NCBI GenBank assembly: GCA_040393285.1
Contig: JBEBUO010000001.1
Location: forward strand, 1-42,771
DNA: 42,771 nucleotides
Source of the DNA: Taibaiella helva
Lineage (GTDB): Bacteria > Bacteroidota > Bacteroidia > Chitinophagales > Chitinophagaceae
Direction of reading: 5' to 3'
This document shows positions 1 through 42,771 of this stretch, piece by piece. The notes beneath the pieces were generated by a model, which saw only the letters and a program-made list of their open reading frames with translations, did not search any database and was not told where the DNA came from. Position numbers and translations under genes: made by a program. Numbering within the stretch: position 1 is the first letter of the stretch; each line of letters starts with the position of its first letter.

Positions 1-554
1 GCCTGGCGCAATGCACGGGTCATCACAACGGATGCCACAGGTTGACGGGCAGAGTTCATAACTTCAAAATTTTCCGCTTGTACATCTTCCACACGAATAT
101 TGCCATTCAGTTGTAAGTTGGTAATATCCACTTCGATATTTTCTACCAGGTGCTTGGGATAGGTACGCACTTTCAGCGCTTTCATTTTGGTCACAAAACG
201 TCCACCGGCTTTTACGCCTTCGGATTGACCAACAAACTTGAGCGGAAGATGGGCAATTACCTTTTTATCATCAACCAATTCCAGGAAGTCGATATGGGTT
301 AATGCATCGGTTACTACATCAAATTGCAAATCTTTCAGGATGCAACAGTATTCCTTACCATCCACCTTTACATTGGCCATTTGAAATTCAGGAGTGTACA
401 CCAAACCGCGTACAGCCATGGTAGGAACAGTAAAGTGAACTTCTTCCTTTCCTCCGTAAATCACACCGGGAACAAGCCCGTTTGAACGGTAATCACGGGC
501 TGCTTTCTTACCCATGTCACTTCTGTGTTGTCCTTCGATAACTACAGTTTTCAT
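1..554 (-). CDS. rplY: 50S ribosomal protein L25/general stress protein Ctc (3' end outside the window)
   Basis: Not in the ORF track. Manual translation from ATG 554: MKTVVIEGQHRSDMGKKAARDYRSNGLVPGVIYGG...ILKDLQFDVVTDALTHIDFLEL...SEGVKAGG; typical prs-rplY order. Confidence 0.95.
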   Translation of the reverse strand, partial: MKTVVIEGQHRSDMGKKAARDYRSNGLVPGVIYGGKEEVHFTVPTMAVRGLVYTPEFQMANVKVDGKEYCCILKDLQFDVVTDALTHIDFLELVDDKKVIAHLPLKFVGQSEGVKAGGRFVTKMKALKVRTYPKHLVENIEVDITNLQLNGNIRVEDVQAENFEVMNSARQPVASVVMTRALRQ

Positions 555-686
555 TTTTGTTTCATTTTTCAACCATTCAGCGCCAAACGTAATGCCCAAC
601 GAACACCTGCACCCTGAATAGTAATTTTAAAATTTGATTGGATTAAACGGCTTAAGCCGGTTGGGTTTTTTTGCTTAGACAGTAGG

Positions 687-1637
687 TTACTTATTGTTTC
701 GCTGGTTACGGATAAACAGCGAATTAATAGATTTATTTTCAAAAGTATTGCGAATAGCAATGGCAAAAAGATCGGCGGTAGACAGCACTTCTATCTTTTT
801 ACACGCTTGCTTAAGCGGAATGGTATCACACACCACCAGGCTTTCCAACACCGAATTTTCGATATTCTCATACGCATTTCCACTCAATACGGGATGGGTA
901 CAAAAAGCACGTACACTCAATGCGCCTCTTTCTTTGAGAATGGCAGCAGACTTGCTTAAGGTACCTGCTGTATCACAAATATCATCAATCAACACCACAT
1001 GCTTCCCGGTCACGTCCCCTATTACCGTCATGGATGCAATTTCATTAGCGCGCTTACGCTGCTTGTCGCAAATTACCATTTCAGCATTAAAATAGCTGGC
1101 CACTTCACGCACCCTGTTCGTGCTACCTACATCTGGAGAGGCAAAACAAAGGTGTTCCAGGTCCAACTTCTCAATATAGGGTATGAAAATAGCTGAGCTA
1201 TCCAGGTGGTCCACAGGGATATCAAAGAAACCCTGAATCTGTGGCGCATGCAAGTCCATCGTCATGACCCGGTCGGCACCCGCAGTAGTCAGCAGGTTAG
1301 CCACCAGTTTGGAACCAATAGACACCCGTGGCTTATCCTTACGATCCTGCCGGGCAAACCCATAGTAGGGAATAACGGCTGTAATATAGCCAGCCGAAGC
1401 CCTTTTGGCAGCATCGATCATCAACAGCAATTCCATCAGGTTGTCAGAAGGGGAATTCGTACTTTGAACCAGAAATACATAATCGCCTCTTACCGATTCC
1501 TTAAACACCGGCTGGAATTCACCATCGCTAAACTTCTGGATCGTAATGTTACCTAGTGTAGTACCAAAAGCTTTTGCGATTTTCTCGGCCAGGTATTGTG
1601 AGGTGGTTCCTGAACAAATTTTTACGGTTGGTTGCAT
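687..1637 (-). CDS. prs: Ribose-phosphate pyrophosphokinase
   Basis: FSDGE, YYGFARQDRK, MDLHAPQIQGFF and the PRPP-binding loop LIDDICDTAGT. Confidence 0.98.
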   Translation of the reverse strand: MQPTVKICSGTTSQYLAEKIAKAFGTTLGNITIQKFSDGEFQPVFKESVRGDYVFLVQSTNSPSDNLMELLLMIDAAKRASAGYITAVIPYYGFARQDRKDKPRVSIGSKLVANLLTTAGADRVMTMDLHAPQIQGFFDIPVDHLDSSAIFIPYIEKLDLEHLCFASPDVGSTNRVREVASYFNAEMVICDKQRKRANEIASMTVIGDVTGKHVVLIDDICDTAGTLSKSAAILKERGALSVRAFCTHPVLSGNAYENIENSVLESLVVCDTIPLKQACKKIEVLSTADLFAIAIRNTFENKSINSLFIRNQRNNK

Positions 1638-1655
1638 GTGCCTTTAAATGAGGCG

Positions 1656-1663
1656 CAAAGGTA
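1656..1663 (-). promoter_or_regulatory. Bacteroidota sigma-A -7 element (TACCTTTG) for prs
   Basis: Exact TAnnTTTG match 18 nt upstream of the ATG. Confidence 0.7.
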
Positions 1664-1685
1664 ACAAAATTCCTAAAACATCGGT

Positions 1686-1725
1686 AAAAAATTATATCCC
1701 ACCGGCAAATGGGGCCAGTGGGATA
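1686..1725 (-). terminator. Intrinsic terminator after rseP
   Basis: Minus strand TATCCCACTGGC-7 nt-GCCGGTGGGATA (12 bp, one G-U), followed by TAATTTTTT. Confidence 0.7.
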
Positions 1726-1748
1726 AGCACATGAGGGAACGCAATTAT

Positions 1749-3119
1749 CTAATCTTTAAACAAGCGGAAAATATCCATCCCGTTGGCATATACCATCAGC
1801 ACCAGCAGCAGAACGAGCCCCACAGTAGTGGCCACCTCCAATACCTTTTCATTCACTTTACGTCCGGTAACCATTTCAATTAAGGTAAACACCACATATC
1901 CCCCGTCCAATCCGGGTATGGGTAATAAATTCATAAACGCCAGTACAATAGACAAAAATGCGGTGACCGTCCAGAAATGCTGCCAATCCCACTGCTTGGG
2001 ATATATCTTGGTAAGCGTAACAAAACCACCAAGGCCCTTATAGGCACCTGTAGAGGGATTGAGGATCAATTTAAACTGCTGTACATACTTATCCAAAGTA
2101 TTCATGGCCAGCCCTACACCACCTGGAAATGCTTCGAAAAAACCATACTTTTTAACTTCGAGCTGGTAACCCATCTTAGCCAGGTCTTCTACCTTGCCGG
2201 GTACTGCCCGGACAAAACCCAAGGATCCGGTATCGGAGATGTGTACAGGCAGGGTCATATGCTCCCCGTCACGTATAATTTCTACCTGTGCTACTTCGCC
2301 CTTTTTGGCTAAGGACTGCTCGCGTAGTTCCTTAAAATAAGGTGTAGGCACACCGTCTAGCGCAACAACCTGGTCAGCAGGCTGCAGACCGGCCTTTTCT
2401 GCTCCCGAGTCTTTAGCAATTTCCCCTACAATAGTAGGAATAGGCACAGCAAACAATTGACGACCTTTATTATCAATCAACTGTTCAATAAAATTAACCG
2501 GCATGACCAGGGTTTCCCGACTACCATTTCTTTCTACAATCACCGTTCTGGCCGAAATCATTTCGGGCATTAATTCATCATAATATGCTATATCCTTGTT
2601 ATTTACCGATATAATTTTATCGCCATCCTGAAAACCCATCTTATAGGCAAGGGAGTCCGTAATGGCCACCCCTTGTGTTAACTGCGACATGGGCAGGCGT
2701 TCCTGTCCCCATACAAACAAAATCATCGCATAAATCAGGAAAGCCAGCAGCACATTCACAATAATTCCGCCCAACATGATGAGGAGGCGCTGGTAGGGCT
2801 TCTTGGATCGAAACTCCCAGGGTTCCGGTGGTTTGGCCATTTGTTCTTTGTCCATGCTCTCATCCACCATACCGGCAATTTTCACATAGCCGCCGAGCGG
2901 AAACCAACCCACACCCCAGGTTGTCTCACCTACTTTCTTTTTGAATAAGGAAAATGGCAGGATATTGCTGAAAGGGAAAAGGAAGTCAAAAAACAAGTAA
3001 AATTTTTCCACGCGGGTTTTAAACAACCGGGCAAAAAAGAAGTGACCACCTTCATGTAATACAATTAATAATGAAAGGGCTAATATAAACTGAAGAATCT
3101 GTACCCAAATACCTGACAT
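1749..3119 (-). CDS. rseP: RIP metalloprotease RseP (M50, PDZ)
   Basis: HEGGH zinc motif, PLGGYVKI, NLLPIPGLDGG; downstream of dxr. Confidence 0.96.
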   Translation of the reverse strand: MSGIWVQILQFILALSLLIVLHEGGHFFFARLFKTRVEKFYLFFDFLFPFSNILPFSLFKKKVGETTWGVGWFPLGGYVKIAGMVDESMDKEQMAKPPEPWEFRSKKPYQRLLIMLGGIIVNVLLAFLIYAMILFVWGQERLPMSQLTQGVAITDSLAYKMGFQDGDKIISVNNKDIAYYDELMPEMISARTVIVERNGSRETLVMPVNFIEQLIDNKGRQLFAVPIPTIVGEIAKDSGAEKAGLQPADQVVALDGVPTPYFKELREQSLAKKGEVAQVEIIRDGEHMTLPVHISDTGSLGFVRAVPGKVEDLAKMGYQLEVKKYGFFEAFPGGVGLAMNTLDKYVQQFKLILNPSTGAYKGLGGFVTLTKIYPKQWDWQHFWTVTAFLSIVLAFMNLLPIPGLDGGYVVFTLIEMVTGRKVNEKVLEVATTVGLVLLLVLMVYANGMDIFRLFKD

Positions 3120-3187
3120 AGGTGAAAATAAATTAGCATATAGACAATGGTCTGTTATTTAAACCATTGTAACATATTGGTGGTTAA

Positions 3188-4357
3188 TCAATTATACAAT
3201 TGGCTGCTTTTAGCCTTACTTTGTGCAAATGCACGGGTGCTCTCATCCGTCCGTTCCAGTTCCTCAAGACTGGGATGTGCTATAAAAGGTATGGAACCCA
3301 GAGCATCCTCGATAATATCGTTCATTTCCAAAAACCCCACTTTATTGTTCAGAAATGCTTGTACGACTACTTCATTGGCCGCATTCAGCACGCAGGGTGC
3401 ATTGCCTCCCTTAAACATGGCTTCCTTGGCCAGGGCCAGGTTCCTAAAAGTTTTATAATCGGGTTGTTCAAAAGACAAATTACAAAAGTCCCTGAAATCC
3501 AGTCGTTTAAAGTTATTCTGTGCCCTATCAGGAAAAGTGAGCGCATATTGAATGGGCAATTTCATGTCGGGCAGGCCCATCTGGGCCTTGATCGAACTGT
3601 CGGTAAATTGCACCATCGAATGGATAACGGACTGAGGATGCACCAGCACATCTATTTGTTCATTTTGCAGGCCAAACAACCATTTAGCCTCGATCATCTC
3701 TAAACCCTTATTCATCAAAGTGGCCGAGTCAATCGTAATTTTGGCACCCATAGACCAGTTCGGATGCTGCAGGGCATGGTCTTTTTTTACATTAACCAGA
3801 AAATTGGGCTTCCGACCTAAAAAAGGGCCTCCGGAAGCCGTGAGGATAACTTTCTCCACGCTGCCTGCCGGTTCCCCTATAAGGCACTGAAACAGAGCAG
3901 AATGCTCGCTATCTACCGGAACCAACAGGGTTTTCTTTTCGGCTACCTGCTGCATCACCAATTCACCGGCCACCACTAAGGTTTCTTTGTTGGCCAGTGC
4001 CACAGTTTTACCGGCAGTGATGGCTGCTAAAGTAGAATGCAGACCAGCAAAACCCACAATGGCTGCCAATACCAGATCGACCGAGTCCCATTGCACCACA
4101 TCACACAAAGCCTCATTACCTGAGAACACTTTTATGGGCAATGCACTAAGGGCCTGCTTTACTTTTTCATATTGATTAGGGTCGGTAATAACCACCGCAT
4201 TAGGTTCATATTTACCCGCCTGTTGTATCAGCAGATCCGCATTGCTATGGGCCGTCAACACCTCAACACTAAAAAGATCAGGATGAGCATCCACTACTTC
4301 TAATGCCTGAGTCCCAATAGAACCGGTTGCGCCTAAAATAGCAATTTTTTTCTTCAT
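3188..4357 (-). CDS. dxr: 1-deoxy-D-xylulose-5-phosphate reductoisomerase
   Basis: GATGSIG, LANKE, PVDSEH, TASGGPF, HPNWSMGAKITIDSATLMNKGLE. Confidence 0.98.
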   Translation of the reverse strand: MKKKIAILGATGSIGTQALEVVDAHPDLFSVEVLTAHSNADLLIQQAGKYEPNAVVITDPNQYEKVKQALSALPIKVFSGNEALCDVVQWDSVDLVLAAIVGFAGLHSTLAAITAGKTVALANKETLVVAGELVMQQVAEKKTLLVPVDSEHSALFQCLIGEPAGSVEKVILTASGGPFLGRKPNFLVNVKKDHALQHPNWSMGAKITIDSATLMNKGLEMIEAKWLFGLQNEQIDVLVHPQSVIHSMVQFTDSSIKAQMGLPDMKLPIQYALTFPDRAQNNFKRLDFRDFCNLSFEQPDYKTFRNLALAKEAMFKGGNAPCVLNAANEVVVQAFLNNKVGFLEMNDIIEDALGSIPFIAHPSLEELERTDESTRAFAQSKAKSSQLYN

Positions 4358-4365
4358 ACCGGGCG

Positions 4366-4373
4366 CAAAGGTA
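4366..4373 (-). promoter_or_regulatory. -7 element (TACCTTTG) for dxr-rseP
   Basis: Exact TAnnTTTG match, only 8 nt before the ATG. Confidence 0.65.
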
Positions 4374-4437
4374 AAGAAATTGACCCGATAAAGGTCAGGA
4401 CCTATAGTAATTAATATGGACTAAACTGATACTACTG

Positions 4438-5796
4438 TCAAAAAGTAAATTGGGCCCTGAGGGTCAGCACACCATCTTTTAAGTCTTCCTCGTAGCCGGG
4501 CAGTTGCGTGTGCTCATTCATGGGATGTTCGTACCAAAGCACTGCTTTCAGATTGGCATTAAAGTAGTACATATAGCCGCCACCCACGGTATGAAACAGC
4601 ATATCTGCATCGGTAAAGCCACTCGCTGCGGTAAGCTCATTTCCATCCACCCGCGTATTCGGATCATACCAGTCGTACTTCAAAATCATCTGGTGTTTCC
4701 AGCTGCCTAAATGTTGTAAATAATAAAAATAAGCCCCGTTAAAATTTCGGGTATAGAGCGGTGCTTCCAGGCTTCCGTCAAGGGGATAGGTACCTGGCGT
4801 AACAGAAGAAGTGGCGGTTCCGGATTGCAAACCGCTGATGTATTCAGCCCTTAGCTCCGACTGCCCCACCCCGTTGGGAATAATGAGCTGCACATCGGCA
4901 CCATAATACCGCCTTGGCGCGATGCTACCGAGGTTGGCCGCTGTCGAATCGCTCCGGAAACGCCAGCCCCCATTGGCCTGTTGCATACTGTATTTAAACG
5001 GACTCTGGTTAACTATCCCGCCCCAATAGCCGCTAATGCCTCCGGATAACTTAAGGGAGGTCCCTTTTATTTCCTGCTTTTTAGAACTTATACGCGCTAC
5101 CAGTTCCTTATAGCTGTCATATTCCATGGGGCCGGTAAGTCCTTGTCCGTTATAGATTCCGAGATCTACCGACAGCCATTTCCATTTGGATTCCTTTTTT
5201 CTGGGATTAAAAGTAAAGGTAATACCCAAATCTCGCTCTGTACCCATCAGTATTTGCGACATGCGGCCCCTTTCCGGTGCTTCACGGCTAACGGAAGACA
5301 ACAAAATCTCATGCCCGAAAGGACGGGCCATCACCCCTACAGTAGCATGAAACAACTGCCATTTATTTTCGTAATACCGCCCCCAGAAATCGCGAATGTT
5401 CACACCCTTTTCTGAGCCGTCAAACTGGAACACAAAATATACGGAAGCATTTCCGTCACCATCATAGTGGGTAAAATCAGTGCGCAAACGGCCTCTTCTT
5501 AAACGGAAGCGGTTGTCAGAGAATTTCCCGAATTCCCCGCCCTGATAGGTATTGCCGTCTGCGCCTTCGGACTGTGCCCATTGGTATTGCGGTTGTATGT
5601 AACCACTAAAGCCCAGATGCCCGTAAACGGAATAAAGGGAGAGCATATGCTTACCCATCAGGGTGGAGGTGTCGATTAAATCGGTAAGCAGGCTGTTTGT
5701 GCCCATATTTACCGTTTCCTTTTTTGGCACCTGAGCCAGGAGCGGCGTTTGCCGGGTGCAGGCTAGTAATAATATTAGCAAAAGAGCAGTACGCAT
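4438..5796 (-). CDS. Outer-membrane porin, phosphate-selective porin O/P-like
   Basis: Signal peptide, FSGYIQPQYQ and FRLRRGRL strands, amphipathic beta pattern, C-terminal Phe (LRAQFTF). Confidence 0.75.
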   Translation of the reverse strand: MRTALLLILLLACTRQTPLLAQVPKKETVNMGTNSLLTDLIDTSTLMGKHMLSLYSVYGHLGFSGYIQPQYQWAQSEGADGNTYQGGEFGKFSDNRFRLRRGRLRTDFTHYDGDGNASVYFVFQFDGSEKGVNIRDFWGRYYENKWQLFHATVGVMARPFGHEILLSSVSREAPERGRMSQILMGTERDLGITFTFNPRKKESKWKWLSVDLGIYNGQGLTGPMEYDSYKELVARISSKKQEIKGTSLKLSGGISGYWGGIVNQSPFKYSMQQANGGWRFRSDSTAANLGSIAPRRYYGADVQLIIPNGVGQSELRAEYISGLQSGTATSSVTPGTYPLDGSLEAPLYTRNFNGAYFYYLQHLGSWKHQMILKYDWYDPNTRVDGNELTAASGFTDADMLFHTVGGGYMYYFNANLKAVLWYEHPMNEHTQLPGYEEDLKDGVLTLRAQFTF

Positions 5797-5818
5797 ACCG
5801 GGAAGTTATTTTAGGGTG

Positions 5819-5826
5819 CAAAAGTA
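5819..5826 (-). promoter_or_regulatory. -7 element (TACTTTTG) for the porin gene
   Basis: TAnnTTTG match 22 nt upstream of the ATG. Confidence 0.6.
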
Positions 5827-5897
5827 TTCCTTAACTTTAAAATAGCCTTTAAATAATAGTATCGTAATTATTTGATAACATAGCGCCTGTCTTCGGA

Positions 5898-6236
5898 TCA
5901 AATGAGTTCGGCAGGATCCCAGAATACCCGCTTAAAATCCTGCACCTGGTCATCTTTGACCACGATGCCTTCCTGTTCCAGTAATTGTTGCATCGTTTCC
6001 GGCGTTTCAAAATACATTTTGCCTGAGAGTAAACCATTTCGGTTCACCACCCTGTGTGCCGGTACATCTTTATACTGATGGGCGGCGTTCAAGGCCCAGC
6101 CCACAAGGCGCGCAGAGCCACCAGTACCGATACAGCGCGCGATGGCACCATAGGAGGTCACCCTACCCTTCGGCACCTGTCGTACCAGGTCATAAATAAA
6201 GTCGTATATAGAGGAGGTATCAGGCATGAGCTTCAT
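5898..6236 (-). CDS. Alkyltransferase-like protein (MGMT family, YbaZ/ATL type)
   Basis: VPKGRVTSYGAIA and ARLVGWAL; PAHRV replaces the catalytic PCHRV. Confidence 0.9.
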   Translation of the reverse strand: MKLMPDTSSIYDFIYDLVRQVPKGRVTSYGAIARCIGTGGSARLVGWALNAAHQYKDVPAHRVVNRNGLLSGKMYFETPETMQQLLEQEGIVVKDDQVQDFKRVFWDPAELI

Positions 6237-6442
6237 TCTGGCACATCAGTGGCCTGGGAGGATGGTTTACTCCGCTTCGCAAGCAAACGGCTACGTCCCG
6301 GTTCTGATACATTTATATAATCATACGGACAATGCAGGCAACCATTGCCGCAGCAATACCCTCTTTTGCTCAGGAAGTGAGCGGTGAGCACCATTCTGCC
6401 TTCCGGGTTGAAATAATAATCCAGTCCTTCCTTCAATTCCAT
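6233..6442 (-). CDS. Small Cys-rich protein (DUF5522-like)
   Basis: DYYFNPEGRMVLTAHFLSKRGYCCGNGCLHCPY signature; ATGA overlap with the ATL gene. Confidence 0.85.
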   Translation of the reverse strand: MELKEGLDYYFNPEGRMVLTAHFLSKRGYCCGNGCLHCPYDYINVSEPGRSRLLAKRSKPSSQATDVPE

Positions 6443-6459
6443 AAGCAGTTGATATGCCT

Positions 6460-7113
6460 TTAACCGGGAATGCGGGAAATATACTTTTTCATTTCGTTCA
6501 GCTGCTCTACGATCTGCTCATTCTTAGGTTTCGCCGCTTTGGCCTTGGCATAATAAAACTTTCCACCTTTAAAGTTACGGCTGTTGATACATATGGAGGC
6601 CAACTGAAGATACGCCGTAGCATTACTGTCGGGATCGGGCAAACCCGCTTTTACTGCTTTGCGCAGGTGTTCATAGGCCTCTTTGGAATTGCCCTTGCGA
6701 TAAGCTATGGTACCCAATTGCAGGTAAGCCGTACCCTGAAAATCCTTATCTGTCACGCCGGCTTCAATACCCTTTCGGATCTCCGCCTCGGCCGAGTCCA
6801 GGTCTTCGTTCATGGAGGAAAAGTTCGCCTTCATCATATAATACGCAGAGCGGATCGGCTTATACAGCAGGTTAGGATACTTTACTTTATCCAAAAGGAC
6901 TTTTGCCCCCTCTACATTACCTTCTTCCACATAACGCTGCAACAAGGTGATGGGCCCTACCATAAAATGGGCTACGACCATCAATAAGGCAATAAATATA
7001 GGTAGCCAGCCTAACCACCAGGTAACTTCCATTCCCAGCCAAACTCCTAATCCGATAAATAAAACGGCCAGCCACAAACGGTTGACCACAATAAAACGAC
7101 GTAATGCAAACAT
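6460..7113 (-). CDS. Membrane-anchored TPR protein
   Basis: Two N-terminal TM helices, then TPR repeats (AYLQLGTIAY, AYLQLASICI). Start moved to ATG 7113 because a -7 element lies at 7132-7139. Confidence 0.85.
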   Translation of the reverse strand: MFALRRFIVVNRLWLAVLFIGLGVWLGMEVTWWLGWLPIFIALLMVVAHFMVGPITLLQRYVEEGNVEGAKVLLDKVKYPNLLYKPIRSAYYMMKANFSSMNEDLDSAEAEIRKGIEAGVTDKDFQGTAYLQLGTIAYRKGNSKEAYEHLRKAVKAGLPDPDSNATAYLQLASICINSRNFKGGKFYYAKAKAAKPKNEQIVEQLNEMKKYISRIPG

Positions 7114-7131
7114 AAATAACTTGATTGGCAG

Positions 7132-7139
7132 CAAAGGTA
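7132..7139 (-). promoter_or_regulatory. -7 element (TACCTTTG) for the TPR-DUF5522-ATL operon
   Basis: Exact match 18 nt upstream of ATG 7113. Confidence 0.65.
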
Positions 7140-7266
7140 ATTCAAATATACAGGCATACAAAAATTAAGGACCGGAGCGCAAAAATGAAAAAAATTAACA
7201 CTTTGTTTTGGATATGTTGCTTTTTTTCTATTTTGTGGTTCTATTGTAAACGCAAACCAAACCAAC

Positions 7267-7482
7267 ATGAAAAAATCAAGGACATTCTTCCTGACACTAT
7301 TTGTAACTACCTTATTTTTAGGAGGATGTATGAAAAACGGAAATTATACCTGCATTTGCACGGATGAGGATGGGTATCAGGAAGAATTCATTTTAGAAGA
7401 CCAAACCAAAGCTAATGCGCGGATAACCTGCAAGGCAATGGATATGGCAGGATCAAAAGAATTTGAATGTAAGCTAAAATAA
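7267..7482 (+). CDS. Small 4-Cys lipoprotein, paralogue 1
   Basis: MKK, hydrophobic core, lipobox LGGC; mature part YTCIC...C...C; similar to the next gene. Confidence 0.8.
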   Translation: MKKSRTFFLTLFVTTLFLGGCMKNGNYTCICTDEDGYQEEFILEDQTKANARITCKAMDMAGSKEFECKLK

Positions 7483-7635
7483 CCTTTCGGCAAATCAAGC
7501 CAAGCAGGAACATGAATCAATACCTGGCCTTTATGGCTCCTTAAGTTGAAAATACCTTATTTGGACACTTATATAAGTATATTCGTAACTTTTTAATTAT
7601 TTATGTTTATTTTAGTTCACTAAACAATGTTGTAT

Positions 7636-7845
7636 ATGAAAAAAGCGATCGTAAGTATTGCAGTAATTGCCCTAGCGGCAATAACGCTTCCATCCTGTCA
7701 AAAAAATTATGACTGTGTGTGCACGTTCAACGGCGAGGAAGTGGCCCGTGTTTCTTTAGGAAAACAAACTCGTAAAGATGCTAAAGCCGCTTGTGATGCT
7801 AAAGCTACCGGAAACGGGGTTGTCTGGAAATGTGAGATTGAGTAA
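7636..7845 (+). CDS. Small 4-Cys lipoprotein, paralogue 2
   Basis: MKK, hydrophobic core, lipobox LPSC; mature part YDCVC...C...C; followed by a terminator. Alternative start 7627. Confidence 0.85.
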   Translation: MKKAIVSIAVIALAAITLPSCQKNYDCVCTFNGEEVARVSLGKQTRKDAKAACDAKATGNGVVWKCEIE

Positions 7846-7854
7846 TGAATAGAT

Positions 7855-7892
7855 CAAAAAAGGTTGCCGACTCAGGTGGGCAACCTTTTTTG
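7855..7892. terminator. Bidirectional intrinsic terminator
   Basis: CAAAAAAGGTTGCC / GGCAACCTTTTTTG perfect inverted repeat between convergent genes. Confidence 0.9.
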
Positions 7893-7925
7893 TGTTACAG
7901 CAAAGCCACACATTCATTATAAGCG

Positions 7926-8423
7926 TTACAAATCCCGCTTAAACTTGATCATTTTCAAGGCTGTAATCATGGCCTCCTCTCCTTTATGGCCATGGGCACC
8001 GCCCAGTCGTTCCCATGCCTGAGCATCGGTATCTAGGGTGAGCACGCCAAAAATAACCGGAATGGGCAGGAAAACATTCAATCTGCCAATTCCCTCTGCC
8101 ACCATTTTACACACATAATCAAAATGTGGTGTACCGCCCCGCACCACCGCACCGAATGCAATGATCGCTTCAGGTGCCTCAGAGGCCAGGATTTGCGCTT
8201 CGTGCAGTGCCTTACAGGCAAAAGGGAGTTCTACACAGCCCGGAACCATGCATACCTTACATACAATAGCGCCCAGTTCCTGTGCCACTCGTTGCGCGCC
8301 AGCTATTTGTTCAGCCACAATAGCTTCATTCCACTCCGTAGCCACAATGGCTACCCTTGCGCCTTTCAGGTGACGCAATGGTTCTAGATCAAGCAAACTT
8401 GAGCTTTCTGATGATATTGCCAT
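7926..8423 (-). CDS. ribH: 6,7-dimethyl-8-ribityllumazine synthase
   Basis: VPGCVELP, GAVVRGGTPHFDYVC, PVIFGVLT, KGEEA. Confidence 0.95.
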   Translation of the reverse strand: MAISSESSSLLDLEPLRHLKGARVAIVATEWNEAIVAEQIAGAQRVAQELGAIVCKVCMVPGCVELPFACKALHEAQILASEAPEAIIAFGAVVRGGTPHFDYVCKMVAEGIGRLNVFLPIPVIFGVLTLDTDAQAWERLGGAHGHKGEEAMITALKMIKFKRDL

Positions 8424-8449
8424 AAGCCCTATTCAATTTTAGAAAATTA

Positions 8450-9040
8450 TTAGGTGGTTCCCATCTGCAGTAAATGGGCGTGAAGTTGCCGCACTTGTTG
8501 AATCACCGATCGGGTTTCATCATTATAAAGGACATAGTCGCAGCGCGCCATCTTTTCCTCTTCGTCCATTTGATTGACCATTCTTTTCCTGATCTGCTCC
8601 TCACCAATGCCGTCGCGTTTCGTAGCACGTGCCAGCCGCATCCCTTCGGGTGCAAACACGCCTATCATTTTATCCATCTCCCGGAAACTACCACTTTCAA
8701 AAAACAGGGCAGCCTCTTTAAGTACATAAGGTGTGGTTTGCCTGGCCATCCATGCTTTACCATAGGCAATAACAGCAGGATGTACCAATGCATTCAGCTG
8801 TTGCAATTGCTCCGCATGTTCAAACACCATTGAAGACAAAAAGGGCCGGTTGAGCCGGCCTTCTTTATATACTTCTTGTCCAAATGCTGCAATCAGGCCA
8901 TTTTTCAGCACTTGATCATGCACCATTAAGTACTTAGCGGCTTCGTCGGCGTTAAATACAGGAACGCCCAATAAGCCAAACATACGGGCTATCAAACTTT
9001 TACCTGATCCTATTCCTCCTGTAATGCCTACCTTCAGCAT
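8450..9040 (-). CDS. coaE: Dephospho-CoA kinase
   Basis: GITGGIGSGKS P-loop, LNALVHPAV, EAALFFE. Confidence 0.97.
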   Translation of the reverse strand: MLKVGITGGIGSGKSLIARMFGLLGVPVFNADEAAKYLMVHDQVLKNGLIAAFGQEVYKEGRLNRPFLSSMVFEHAEQLQQLNALVHPAVIAYGKAWMARQTTPYVLKEAALFFESGSFREMDKMIGVFAPEGMRLARATKRDGIGEEQIRKRMVNQMDEEEKMARCDYVLYNDETRSVIQQVRQLHAHLLQMGTT

Positions 9041-9083
9041 AAGTTATAGATGATGCAAGACCAACCCCAATAGCCGGACCTAC

Positions 9084-9446
9084 TTATTTCACAGCCGCTG
9101 CCGCGGGAACACCCAGGTTTCCTCTTTTCTGAGCAGCCTGAGTCATTTCCATAGAGATCGCCTGACGTTCAATGGTAATAGTTGTATTACGGTCTATTTC
9201 AATCGCGAGTGTACCGTCCTCATTAGCGCGTACAATACGGCCATGAATACCGGAAGAGGTAACAATTTTATCACCTGTGTTCATGCTTTCTGCAAACTTC
9301 TTTTGCTCCTTGGCACGTTTTTGTTGCGGACGAATCATAAAGAAGTACATGACGGCGATCATACCTACCAGCATTATGGGCATCATCATACCACCACCCG
9401 GTGCAGGAGCCGCTTGTAATAATGTGGTTTCGAAAAATAAATTCAT
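9084..9446 (-). CDS. yajC: Preprotein translocase subunit YajC
   Basis: MYFFMIRPQQKRAK, GDKIVTSSGIHG. Start moved to ATG 9446 because of the -7 element at 9474-9481. Confidence 0.95.
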   Translation of the reverse strand: MNLFFETTLLQAAPAPGGGMMMPIMLVGMIAVMYFFMIRPQQKRAKEQKKFAESMNTGDKIVTSSGIHGRIVRANEDGTLAIEIDRNTTITIERQAISMEMTQAAQKRGNLGVPAAAAVK

Positions 9447-9473
9447 TAGTTGTCTGATTTTTTTAATGAGGTG

Positions 9474-9481
9474 CAAAGGTA
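9474..9481 (-). promoter_or_regulatory. -7 element (TACCTTTG) for yajC-coaE-ribH
   Basis: Exact TAnnTTTG match in the nusB-yajC gap. Confidence 0.65.
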
Positions 9482-9520
9482 AGAAATAAATCCCGGAGCA
9501 AGCAGCATACAAGGCTATTT

Positions 9521-10471
9521 TTACCCTTTATTACCGCTCTCTTTTGTTCGTTCTATTTTACGGATCTTATGGTCCGCAGTCAGTTCCTTTAATAAGTTAT
9601 CCAGCACCCCGTTTACAAACTGGCCGCTTTGCATGGTGCTGTAGCGCTTAGCAATCTCTATATATTCATTAATGGTCACCTTGGTAGGTATGGTAGGGAA
9701 ATACAACAACTCGCACAGGCCCATTTTAAGCAGTATGAGATCAACAAGGGCTACCCGCTCTGCTTCCCAGTTTTTAAGTCTGGGCTTGATGAGTTCCATG
9801 GTATACTCCTCTTTTTCAATCACGGTCCGAAGGAGGCTTTGCGCATACGTTGCTTTTTCCGAAGAAATAAATTGAAGGAAATTAACGTGCTTGGGACTCC
9901 GGAAATAGTTTTCCATCAATATATACAGCATGTCCTTATCATCTTCCCATCCATTCCACTCATCTGCAAAAAACGATTCAAAATCCTCATCTCCCTTCAT
10001 CAGGTCGAACCAGATGTATTGAATAATGCTCTTCTCAGATGCTTTGGTCTTTTCCGGTTCACTTATATATTGCTGATAGGGGGCAGCGGATACGAGCTTG
10101 TTATACAGCTTTTTCACCCATTCACCGTCCACATACTGCTCCAGCTTGGCTGCTTTCACCTGTTCTGAAAAGGTATTATTTTCAAGCAAAAGCCACAAAA
10201 ACGTATTACCTGCTATTTTGGTATTTACCTGCCGGTCATACTCGGTAGCCAGGTATTTTGAGGCTCTTTTACGCGAATCGCTTTCGGCATACTGAGCTAC
10301 CCGGCTGACGTACAGCAAGGTCAGCGCAAAAAGTTCAGAGGAACGGTTAATCTTTTCATGCAATAACTTAGCACCTTCTTTAATCAGATCTGTTTCGGAG
10401 CCTTGGGCAACGGATTCCAAAGCATACAGCGCCTGCATCACCTTGATCCTGATATTTCTTCTGCTGATCAT
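9521..10471 (-). CDS. nusB: Transcription antitermination factor NusB (long Bacteroidota form)
   Basis: MISRRNIRIKVMQALYA, IPTKVTINEYIEIAKRYS, FVNGVLD. Confidence 0.95.
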   Translation of the reverse strand: MISRRNIRIKVMQALYALESVAQGSETDLIKEGAKLLHEKINRSSELFALTLLYVSRVAQYAESDSRKRASKYLATEYDRQVNTKIAGNTFLWLLLENNTFSEQVKAAKLEQYVDGEWVKKLYNKLVSAAPYQQYISEPEKTKASEKSIIQYIWFDLMKGDEDFESFFADEWNGWEDDKDMLYILMENYFRSPKHVNFLQFISSEKATYAQSLLRTVIEKEEYTMELIKPRLKNWEAERVALVDLILLKMGLCELLYFPTIPTKVTINEYIEIAKRYSTMQSGQFVNGVLDNLLKELTADHKIRKIERTKESGNKG

Positions 10472-10490
10472 ATTTTATGGGGAAAGAGCG

Positions 10491-10567
10491 CAAAGATAAG
10501 CCAATTTAAAATTTATTACCGGCCAAATTAAAGCGGGCTTCACATTTATGAAAAACCCCTATTTTTG
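10491..10567. promoter_or_regulatory. Divergent -7 elements: TATCTTTG (minus, 10491-10498, nusB) and TATTTTTG (plus, 10560-10567, CNNM gene)
   Basis: Two TAnnTTTG matches, each oriented toward its gene. Confidence 0.65.
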
Positions 10568-10593
10568 TTCATCGGGTATATAATCTAATCTTT

Positions 10594-11868
10594 ATGACGC
10601 TTACTGTTACCTTACTTATTGCCTGCCTTATTTTTATCATTATCATCACCGGTTTGGAATATGCTTATCTGGCATCTAACAAGCTGACCATTGAACTAAA
10701 GAAGAAGCAAGGCGGTACATCGGGCAAGTTACTGGGCAGTTTTTTTGAGGAGCCGGAGCGTTTCTGGAGTGCTACCATCATCAGTTTTTATGTACTCCTG
10801 GTCAGTTTTTGCTTTCTGCTTACCGGGCTCACTTCCTATCTGATAAATAAGTTGCCTGTAGGCATCAAAAGCCGCTTCGAAACTTACGATTACCTGCAAA
10901 TGATTACCGACCTCATCATCGCCTTCGTACTGGTGTTGGGTGGTATCGGTGTAATTGCAAAAAGAAGTTTTGAATACTACCCGGAACAAAAACTTAATAC
11001 CTGGGGCCGCTTTATTAATGTAATTTGTGACCTCACGGCACCCTTTGCCGGCATTTTCACGGGTATTTCCGAGTTTATACTCAAATACCTGTTTAATGTA
11101 CGTATCAGTAAAAAAGAAAGCATTTTTGAGCGTATCAATACCCGTAAGTTCCTCCGTCAATCCATACACGGACATGACAATATGGATGAAGCCCACCGCG
11201 AACTTTTCGAACGGGCGCTTCAACTCACCAAAGTAAAAGTGCGCAAATGCCTTACGCCGCGTAACGAAACCATTGCCATTGATGTACAGGCGCCGATCAA
11301 AGAGTTGAGGGATACATTTGTAGAAACCAAACTCTCCAAGATTGTCGTCTATGAAGAAAACCTCGACAACGTGGTGGGCTATGCCCACCATGTAGACCTG
11401 AACCGCCGGCCGGCTACCATCAGCGAAGTGCTGCATCCCATTCCTACCGTGCCCGAGACGATGAGTGCCATTGACCTGATGCATAAATTCACTAAAGAAA
11501 GAAAAAGCATCGCCTGGGTCGTAGACGAATTTGGCGGCACAGCAGGTTTTGTGACTATGGAAGATGTGCTGGAAGAGGTTTTTGGTGATATTAAGGATGA
11601 ATACGACACAGAAGAGTTTACCGAAAAGCAAGTGGGCGAAAACGAATATATCTTTTCCGGTCGCCTGGAAGTAGACTACCTCAATGAGAAGTATGAATTT
11701 GAGCTTGACGCAAAAGAGGCAGATACTTTATCGGGCTATATTATTGCCAGCTATGAGTCTATTCCCAAACGAAAAGACCGCATTATCATTGATAATTTTG
11801 AGATAGAAGTAATCATGGTTACCGAAACACGGATCGAAACGGTACGCATGCGGCGATTACAGATATAA
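10594..11868 (+). CDS. CNNM/hemolysin-family transporter (DUF21 + CBS pair + CorC/HlyC)
   Basis: N-terminal TM segments, VVDEFGGTAGFVTMEDVLEEVFGDIKDEYD, DTLSGYI. Confidence 0.93.
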   Translation: MTLTVTLLIACLIFIIIITGLEYAYLASNKLTIELKKKQGGTSGKLLGSFFEEPERFWSATIISFYVLLVSFCFLLTGLTSYLINKLPVGIKSRFETYDYLQMITDLIIAFVLVLGGIGVIAKRSFEYYPEQKLNTWGRFINVICDLTAPFAGIFTGISEFILKYLFNVRISKKESIFERINTRKFLRQSIHGHDNMDEAHRELFERALQLTKVKVRKCLTPRNETIAIDVQAPIKELRDTFVETKLSKIVVYEENLDNVVGYAHHVDLNRRPATISEVLHPIPTVPETMSAIDLMHKFTKERKSIAWVVDEFGGTAGFVTMEDVLEEVFGDIKDEYDTEEFTEKQVGENEYIFSGRLEVDYLNEKYEFELDAKEADTLSGYIIASYESIPKRKDRIIIDNFEIEVIMVTETRIETVRMRRLQI

Positions 11869-11889
11869 CAGGTATATGACAATTCCTTT

Positions 11890-12357
11890 ATGAAACTATT
11901 CCTTACTGTCCTTATCGCTTGTATGGGCTGGCTGCCGCTTCAGGCGCAACAGGGCAGCTATGAGCACTTAAATTTTAAGACTACAGACGGCCAAACCCTG
12001 ACGCCATCCAGCCTGCCTCAGGGAAAGCCCTTGATATTGGCCTACTTCAGAACAGACTGCGACAATTGCCGCTTTGCCGCAAGCCAGATAAAAGAAAGGG
12101 CAGTTGATTACCCCGCACAGATCTGGATGATAAGTCCAGAAGAGCAGGACATGATCAGCGTATTTGAGGAAATGAACGGGCTGTATGGCCTTCCTTCACT
12201 CACCGTGGCCCAGGATGATACAAAATCTATGCACGATTGGTTTCAATTCGAAGAAATTCCGTTTTATGTCCTGTTTGACGGCCAGGGCCGGCAACTCGCC
12301 ACGTTTCCTACTTTTCCCGACCAGGCTACGGTAAAAAAGTACCTGACCGGCAAGTAA
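11890..12357 (+). CDS. Exported thioredoxin-fold (TlpA/redoxin-like) protein
   Basis: Signal peptide, CDNC motif, IPFYVLFD cis-Pro loop. Confidence 0.85.
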   Translation: MKLFLTVLIACMGWLPLQAQQGSYEHLNFKTTDGQTLTPSSLPQGKPLILAYFRTDCDNCRFAASQIKERAVDYPAQIWMISPEEQDMISVFEEMNGLYGLPSLTVAQDDTKSMHDWFQFEEIPFYVLFDGQGRQLATFPTFPDQATVKKYLTGK

Positions 12358-12403
12358 CAGGCCCCATACATCCTACTATTTCACAGCAGAAAACCATACG
12401 GAT

Positions 12404-13036
12404 TTGCACATCAACCGATATATACAATGGCGCGGAAACCGCATATGGAGCCAGGGGGCAGTCCACATGGAACTGGCTGCCGGCGATACCGAACAGCAGG
12501 CCATACAGTGCTATAAGGACCTGGGCCTGGTTTATCCTAAGTTTTTCAAAATGGACCTGCTAAGTAAGGTAGCCTTTTTGTCGGCAGAGTTATTGGCCCC
12601 CTACCCATCCGGAATACCACAAGCAGAAATTGCCACCGTAATCAGCAGCGGCTCGGGCTGCATTGAGGTGGATAAAAAATACGAAGAAAGCCGAAAACAG
12701 ATCGCCAGTCCTGCCTTGTTTGTCTACACCCTACCTAATATCATGCTGGGCGAGGTGTGTATACGACATGGATTCAAAGGGGAACAGATGTGTACCATCA
12801 GCGCTCCCCCTAACAGCGACTGGCTGTCCTTTTGGGTGCAAGACCTGCTCTCACAGCCACAGAGAGCCACCAGCGCCTGCCTTTGCGGCCACGTAGAGGC
12901 TACAGCAGAAGAAATAAATGCCTGCCTGATGTGGGTACAAAAAGGAAAGGAACATCCCGAGGCGCTGTCGTTTAACCCCCGGGCGGTAGCCCACTTACTT
13001 CATCAAAACCCCGAAACATGTCGCAAGCCTGTATAG
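12404..13036 (+). CDS. Truncated non-catalytic ketosynthase-like protein (flexirubin-cluster type)
   Basis: YPKFFKMDLLSK and SPALFVYTLPNIMLGEVCIRHGFKG; no TACSS or HGT motif; TTG start. Confidence 0.75.
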   Translation: MHINRYIQWRGNRIWSQGAVHMELAAGDTEQQAIQCYKDLGLVYPKFFKMDLLSKVAFLSAELLAPYPSGIPQAEIATVISSGSGCIEVDKKYEESRKQIASPALFVYTLPNIMLGEVCIRHGFKGEQMCTISAPPNSDWLSFWVQDLLSQPQRATSACLCGHVEATAEEINACLMWVQKGKEHPEALSFNPRAVAHLLHQNPETCRKPV

Positions 13037-14205
13037 CCGGTATGGGCATCATTACCGCCATTGGTCAAAATGTTGCCGAAAACCTTAACGCCTTGTCGGA
13101 AGGGCGGCATGGCATATCCCTTCCCGAATGGCTGGATACTTCCCATCGCTTACCGGTAGGAGAGATAAAAGCAAGCAATGCAATGCTGGCAGAGATGGGC
13201 AGCGCACCCGCCAATTGGCCGCGTACCGCCCTGCTGAGTCTTATTGCTGCTCGGGAAGCCTGGCTTCCTCTAGCCGGCAAAGCAAAAGGCTTACGCATAG
13301 CTTTTATCTCGGCCAATACTGTAGGTGGCATGGACCTTACCGACCGGTTTTACCAGGCCCGGCTTAAGGACAAAGTACTGAGCGATCCGGCAGACATTCG
13401 TTATCACGAGACCGGTGCCATTACACAAATCGTGGCCGACAAACTGGCACCCGGCTGCTGGCATACGACAATAAGCACGGCCTGCTCCTCCTCCGCCAAT
13501 ACCATTATGATGGGTGCGCAGCTTATTGAGCAGGACAGCTTTGATGTGGTGATTGCCGGCGGTGCCGACAGCCTCTCCCGGTTTACGCTCAATGGCTTTA
13601 ATTCCCTGATGATCTTAGATAAGGAACCCTGCAGGCCCTTTGACGAACACCGGAAAGGGCTCAACCTTGGTGAAGGAGCAGCCTATGTAGTGCTGGCTGG
13701 CAGCCACGCTTTACGACAGCTGGAAACCCCATCTTTAGGCACCATAGCGGGCTATGCCAATGCAAATGATGCCCATCACCAAACCGCTTCCTCACCGGAG
13801 GGGACGGGCAACCTGCTGGCCATGCGCCATGCCCTGGCCAAGGCCGGGCTGGCAGCGACAGCTATCGACTACATCAACCTTCACGGTACAGGAACAGAAA
13901 ACAACGATGCTTCCGAAGGTAAAGCCATCAGTACACTATTTGGCAGCCAGGTGCCGGCAGCCAGTTCCACCAAGGCCTTTACAGGCCATACCCTGGGTGC
14001 CGCCGGTGCCGTAGAGGCGGTATACAGTGTTTTAAGTATTACCCAACAAAAAATTTGGCCGCATCTGAGGCTACAAACACCGATCGGCAACTTAGACTGG
14101 CAACCGGTAACCACTTTAAGTACAACGCCTGTAAAACATGTGTTGTCTAATTCATTTGGCTTCGGCGGCAATTGTTCCACCCTGATCATTGCTTCCGGAA
14201 AATAG
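13018..14205 (+). CDS. Beta-ketoacyl-ACP synthase (FabF-like; flexirubin/aryl-polyene type)
   Basis: Intact Cys-His-His triad: TACSSS, HGTGT, GHTLGAAG; SNSFGFGG. Confidence 0.93.
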   Translation: MSQACIAGMGIITAIGQNVAENLNALSEGRHGISLPEWLDTSHRLPVGEIKASNAMLAEMGSAPANWPRTALLSLIAAREAWLPLAGKAKGLRIAFISANTVGGMDLTDRFYQARLKDKVLSDPADIRYHETGAITQIVADKLAPGCWHTTISTACSSSANTIMMGAQLIEQDSFDVVIAGGADSLSRFTLNGFNSLMILDKEPCRPFDEHRKGLNLGEGAAYVVLAGSHALRQLETPSLGTIAGYANANDAHHQTASSPEGTGNLLAMRHALAKAGLAATAIDYINLHGTGTENNDASEGKAISTLFGSQVPAASSTKAFTGHTLGAAGAVEAVYSVLSITQQKIWPHLRLQTPIGNLDWQPVTTLSTTPVKHVLSNSFGFGGNCSTLIIASGK

Positions 14206-14273
14206 ATTTCCAAATTTAATTTTAAATTATTCAAACATTTAGTATTTTAACAGCCTCATCAAACTACACTATT

Positions 14274-14717
14274 ATGGAACAACAAGAAACCGGCTTCTTT
14301 GACACGTCTCTGGACAACACGGCCAAGGCGCATTTGCTGGAAACAGTACGCTGGACAAAATTCCTGTCCATTCTCGGCTTCATATTCATTGGACTCATGC
14401 TTATCGGCGCCGTTTTCTTCTTTGTTGCGGGCAGCAGCATGGGTGCCATGAGCGGCATGTGGAGCACTATGGGTTCAATGGGTCTGGGTATTTTGTATCT
14501 GGCCGTCATTCTTTTATACCTGTTTCCCGTCATTTCGCTGTATAAGTTCAGCACACATATCAAGAATGGCATCAACACCAACAACCAGGACATGATTAAC
14601 GAGGGATTCCGCCACCAAAAGAACCTCTATCGGTTTATGGGCATCATTTTCATTATCATCCTTACCTTTTACCTGCTGGGTATCATTTTCGGCAGCTTGG
14701 GTGCGATGTTTGGTTAA
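14274..14717 (+). CDS. DUF5362-like membrane protein
   Basis: LLETVRWTKFLSILGFI, three TM helices, YRFMGI. Confidence 0.8.
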   Translation: MEQQETGFFDTSLDNTAKAHLLETVRWTKFLSILGFIFIGLMLIGAVFFFVAGSSMGAMSGMWSTMGSMGLGILYLAVILLYLFPVISLYKFSTHIKNGINTNNQDMINEGFRHQKNLYRFMGIIFIIILTFYLLGIIFGSLGAMFG

Positions 14718-14743
14718 TCGTTATTCCTGAACCTGCTACCTAC

Positions 14744-14781
14744 AAAAAACAGGCTGCACCTCCCGTGCAACCTGTTTTTTT
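14744..14781. terminator. Bidirectional intrinsic terminator
   Basis: AAAAAACAGGCTGCAC / GTGCAACCTGTTTTTT between convergent genes. Confidence 0.85.
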
Positions 14782-14815
14782 CTTTTAACCATCCCTAAAC
14801 CATGAGAAGTATCTT

Positions 14816-17302
14816 TTAGCGGCCTCCGCCACCTATGCCCTGTTGTCCCCCATCACCATCCTTCAGATCATCGTTGTTGATTTGTTTCTGACTGGAGTAG
14901 GTCATTTTACCAAAGCTCAGGTTGAAGCTTAAACGCAGGCCGCGACCATAATAAGTATTGTTCATTTCGTATACGGCGTTCTGGTACTTATAATAAGTGG
15001 TCATATCAATCTCGGGAGTGAAAAAATTCTCTCCTGCCAGGACGATGGTGCCCTTACCTTTCAATACGGTCGTTTGCAAACCCAGGAAGTAGTAGTACCA
15101 ACCGGTTTGATAGCCTTGCAGCTGAATCTGATTACCGTTATACATACCGAAACCGGCAATGGAAAACCGATCATTGATCTTAAAGGTGGCATTCAGATTG
15201 GCGGCATACTGCCAACCCTCGTTAACCAAATTAAGAGGTTCGCTTTCCAGCATCTTATAGTATAAATTACCGTTCAGGCTTATCATAAGCCGGTTAAAAT
15301 AGGTAGCCCCGGCGAAAAGGTCGACCCCAAGGGTATTGTTGCGGGCAACATTATCAAAGGTGGTGCTGCTTATATTTTCATCGTTCACCGTAGTGATGCT
15401 TTCAATGCCATTTCCGGTATGGCGGTAAAAAGCGGATAAACTCAAGCTGGTTTTGCCCAGATAGGTACTGTAACCCAACTCTACATTATGCGTTTTCTCA
15501 GGTTCCAGGCGGGGATTACCAAAAGAAATGTTATACTGATCACTATAATTGACAAATGGATTGACAAACTGGATAGAAGGTCGTTCGATCCGCATATTAT
15601 AGGACAGCTTTATTTTGTTGAAGTTTTTGAGGTCCCAGGAGAAGCTAAGGTTGGGTACTACATTATGAAACATAAGATCAAAATCGCTATCGGCCTCCTT
15701 TTGTGCTCCGGCAATATAGGTCAGCTCATAACGCGCACCGGCAATCATAGACAGGTTTTTGCGCAACATGGTGGAGAATTGTCCGTATAGTGCCGCTACC
15801 TGTTGGTTATAGTTGAGTTGGTTACTCCGGGCCGGATCAGGAATGTAGTCACCTCCATTTCCGGGTGTCCAATAATCCAGGGTATAATCACTTTTAATAT
15901 CACGATTGATGTATTTGATACCCGTTTCTATTTTTTGCTGATGTTGTTTCAGCGGGTGTACGTAATCCGTTTGTATGGTAAATTCATTATTCTTGCGCTG
16001 ATTTTGGTTTTGCTCCTTATAAGTGGCTTCCTCATCCGGCTTACTAAGATCCGTTAAGTCATACTGTTCATCGGCACTGCCTATGGCGTACTGTGCCAGC
16101 ACATCCAGGGTACGTCGCGGATCCGACTTGAATTTTTTCGTGTAGGCACCGTTAAAACCTATATTGTTCCTGGGTCGTTCAGAAGTGCTGGTACGTAGCA
16201 TGCCCGGATAGGCAGCAGGCGAAAAAGAATAATCTATATCCTGGTCCTGCATCCAGTTTCCGGGATTATAACTTACCCCGGCCTGAATTGTTTGTAAAGA
16301 GTCGATCTGATAATCCGCACTCACCTGGCTCCAGCCAAAATTACCCCGGCCATTGAAGCTCGTATTTTGTGTGAGTATCATCTGTTCAGGGCTATTGGGG
16401 AAGTCTGTTCGCTTTGACATCCCTGTAAGATCCATTTCCCAGCGGCTGTAGCCGGCATTAGCCGTAATACCTAATTTATTATAGCGGTAATTGAGGTTAA
16501 AACCGCCGTGACCCGTAAAAAATTCGCGTGGCATGTTATAACTCAAAGCAGAGAACACAGAGCCGCTCATTCCCTTCATCAGGTTCTTTTTCGTTACGAT
16601 GTTGATCACACCCGAAGTGCCTTCCGCATCGTATTTGGCGCCGGGACTGGTAATCACCTCCACACTTTTAATATTGTCGGCCGGAATTTGTTTTAATACA
16701 TCCTTTACAGAAGCCGCGATCATGGTAGAGGGCTTGCCGTCAATCAATACCCGTACATTACCGTTGCCGCGTAGCTGTACATTGCCTTCCAGATCAACGG
16801 TTACCATAGGTACCTTGCGGAGCAGCGACTCCGAGCTGGTACCCTTATTGGTAATATCTTTTTCCGCATTATACACATGGCCGTCAGGACGCTGCTCAAT
16901 AAGTTGCCTGAAATCCACAATTTTCACCTCCGACAGTGCGGTACCTGTGGCCGTCATGTTAATGGCACCAAGATCCAGTACGGCTTGCTTGCCATCCAGT
17001 TCTATTTGGCGTTCCATTTTAGGATAGCCTACATAAAACACGGACAAGGTATAGGCACCTGCAGATAAAGAACTAAAACTGAAATGCCCCATGCTGTCTG
17101 CACTTTGTCCATCCATATCGGAATCACCCTGTTTTTGTAAGCCTACGGATACAAACGGCAGCGCTTCGCTGGTAGCGGAATCAACGATACTACCCATGAG
17201 TGTAATACCCCGGGTGTTGACGTCAGGTACAGCTACCTGGGCCTGCATGGAAGGGACCAGGAACAGGCAAAAAAGAGAGAGAAAAAGGAGGGATCTGGAC
17301 AT
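14816..17302 (-). CDS. TonB-dependent receptor-like outer-membrane beta-barrel protein with carboxypeptidase-regulatory-like N-domain
   Basis: Signal peptide; plug motifs LLRKVPMVTVD and VEVITSPGAKYDAEG..GVINIVTKK; GNPRLEPE. Confidence 0.92.
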   Translation of the reverse strand: MSRSLLFLSLFCLFLVPSMQAQVAVPDVNTRGITLMGSIVDSATSEALPFVSVGLQKQGDSDMDGQSADSMGHFSFSSLSAGAYTLSVFYVGYPKMERQIELDGKQAVLDLGAINMTATGTALSEVKIVDFRQLIEQRPDGHVYNAEKDITNKGTSSESLLRKVPMVTVDLEGNVQLRGNGNVRVLIDGKPSTMIAASVKDVLKQIPADNIKSVEVITSPGAKYDAEGTSGVINIVTKKNLMKGMSGSVFSALSYNMPREFFTGHGGFNLNYRYNKLGITANAGYSRWEMDLTGMSKRTDFPNSPEQMILTQNTSFNGRGNFGWSQVSADYQIDSLQTIQAGVSYNPGNWMQDQDIDYSFSPAAYPGMLRTSTSERPRNNIGFNGAYTKKFKSDPRRTLDVLAQYAIGSADEQYDLTDLSKPDEEATYKEQNQNQRKNNEFTIQTDYVHPLKQHQQKIETGIKYINRDIKSDYTLDYWTPGNGGDYIPDPARSNQLNYNQQVAALYGQFSTMLRKNLSMIAGARYELTYIAGAQKEADSDFDLMFHNVVPNLSFSWDLKNFNKIKLSYNMRIERPSIQFVNPFVNYSDQYNISFGNPRLEPEKTHNVELGYSTYLGKTSLSLSAFYRHTGNGIESITTVNDENISSTTFDNVARNNTLGVDLFAGATYFNRLMISLNGNLYYKMLESEPLNLVNEGWQYAANLNATFKINDRFSIAGFGMYNGNQIQLQGYQTGWYYYFLGLQTTVLKGKGTIVLAGENFFTPEIDMTTYYKYQNAVYEMNNTYYGRGLRLSFNLSFGKMTYSSQKQINNDDLKDGDGGQQGIGGGGR

Positions 17303-17319
17303 AGTTGTTTGTTTCTATG

Positions 17320-17327
17320 CAAACGTA
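17320..17327 (-). promoter_or_regulatory. -7 element (TACGTTTG) for the TonB-dependent receptor
   Basis: TAnnTTTG match 17 nt upstream of the ATG. Confidence 0.6.
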
Positions 17328-17419
17328 CTAAAGACTTACACCCCGGCTCTCCCCTTTTTGGGGTGAAAATTCTCCAATTTCTCCTCTTTTCCACGTTCCT
17401 CTACTATATATCAGCCCGA

Positions 17420-18652
17420 TCAGGCAGGTACTTCATCGGCCAGGGGCACTTGTGTATGCAGTAAATCCTCCAGGGTTTCCCGGCGGCGTATCAGTCTGGC
17501 TTCCCCACCATCCACAAGTACTTCTGCTGGCTTTAAGCGGGAGTTGTAGTTAGACGCCATCATCATGCCATAAGCACCTGCATTGTGAAAGCAGAGAATA
17601 TCTCCTTCGCGCACTTCCTTCAATTGCCGGTCTGAAGCAAAGGTGTCGGTTTCGCATATGTAGCCCACAATGGTATAAATGCGGTCTTTCCCATGTGGGT
17701 TAGAGAGGTTGGTAATATGGTGGTAGGCATCATACAGCACCGGCCTGATCAAATGATTAAATCCGGAATCTACACCTGCAAATACGGTAGCTGTGGTATG
17801 TTTTATGACATTGGTCCGCGTCAGGAAATAGCCGGCCTCGCTCACCAGGAACTTACCCGGTTCAAAATGTATTTCTATATCGCGCCCAAATGACTTGCAG
17901 AAAGCCCGGTAGCGGGTGGTCAGCTTTTTACCCAGGCTACCCACATCAGTAGTGATATCACCGTCTTTATAAGCCACTTTAAACCCGCTGCCGAAATCAA
18001 GATAACGGAGATTGGGGAAGCGCATGGCCAGTTCAAACAATAGCTCAGCGCCATTCAAAAACACCTCTACGTCGAGTATGTCGCTGCCGGTATGCATGTG
18101 CAAGCCCACTACGTCCAGGTCAAAGGTTTGCACCAGTCGCTCTACGTGGCGCATTTGATGAATGGAGATGCCGAATTTGCTATCAATATGACCGGTAGAT
18201 ATCTTATAATGGCCGCCCGCCATAATATGGGGATTAATGCGGATGCATACCGGCACGGTATTCCCGTATCGATGCCCGAATTGCTCCAGCATGGAGATGT
18301 TATCTACATTAATATTTACACCCAGCTGAATGGCAGCTTCTAATTCTGAAAACGACACACAATTGGGGGTGAATAGGATGGACTCCGGATCGAATCCGGC
18401 CATCAAACCCAACTGTACTTCTTCGATAGAGACCACATCTAAGCCGGCACCAAGTTCTTTAAATAGTTGCAGCACATGGATATTGGTAAGTGCCTTAGCG
18501 GCGTAATGCAATTTCACCTTACAGCCACTGAAAGCATCAGTAAGTTTCCGGTATTGTTTGCGCATCGTAGCGGCATCATACACATAAAGGGGCGTGCCAT
18601 GGCTCGCTGCCAATTGTAGTAATTGTTGTTGGGTCATGTTCTTGTTTGTCAT
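17420..18652 (-). CDS. lysA: Diaminopimelate decarboxylase
   Basis: GTPLYVYD, PLP lysine in YAAKA, SKFGI, HMHTGS, EPGKF, CETD, GAYG..MASNYN. Alternative start 18637. Confidence 0.97.
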   Translation of the reverse strand: MTNKNMTQQQLLQLAASHGTPLYVYDAATMRKQYRKLTDAFSGCKVKLHYAAKALTNIHVLQLFKELGAGLDVVSIEEVQLGLMAGFDPESILFTPNCVSFSELEAAIQLGVNINVDNISMLEQFGHRYGNTVPVCIRINPHIMAGGHYKISTGHIDSKFGISIHQMRHVERLVQTFDLDVVGLHMHTGSDILDVEVFLNGAELLFELAMRFPNLRYLDFGSGFKVAYKDGDITTDVGSLGKKLTTRYRAFCKSFGRDIEIHFEPGKFLVSEAGYFLTRTNVIKHTTATVFAGVDSGFNHLIRPVLYDAYHHITNLSNPHGKDRIYTIVGYICETDTFASDRQLKEVREGDILCFHNAGAYGMMMASNYNSRLKPAEVLVDGGEARLIRRRETLEDLLHTQVPLADEVPA

Positions 18653-18663
18653 ACGGATATTAG

Positions 18664-18696
18664 AAAATAAAAAGGCTTGCCTCGATCGGCAAGCCT
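18664..18696 (-). terminator. Attenuator terminator in the lysA leader
   Basis: AGGCTTGCC-GATCGA-GGCAAGCCT (perfect 9 bp) followed by TTTTATTTT, ending 11 nt before the lysA ATG. Confidence 0.85.
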
Positions 18697-18735
18697 CTGT
18701 TAAAGATTTTTTATGTAGAAAGACAAAAAGAATCC

Positions 18736-18801
18736 TTAGCCTACCGGGTATAGCTGGAAGTACTTCTTTATCTTTATGATGGTCACTTGTTGGTAAGTCA
18801 T
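18736..18801 (-). CDS. Putative lysA leader peptide MTYQQVTIIKIKKYFQLYPVG
   Basis: 21-codon ORF with a Lys cluster (AAG ATA AAG AAG) between a promoter-like element and the terminator upstream of lysA. Confidence 0.8.
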   Translation of the reverse strand: MTYQQVTIIKIKKYFQLYPVG

Positions 18802-18826
18802 GCGCTTATTTTTCTCGAAAGCGGTG

Positions 18827-18834
18827 CAATAATA
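18827..18834 (-). promoter_or_regulatory. -7-like element (TATTATTG) for the leader-lysA transcript
   Basis: One mismatch to TAnnTTTG, followed by CACCGC as at other promoters here; 25 nt before the leader ATG. Confidence 0.5.
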
Positions 18835-18862
18835 GGACATTTTTTTAAATATTCAGCATTTT

Positions 18863-19546
18863 TTAGTCCTGCAGCACCCTTCCCTTTCCTGCGGGTGGCC
18901 GGTAATGTCCTTTTTTGTTATGTGGAAGAGCCTGCTTCCGCTGTTCTATACGCATACTATCGGTCACAGAAGTATACTGAAATGTTTTCTCAGAAACCAG
19001 GTCGTCTACCTGGTATATTTCTTCTTTAACCAATTGCCCCGAAGTGGCGTCATAATATCGCCATACCCCATGCTTAAGCGGCCCCTGATAATTCGTGATG
19101 GCCACGAGCGTGTCGTACAGGGTAATAGGATCTGTGATCCATATTGAATCAATTTTTTGTTGTGCAGAAAAGGCACGGTATTGCCCGTCGCAGACCAGTT
19201 TGCCTTTTTCATAATACTGGGCCTGTCCATCCAGGATATCCCGCCGGAAATGTTCGATGGACATCAGTCTTCCTTCCGTATCTAAGGTATACCAGGCACC
19301 CTGTTTCTGATCATCACGATAATTACCAAAACGGGTGTAGCCCGGCTCTCCACGTAAAGGCGCCACCTGAAAAAACCAGGTACCCTGTTTCCTGTTTTGC
19401 TTATCTTTTTGGTTCAGGCTGTCGTGCGTTGTTTCCCTGCTCGTTTGCGCACGACCCTGTTCCTGAGCTGCAACATTTGTAATAAACAAAAGCAGCGCGG
19501 GAGCAAGCGCAAAAAGTACCCAGCTTATAGAACGAATCTTTCTCAA
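18863..19546 (-). CDS. Exported MORN-variant repeat (YwqK-like) protein
   Basis: Signal peptide; repeats KQGTWFF, KQGAWYT, LDGQAQYY, KHGVWRYY; TTG start abuts the iscA stop codon. Confidence 0.85.
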   Translation of the reverse strand: MRKIRSISWVLFALAPALLLFITNVAAQEQGRAQTSRETTHDSLNQKDKQNRKQGTWFFQVAPLRGEPGYTRFGNYRDDQKQGAWYTLDTEGRLMSIEHFRRDILDGQAQYYEKGKLVCDGQYRAFSAQQKIDSIWITDPITLYDTLVAITNYQGPLKHGVWRYYDATSGQLVKEEIYQVDDLVSEKTFQYTSVTDSMRIEQRKQALPHNKKGHYRPPAGKGRVLQD

Positions 19547-19891
19547 TTATACGGCAAAGGAAGTGCCGCAACCACACGAGCTGCTGGCATTGGGGTTATT
19601 AAAGATAAAGCCTCTGGCATTCAGACCGTTGGCATAGTCGATCTGCATCCCGGCCAGGTACATGCCATGGGCCTTTTTCATGATCACAGGAATACCGCTT
19701 ATTTCAAATTCTTCGTCATCGGATTCCTGTGTATCAAAACCCAGTACGTAGCTCAGGCCGGAGCAGCCTCCCCCCTTTACCCCTACCCTGAGTTTATGTC
19801 CGGGTGTGGCATCGGGAGCCGCCAGCAGGCGTCTTACTTCTTGCTGCGCTGCTTCTGTAAACGTGAGCGCAGGCGTTGTTGTCGCATTCAT
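19547..19891 (-). CDS. iscA: A-type Fe-S carrier (HesB/IscA family)
   Basis: LRVGVKGGGCSGLSY and NPNASSSCGCGTSF. Confidence 0.95.
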   Translation of the reverse strand: MNATTTPALTFTEAAQQEVRRLLAAPDATPGHKLRVGVKGGGCSGLSYVLGFDTQESDDEEFEISGIPVIMKKAHGMYLAGMQIDYANGLNARGFIFNNPNASSSCGCGTSFAV

Positions 19892-19930
19892 AATATGGTT
19901 ATCTATTATCTATTATTAAATTGTTGTTGG

Positions 19931-20443
19931 CTAACCCTCCGTAGCGTCATCTGCTTTGTCTTTCTTGGCTGCGGCTTGCTTGTCCTTTTCCTCATTCGCT
20001 TGGTCCCCTTCCGTTTCTTCCTCCTGGGTCACGATAAACTGAGGCAGTACAAATCCGGATTGCTGTTGCTGCTGCATTTTCTCTTTTTGTTCTACAAAAG
20101 AACTGTAGCTGCCGAACTGACGCATCAATTGATATCCTTCATTGGTCAGGTTCAGCTTCCCGGTATTTCCAAAGCCGATCACCCCGTTTACCAGTCCCGT
20201 ACTCATCAGTATCTCCCATATACGCTCATATTCCTGTTCAGATATCCGAATGCGGTGCGGACGCAGAATCTCTTTATCCAGCTTCTTGGTGATCCGGTCC
20301 CCTTCGTTATACAGTTCTTGCAGTGTTGTATCTATTATATACACATCCTGCGCCTGCTTATCGGGGAATACGGGCAACGAATTCCGGTTGCGAAAGCGGG
20401 TAATGACATTATTCTTTTTATTCCTGTTGGTTATTTTATCCAT
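19931..20443 (-). CDS. Hypothetical protein, possible winged-helix domain with a Gln/acidic tail
   Basis: Fills the gap in a same-strand gene run; LNLTNEGYQLM resembles a wHTH wing; QQQQQ and E/D-rich C-terminus. Confidence 0.75.
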   Translation of the reverse strand: MDKITNRNKKNNVITRFRNRNSLPVFPDKQAQDVYIIDTTLQELYNEGDRITKKLDKEILRPHRIRISEQEYERIWEILMSTGLVNGVIGFGNTGKLNLTNEGYQLMRQFGSYSSFVEQKEKMQQQQQSGFVLPQFIVTQEEETEGDQANEEKDKQAAAKKDKADDATEG

Positions 20444-20475
20444 AGATCACATTGTATGGTCCTTAAAACTTTAAG

Positions 20476-21132
20476 TTACGAAATTTTGGCCAAAACGGTT
20501 TGTCCACCGCGAACAGCCTGTCCTATCTGTACAGCTATCTGCGTACCCAGCGGGAAAAAGATGTCCACCCGGGAACCGAAGCGAATAAAGCCAAATTCGT
20601 CATTTTGGCGGATCTCGTCACCAGGTTTAACGTAATATTTAATTCTCCTGGCCATGGCACCAGCTATCTGGCGCAACAACAGCGTTGTCCTTTCATTACT
20701 TACCACTACCGTTGTCCGCTCATTTTCAGTAGAGCTTTTCGGATGCCAGGCCACCAGATATTTACCCGGATGGTATTTTACATAATCTATTTTACCACTT
20801 ATAGGGCTACGGTTTACATGCACATTAAGCGGCGACATAAAAATAGACACCTGTAGCCTCCTGCCTTTAAAAAATTCGGGCTCTTCTACTTCTTCTATCA
20901 CCACCACTTTACCATCAGCAGGTGCTACCACAAGACCTGCACCTTCAGAGAATTTACGGATAGGGATTCTGAAAAACCATAAAACCCAGAACCACAACAG
21001 GAAAAACACCAGTTGCAGCAGCCAATACAACACAGGTATGGCGTATAAAAATTTATAGCTTAAAAAGCCAAGACCGATCCATAAAAGGGTAGCTATGACT
21101 ATATGCAGGTATCCTTCTTTATGTATGTACAT
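20476..21132 (-). CDS. psd: Phosphatidylserine decarboxylase proenzyme
   Basis: APADGKVV, IFMSPLNVHVNR, self-cleavage site FGSRVD. Confidence 0.97.
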   Translation of the reverse strand: MYIHKEGYLHIVIATLLWIGLGFLSYKFLYAIPVLYWLLQLVFFLLWFWVLWFFRIPIRKFSEGAGLVVAPADGKVVVIEEVEEPEFFKGRRLQVSIFMSPLNVHVNRSPISGKIDYVKYHPGKYLVAWHPKSSTENERTTVVVSNERTTLLLRQIAGAMARRIKYYVKPGDEIRQNDEFGFIRFGSRVDIFFPLGTQIAVQIGQAVRGGQTVLAKIS

Positions 21133-21185
21133 ATGTTTACTTAAATATTAGACAACAAAATGTCTTAACGGTTTATTGTTGCCGG

Positions 21186-21193
21186 CAAAGATA
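21186..21193 (-). promoter_or_regulatory. -7 element (TATCTTTG) for psd
   Basis: Exact match in the cdsA-psd gap. Confidence 0.6.
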
Positions 21194-21203
21194 CAGGCAA
21201 TGT

Positions 21204-22013
21204 TTAAACCATAAACCAAAGAATATAACAAAATGCAAAAGGTAAGGTAACCAACAAGGAATCAAACCGATCCAAAGCACCGCCATGGCCGGGCATTAAG
21301 TTACCGGAATCTTTAACAGCAGCCATTCTTTTCAATTTAGATTCCAGCAAATCTCCTGCCGTACCCGCTATGCAGGTGATGGCGGCAAGCATCATCCAAT
21401 CGATAAGTGTGTACATAGAAAAAGGGCTGTAATATGCCCAAACAGCTGCCCCTGCCAGGGTAAGCAACACACCCCCTATGGTGCCCTCCCAGGTCTTCTT
21501 AGGGGAAATGGCCGAAAAAGGTGTTTTACCAATAAAGGAACCTACTATGTAAGCCATGGTGTCGTTCATCCAGATCATGAGGATCAAGGCCAGGGGCAAA
21601 ACCAGATGTATTCCCCTGAGTCCTATCAAAAAACCCATGGGCAAAGAAATATAGCACCAGCCCAGCACAACGCACAGCCCGGCAGTAAACGCGGTACGCT
21701 TACTCAGTACCGAGATCAGCAGGACCAAAACCGGGAGTAAAAAACTGATATAGAATAAATTACCATCAGGCACCGCTATCGTCAGCATGATCCACACCCC
21801 ACCCAGTTGCAATAGGAAAGGGATCCAGGAAGGAAAATGCTGACCGGGAAATATTTTCTCCATCAGGGATATGAACTCGCGCAGACACAAAAACTGAATG
21901 AGTGCGGCCAAGGCAAAAATAGCCCAGGGCGTAGGCGCCAGAAGCCCTGCCATCATAACCGCAGAAAATAATATAGCGGAACCCAATCGGGTAAAAAACA
22001 CGGGCCAGTTCAT
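21204..22013 (-). CDS. cdsA: Phosphatidate cytidylyltransferase
   Basis: ISPKKTWEG, GDLLESKLKR..VKDSG..PGHGGALDRFDS. Confidence 0.97.
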   Translation of the reverse strand: MNWPVFFTRLGSAILFSAVMMAGLLAPTPWAIFALAALIQFLCLREFISLMEKIFPGQHFPSWIPFLLQLGGVWIMLTIAVPDGNLFYISFLLPVLVLLISVLSKRTAFTAGLCVVLGWCYISLPMGFLIGLRGIHLVLPLALILMIWMNDTMAYIVGSFIGKTPFSAISPKKTWEGTIGGVLLTLAGAAVWAYYSPFSMYTLIDWMMLAAITCIAGTAGDLLESKLKRMAAVKDSGNLMPGHGGALDRFDSLLVTLPFAFCYILWFMV

Positions 22014-22046
22014 GAAGATTATAAATTTAAAACAGATAACAAAGAA

Positions 22047-22964
22047 TCAGGCATCCGCCTGTTCCGGCTTTGCTTCCACACTCCAATCGGGAGGCAATAC
22101 CGTCCTGTTACGATACAATTGCCACAGCGAAAATCCCACCACCGCACCTGCAACCAAAAAATAGGTCAGCATAATGCCCAGCGGCTCCTCCATATCATCA
22201 GTACTCATATAGGCCATGATTACCTGCAGGCCATTATGGACAAAATGCAGCAACACCGTCAGCCAGAGATTACCGGTAAGGTAATAGACGATACCCAATA
22301 CCAAACCTGCAAGCAGAATAGGGATAAATTCAGAAACGCTGGCATGAAAAAGCGTAAACAAACCTGCGGTGATCAGGATGGACAACCACCACTTTCTCGT
22401 AAAGCTATAGGCAAATTTCTGTATCACACCTCTGAAAAAGACCTCTTCGCAAATGGCAGGAAGCAAGGCAATAAGCAGTAAATTTCGCAATAACGACAGC
22501 AAGTTACCCGATTGCAGGTAAAAGGATAACATCTTCTGCCTTTGGTCATCTAAAGCGGTCACCGCCGATCCGAAATCAATCTTTTTAATCCAGGTGGCCA
22601 GCACGCCAATAAAGAAAACCAGGCCCACGGCCAATAAAACTACCCAAAGCGCCTGAGGCGGCCGCTTTACCCTTTCCAGTCCCAGATAGCGCAGGGGTTG
22701 GGGATGCGCCAGATAAGCAAACACCAGGGCAGGAATTAAAAAAACAATGAGTTGAAACAAAACATTGGATCCGAAAATAATGTTGGGCTGTTCATAAAGT
22801 CCTTCCGTAAGGAATGCAGCCAGCTCGTCAGCACTGATGCCTACAGATTTCTGGATATATAATGTTTGCGCATAAATGCCAATCAGAAACAAAGCGGCCC
22901 AAATGGACAATAAAATAAGAAGCTGTATCGACTTATTATGATATTGCAGAAAAGTTTTAAACAT
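22047..22964 (-). CDS. CPBP/CAAX family intramembrane glutamic endopeptidase
   Basis: EEVFFRG, FTLFH, HFVHN. Start moved to ATG 22964 because TATTTTTG lies at 23018-23025. Confidence 0.92.
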   Translation of the reverse strand: MFKTFLQYHNKSIQLLILLSIWAALFLIGIYAQTLYIQKSVGISADELAAFLTEGLYEQPNIIFGSNVLFQLIVFLIPALVFAYLAHPQPLRYLGLERVKRPPQALWVVLLAVGLVFFIGVLATWIKKIDFGSAVTALDDQRQKMLSFYLQSGNLLSLLRNLLLIALLPAICEEVFFRGVIQKFAYSFTRKWWLSILITAGLFTLFHASVSEFIPILLAGLVLGIVYYLTGNLWLTVLLHFVHNGLQVIMAYMSTDDMEEPLGIMLTYFLVAGAVVGFSLWQLYRNRTVLPPDWSVEAKPEQADA

Positions 22965-23231
22965 AAAAACATATAAAAGGACGCCAATAAAGGTCCGTGA
23001 AAGCCTGGGTAAGGCTGCAAAAATACGGTTTAGGCCCTCAGGAACAAAAAATAAACCAGCCGGGAGCCGGTGCCGGAAAAAGAGGCCGGAAAACGCGTCG
23101 CAACAAACCAATAACGTTCCCTAAATTATTGCTAAATACCCTTACTACAGTGATCTTTCGATTATTTTTACCGGCATCGCAAGCCGGGTCCTTTCGCCTT
23201 CTATCCAAATTTTAATTGATACTTACTTCAT

Positions 23232-25472
23232 ATGTGGCAATACGCTAATAAATTTTCGATTTTTCTATGTGTAGTACTACTCCTTGCGTCGGTGGGTGAT
23301 GTGCATGGGCAAAGACGGAAAAAAAGAAACAAAAAAACAAAAGTCAGGACGGAACAACTGAAGCCACATGAAATAGATACTTTATTACAGCCTATTCCCA
23401 TCAACCGACAGGCATTTACCGATAAAATTGCCCATCAGGTAAACATCGCCGACCGTAAGGATGGCAGCCTGGATCAGAAGATTGAAGTGGATGACCCCAC
23501 AGTTTCGGAAGCTTACACGCAGATCATTATCCAGGGTGTACCGAGGGTGATGAACCATATTGAAAATATGCAAAGCGCCTCCCATACCGGGAAAATAGCG
23601 TATCACCGTGCTTTGGAAGATATGGTCAAAAGCTTTAATGCCCGGCCCATGTCCAGCTCAGAGATCACGTACATGAGGCGCAGGCTGCGTAATTTCGATG
23701 AGCTCATCGATGCGCTGGAGACGAATTCCATCAAACAATATGTCAATAAAAACGCCAATATTTATACCCTGGATAATAGCGAGTTACTGAGGGATTATCC
23801 GCAACAAAAGGCTTTTGTATTTCAAACCGTGGGTAAGGTACGACCCGAAGTAATGATCCGGCGGCTGCCCGAGTTTGCCAAAGAAGCCTATGCCGATCCC
23901 ATCGTCGCCACTGCGGCCCAGGTGGTGCCGGGTACCATTCTTACCTATGCCACCTCCACCAGTTATCTCAATGCCGTTGTACGCCGTAATGCAGATCCCC
24001 TGGTGCAGGCTATTGTGCGTATTGCCTCCGAATCGCGCAGCCCCCTTAAAGCACTGCCTTTTCTTGGCGATGTGTATCACAAGCGCAAGACCGTAAGACA
24101 GATAGATGCCATTACCAATGATCCTGTGGCCTATTACAAAGCACTGGTGCAGCTAAAAGTCCAGAATGAAACCCTGGCTGCGGACTATATTGATAAAGAA
24201 TTAAACCACAGAGGCTTGCAACTCGTACGCAAAGTGAATGAACTTCATGATGCGCCGGCCGCCACACGCTTTAAGTCGCTCCTGCCCTTTGGGGCGGAAG
24301 ACCTGTACTTTATGATGATTGGCAGCCAGGACGAGATATATACCAGCAGCTTTACCTGGATGTTTGGCCGGATGATGGAAAAGATGAAACCCATGAGCGG
24401 TGATCAGCTTCTGGACAAAGTACATAAAAACCATTTCCGCACCTTCATCCGCATGTGCGCCGGTTACAATACCCTGACCCCCTTCCTGGCCTCAATTGAA
24501 AGGACGCAGAAAGAAACATTAATGAAAGAGTTTGTGGCGGGCCTGGAACAAGGGGAACAGGATGACCTGACCGATGCGGTGGATGTGGCTGATGCATTTG
24601 GCAGCCTCTCCGACCCCGAGCTCATCAGCTTTTTAAAAGCTGAAGTAAAAACCCACCTCAACCATATGCGTAGCAGCCAGCTGGAGTCGGCCGACAAGGG
24701 AGAAATTGTGTACGGCTTGCTGCATACTATCTTTGAGAGTGCCGAAAATACGGAAAAGCTAAGCAGTGACCTGGATCGCCTGGTACCACCTATTACTTAT
24801 GTACCCAATAGCGCTATGAGAAACAGCCAGGGTGCCATTATTGTAAGGGTATACTTCTACGGAGATGCCGATGGCAAAATCTCATTCAACAGTTTTAAAT
24901 CCAACTTCCCGGCGGCTAAATGGAGCAGTGAAAGCAACAAGCAATGGATCAAATACACCGCTAAAAGTAAGGATCACCCTGTAATCGTATATGCCAATCT
25001 ACCCCTTTCCGAACCGGCGGACGAAACCGCACAAAGAGCACTCACCCAGTTTCTAAATGAGAAAGGACTGGACCCCGGCATTGTTATTCACCGTGGCCAC
25101 AGCTACCACCTGGAAGGCTCGCTGGCACAGCTCAGTCCGGCTACCAAAGTAGTGATGCTGGGCTCTTGCGGAGGCTACCATAACCTTTCTGCAGTACTGG
25201 ACAAGTCGCCGGATGCCAACATCATCTCTTCCAAGCAGATTGGCTCTTTTAGTATCAACGAACCCATCATCCGTGAAATACTACAGCCCTTACAGGAGGG
25301 TAAAGACCTGGACTGGATTAAAGCCTGGACTGACCTGGAAACCTACTTCAGCAAAAGGAGCAAGCAGGAAAAAGACCTGTTTAGCGACTATGTGCCACCT
25401 AATAAAAACCTGGGCTCTATTTTCATTAAAGCCTACCGGAAACAACTTGATCTGCTGGAAGAGGAGGTATAA
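23232..25472 (+). CDS. Exported hypothetical protein, paralogue A; putative C-terminal clan CD-like cysteine peptidase domain
   Basis: 746-aa ORF with signal peptide; full-length similarity to the next gene; IVIHRGHSY and VVMLGSCGG motifs. The CDS is secure; the function is inferred. Confidence 0.85.
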   Translation: MWQYANKFSIFLCVVLLLASVGDVHGQRRKKRNKKTKVRTEQLKPHEIDTLLQPIPINRQAFTDKIAHQVNIADRKDGSLDQKIEVDDPTVSEAYTQIIIQGVPRVMNHIENMQSASHTGKIAYHRALEDMVKSFNARPMSSSEITYMRRRLRNFDELIDALETNSIKQYVNKNANIYTLDNSELLRDYPQQKAFVFQTVGKVRPEVMIRRLPEFAKEAYADPIVATAAQVVPGTILTYATSTSYLNAVVRRNADPLVQAIVRIASESRSPLKALPFLGDVYHKRKTVRQIDAITNDPVAYYKALVQLKVQNETLAADYIDKELNHRGLQLVRKVNELHDAPAATRFKSLLPFGAEDLYFMMIGSQDEIYTSSFTWMFGRMMEKMKPMSGDQLLDKVHKNHFRTFIRMCAGYNTLTPFLASIERTQKETLMKEFVAGLEQGEQDDLTDAVDVADAFGSLSDPELISFLKAEVKTHLNHMRSSQLESADKGEIVYGLLHTIFESAENTEKLSSDLDRLVPPITYVPNSAMRNSQGAIIVRVYFYGDADGKISFNSFKSNFPAAKWSSESNKQWIKYTAKSKDHPVIVYANLPLSEPADETAQRALTQFLNEKGLDPGIVIHRGHSYHLEGSLAQLSPATKVVMLGSCGGYHNLSAVLDKSPDANIISSKQIGSFSINEPIIREILQPLQEGKDLDWIKAWTDLETYFSKRSKQEKDLFSDYVPPNKNLGSIFIKAYRKQLDLLEEEV

Positions 25473-25526
25473 AACGCCATACTCCTGCCGATGTACCATT
25501 CTTAGTATTTATGTACCTTTACTGAT

Positions 25527-27764
25527 ATGAACTTTACAAAAGCAACCACCTTACTCTTGACCGCTTCCTGCCTGCTCGCCGCTGACCTTTCGATGGCGCA
25601 AAAAAGGAACAGGCACGAGGAAACCGAGGAACCGAAACAAGCACCCAAGCCATGGGAAGTGGACACCTTGATCAGGCCCATCCCCATCAACCGTCAGGGC
25701 TTTACCGACAAGGTGATGGCCCAGGTGCGCAGGGCCGACCTACGTGACGGTGCCGTGGATGAGGTGATTGAAATACAGGACACCGCAAGTTCCAGAATGC
25801 TTACCGAGGTACTGCTCCAACGCGTGCCCAGAATCATGATACATATTGAGAACCTGGAACAAGCCGACCACCGCACCAAGCTGGGCTACCACAGGGCGCT
25901 GGAAGGACTGATGCGCAGGCTGAATGCCAAAAGCCTGGAATCCGGAGATCTCAGTTACTTCCGCAAATCGGTCAATAATTTTGAGGCCATTATCATTGCC
26001 CGGGAAGAAGGCCGTTTACCCGAATTCGTCAAAGAAAATGCCAATATCTATACCCTTGATAATGGCGAGCTGCTGGATGATTTCCCGGATGTAAAAGCCT
26101 ATGTATTCGAAACCGTAGGCACAGCCAAACCGGAGATCATGATCAAACGCTTGCCCGAGTTTGCCAAAGAAGCATATGCCGACCCGATCGTAGCCACTGC
26201 TGCCAAAGTAGTACCCGGTACCATACTCACTTATGCCACCTCTACCAGCTACCTCAATAGTGCTGTACGTAGAAATAAAGATCCCCTGGTGCAGTCTATC
26301 GTGCGCATTGCTAACGAATCGCGCAATCCGCTCAAGGTACTACCCTTCCTGGGTGATATTCATAACCAACGCAAAACGGTAGCTGAGCTGGATGCCATTA
26401 CCGAAAATCCCATTCAGTATTACAAAGCGTTGGTGGGGCTTAAATTACAGAACGAAACCATTGCTAAAGACTATATTGATAAAGAATTAAAGCTACGCGG
26501 CCTGCAGTTCGTTCGTGTGGTTAATGAATTGCATGATTCGCCTGCGCCTGTCCGCTTCAAGTCGCTCAGCCCCTTTAGTGCCGAAGACATTTATTTCATG
26601 CTGATCGGCAGCCAGGATGAAATCTACACCTCAAGCTTTACCTGGATGTTTAACCGCATGGTAGCATTGATGGATCCCCTTCCCGGCAACGAGTTTCTCA
26701 CCAAGATTCATTACGACCATTTCCGCACCTTTATCCGCATGTGCGCAGGCTATAATACCCTGGCCGATTTCCTGGGTACCATGGCCCAGGCAGAAAAACA
26801 AAACCTGATGCGTGACTTTGTGGCGAATCTGGAAAAGGGTCAGCCCGATGATCTCGAAGACGCCGTTGATGTGGCAGATGCCTTCGGTAGCCTTAACGAC
26901 CCCAAGATTATTGATTTTCTTAAAAATGAAATCCGAACCAATTATGAGCGCACCTATGCCGCCAATAACCAGGAAAGCGAAAAAGGCGTGATCGTTTACG
27001 GCCTGTTAAGCACCATCTTCAACCACAACGAATCTGAGTCCGGCTTGAATAACAACCTCACCAGCATCATTCCGCCCATTACCTATGTTCCTTATGAATT
27101 TCTGAAAGATTCCACCACCTCAAGTGTGGTACAGCAAGTATTTTTCTACGGTGATAAAGACGGTATGGGCGCTTACAACAATTACCTCAACCTGTTTCGA
27201 AACAACAACTGGAAAATAGAATATACCAATAAGTACTGGACTACCATCACCTCGACTGGTGCCAATAAAGTAATCATTTACTCTAATGTACCACTGCCCG
27301 AAGAGGCAGAGGAAAATGATGAATTTGCCCAGAATAAGCTACAGGCTTTTCTCGATGAAAATGATATCCATCCGGCGGTCATCATCCACCGTGGCCACAG
27401 CTATTACTTACCCACTACCCTCAAGCACCTCACACCTTCTGCCAAAATCATTGTCCTGGGTTCCTGCGGTGGCTACCACAACCTGGCCACGGTACTTGAT
27501 GCTTCTCCCGATGCCCATATCATATCTTCCAAGCAGGTTGGCGCCTTACGTATTAATGTGCCCATCATCAATGCTATTAACAACGACCTGGTAGCAGGCA
27601 GGGATGTCAACTGGATTGACATGTGGAGCAACCTGTCCAAATATTTTGCATCCCAGGGCGCCGGACAGCAAGATTTGTTCAGTGATTACATACCACCCAA
27701 TAAAAACCTGGGTGCCATATTCATTAAGGCCTATAGAAAAATGGCCATGGCCAGTAACCAGTAA
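25527..27764 (+). CDS. Exported hypothetical protein, paralogue B; putative C-terminal clan CD-like cysteine peptidase domain
   Basis: 745-aa ORF with signal peptide; VIIHRGHSY and IIVLGSCGG motifs. Confidence 0.85.
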   Translation: MNFTKATTLLLTASCLLAADLSMAQKRNRHEETEEPKQAPKPWEVDTLIRPIPINRQGFTDKVMAQVRRADLRDGAVDEVIEIQDTASSRMLTEVLLQRVPRIMIHIENLEQADHRTKLGYHRALEGLMRRLNAKSLESGDLSYFRKSVNNFEAIIIAREEGRLPEFVKENANIYTLDNGELLDDFPDVKAYVFETVGTAKPEIMIKRLPEFAKEAYADPIVATAAKVVPGTILTYATSTSYLNSAVRRNKDPLVQSIVRIANESRNPLKVLPFLGDIHNQRKTVAELDAITENPIQYYKALVGLKLQNETIAKDYIDKELKLRGLQFVRVVNELHDSPAPVRFKSLSPFSAEDIYFMLIGSQDEIYTSSFTWMFNRMVALMDPLPGNEFLTKIHYDHFRTFIRMCAGYNTLADFLGTMAQAEKQNLMRDFVANLEKGQPDDLEDAVDVADAFGSLNDPKIIDFLKNEIRTNYERTYAANNQESEKGVIVYGLLSTIFNHNESESGLNNNLTSIIPPITYVPYEFLKDSTTSSVVQQVFFYGDKDGMGAYNNYLNLFRNNNWKIEYTNKYWTTITSTGANKVIIYSNVPLPEEAEENDEFAQNKLQAFLDENDIHPAVIIHRGHSYYLPTTLKHLTPSAKIIVLGSCGGYHNLATVLDASPDAHIISSKQVGALRINVPIINAINNDLVAGRDVNWIDMWSNLSKYFASQGAGQQDLFSDYIPPNKNLGAIFIKAYRKMAMASNQ

Positions 27765-27780
27765 AGCAGATAACGACATA

Positions 27781-27825
27781 AAAAGGAACCTCTTTTGACA
27801 CGCATCAAAAGAGGTTTCTTTTTTT
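27781..27825. terminator. Intrinsic terminator, probably bidirectional
   Basis: AAAAGGAACCTCTTTTGA / TCAAAAGAGGTTTCTTTT stem plus T-run. Confidence 0.9.
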
Positions 27826-27829
27826 ACAC

Positions 27830-28027
27830 TTATATTTTGTCAGAAGAATCGTAGCGTTTAGGAAAATAGCACCTGTATTTAGATTCCTCCCTACGGACCG
27901 GAAGGACAGTAGGAAGATATTGCTGGCGTTTTACCTTGCTGTTCAAATAACGTACTTTGTTACAATTGTCAACGTATTCTACCGTCATTAAGGCACTCCT
28001 TCTCATAATGCCTTTTGATGCCATCAT
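27830..28027 (-). CDS. Possible small basic protein (65 aa)
   Basis: ORF in an otherwise empty gap that stops immediately before the terminator; no recognisable motif. Confidence 0.3.
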   Translation of the reverse strand: MMASKGIMRRSALMTVEYVDNCNKVRYLNSKVKRQQYLPTVLPVRREESKYRCYFPKRYDSSDKI

Positions 28028-28153
28028 CCGATTAAAGTCGCGGCACGAAATGCAGTGAAGTTGCGGGAGCGAAACGCTCTTTTTACATTTCTCCAAAGCG
28101 CTTTCTTTTTTTTACCTTTATACTTTACCTCCAACCGTACAACCCAGCATAAA

Positions 28154-28909
28154 ATGGCCTCCAGGAAGAAAATAAAGCTTCATAAAATAAGTACCCGCGC
28201 ACCAAAGGGTCTTGATAAAGACGAAACCAAGCGTAAAACGGCAGCTATTCTTCAGGAACTGGATGAGCTGCAAAACCTGTTGTACGCCGACGGGCAGCAT
28301 GCAATTTTGGTCGTTATTCAGGGCATGGATGCAGCCGGAAAAGATGGTCTGATCAACGATGTATTCAGCGGCCTCAACCCTCAGGGGGTACAGGTGGCCT
28401 CCTTTAAAGTACCGACCGAAAGGGAACTCGCCCACGATTTCCTATGGCGGATACATAAGAAAACGCCGCCCAAAGGGATGATCCAGATTTTTAACCGCTC
28501 ACATTACGAAGATGTCCTGGTGACCCGTGTACATGGGCTTTGCAACGACGAACAGGCCGCGAAAAGGATGGCCGCTATAAATGATTTCGAAAAGCTGCTG
28601 GAAGACCATGGCAATACACATATCCTTAAAATATACCTGCATGTATCGCACCAGGAACAAGTGGAGCGACTGGAAGAACGCTTGCTCATTCCCCGTAAAA
28701 TGTGGAAATACAATGCCAATGACCTGAAAGAATCAAAACGCTGGGATGAATTTATGGGCTATTACGAAGAAGTATTCGAAACATGCAACCAGGTACCCTG
28801 GCATATTATTCCCGCCGACCAGAACTGGTACAAATCGTACCTTGTAGCCTCTCTGCTCCGCGACACGCTTAAACGTTTACAACTGACCTATCCCGGGTTA
28901 AAAAAATAA
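28154..28909 (+). CDS. ppk2: Polyphosphate kinase 2 family protein (probably class III)
   Basis: QGMDAAGKDG Walker A, HDFLWR, FNRSHYEDVLV, PWHIIPADQNWY; likely start ATG 28154. Confidence 0.95.
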   Translation: MASRKKIKLHKISTRAPKGLDKDETKRKTAAILQELDELQNLLYADGQHAILVVIQGMDAAGKDGLINDVFSGLNPQGVQVASFKVPTERELAHDFLWRIHKKTPPKGMIQIFNRSHYEDVLVTRVHGLCNDEQAAKRMAAINDFEKLLEDHGNTHILKIYLHVSHQEQVERLEERLLIPRKMWKYNANDLKESKRWDEFMGYYEEVFETCNQVPWHIIPADQNWYKSYLVASLLRDTLKRLQLTYPGLKK

Positions 28910-28913
28910 AATC

Positions 28914-29216
28914 ATGAACCAAAACATTATCGATAATTTCCCCTTCCAGTCCGACCGGCCAGGGATTTCACCTGTTCAAAAAACCGAAAAAACCAATATT
29001 TTCGCTGTAGGTCTCACCAAAGGACAGCTGATGCAAAAGCACCGCACCCCTCTGGTTACCCTATTGGTGGTGCTGAAAGGAAGCCTTAGCTTTTTCATCG
29101 AAGAAGAGACGATCCAGTTGACTGCCGGCAGTAGTTATGCTATTCCACCTACCATAGAGCATGAGGTGAGGGGCAAGGATGAAGAAAACATATTCCTGCT
29201 TATTCAGGAAAAATAA
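28914..29216 (+). CDS. Cupin-domain protein
   Basis: KHRTP...VLKG...IPPTIEHEV cupin motifs. Confidence 0.85.
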   Translation: MNQNIIDNFPFQSDRPGISPVQKTEKTNIFAVGLTKGQLMQKHRTPLVTLLVVLKGSLSFFIEEETIQLTAGSSYAIPPTIEHEVRGKDEENIFLLIQEK

Positions 29217-29261
29217 GCGAAAAAAAATAACCCTTTTAATCATACGGCACAACACGCATAT

Positions 29262-30662
29262 ATGAAACATATCTCCTTCCTGAGTACCTTGATCTTACTG
29301 GCTGCTTCGGCAATAGCACAAATTACCGGCTCCTGGCAAGGCACCCTACAGGTACCAGGTGCTCAGCTACCCCTGATCATCCATATTGAAGAAAAGGAGG
29401 GTGCGGTAGCAGTAAAACTAGATAGCCCCAACCAGAATACCTTTGGCCTGGCCGCTACTACCGCTTCCTATACCGGGGGCGAATTCAGCTTCAGCATCAC
29501 CGCCCTGATGCTGAACTACGAGGGTACGCTAAGCGAGGACGCTGCGACTATTAACGGAACTTTCAAACAAGGGACTTTTTCAACACCCTTAAATTTCTCC
29601 CGAATTACGGAAGAAAATGCTGCAGCCGCCGCTCCCAGGCGTCCTCAGGAACCCAAGCCGCCTTTCCCCTACCAGATCGAGGAAGTTACATTTACCGATA
29701 CCACAGATCAGGTGCGGCTGGCCGGCACACTCACATTGCCTAAAGATGTGACACATCCGCCTGTAGTGGTATTGATTTCCGGATCGGGACCACAGGACCG
29801 CAACGAAGAAATTTTTAATCACAAACCTTTTTGGGTCATTGCCGATTACCTTTCCAGAAACGGCATCGGCGTATTGCGCTATGATGACCGCGGTGTGGGC
29901 CAGTCGGAAACAGGCGAGCATCCGGAACAGGTAACCTCAGCCCACCTGGCAAATGATGCCCTGGCCGCCTATACCTTCTTAAAGCAAAGGGGGCATCAAC
30001 AAGTAGGGCTGGTGGGACATAGTGAAGGGGGCATGATCGCCCCGATGATTGCCGCCGAACATCCCGATGTGTCTTTTATCGTACTCCTGGCCGGCCCGGG
30101 CATTACCGGCGACAGCCTCCTGGCCCTGCAGACCTATCTCATGGGTAAGGCCGAGGGACTGCCAGAGGAGACGGCCCGCTGGAATCAACAGTTCTTTGGT
30201 GACTTCCTGCAATACGTAAAAAACTATAAAGGGAGTAATCCGGATGAGGATTTTTCCCAAAAACTGGACGAACTCCTGAGCGGGGCACCCGGGCAGCAGC
30301 TGGGCGAGGCCGAAAAACAAAGCATACGCCAAACTACCCTGGCTATGGTTCAAAATGAATGGATGCGGTACTTTATTGCCTTCGATCCGGCTCCCTACCT
30401 CAGTAAAGTAAACTGCCCGGTGCTGGCCATTAACGGCACTTTAGACATGCAGGTGCCCTACCGGGAAAACCTGGCGGGCATAGAAGCGGCACTTAAGCAG
30501 GCAGGTAATAAACACTATAAAATAGTACCGGCCGAGGGCCTGAATCACCTGTTTCAACATGCCACAACCGGGGGAGGCTCAGAATACGGCACGATTGAAG
30601 AAACCTTTGCCCCTGAAATCATGAGCCTGATGCAGCAGTGGATTAAGGAACAGGTGAAATAA
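29262..30662 (+). CDS. Exported alpha/beta hydrolase (S9/S15-like) with N-terminal beta domain
   Basis: SGSGPQDRNE, RYDDRGVG, GHSEGG nucleophile, GTLDMQV, LNHLFQ. Confidence 0.93.
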   Translation: MKHISFLSTLILLAASAIAQITGSWQGTLQVPGAQLPLIIHIEEKEGAVAVKLDSPNQNTFGLAATTASYTGGEFSFSITALMLNYEGTLSEDAATINGTFKQGTFSTPLNFSRITEENAAAAAPRRPQEPKPPFPYQIEEVTFTDTTDQVRLAGTLTLPKDVTHPPVVVLISGSGPQDRNEEIFNHKPFWVIADYLSRNGIGVLRYDDRGVGQSETGEHPEQVTSAHLANDALAAYTFLKQRGHQQVGLVGHSEGGMIAPMIAAEHPDVSFIVLLAGPGITGDSLLALQTYLMGKAEGLPEETARWNQQFFGDFLQYVKNYKGSNPDEDFSQKLDELLSGAPGQQLGEAEKQSIRQTTLAMVQNEWMRYFIAFDPAPYLSKVNCPVLAINGTLDMQVPYRENLAGIEAALKQAGNKHYKIVPAEGLNHLFQHATTGGGSEYGTIEETFAPEIMSLMQQWIKEQVK

Positions 30663-30685
30663 AATGACCCCGGCCTTTTCAGCAT

Positions 30686-31486
30686 TTACTCTAACACCAC
30701 AAATACAGGTACATGATCTGACAGGCGGCGCGCTGCCTTCTGGTCGCCCTGGTAATGGAGGTAAAAGGGGACGATGCCCGCGTCCTTTTTCCGGAACGAT
30801 GGCGGAAAATAGATATTGTCATACGCACTGGCCAGACAATCCCCTTTGATGCAGGCTTGGCGAAGCGTCGTTTTTTGATGGAGCAGTGCTGGTTGGTAGC
30901 CCATACTTTTAAGCGGGGTAAACACAGAATGCTGCTGCGGACAGTTAAAATCGCCCAGAAACAGGAGTTGCCGCCCCGAATACAGGGCTGGAAACAGCTT
31001 GAACCATTTAATTTCCCTTTCGGGCTGTTTCCCCTTGGGCAAGGCATGAAAATTAACGAGGGTAAAGCTGCGGTCCTGATATACAAAGTCTGCCATAAAA
31101 GGCTCCCGGCTGATGCTGTCGGCATAGACCGGCTCCAGCCATCCCCTGCCCTTTAATTGGATCCTGTTCTTTTTCCAGACAAATGCATAACGCTCCTGCT
31201 CGCCCTTGTTGTTGCTTTGCGTAGGCGGACTTACCAGGTAATCCCAGTCAGCCCCCAGCCGATCCAGTAAAAGCGTGAGTTGCGCCAGCTGCCGGGCACC
31301 ATCGGGCCGGGTATTGACCTCCTGTAGTGCCACTACATCAAAATCCTTGATGGAGGCAGCTATCAGCGTCATTTCCGCCTGCGTCTTAGCCGCACCAAAA
31401 TGGTTCAGGTTCCAGGTGGCGATACTTAATTGCCCCTGCGTCACGAAGGACAACAGCAGCAGAAAGACAAATAAGCTGTTCTTCAC
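30686..31486 (-). CDS. Exported endonuclease/exonuclease/phosphatase (DNase I-like)
   Basis: ATWN, ALQEV, LGDFN, YDNI, SDHVPV. Confidence 0.93.
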   Translation of the reverse strand: MKNSLFVFLLLLSFVTQGQLSIATWNLNHFGAAKTQAEMTLIAASIKDFDVVALQEVNTRPDGARQLAQLTLLLDRLGADWDYLVSPPTQSNNKGEQERYAFVWKKNRIQLKGRGWLEPVYADSISREPFMADFVYQDRSFTLVNFHALPKGKQPEREIKWFKLFPALYSGRQLLFLGDFNCPQQHSVFTPLKSMGYQPALLHQKTTLRQACIKGDCLASAYDNIYFPPSFRKKDAGIVPFYLHYQGDQKAARRLSDHVPVFVVLE

Positions 31487-32955
31487 TATTCTTCTATAAA
31501 TTCAGCATGTAATTTCTCGTCGTCCAACTCCCCTTCCCAGCGGGCTATAACCAGGCTCGCGAGGCAGTTGCCCGTTACATTCACAGAGGTACGGGCCATA
31601 TCCATCAACTCATCAATGCCCAAAATAGCCATAATAGGCCATAGGGGCAAATTAAAGGTAGCCGCGGCACCGATCAGGATCACCAGGGAGGCCCGGGGCA
31701 CACCTGCTACTCCCTTACTGGTGAGCATCAGGGTGAGCCCGATAATGATTTGCTGGCCGATATCCAGAGGGATCTTTGCCGCCTGGGCTACAAATACGGC
31801 CGCCAGTGATAAATATAAGGTGGTACCATCGAGGTTAAAGGTATAGCCGGTAGGTAAGACAAAAGCCACAATCTTTCGCGGCACGCCAATCCGCTCCATA
31901 TTTTCCATGGCCTTGGGCAGCGCACTTTCCGAACTGGTAGTGGCAAAGGCAATGGAGACCGGCTCTTTAATGGCTTTATAAAATTGCCGGACCGGGATCC
32001 GGAACAGGAGCATTACCCCGCCAAATACAATAACAGCAAAAGCAATCAGGGCACAATACAAGGTAATGAGCAAGCGAAATAAGGCCACCAGAATATCGGT
32101 ACCCAGCTCGGCAGTGGCATGGGCGATAGCTGCCCCCACCCCCAAGGGAGCGAAATACATGATGATATTGGTAAACTTAAACATGGTTTCGGCCAGGCTT
32201 TCAGACACCTCCAGCATAGGCCGTTTCTTCTGCTCCGGCAGCATGGCCAGACCGATGCCAAAAATGATACTAAAAACAACGATAGGCAATACCTGCCCCT
32301 CGGCTATAGCCTTGGCTATATTCTCAGGGAAGATATCGAGGATGTGGTCCTTCCAGGTAGGAGGTGGTGCATCCGGCAGGCGGTCGAGTAAACCGGGCGG
32401 CACATCTATACCCGCACTGTCCATAACAAGAATCATTTTCTGTTGTATCTGCTTTTCGGAGGACAGCGGCAGCTGGGATAAGGTTTCCGACTGGACATCT
32501 ATGTTCTCTCCCGCTTTGGAAATATTAATAGCCACCAACCCGATCGCCAGGGCCAATGTAGTTACAATTTCAAAATATAAAAGTGACTTCCATCCCATGC
32601 GGCCGAGTTGCTTCATATTACTATGTCCGGCAATACCAACCACGAGCGTGGCAAACAGGATAGGACCTATTATAGATTTTATCAATTTTAAAAAAACACT
32701 ACTTAATACCTGCAAGTCCAGGGCTACCGATTTAAAATCGAGGCCGACCTGTACCCCTACGACCATGGATACCAAGATCCAGGTAGTGAGTGATTTTTTA
32801 AAAAATGCGAAGCCAACAAGGGCAAGACTAAAGACCCACCAACAGATTCGAATTACTGACAAATCGACAGCGATCCATTTTTCCATATAAATCAGCGTTG
32901 CCAGGGCAGCAATGGTAAATGTGATCAATGATGAAATAGAAAATATTTTTTTCAT
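31486..32955 (-). CDS. Dicarboxylate/amino acid:cation symporter (GltP-like)
   Basis: AFATTSSESALP, PTGYTFNLDGT, SKGVAGVPRAS, DMARTSVNVTGN. Confidence 0.95.
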   Translation of the reverse strand: MKKIFSISSLITFTIAALATLIYMEKWIAVDLSVIRICWWVFSLALVGFAFFKKSLTTWILVSMVVGVQVGLDFKSVALDLQVLSSVFLKLIKSIIGPILFATLVVGIAGHSNMKQLGRMGWKSLLYFEIVTTLALAIGLVAINISKAGENIDVQSETLSQLPLSSEKQIQQKMILVMDSAGIDVPPGLLDRLPDAPPPTWKDHILDIFPENIAKAIAEGQVLPIVVFSIIFGIGLAMLPEQKKRPMLEVSESLAETMFKFTNIIMYFAPLGVGAAIAHATAELGTDILVALFRLLITLYCALIAFAVIVFGGVMLLFRIPVRQFYKAIKEPVSIAFATTSSESALPKAMENMERIGVPRKIVAFVLPTGYTFNLDGTTLYLSLAAVFVAQAAKIPLDIGQQIIIGLTLMLTSKGVAGVPRASLVILIGAAATFNLPLWPIMAILGIDELMDMARTSVNVTGNCLASLVIARWEGELDDEKLHAEFIEE

Positions 32956-33854
32956 GTTTACAATTTACAATGGGTTAAAATCGTACGGCAATCCATGGTA
33001 AAAATATAAAAACCAGGGAGAAATCCAAGTAAAAATGCATGTTTTTTCACTATAGATTAGATAATTTAATAATTTAAAAAGACCCCGAGACATAGGCGGA
33101 AACATCATCTCTAATTTAGTTGGTTTTTATCTATTAAAAAACTTTTAACCAGTAGATTAATATAAAATAATGAGGAAAAAATCAACGATATGCCATAGTG
33201 TCATTAATTTTTATAAATAATTAAATTAACTGCTGATTATCATCTTATTATAATGATTTACTCAACTGAATTATAATACTATAAACACGCATGGAATTAT
33301 TGTCTATCTGCAAAAATCTATCAAAATATAAGGACAAATTTGTTTTGTTTAACAAATTAAATTTATGAATATCTATTTCATGGCTATTCAGCAAGAAAAA
33401 TATAGCTTTAGTAAGCAAATTGACTATACAAGTGCATGTCTATTATTTAATATCTATAATGATGAAATATAAATACACGCCTACCCGCTCAGAGGACCAC
33501 TGCAAAAATTAAAATTTTGCCATAAAGGCAGCATTTTGCGAAAAAAGTGAGGAGATAACACCGGACCTGGTAGCGCTTACGATCGGGGAAATTGGGGCAT
33601 TTTGGCATTAGCCAAGCCGGTCAAAACCATTCTTAGGCATAGCTATTTTGTTCTCCGGGGCCTGAAGAAACACGCTGAAATAATTGTTGGATGGATAAAA
33701 AAAGCCCGGACTCTTTTACAGAATTTGGGCGCATGCATGCATATATCTGAAGTTTTTACAAGTACCGGGCGAAGTGCGGAGCATAAAAATCAGGTAGCCG
33801 GCGACGTACTTATAACGATTTTTTTATACCAGACAACCGTCTGTCGTCAGTTAA

Positions 33855-33893
33855 GAAAATTCAGATCGGCATAGTCATATGATCTGAATTTTC
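33855..33893. repeat. Perfect 13-bp inverted repeat in a long intergenic region
   Basis: GAAAATTCAGATC-13 nt-GATCTGAATTTTC. Confidence 0.85.
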
Positions 33894-34172
33894 AGATGAA
33901 GCACAAGGCCTATCGAAGGGTAAGCCTCCGGGATGCACGTAAGATTTTGTCCTTCATCCATTTCAGTTCATTCGTAAAAAGCATGGGGAACGCAAATAAG
34001 CCGGAGCGAAAAAATAAGCGAAAAGTGGCCATGGAACACCGGAAATAAATGCCCTTGCCAGGGCTCATCCTTACGCTCCCCTTGCGCTGAAAACAGCGTT
34101 CGGGAAAGTAAAAATCCGGTACGGCACACAGGAGGAGGTTGAAGCTTTCGGGGCACTAAGTCGTTTGAAAAA

Positions 34173-34769
34173 TCAGAACTTCGGATGCATCAGTTCTTCC
34201 AGGAAGAAAGCACCATGTGTCGGGTCGATCACGAGCATAAACAAGAGCCCGAATAAAGAACCCCATAAGTGTGCATCATGATTGACGTAACCGGTCCCTT
34301 TTCTGGCCATATAAGCGGTATAACCCAGGTAAAGGATGGCAAAGAGGATGCTTGGGATGTAAATCAGGAAAAACAGGCCGATCTGGCTCCAGGGAGCTAA
34401 ATAAATCATCGCAAAAACGATGGCCGACACGCCGCCTGAAGCACCCAGGGAACGATAGCCCGGCTGCTGCCGCTTTTTGATATAGGAAGGCAGGCAAGAT
34501 ACCACTATGCCCAGCAAATACAATAGCACAAATTTCTCATTACCAATATATTGAACTAAATAATCGCCAAAAAAATAAAGCGTGATCATATTGAAGGCCA
34601 GGTGCATGGTATCGGCGTGTACAAAACCAGCCGTCAGGAAGCGGTAATAATCGGCCGGACCCTGCATCCTTGCCGGCCACAGCAATAGCTTGTCCATCAG
34701 GGCATGGTTATTAAACGCAGAGAAGGATACCAGACAGGTAATGATAATAATGATCAGGGTAAGTGACAT
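34173..34769 (-). CDS. Rhomboid family intramembrane serine protease
   Basis: HLAFNM, GASGG, AHLWG. Confidence 0.95.
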   Translation of the reverse strand: MSLTLIIIIITCLVSFSAFNNHALMDKLLLWPARMQGPADYYRFLTAGFVHADTMHLAFNMITLYFFGDYLVQYIGNEKFVLLYLLGIVVSCLPSYIKKRQQPGYRSLGASGGVSAIVFAMIYLAPWSQIGLFFLIYIPSILFAILYLGYTAYMARKGTGYVNHDAHLWGSLFGLLFMLVIDPTHGAFFLEELMHPKF

Positions 34770-34835
34770 ATAGGAATAGATAAGTAGCTTTAACTGTAAA
34801 AATAGGGAGAAGCATCGTATTTTTAGCCGATAACC

Positions 34836-34843
34836 TATCTTTG
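34836..34843 (+). promoter_or_regulatory. -7 element (TATCTTTG) for the ABC permease
   Basis: Exact TAnnTTTG match. Confidence 0.6.
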
Positions 34844-34878
34844 TTCCATATAGACCTAACGCCCCACCCGATATTAGT

Positions 34879-36114
34879 GTGAACCTTCCATATTATATTG
34901 CTACCCGTATTACGGGTAACCGTAAACGTAGTTTTTCCCGTTTTATCATCCGGCTGGCGACCGTAGCTACCGCCCTCAGCGTGGCGGTCATGATCATGGC
35001 AGTGGCCATTGTATTGGGGTTTAAGGAAACCATCAAGGATAAAATGTTTGTGTTCTGGGGGCAACTGATCGTAGCGCCTTTTAACCCTAACCCTTCGAGC
35101 ATTGTCACCCCCTACCCGGTAGACAAGCAGGATAGCCTGCAGCAACTGATGCGTGCCTGGCCCGGTGTAAATGCTGTCCATGCCTTTGCGGTAAAACCGG
35201 CCATCCTGGCGGTAGAGGGCACGATGGCGGGCATCAAAATGAAAGGTATAGAACCGGATTATCCGCTGGAAAGCAACGCTGCTATCCGCTTTTCCGGCAA
35301 TGATCCCGGCTTTTCAGACACCGCCTACGGTAAAGGGTTGATTGTGTCTTCCGGCATTTTGCACACATTGAATAAAAAGATCGGTGATAGCCTTTTAGCC
35401 TATTTTGTAGACCCCGAACAGGGTCATCCGCGCATCCGGAAACTAGCTATTACCGGCAGTTTTCATACCGGTATGGAGGAGATCGACGACCAATTTGCCC
35501 TTTGCGACATCAGGCTGCTGCGACGGGTAAGCAATTGGGAACCCGAGGCCATACATGGCTATCAGGTGGCTGTAGACGATTACCGGCAGGCCACCGCTAT
35601 AGGTGATGCCCTCTACCAGGAATACCTGGAGCCTCCGCTTACCCGCAGCACCATGAACGAGATATATGGCAATATCTTTTCCTGGCTGGAACTCATGAAT
35701 ACCAATACCTATATCATTCTGATCATTATGGGTATCGTGGCCTTTATCAACCTCAGTACCGCACTGCTGATCTTCATTATGGAGCGTACCCATATGATCG
35801 GTGTACTCAAAACATTGGGCTTGAATGGCAGCAGCCTGCAACTGATTTTTATGTACCATGCAGCAAGCGTAGCCATCAGAGGCATTCTGTCGGGCATCCT
35901 GTTGGGCGTAGGCCTGTGCCTCTTGCAACAATACACACACTTTATAGCGCTTGACGAACATGCCTATTACATGCAATATGTACCTATTCAACTGGAAGCA
36001 TGGCATGTGCTGCTCATTGGCCTGGGTACCCTTATCTGTTGCCTGCTGGTGATGTTGTTGCCTTCATTAATGGTAAGGCGTATTGCCATCGTTAAAGCTT
36101 TACGGTTTAAATAA
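34879..36114 (+). CDS. LolC/E-family ABC transporter permease
   Basis: TM1, periplasmic MacB-like domain, ERTHMIGVLKTLG, YYMQYVP, C-terminal ALRFK; GTG start. Confidence 0.9.
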   Translation: MNLPYYIATRITGNRKRSFSRFIIRLATVATALSVAVMIMAVAIVLGFKETIKDKMFVFWGQLIVAPFNPNPSSIVTPYPVDKQDSLQQLMRAWPGVNAVHAFAVKPAILAVEGTMAGIKMKGIEPDYPLESNAAIRFSGNDPGFSDTAYGKGLIVSSGILHTLNKKIGDSLLAYFVDPEQGHPRIRKLAITGSFHTGMEEIDDQFALCDIRLLRRVSNWEPEAIHGYQVAVDDYRQATAIGDALYQEYLEPPLTRSTMNEIYGNIFSWLELMNTNTYIILIIMGIVAFINLSTALLIFIMERTHMIGVLKTLGLNGSSLQLIFMYHAASVAIRGILSGILLGVGLCLLQQYTHFIALDEHAYYMQYVPIQLEAWHVLLIGLGTLICCLLVMLLPSLMVRRIAIVKALRFK

Positions 36115-36149
36115 TCGGTCAGGTAACCGGGATTATTAAAGGAAATCTC

Positions 36150-36157
36150 TATTTTTG
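36150..36157 (+). promoter_or_regulatory. -7 element (TATTTTTG) for ftsX
   Basis: Exact TAnnTTTG match. Confidence 0.6.
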
Positions 36158-36186
36158 TCGGGGTTGAATTAAAATTAAGCATACTT

Positions 36187-37032
36187 GTGAAAAAAACACC
36201 TTCTTATATTTATTCCATTATCGGCATTTCCCTGGTGCTTTTCCTGCTGGGCACTATTGGCTGGCTGGCCATTAACGGCCGTGCTTTATCACGCTTTTTC
36301 AAAGAACAGGTGGAGGTTCAGGTCATCTTGCATGACAAGACCCGCGATACCAACACGGTAGCATTAGCGGCCATCCTGGAAAAGCAACCTTTCGTGCAGC
36401 ACGTGAACATTGTGACCAAGGAGGAGGCAGCCGAGCAGTTTGCCAAGGAATGGAATGAGGATTTTACCGAATTGTTGGATTTTAACCCACTCTACACGTC
36501 CATCAACCTGAGGCTACCTTCCGATTATGTGAATGCAGACAGCATGCAAAAGATCAAACAGTTTCTGCTTCAAAGTAACATCGTGCGGGAAGTGGCCTAT
36601 CCTAATGTGGTTGTGGACCAAATGAACAGCAATTTCCGGAAAATAGGTATGGTGCTGGGCGTGATTGCCCTCATCCTCTTTGTAGCCGTGGTCATCATCA
36701 TTGACAATACGGTACGACTGGCCATGTTCAGCAATCGTTTACTGATCAAAACCATGCAAATGGTAGGCGCTACACGTTGGTTCATAGCCCGACCCTTCGA
36801 TTGGCGTGCTATTGTTTCGGGCTTTATCAGTGGCCTGGTGGCTGTAGGCGGCCTTGTTGCACTCATTTACTTTGCCGGCGTCCAGCTTCCTGAATTAAAC
36901 GCTATTCGTGATTACTGGGCATTAAGTCTGCTTGTGCTGGGCATCTTCATCCTGGGCATCCTTATCTCTGTACTCAGTACGCATCGTTCGGTAGTCAAAT
37001 ACCTGAAATTGAAGCTGGATGAATTGTATTAA
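36187..37032 (+). CDS. ftsX: Cell division permease FtsX
   Basis: SIIGISLVLFLLG, FNPL, NTVRL...IKTMQMVGATRWFIARPF; followed by DUF3098. Confidence 0.95.
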   Translation: MKKTPSYIYSIIGISLVLFLLGTIGWLAINGRALSRFFKEQVEVQVILHDKTRDTNTVALAAILEKQPFVQHVNIVTKEEAAEQFAKEWNEDFTELLDFNPLYTSINLRLPSDYVNADSMQKIKQFLLQSNIVREVAYPNVVVDQMNSNFRKIGMVLGVIALILFVAVVIIIDNTVRLAMFSNRLLIKTMQMVGATRWFIARPFDWRAIVSGFISGLVAVGGLVALIYFAGVQLPELNAIRDYWALSLLVLGIFILGILISVLSTHRSVVKYLKLKLDELY

Positions 37033-37066
37033 CAGATGAAGTTGCTGTCTGTTTTATTTTTACCCT

Positions 37067-37074
37067 TATCTTTG
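37067..37074 (+). promoter_or_regulatory. -7 element (TATCTTTG) for DUF3098
   Basis: Exact TAnnTTTG match 21 nt before the ATG. Confidence 0.55.
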
Positions 37075-37095
37075 AATCCTTAACGATACCCGAAA

Positions 37096-37356
37096 ATGAC
37101 GCAAAAAAACACGCCAAAAAACACAACACCCCGCCCCGCCTTTTTGTTTGACAAAACAAATTATTACATCATGTTGGCGGGTGTGGTACTGATCGTACTG
37201 GGCTTCTTTCTGATGGCAGGTGGCAAAAGCACCGACCCCAATGTATTTAATGAGGAGGAAATTTACAGCTTCCGTCGCATTACGCTGGCACCCATCTTGA
37301 TCGTTGCCGGATTTGTGGTCGAAATAGTGGCCATTATGCGTAAGCCTAAGCGCTAA
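37096..37356 (+). CDS. DUF3098 family membrane protein
   Basis: FDKTNY, GFFLMAGG, FSFRR-like YSFRRITLAP. Confidence 0.9.
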   Translation: MTQKNTPKNTTPRPAFLFDKTNYYIMLAGVVLIVLGFFLMAGGKSTDPNVFNEEEIYSFRRITLAPILIVAGFVVEIVAIMRKPKR

Positions 37357-37380
37357 AAATTACAACAACTTAATATGATT

Positions 37381-37408
37381 AAAAAGCAGGCATAGGGCCT
37401 GCTTTTTT
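37381..37408 (+). terminator. Intrinsic terminator after DUF3098
   Basis: AAAAAGCAGGC / GCCTGCTTTTTT. Confidence 0.85.
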
Positions 37409-37480
37409 GTTTCTGTGTTGGAAAGAAAAGGAGCCGCAAACCGGCAACCCTTTAGGTTGCCTATAAAGTATATACCTACC

Positions 37481-37513
37481 AAAAAACCGCGCCTCCCTTG
37501 GGAAAGCGCGGTT
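37481..37513 (-). terminator. Intrinsic terminator after secA
   Basis: Minus strand AACCGCGCTTTCC...GGAGGCGCGGTTTTTT. Confidence 0.85.
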
Positions 37514-37536
37514 CGTACTTTTAGGCGAAGACATTC

Positions 37537-40500
37537 TTATTGTTTGCCGTGGCAGGCTTTGTATTTTTTGCCACTGCCGCAGGGGCAAGGATCATTACGG
37601 CCTATTTTAGGCTCAACAGTAACCGGCTGGCGCCTCGCCTGTGCAGGTTGCTGACCGGGCTCCGTATAATAGTCCTCTTCGTCGGCAGCGTAATTATCAC
37701 CACGTGCATCGATTTGCGCTTTATTGTCCTGCATCTGGCTCATATCGGTACGTTGCCGTGGCGCCTGAGCAGCCTGCGGAGGTGCTTCCTGAACAGGAAT
37801 ACCCGAACGGTACAGGAAGGCAATAATATGCTGATTGGTCTCGAGTAATATTTTCTTAAACAACTCGAAAGCTTCAAATTTATAAATCAGCAAGGGGTCT
37901 TTCTGTTCATAAGAAGCCATTTGTACCGAATGACGGAGGTCATCCATGGCACGCAGGTGATCTTTCCAGCCATCATCAATCATTGCCAGGGTAATGTTCT
38001 TTTCCAGTATGGTCACCACAGGTTTTGCTTCTTGTGCCACCGCATCTTTAAGCGGTACATATATCTGCATACCTTTTATACCATCTGTAAAGGGGATCAC
38101 GATATTCTCGATACGTCCACCCTGCTGTTGCTCTATTTGTTGTAGCTGGGGCAGCATAGCTGCACGCATACTGTCCATTTTCCGTTGGTAAAAATCTTTA
38201 GCCTGCTGATACAACTTGTCGGCCAGGCCATTCGGATCTTTTACATCATCGGCTGTAAGATCGGCTTCAATAGCCAGGTGCTTCATCACCTCTATTTTGT
38301 ATTCCTCCAGGTTACCTTCATACCGGGATGCCAGGTCGGCACATACATCAAAAAGGGCATTGTCAAGGTCAAGGGCAAGGCGGTCGCCAAACAGAGCGTG
38401 GCGGCGGCGCTTATAGATTACATCACGCTGGGCATTCATCACATCATCATACTCCAGCAATCGCTTACGGATACCAAAGTTGTTTTCTTCTACTTTCTTC
38501 TGAGCCCGTTCAATGGATTTGGTGATCATGCTGTGTTGCAATACTTCACCATCTTTATGACCCAATTTATCCATCATGGCCGCAATACGTTCGGAGCCAA
38601 ACAAGCGCATCAGGTCATCCTCCAGAGATACGAAGAACTGGGAAGAACCGGGATCGCCCTGCCGACCGGCACGACCACGCAACTGGCGATCGACGCGTCG
38701 GCTTTCATGCCTTTCCGTACCGATAATGGCCAGACCACCTGCTTCCTTAACGCCGGCACCGAGCTTAATATCCGTACCACGGCCGGCCATATTGGTGGCA
38801 ATCGTCACCGCTCCGGGCAAACCTGCTTCGGCCACAATCTGGGCCTCACGAGCATGCTGCTTGGCATTCAATACATTATGTGGAATCTTCTTTTGGGTAA
38901 GCATACGGCTCAGCAATTCGGAAACTTCTACCGAAGTGGTACCTACCAGGATAGGCCGGCCCACACTGCTCATGGCTTCTATCTCATCGATTACCGCCTT
39001 ATACTTCTCCCGTTTGGTTTTATATACCAGGTCCTGCCGGTCATGGCGGGAAATGGGGATGTTCGTAGGAATCGTCACCACATCCAGTTTATAGATCTGC
39101 CAGAACTCACCGGCTTCCGTCTCGGCCGTACCGGTCATACCGGCCAGCTTATGGTACATCCTGAAGTAGTTTTGCAGGGTCACCGTGGCAAAGGTCTGCG
39201 TTGCTGCCTCTACTGTCACATTTTCCTTGGCTTCAATGGCCTGGTGTAGTCCATCGCTATACCTACGCCCTTCCATAATACGGCCGGTCTGCTCATCCAC
39301 AATTTTCACCTTACCCTCGATCACCACATATTCATCGTCCTTCTCAAACAGGGTATAAGCTTTCAACAATTGTTGCACGGAGTGGATCCGGTCCGCTTTG
39401 GCCGCATATTCCTGTACCAAGGCATCTTTACGCTGTACTTTTTCCTCAGGCGTAGCATCCGATTTATCAATACCAGCCAGTCCGGTAGACATGTCGGGCA
39501 GGATAAAGAAACTAGGATCCTCGCCCGCGCCGGTGATCAGGGCCAGCCCTTTCTCCGTCAGATCAACACTATTTTGCTTTTCGTCTATGGTGAAATACAA
39601 GCCTTCATTCACCTTAGGCATGTGGCGTTGCTGCTCACCTATATAATAGTTTTCCGCTTTTTGCAGGATTTGCTTATTGCCTTCCTCACTCAGGTACTTG
39701 ATGATGGCGCTGTTTTTAGGCAAACCCCGGTATGCCCGGTAAAGTTGCAGGCCGCCGTGCTCCTTGTCTGTTTTGCCTTCGGCTATCAGGCGTTTGGCCT
39801 CGGTCAGCGCCTGGTTCACCAATTTTTTCTGCGCTTCCAGCAACTTTTCAATCCGGGGCTTTAATACATGAAACTGCTGTTCATCACCTTTGGGTACCGG
39901 ACCGGAAATGATCAGTGGCGTACGCGCATCATCGATCAATACGCTATCCACCTCATCGACCATGGCAAAGTGGTGTTTCCTTTGTACCATCTCATCCGGA
40001 TGATGTACCATATTATCACGCAGGTAATCGAAACCAAATTCGTTATTGGTACCATAAATAAGGTCTGCCTGATAAGCTTTACGGCGTTGCGGGGAGTTGG
40101 GCTGATGCTTATCAATACAGTCTACGGTAAGTCCTAACCATTCAAATATCGGTCCGTTCCATTCCTGGTCACGACGCGCCAGGTAATCATTTACCGTAAC
40201 GATATGTACGCCTTGTCCTGAAAGTGCATTGAGGTAGGCGGGCAATGTAGACACCAGTGTCTTACCCTCACCCGTAGCCATTTCAGCTATCTTACCCTGG
40301 TGCAATACCATACCACCGATCAGCTGTACGTCGTAATGCAACATGTTCCAGGTAATGTCGCTACCGGCCGCTTTCCAGGTATTTTTGAAAATTGCCTGAT
40401 CGTTTTCGATCCGTACATATTCCCGGTCAGCCGCAGCCAGCTCTCTGTCCAGCTCTGTAGCGGCAGCTGTCAGTTCTTCATTTTCCTTAAAGCGGCGTGC

Positions 40501-40857
40501 CGTTTCTTTTACTACGGCAAAGGCCTCCGGAAGTAGTGACTCCAGGGCCTCTTCCAAAAGTTCATCGCGCTTTTTTACCAGTTTATCAATTTCTTCATAT
40601 ACCGCTTCCCGCTGTTGCACATCGCCCTCGGTCTGCTCTTCTGCAGCCGCCTTTTTCTCCGCTATCTGAGTGTCCAATGCACTCAGATGGGCCGCAATAC
40701 GCTCCCTGAATTCCACGGTTTTGTGGCGCAGTTCATCGTTACTGAGGGTCTGGTAACGATCATAATGATCATTAATTTCTTTAACTAAGGGCAATACTTT
40801 TTTGACGTCCTTTTCAGACTTATTGCCCCCAAATATTTTGGAGATAAAACCTAACAT
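37537..40857 (-). CDS. secA: Preprotein translocase subunit SecA
   Basis: [41 protein letters not shown]; likely start [11 protein letters not shown] at 40857. Confidence 0.99.
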
Positions 40858-40886
40858 GATGTAAATACTTTTTTGATTGTGGATAT

Positions 40887-40929
40887 AAAAACGGAACAGA
40901 TCAAGTGCTGGCAAGCCTTGTTCTATTCC
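40887..40929 (-). terminator. Terminator-like hairpin overlapping the uORF stop codon, upstream of secA
   Basis: GGAATAGAACAAG / CTTGATCTGTTCC (12 of 13 paired, one G-U), 11-nt loop, then GTTTTT. Confidence 0.55.
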
Positions 40930-41360
40930 AGCAATATCCTGCTTTTTTGTTGGAGCGCCTGGCGCAGGTCGAAAGCATAAGTAAAACCTTTGATACCGCC
41001 AGATACGGTAACATCCGTAAGCAGAGCGGTATATGGTGCAGGCTGGCATGCATCAAGCATAAAGGCAGCTACCTGCCCTTTGTAGTTCCTGTCAAATTCA
41101 AGACAGACCTGATACTGGGTCTCTGTGCCCTCCTGGTATGCTGTAATTTTAAACTGGCCCGGTTGCAGCCCTCTGCTCTCCAAAACTTTAGCCAGTGCCA
41201 TCCAGCATTCAAGACTGAGTTCCTGCACCTCGGGACCACTCATTGTAGTGGTATGGGAAAGCGGTGCCTTAACCGACTTACCTGCATGTGCACACGATAC
41301 CGTAGCAATAGTGCTGATGGCGATCAGAAAAGAAAAATAGGAAACCCTTTTCGCATTCAT
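40923..41360 (-). CDS. Exported or lipoprotein hypothetical protein directly upstream of secA
   Basis: [26 protein letters not shown] signal (TVSC lipobox or AHA SPI site); fills the gap between a promoter element and secA. Alternative TTG start 41402. Confidence 0.7.
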
Positions 41361-41400
41361 GAGTGTGCTGCTTTCGGTATTGTCGTTGCAAATAGTATGC

Positions 41401-41440
41401 AAAAACCCCTGTAGCTGACATATAGGCAGCGTACAAGGGG
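41401..41440 (-). terminator. Bulged hairpin plus U-run, likely terminator of the upstream barrel gene
   Basis: CCCCTTGTACGCTG...CAGCTACAGGGG-TTTTT. Confidence 0.55.
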
Positions 41441-41442
41441 CA

Positions 41443-41450
41443 CAAAGGTA
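41443..41450 (-). promoter_or_regulatory. -7 element (TACCTTTG) for uORF-secA
   Basis: Exact match; no TAnnTTTG seen in the uORF-secA gap. Confidence 0.65.
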
Positions 41451-41508
41451 CGAAAAGCCACTTTAATTGGGAAAATTACACATCGAAATATTTGCCAGGC
41501 ACAGGACT

Positions 41509-42210
41509 TTAAAAGCCTACAAAGAACCCGGCCCGGAAATCGATTGTATTGGCATAGGGGCTCAACGAATATTTATTTCCTTGATCATCAACCCGCATAT
41601 TGGAAGGAATCCGTTGCAACACATCATATGAAGCCATAACAAAGAAAGAACCCAGGCCCTCAATAGGTTGTCGGTAACCCAGGCCCAGTAAAAGACTTGG
41701 AATAGCTATCTGTTGCTTGGGAAAGATAGGCCAGCCATCATCATCATATTTATACCCCCCTGTACCGAAATAGTCACGGAACACAAAGTTATTGAACTCA
41801 AACTGCGCATGTCCAAACAGGTTAGCAATGATATTATACCTGGCCCACACCCCACCGGTATAAATAGATTGGGTAAGGTGAATGTTCTTTTGCTGGTTGG
41901 TGATCAGGTTCCTGACAGTACCGTAGTCCTTCACCCTGAGGTAGTTGTACCCGAGCACGATCCCGGCACCAAAATTATCGGTGATCCGGTACCCTACAGA
42001 GGGGGCAATGGAAATGCTGGTTACCGAGCCAAACGCCAACCCGAGACCACCACCAAAAATCAGTTTGTTGGCATCAAAGCCTTTTTTATCCGTAGCGGGC
42101 TTGAAGGCTGTCTTCGTCTTACTACCGCTGCTGTTATATACCTCCTGAGCCTGTATACCATTTGCGATAGCCAGCGCGAGGCAGAAGAGTGCTACTTTTT
42201 TCATAATCAT
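41509..42210 (-). CDS. Small outer-membrane beta-barrel protein
   Basis: Signal peptide, FGGGLGLAFG and ISIAPSVGYRIT strands, C-terminal Phe; TAAATTTG at 42224-42231 upstream. Confidence 0.8.
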   Translation of the reverse strand: MIMKKVALFCLALAIANGIQAQEVYNSSGSKTKTAFKPATDKKGFDANKLIFGGGLGLAFGSVTSISIAPSVGYRITDNFGAGIVLGYNYLRVKDYGTVRNLITNQQKNIHLTQSIYTGGVWARYNIIANLFGHAQFEFNNFVFRDYFGTGGYKYDDDGWPIFPKQQIAIPSLLLGLGYRQPIEGLGSFFVMASYDVLQRIPSNMRVDDQGNKYSLSPYANTIDFRAGFFVGF

Positions 42211-42252
42211 ATTTTATGCCACACAAATTTACACAGAAATAAACAGACAGGA

Positions 42253-42771
42253 TCAAAGTATCTTTCCCGGGTTCATAATGCCGGCAGGATCAAACAGGTC
42301 TTTAATGCCTTGCATCAGTTGCTTTTGCACCGGGTCAAATATAAGGTCCATATAAGGGCGTTGCACATACCCTATGCCATGCTCACCTGAAAGGGTACCG
42401 CCCACTGAATGTACATAAGTAAAAATCTCCCGGATCGCGCGGGGAAGTTCCTCCTTCCAGCGTAGGTCTGACAAGTCACCTTTCAATATATTGACATGTA
42501 AATTTCCGTCGCCTGCATGGCCATAACAAACGGAGCGAAAGCCGTATTTATTGCCTGTTTCCTTCACTTTAGCAAGCAATTGGGGTAAAAAGGCGCGGGG
42601 TACCACCGTATCTTCCTCCTTATATACCGAACTGCTTTTCACCGCTTCTCCGACCACCCTGCGCAGGCGCCATAACTGCTGCTTCTGCTCATGAGTCTCT
42701 GCCAGGAGCAGCTCCCCGGTATCAAACTGCTCCAGAATAGTGGAAATGCCTTCCATTTCCTGAAATAAGCG
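42253..42771 (-). CDS. FAD-linked oxidase (GlcD/D-2-hydroxyacid dehydrogenase-like), C-terminal part
   Basis: EEDTVVP, GHAGDGNLH, SGEHGIG, DPAGIMNPGK; frame open to the window edge. Confidence 0.93.
   Translation of the reverse strand, partial: RLFQEMEGISTILEQFDTGELLLAETHEQKQQLWRLRRVVGEAVKSSSVYKEEDTVVPRAFLPQLLAKVKETGNKYGFRSVCYGHAGDGNLHVNILKGDLSDLRWKEELPRAIREIFTYVHSVGGTLSGEHGIGYVQRPYMDLIFDPVQKQLMQGIKDLFDPAGIMNPGKIL

What the first reader, a model, noticed from the sequence alone, without database searches (positions are those of the whole stretch)
18664..18834. Candidate ribosome-dependent lysine attenuator (leader peptide, antiterminator, terminator) upstream of lysA
Seen on the minus strand, in order: promoter-like TATTATTG (18827-18834); a 21-codon ORF MTYQQVTIIKIKKYFQLYPVG* (18801-18736) with Lys at codons 10, 12 and 13, all AAG; then a perfect 9-bp terminator with U-tract just before lysA. 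The end of the leader, CGGTAGGCT (18746-18738), can form 9 contiguous pairs (3 G-U) with GGCTTGCCG (18695-18687), the terminator's 5' arm. Inference: a ribosome stalled on Lys codons leaves this segment free to form the antiterminator, while a ribosome at the stop codon masks it so the terminator forms. Established: this is the logic of the trp/his/thr attenuators, whereas lysine genes are best known for lysine riboswitches, T-boxes or LysR control. Whether this element is already described in Bacteroidota needs a literature check.
Basis: partly seen in the sequence, partly recalled or inferred. Interest (0 to 1): 0.85.

Follow-up and report, generated by a model that had tools for sequence, protein, structure and literature searches.

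The report
Lysine leader-peptide attenuator before lysA
A 21-codon mini-gene with three lysine codons and a transcription stop signal sits in front of the last lysine-synthesis gene; the same RNA layout recurs in related Bacteroidota before other lysine genes (with lysine codons) and before a histidine gene (with histidine codons), so it most likely lets stalled ribosomes switch lysine synthesis on, in a lineage where I found no such switch described.

Summary
The element is a conserved leader-peptide transcription attenuator; lysine control is inferred, not assayed. In 16 of 18 lysA leaders the last Lys codon ends 12-13 nt before the antiterminator strand. A model of it hits 99 of 151 genomes of the family. 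Of 105 hits inspected, 97 precede amino-acid genes: Lys-rich leaders before asd, dapA, lysC, an aminotransferase-lysC pair and lysA, and His-run leaders on the same scaffold before hisG. That is a natural codon swap. The lysine riboswitch was not found in 41 family genomes; no Rfam family matches. Named carriers are Taibaiella (Chitinophagaceae). The mechanism is classical. Lysine attenuation is recalled for Thermus (paper not seen), and this scan earlier noted lysine leaders in Chloroflexota and before lysC-lysA fusions, on other DNA. I found no description of this Bacteroidota family in 10 open-library searches. No RNA data were available.

The parts
18827..18834 (-). Bacteroidota-type -7 promoter box (TAnnTTTG consensus recalled; one mismatch here)
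   Evidence: T1, A2, T6, G8 invariant in 16 of 16 aligned leaders; the sigma-70 scan found nothing, as expected for this promoter type; start site not mapped
18736..18801 (-). leader ORF, 21 codons plus stop, MTYQQVTIIKIKKYFQLYPVG*
   Evidence: orthologous Lys-rich ORFs in 16 of 16 aligned leaders; translation inferred
18763..18774 (-). control codons: Lys10, Ile11, Lys12, Lys13 (AAG ATA AAG AAG)
   Evidence: across 18 lysA leaders AAG occurs 61 times in frame, 5 and 5 times out of frame
18748..18775 (-). segment 1: 5' side of the predicted protector (anti-antiterminator) hairpin, pairing with 18744-18738 and 18730-18719
   Evidence: -12.5 kcal/mol; predicted in all 16 leaders; RNAalifold consensus helix, columns 103-120
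18731..18746 (-). segment 2: 5' strand of the predicted antiterminator, overlapping the leader stop codon
18702..18730 (-). inner stem of the antiterminator; its U-rich 5' part is a switch strand that pairs with the Lys codons (protector) or with the downstream A-rich strand (antiterminator)
   Evidence: weakly conserved in sequence (72% of cells paired)
18687..18696 (-). segment 3: shared 3' strand of the antiterminator and 5' arm of the terminator
18664..18698 (-). intrinsic terminator, segments 3:4 plus U-tract
   Evidence: 11 pairs, 6 G-C; -19.0 kcal/mol; core pairs kept in 15-16 of 16; one pair A-U to G-C in 3
17420..18652 (-). lysA, diaminopimelate decarboxylase (410 aa), the regulated gene
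   Evidence: TIGR01048, 400.4 bits, above the cut-off

Best explanation
This is most likely a classical ribosome-mediated transcription attenuator that turns lysA on when charged tRNA-Lys is scarce. Shown in sequence: promoter box, Lys-rich leader ORF, three mutually exclusive helices (1:2, 2:3, 3:4), U-tract and lysA, all conserved in relatives. Inferred: RNA polymerase starts just after 18827 and a ribosome translates the leader. With lysine plentiful, the ribosome reaches the stop codon at 18738, covers segment 2, and the terminator ends the transcript near 18665. With lysine short, it stalls at AAG codons 10-13, covers segment 1 and leaves segment 2 free; the 23-bp antiterminator captures segment 3 before segment 4 is made, and transcription enters lysA. 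Without translation the protector would form first and favour termination. In this window the switch must be kinetic, because the terminator is slightly more stable at equilibrium.
For: (1) Conservation. 10 of 10 full lysA loci of the genus and 6 of 80 metagenome lysA loci (all 69-77% lysA identity) carry the layout, with different upstream genes in some (L007, L008, L010). A genus genome outside the training set scored 101.7 bits before its lysA fragment. (2) Codons. Lys is 21% of leader codons against 5.5% in long ORFs of the genome. AAG is in frame 61 times against 5 and 5 out of frame. (3) Geometry. The last Lys codon ends 12-13 nt before segment 2 in 16 of 18 lysA leaders (16 and 17 nt in the other two, 17 here). 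The His leaders show 10-16 nt, which fits a ribosome covering about 12 nt past the decoded codon (PMC4833913, section 4, read). (4) Masked folding gave P(antiterminator) above 0.5 with a stall at the last control codon in 102 of 104 elements analysed. (5) Codon swap. Leaders are 18-25% Lys before asd, the aminotransferase, lysC and dapA, and 30% His with 3.5% Lys before hisG (genes confirmed). (6) One position covaries across segments 2, 3 and 4 (T-A-T 73, A-T-A 17, A-T-G 8, other 6; all 104 keep both pairings). On the 109-row model alignment, 185 cells change on both sides against 66 in shuffles. (7) Sample chosen by protein, not by leader: 16 of 30 asd loci have promoter, Lys ORF and terminator; 9 of 9 genus hisG loci, this genome's included, have His leaders. 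(8) Lysine riboswitch RF00168 not found in 41 family genomes, found in 4 of 14 controls.
Against: No expression, ribosome or reporter data. Within the 16 lysA leaders alone the antiterminator shows no covariation beyond shuffles (71-466 of 500 shuffles as high); its core is simply conserved. The alignment is fitted to the structure, includes 9 opposite-strand matches, and its rows are related; the A-T-A change may be one event. Segment 2 was picked by complementarity, and loss of the antiterminator with a ribosome at the stop follows from the mask. Seven elements were dropped (segment 3 not recognised), and 2 asd loci from the codon counts (wrong ORF picked). In this window the terminator wins at equilibrium in the full transcript under every mask, and the conserved last Lys is Gln here. 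The model was trained on Lys-rich leaders, which biases its hits. One aminotransferase leader (L198) has a His run and one Lys. None of 20 lysA loci from other genera and families, and none of 28 lysC loci from other families, showed the element.
Confidence: 0.88

Rival explanations
1. A multivalent attenuator that also responds to other aspartate-family amino acids (Ile, Thr), as the E. coli thr leader does (recalled).
For: Ile is 14% and Thr 9% of lysA leader codons; Thr is 13% in asd leaders; genome Ile is 6.6%. Ile-Lys pairs recur in the control region.
Against: His leaders also hold 10% Ile and 6% Thr, so part is A/U-rich background. The Ile codons are the rarer ATA (41 of 50). LysA serves only lysine. 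The residue at fixed spacing is Lys.
Confidence: 0.07
2. A sensor of general translation speed or of nascent-peptide stalling (Lys-X-Lys motifs), not of lysine supply.
For: The window has KIK; Arg/Lys-X-Arg/Lys motifs are linked to macrolide arrest (PMC12583479, start of abstract).
Against: The peptide between the Lys residues is not conserved. Downstream genes are lysine-pathway genes, and the scaffold carries His codons before hisG.
Confidence: 0.03
3. A plain terminator of the upstream psd-iscA gene run, with a chance ORF in A-rich DNA.
For: No terminator-like site lies between the upstream gene's stop (18863) and the leader, so read-through transcripts would also end here.
Against: The element stays with lysA when the upstream gene changes. 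It lies downstream of a conserved promoter box. The Lys codons are frame-specific, and the layout is unique among 345 hairpins of the assembly.
Confidence: 0.02

Closest known systems
Classical leader-peptide transcription attenuators (E. coli trpL, hisL, thrL; Rfam Thr_leader RF00506)
   Same: Leader ORF with clustered control codons, 1:2 / 2:3 / 3:4 helices, intrinsic terminator before a biosynthetic gene (mechanism from established knowledge; trp described in PMC12612679, passage read).
   Different: Control codon is Lys. No sequence-family match: RF00506 scores 16 bits against a gathering score of 55.
Thermus thermophilus lysine (alpha-aminoadipate) cluster leader-peptide attenuator, Tsubouchi et al., J Biol Chem 2005 (recalled; look-ups failed, nothing seen)
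   Same: Lys codons in a leader peptide control lysine synthesis by attenuation.
   Different: Other phylum and other pathway (here diaminopimelate; DapD-like and DapF genes in 5 of 5 genomes). Here the element is spread over several unlinked genes. Sequence relation not tested.
Bacteroid-trp RNA motif (Rfam RF01692; Weinberg et al. 2010, PMC2864571: Table 1 passage and supplement header read)
   Same: A Bacteroidota peptide-leader RNA with a terminator; shows the mechanism class was already predicted in this phylum. Its alignment note names Trp and His codons.
   Different: Trp, not Lys. No match to the window or to 13 related loci; no hit over cut-off in 5 family genomes.
Lysine riboswitch (Rfam RF00168)
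   Same: Same purpose: lysine control of lysC, asd, dapA, lysA-type genes, often through a terminator (established knowledge).
   Different: No aptamer here; not found in 41 family genomes searched.
aspC motif, SRC-45-1 (Narunsky et al. 2024, PMC11109978; passage read, supplement not readable)
   Same: RNA motif upstream of a putative amino-acid aminotransferase gene.
   Different: Described as a three-stem junction with no leader ORF or terminator mentioned; the main text has no 'Bacteroid' or 'lysine'. Probably unrelated, but the alignment could not be seen.

Membership tests
Classical leader-peptide transcription attenuator | Short leader ORF enriched in codons for the end product of the downstream pathway | tested here: met
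   Lys 21% in lysA leaders, frame-specific; His 30% in hisG leaders
Classical leader-peptide transcription attenuator | Intrinsic terminator between leader and first gene | tested here: met
   (sequence and structure only)
Classical leader-peptide transcription attenuator | Antiterminator exclusive with the terminator, free when the ribosome sits on control codons and covered at the stop | tested here: met
   (computed; equilibrium folding with masks)
Classical leader-peptide transcription attenuator | Protector (1:2) hairpin | tested here: met
   predicted in 16 of 16 lysA leaders
Classical leader-peptide transcription attenuator | Leader is translated, and termination responds to the amino acid in vivo | not testable with these tools
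   needs reporter, Term-seq or Ribo-seq
Lysine riboswitch RF00168 | Covariance-model score above gathering threshold | tested here: not met
Bacteroid-trp RF01692 | Covariance-model score above gathering threshold; Trp codons | tested here: not met
   no Trp codon in the leader
Thr_leader RF00506 | Covariance-model score above gathering threshold | tested here: not met
   16 bits against 55, E 1.2
T-box RF00230 | Stem I with specifier loop and T-box bulge | tested here: not met
   no Rfam match in the window at gathering score or at E up to 10
Thermus lysine leader attenuator | Sequence homology to the hcs leader | not tested
   sequence not fetched; resemblance is by function and recalled

The most novel reading that the evidence does not exclude
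The lysA leader reads lysine twice. Its Ile codons are ATA (41 of 50; 25% in the genome), placed directly before AAG. ATA needs tRNA-Ile2 modified with lysidine, which TilS builds from free lysine (established knowledge; tilS is present). The ATA-AAG repeats would then sense both tRNA-Lys charging and a lysine-derived tRNA modification, on a portable attenuator cassette that the family has retuned between His and Lys and moved among five genes. Against: asd (16 of 49), aminotransferase (3 of 19) and His (22 of 78) leaders do not favour ATA; 13 of 36 ATA third bases are paired in the protector; the lysA leaders share ancestry.
Probability: 0.1. Interest if true: 0.85.

Novelty: new variant of a known kind. 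Interest (0 to 1): 0.5.

Why it matters
It supplies the likely lysine control for a large soil and freshwater family in which no lysine riboswitch was found. It defines a predicted lysine regulon (aminotransferase-lysC, asd, dapA, lysA) whose membership shifts by lineage: asd in many genera, lysA in this genus. It shows one RNA scaffold used with two amino acids, a natural version of the codon-swap experiment. It ties an unassigned PLP aminotransferase (no NCBIfam model over cut-off; followed by lysC in 13 of 16 loci) to lysine synthesis, a testable candidate for aspartate aminotransferase or for the DapC step in genomes with a DapD-like gene and no DapL over cut-off. It also implies transcription-translation coupling in these bacteria. 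The mechanism itself is textbook.

Tried and rejected
Rfam at gathering and E-value thresholds: no family. Sequencing runs: no RNA holder listed; this is no evidence either way. Covariation within the 16 lysA leaders: not above shuffles. Three apparent Lys ORFs before lysA in L073, L075 and L076 are the ends of an upstream gene; L082 was flagged too and not counted, without inspection. Lysidine sensing as a general feature of Lys leaders: rejected, kept only for lysA as the novel case. Phylum-wide spread: 12 of 151 genomes hit, 5 outside the family, of which 2 were true leaders of this kind; only 19 candidates per genome were scored, so recall is low. Origin of the lysA copy: mean identity in the non-coding part is 0.59 to aminotransferase leaders, 0.58 to hisG, 0.52 to asd, on a model-fitted alignment; donor unresolved, no tree built. 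Literature: 10 searches listed no paper on a lysine leader attenuator in Bacteroidota and none holding the Thermus paper's title as a reference. Four look-ups from memory were not held. The Lyubetsky-group survey of attenuators in Bacteroidetes (Lopatovskaya et al. 2010, recalled, not seen) and the supplement of PMC11109978 may bear on novelty.

Full report
Observation. The leader folds better than shuffles (z -2.7). Rfam has no match. In the assembly, 345 terminator-like hairpins were found; 53 have a comparable alternative pairing, 2 of these also have a promoter box and short ORF, and only this one has 3 or more Lys codons (the other is a tRNA-like stretch, and the scan missed the genome's His leader).

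Relatives of lysA. Of 11 genomes in the genus, 10 have a full lysA, and all 10 carry the element. Of 80 metagenome lysA loci, 6 carry it, all at 69-77% protein identity; 3 loci were cut at the 5' end and several had short upstream DNA. None of 20 lysA loci from other genera and families has it; one more genus was found later by the model (L112, 89 bits). A pattern scan of the genome collection returned two named records, both Taibaiella (Chitinophagaceae), and at least one lies before lysA. The 16 aligned leaders keep the promoter box, the Lys region, GGTRRG, GCTTRCC and the terminator, at 55% mean column identity.

Anatomy. Segment 2 (GGTRRGY) can pair back with segment 1 just after the Lys codons, or forward with segment 3, the terminator's 5' arm. 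A U-rich strand after the stop codon pairs either with the Lys codons or with a downstream A-rich strand. The protector is predicted in 16 of 16 short transcripts. In the window the three helices are -12.5, -17.3 and -19.0 kcal/mol. With a ribosome mask at a Lys codon, the transcript ending before segment 4 forms the antiterminator (P 1.00 here); with the mask at the stop codon it cannot. The second result follows from the mask; the informative part is the spacing, 12-13 nt from the last Lys codon to segment 2 in 16 of 18 leaders. Here it is 17 nt, because the usual last Lys codon is CAG. In the full-length window transcript the terminator wins at equilibrium under every mask, so the switch would be kinetic. 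Covariation within the lysA set alone is not above shuffles.

Codons. In lysA leaders Lys is 75 of 352 codons, 61 of them AAG; long ORFs of the genome have 5.5% Lys, 40% of it AAG. AAG is in frame 61 times and out of frame 5 and 5 times, so A-richness does not explain it. The assembly has a tRNA-Lys(CTT).

A family-wide set. A covariance model (E-values rough) hit 99 of 151 family genomes at 138 places and 11 of 11 genus genomes. I fetched 90 of the 138, the better-scoring ones, plus the genus hits, and classified 105 loci outside the training set: hisG 47, asd 28, a PLP aminotransferase 16, lysC 2, dapA 2, lysA 2, SAM riboswitch leaders 2, one His leader before another ORF, and 5 weak hits without a leader. 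Leaders before lysine-pathway genes are 18-25% Lys; those before hisG are 30% His and 3.5% Lys. The aminotransferase is followed by lysC in 13 of 16 loci. The asd and dapA copies have GGAAGG / CCTTCC / GGAAGG where the others have GGTAAG / CTTACC / GGTAAG, a change that keeps both the antiterminator and the terminator. On the model alignment 185 cells change on both sides against 66 in shuffles; the alignment is fitted and the rows are kin. Samples chosen by protein avoid the model's bias: 16 of 30 asd loci have a Lys leader with terminator, and 9 of 9 genus hisG loci have a His leader. In this genome asd and aminotransferase-lysC lack the leader and hisG has one. That leaves lysA, the only lysine-specific step after the diaminopimelate branch to cell-wall synthesis, as the controlled gene found (assembly 76% complete). 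Outside the family, one genome has a Lys leader before lysC and one a His leader before hisG; 0 of 28 other lysC loci had a terminator (30 fetched, one too short, one left out as unpublished). The lysine riboswitch was not found in 41 family genomes.

Mechanism. Most likely a ribosome stalled at AAG codons for lack of Lys-tRNA masks segment 1 and lets 2:3 form, so lysA is transcribed; a ribosome at the stop masks segment 2 and 3:4 terminates. Sequence, conservation and computed pairing are shown. Start site, translation, stalling and lysine response are inferred. Confidence 0.88. Rivals are multivalent Lys/Ile/Thr sensing, general stalling, and a plain operon terminator.

Comparison with what is known. 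It works like trpL, hisL and thrL and meets every feature testable here, but belongs to no Rfam family. Peptide leaders in Bacteroidota are on record for Trp (Bacteroid-trp, PMC2864571; table passage and supplement header read). Lysine attenuation by a leader peptide is recalled for Thermus thermophilus (Tsubouchi et al. 2005; not seen). Passages of PMC2965389, PMC4833913 and PMC11109978 showed no lysine leader in this phylum. Ten searches of the open library found none; subscription papers and some supplements were out of reach. Earlier notes of this scan report lysine leaders in Chloroflexota and before lysC-lysA fusions, and none similar to this sequence or naming this family.

Verdict. A real, conserved, apparently uncatalogued lysine attenuator family of Chitinophagaceae, sharing its scaffold with a histidine attenuator. 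New variant of a known kind; interest 0.5. The bolder reading, double sensing through ATA codons and lysidine, has probability about 0.1.

Noticed in passing
G000:C157, about 160 nt upstream of hisG (L307): His leader MFNQLHHHHLHTCPQARR* with a terminator; most genus members have a different terminator from the family-wide His leader, and one keeps the family form (L311).
   Followed up: partly
G000:C4:31121-33648 (minus): Aminotransferase-lysC pair; its upstream region has a promoter box and a Met-Thr-stop mini-ORF but no Lys leader or terminator, unlike 9 of 10 other genus genomes.
   Followed up: partly
L117, L150-L158 and others: Unassigned class I/II PLP aminotransferase under a Lys leader; best NCBIfam hits are aspartate aminotransferases, all far below cut-off. 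Candidate AspC or DapC.
   Followed up: partly
L198: Leader before the aminotransferase with a His run and a single Lys (MNNNINRKHHHCL...); possible scaffold exchange or changed specificity.
   Followed up: no
L237 (G193, other family): Leader ORF with three Cys codons and a terminator before a gene that looks by eye like an O-acetylhomoserine sulfhydrylase; possible cysteine attenuator.
   Followed up: no
L160, L167: SAM riboswitches (RF00162) before cystathionine gamma-synthase-like genes, with terminators resembling the attenuator's.
   Followed up: partly
L232 (G280, other family): Lys-rich leader MILIIKNIKKTTKTTVRLME* on the same scaffold before an aspartate kinase.
   Followed up: partly
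L037: A lysA at 70.6% identity has a tRNA-like gene upstream in place of the leader (by eye).
   Followed up: no
window 18863-19546 and 19931-20443 (minus): Two ORFs (227 and 170 aa) without a Pfam family; the first lies upstream of lysA in most genus loci. No terminator-like site separates it from the leader.
   Followed up: no
window 23232-27764 (plus): Two adjacent, visibly similar ORFs of about 745 aa with signal-peptide-like starts; not scanned.
   Followed up: no
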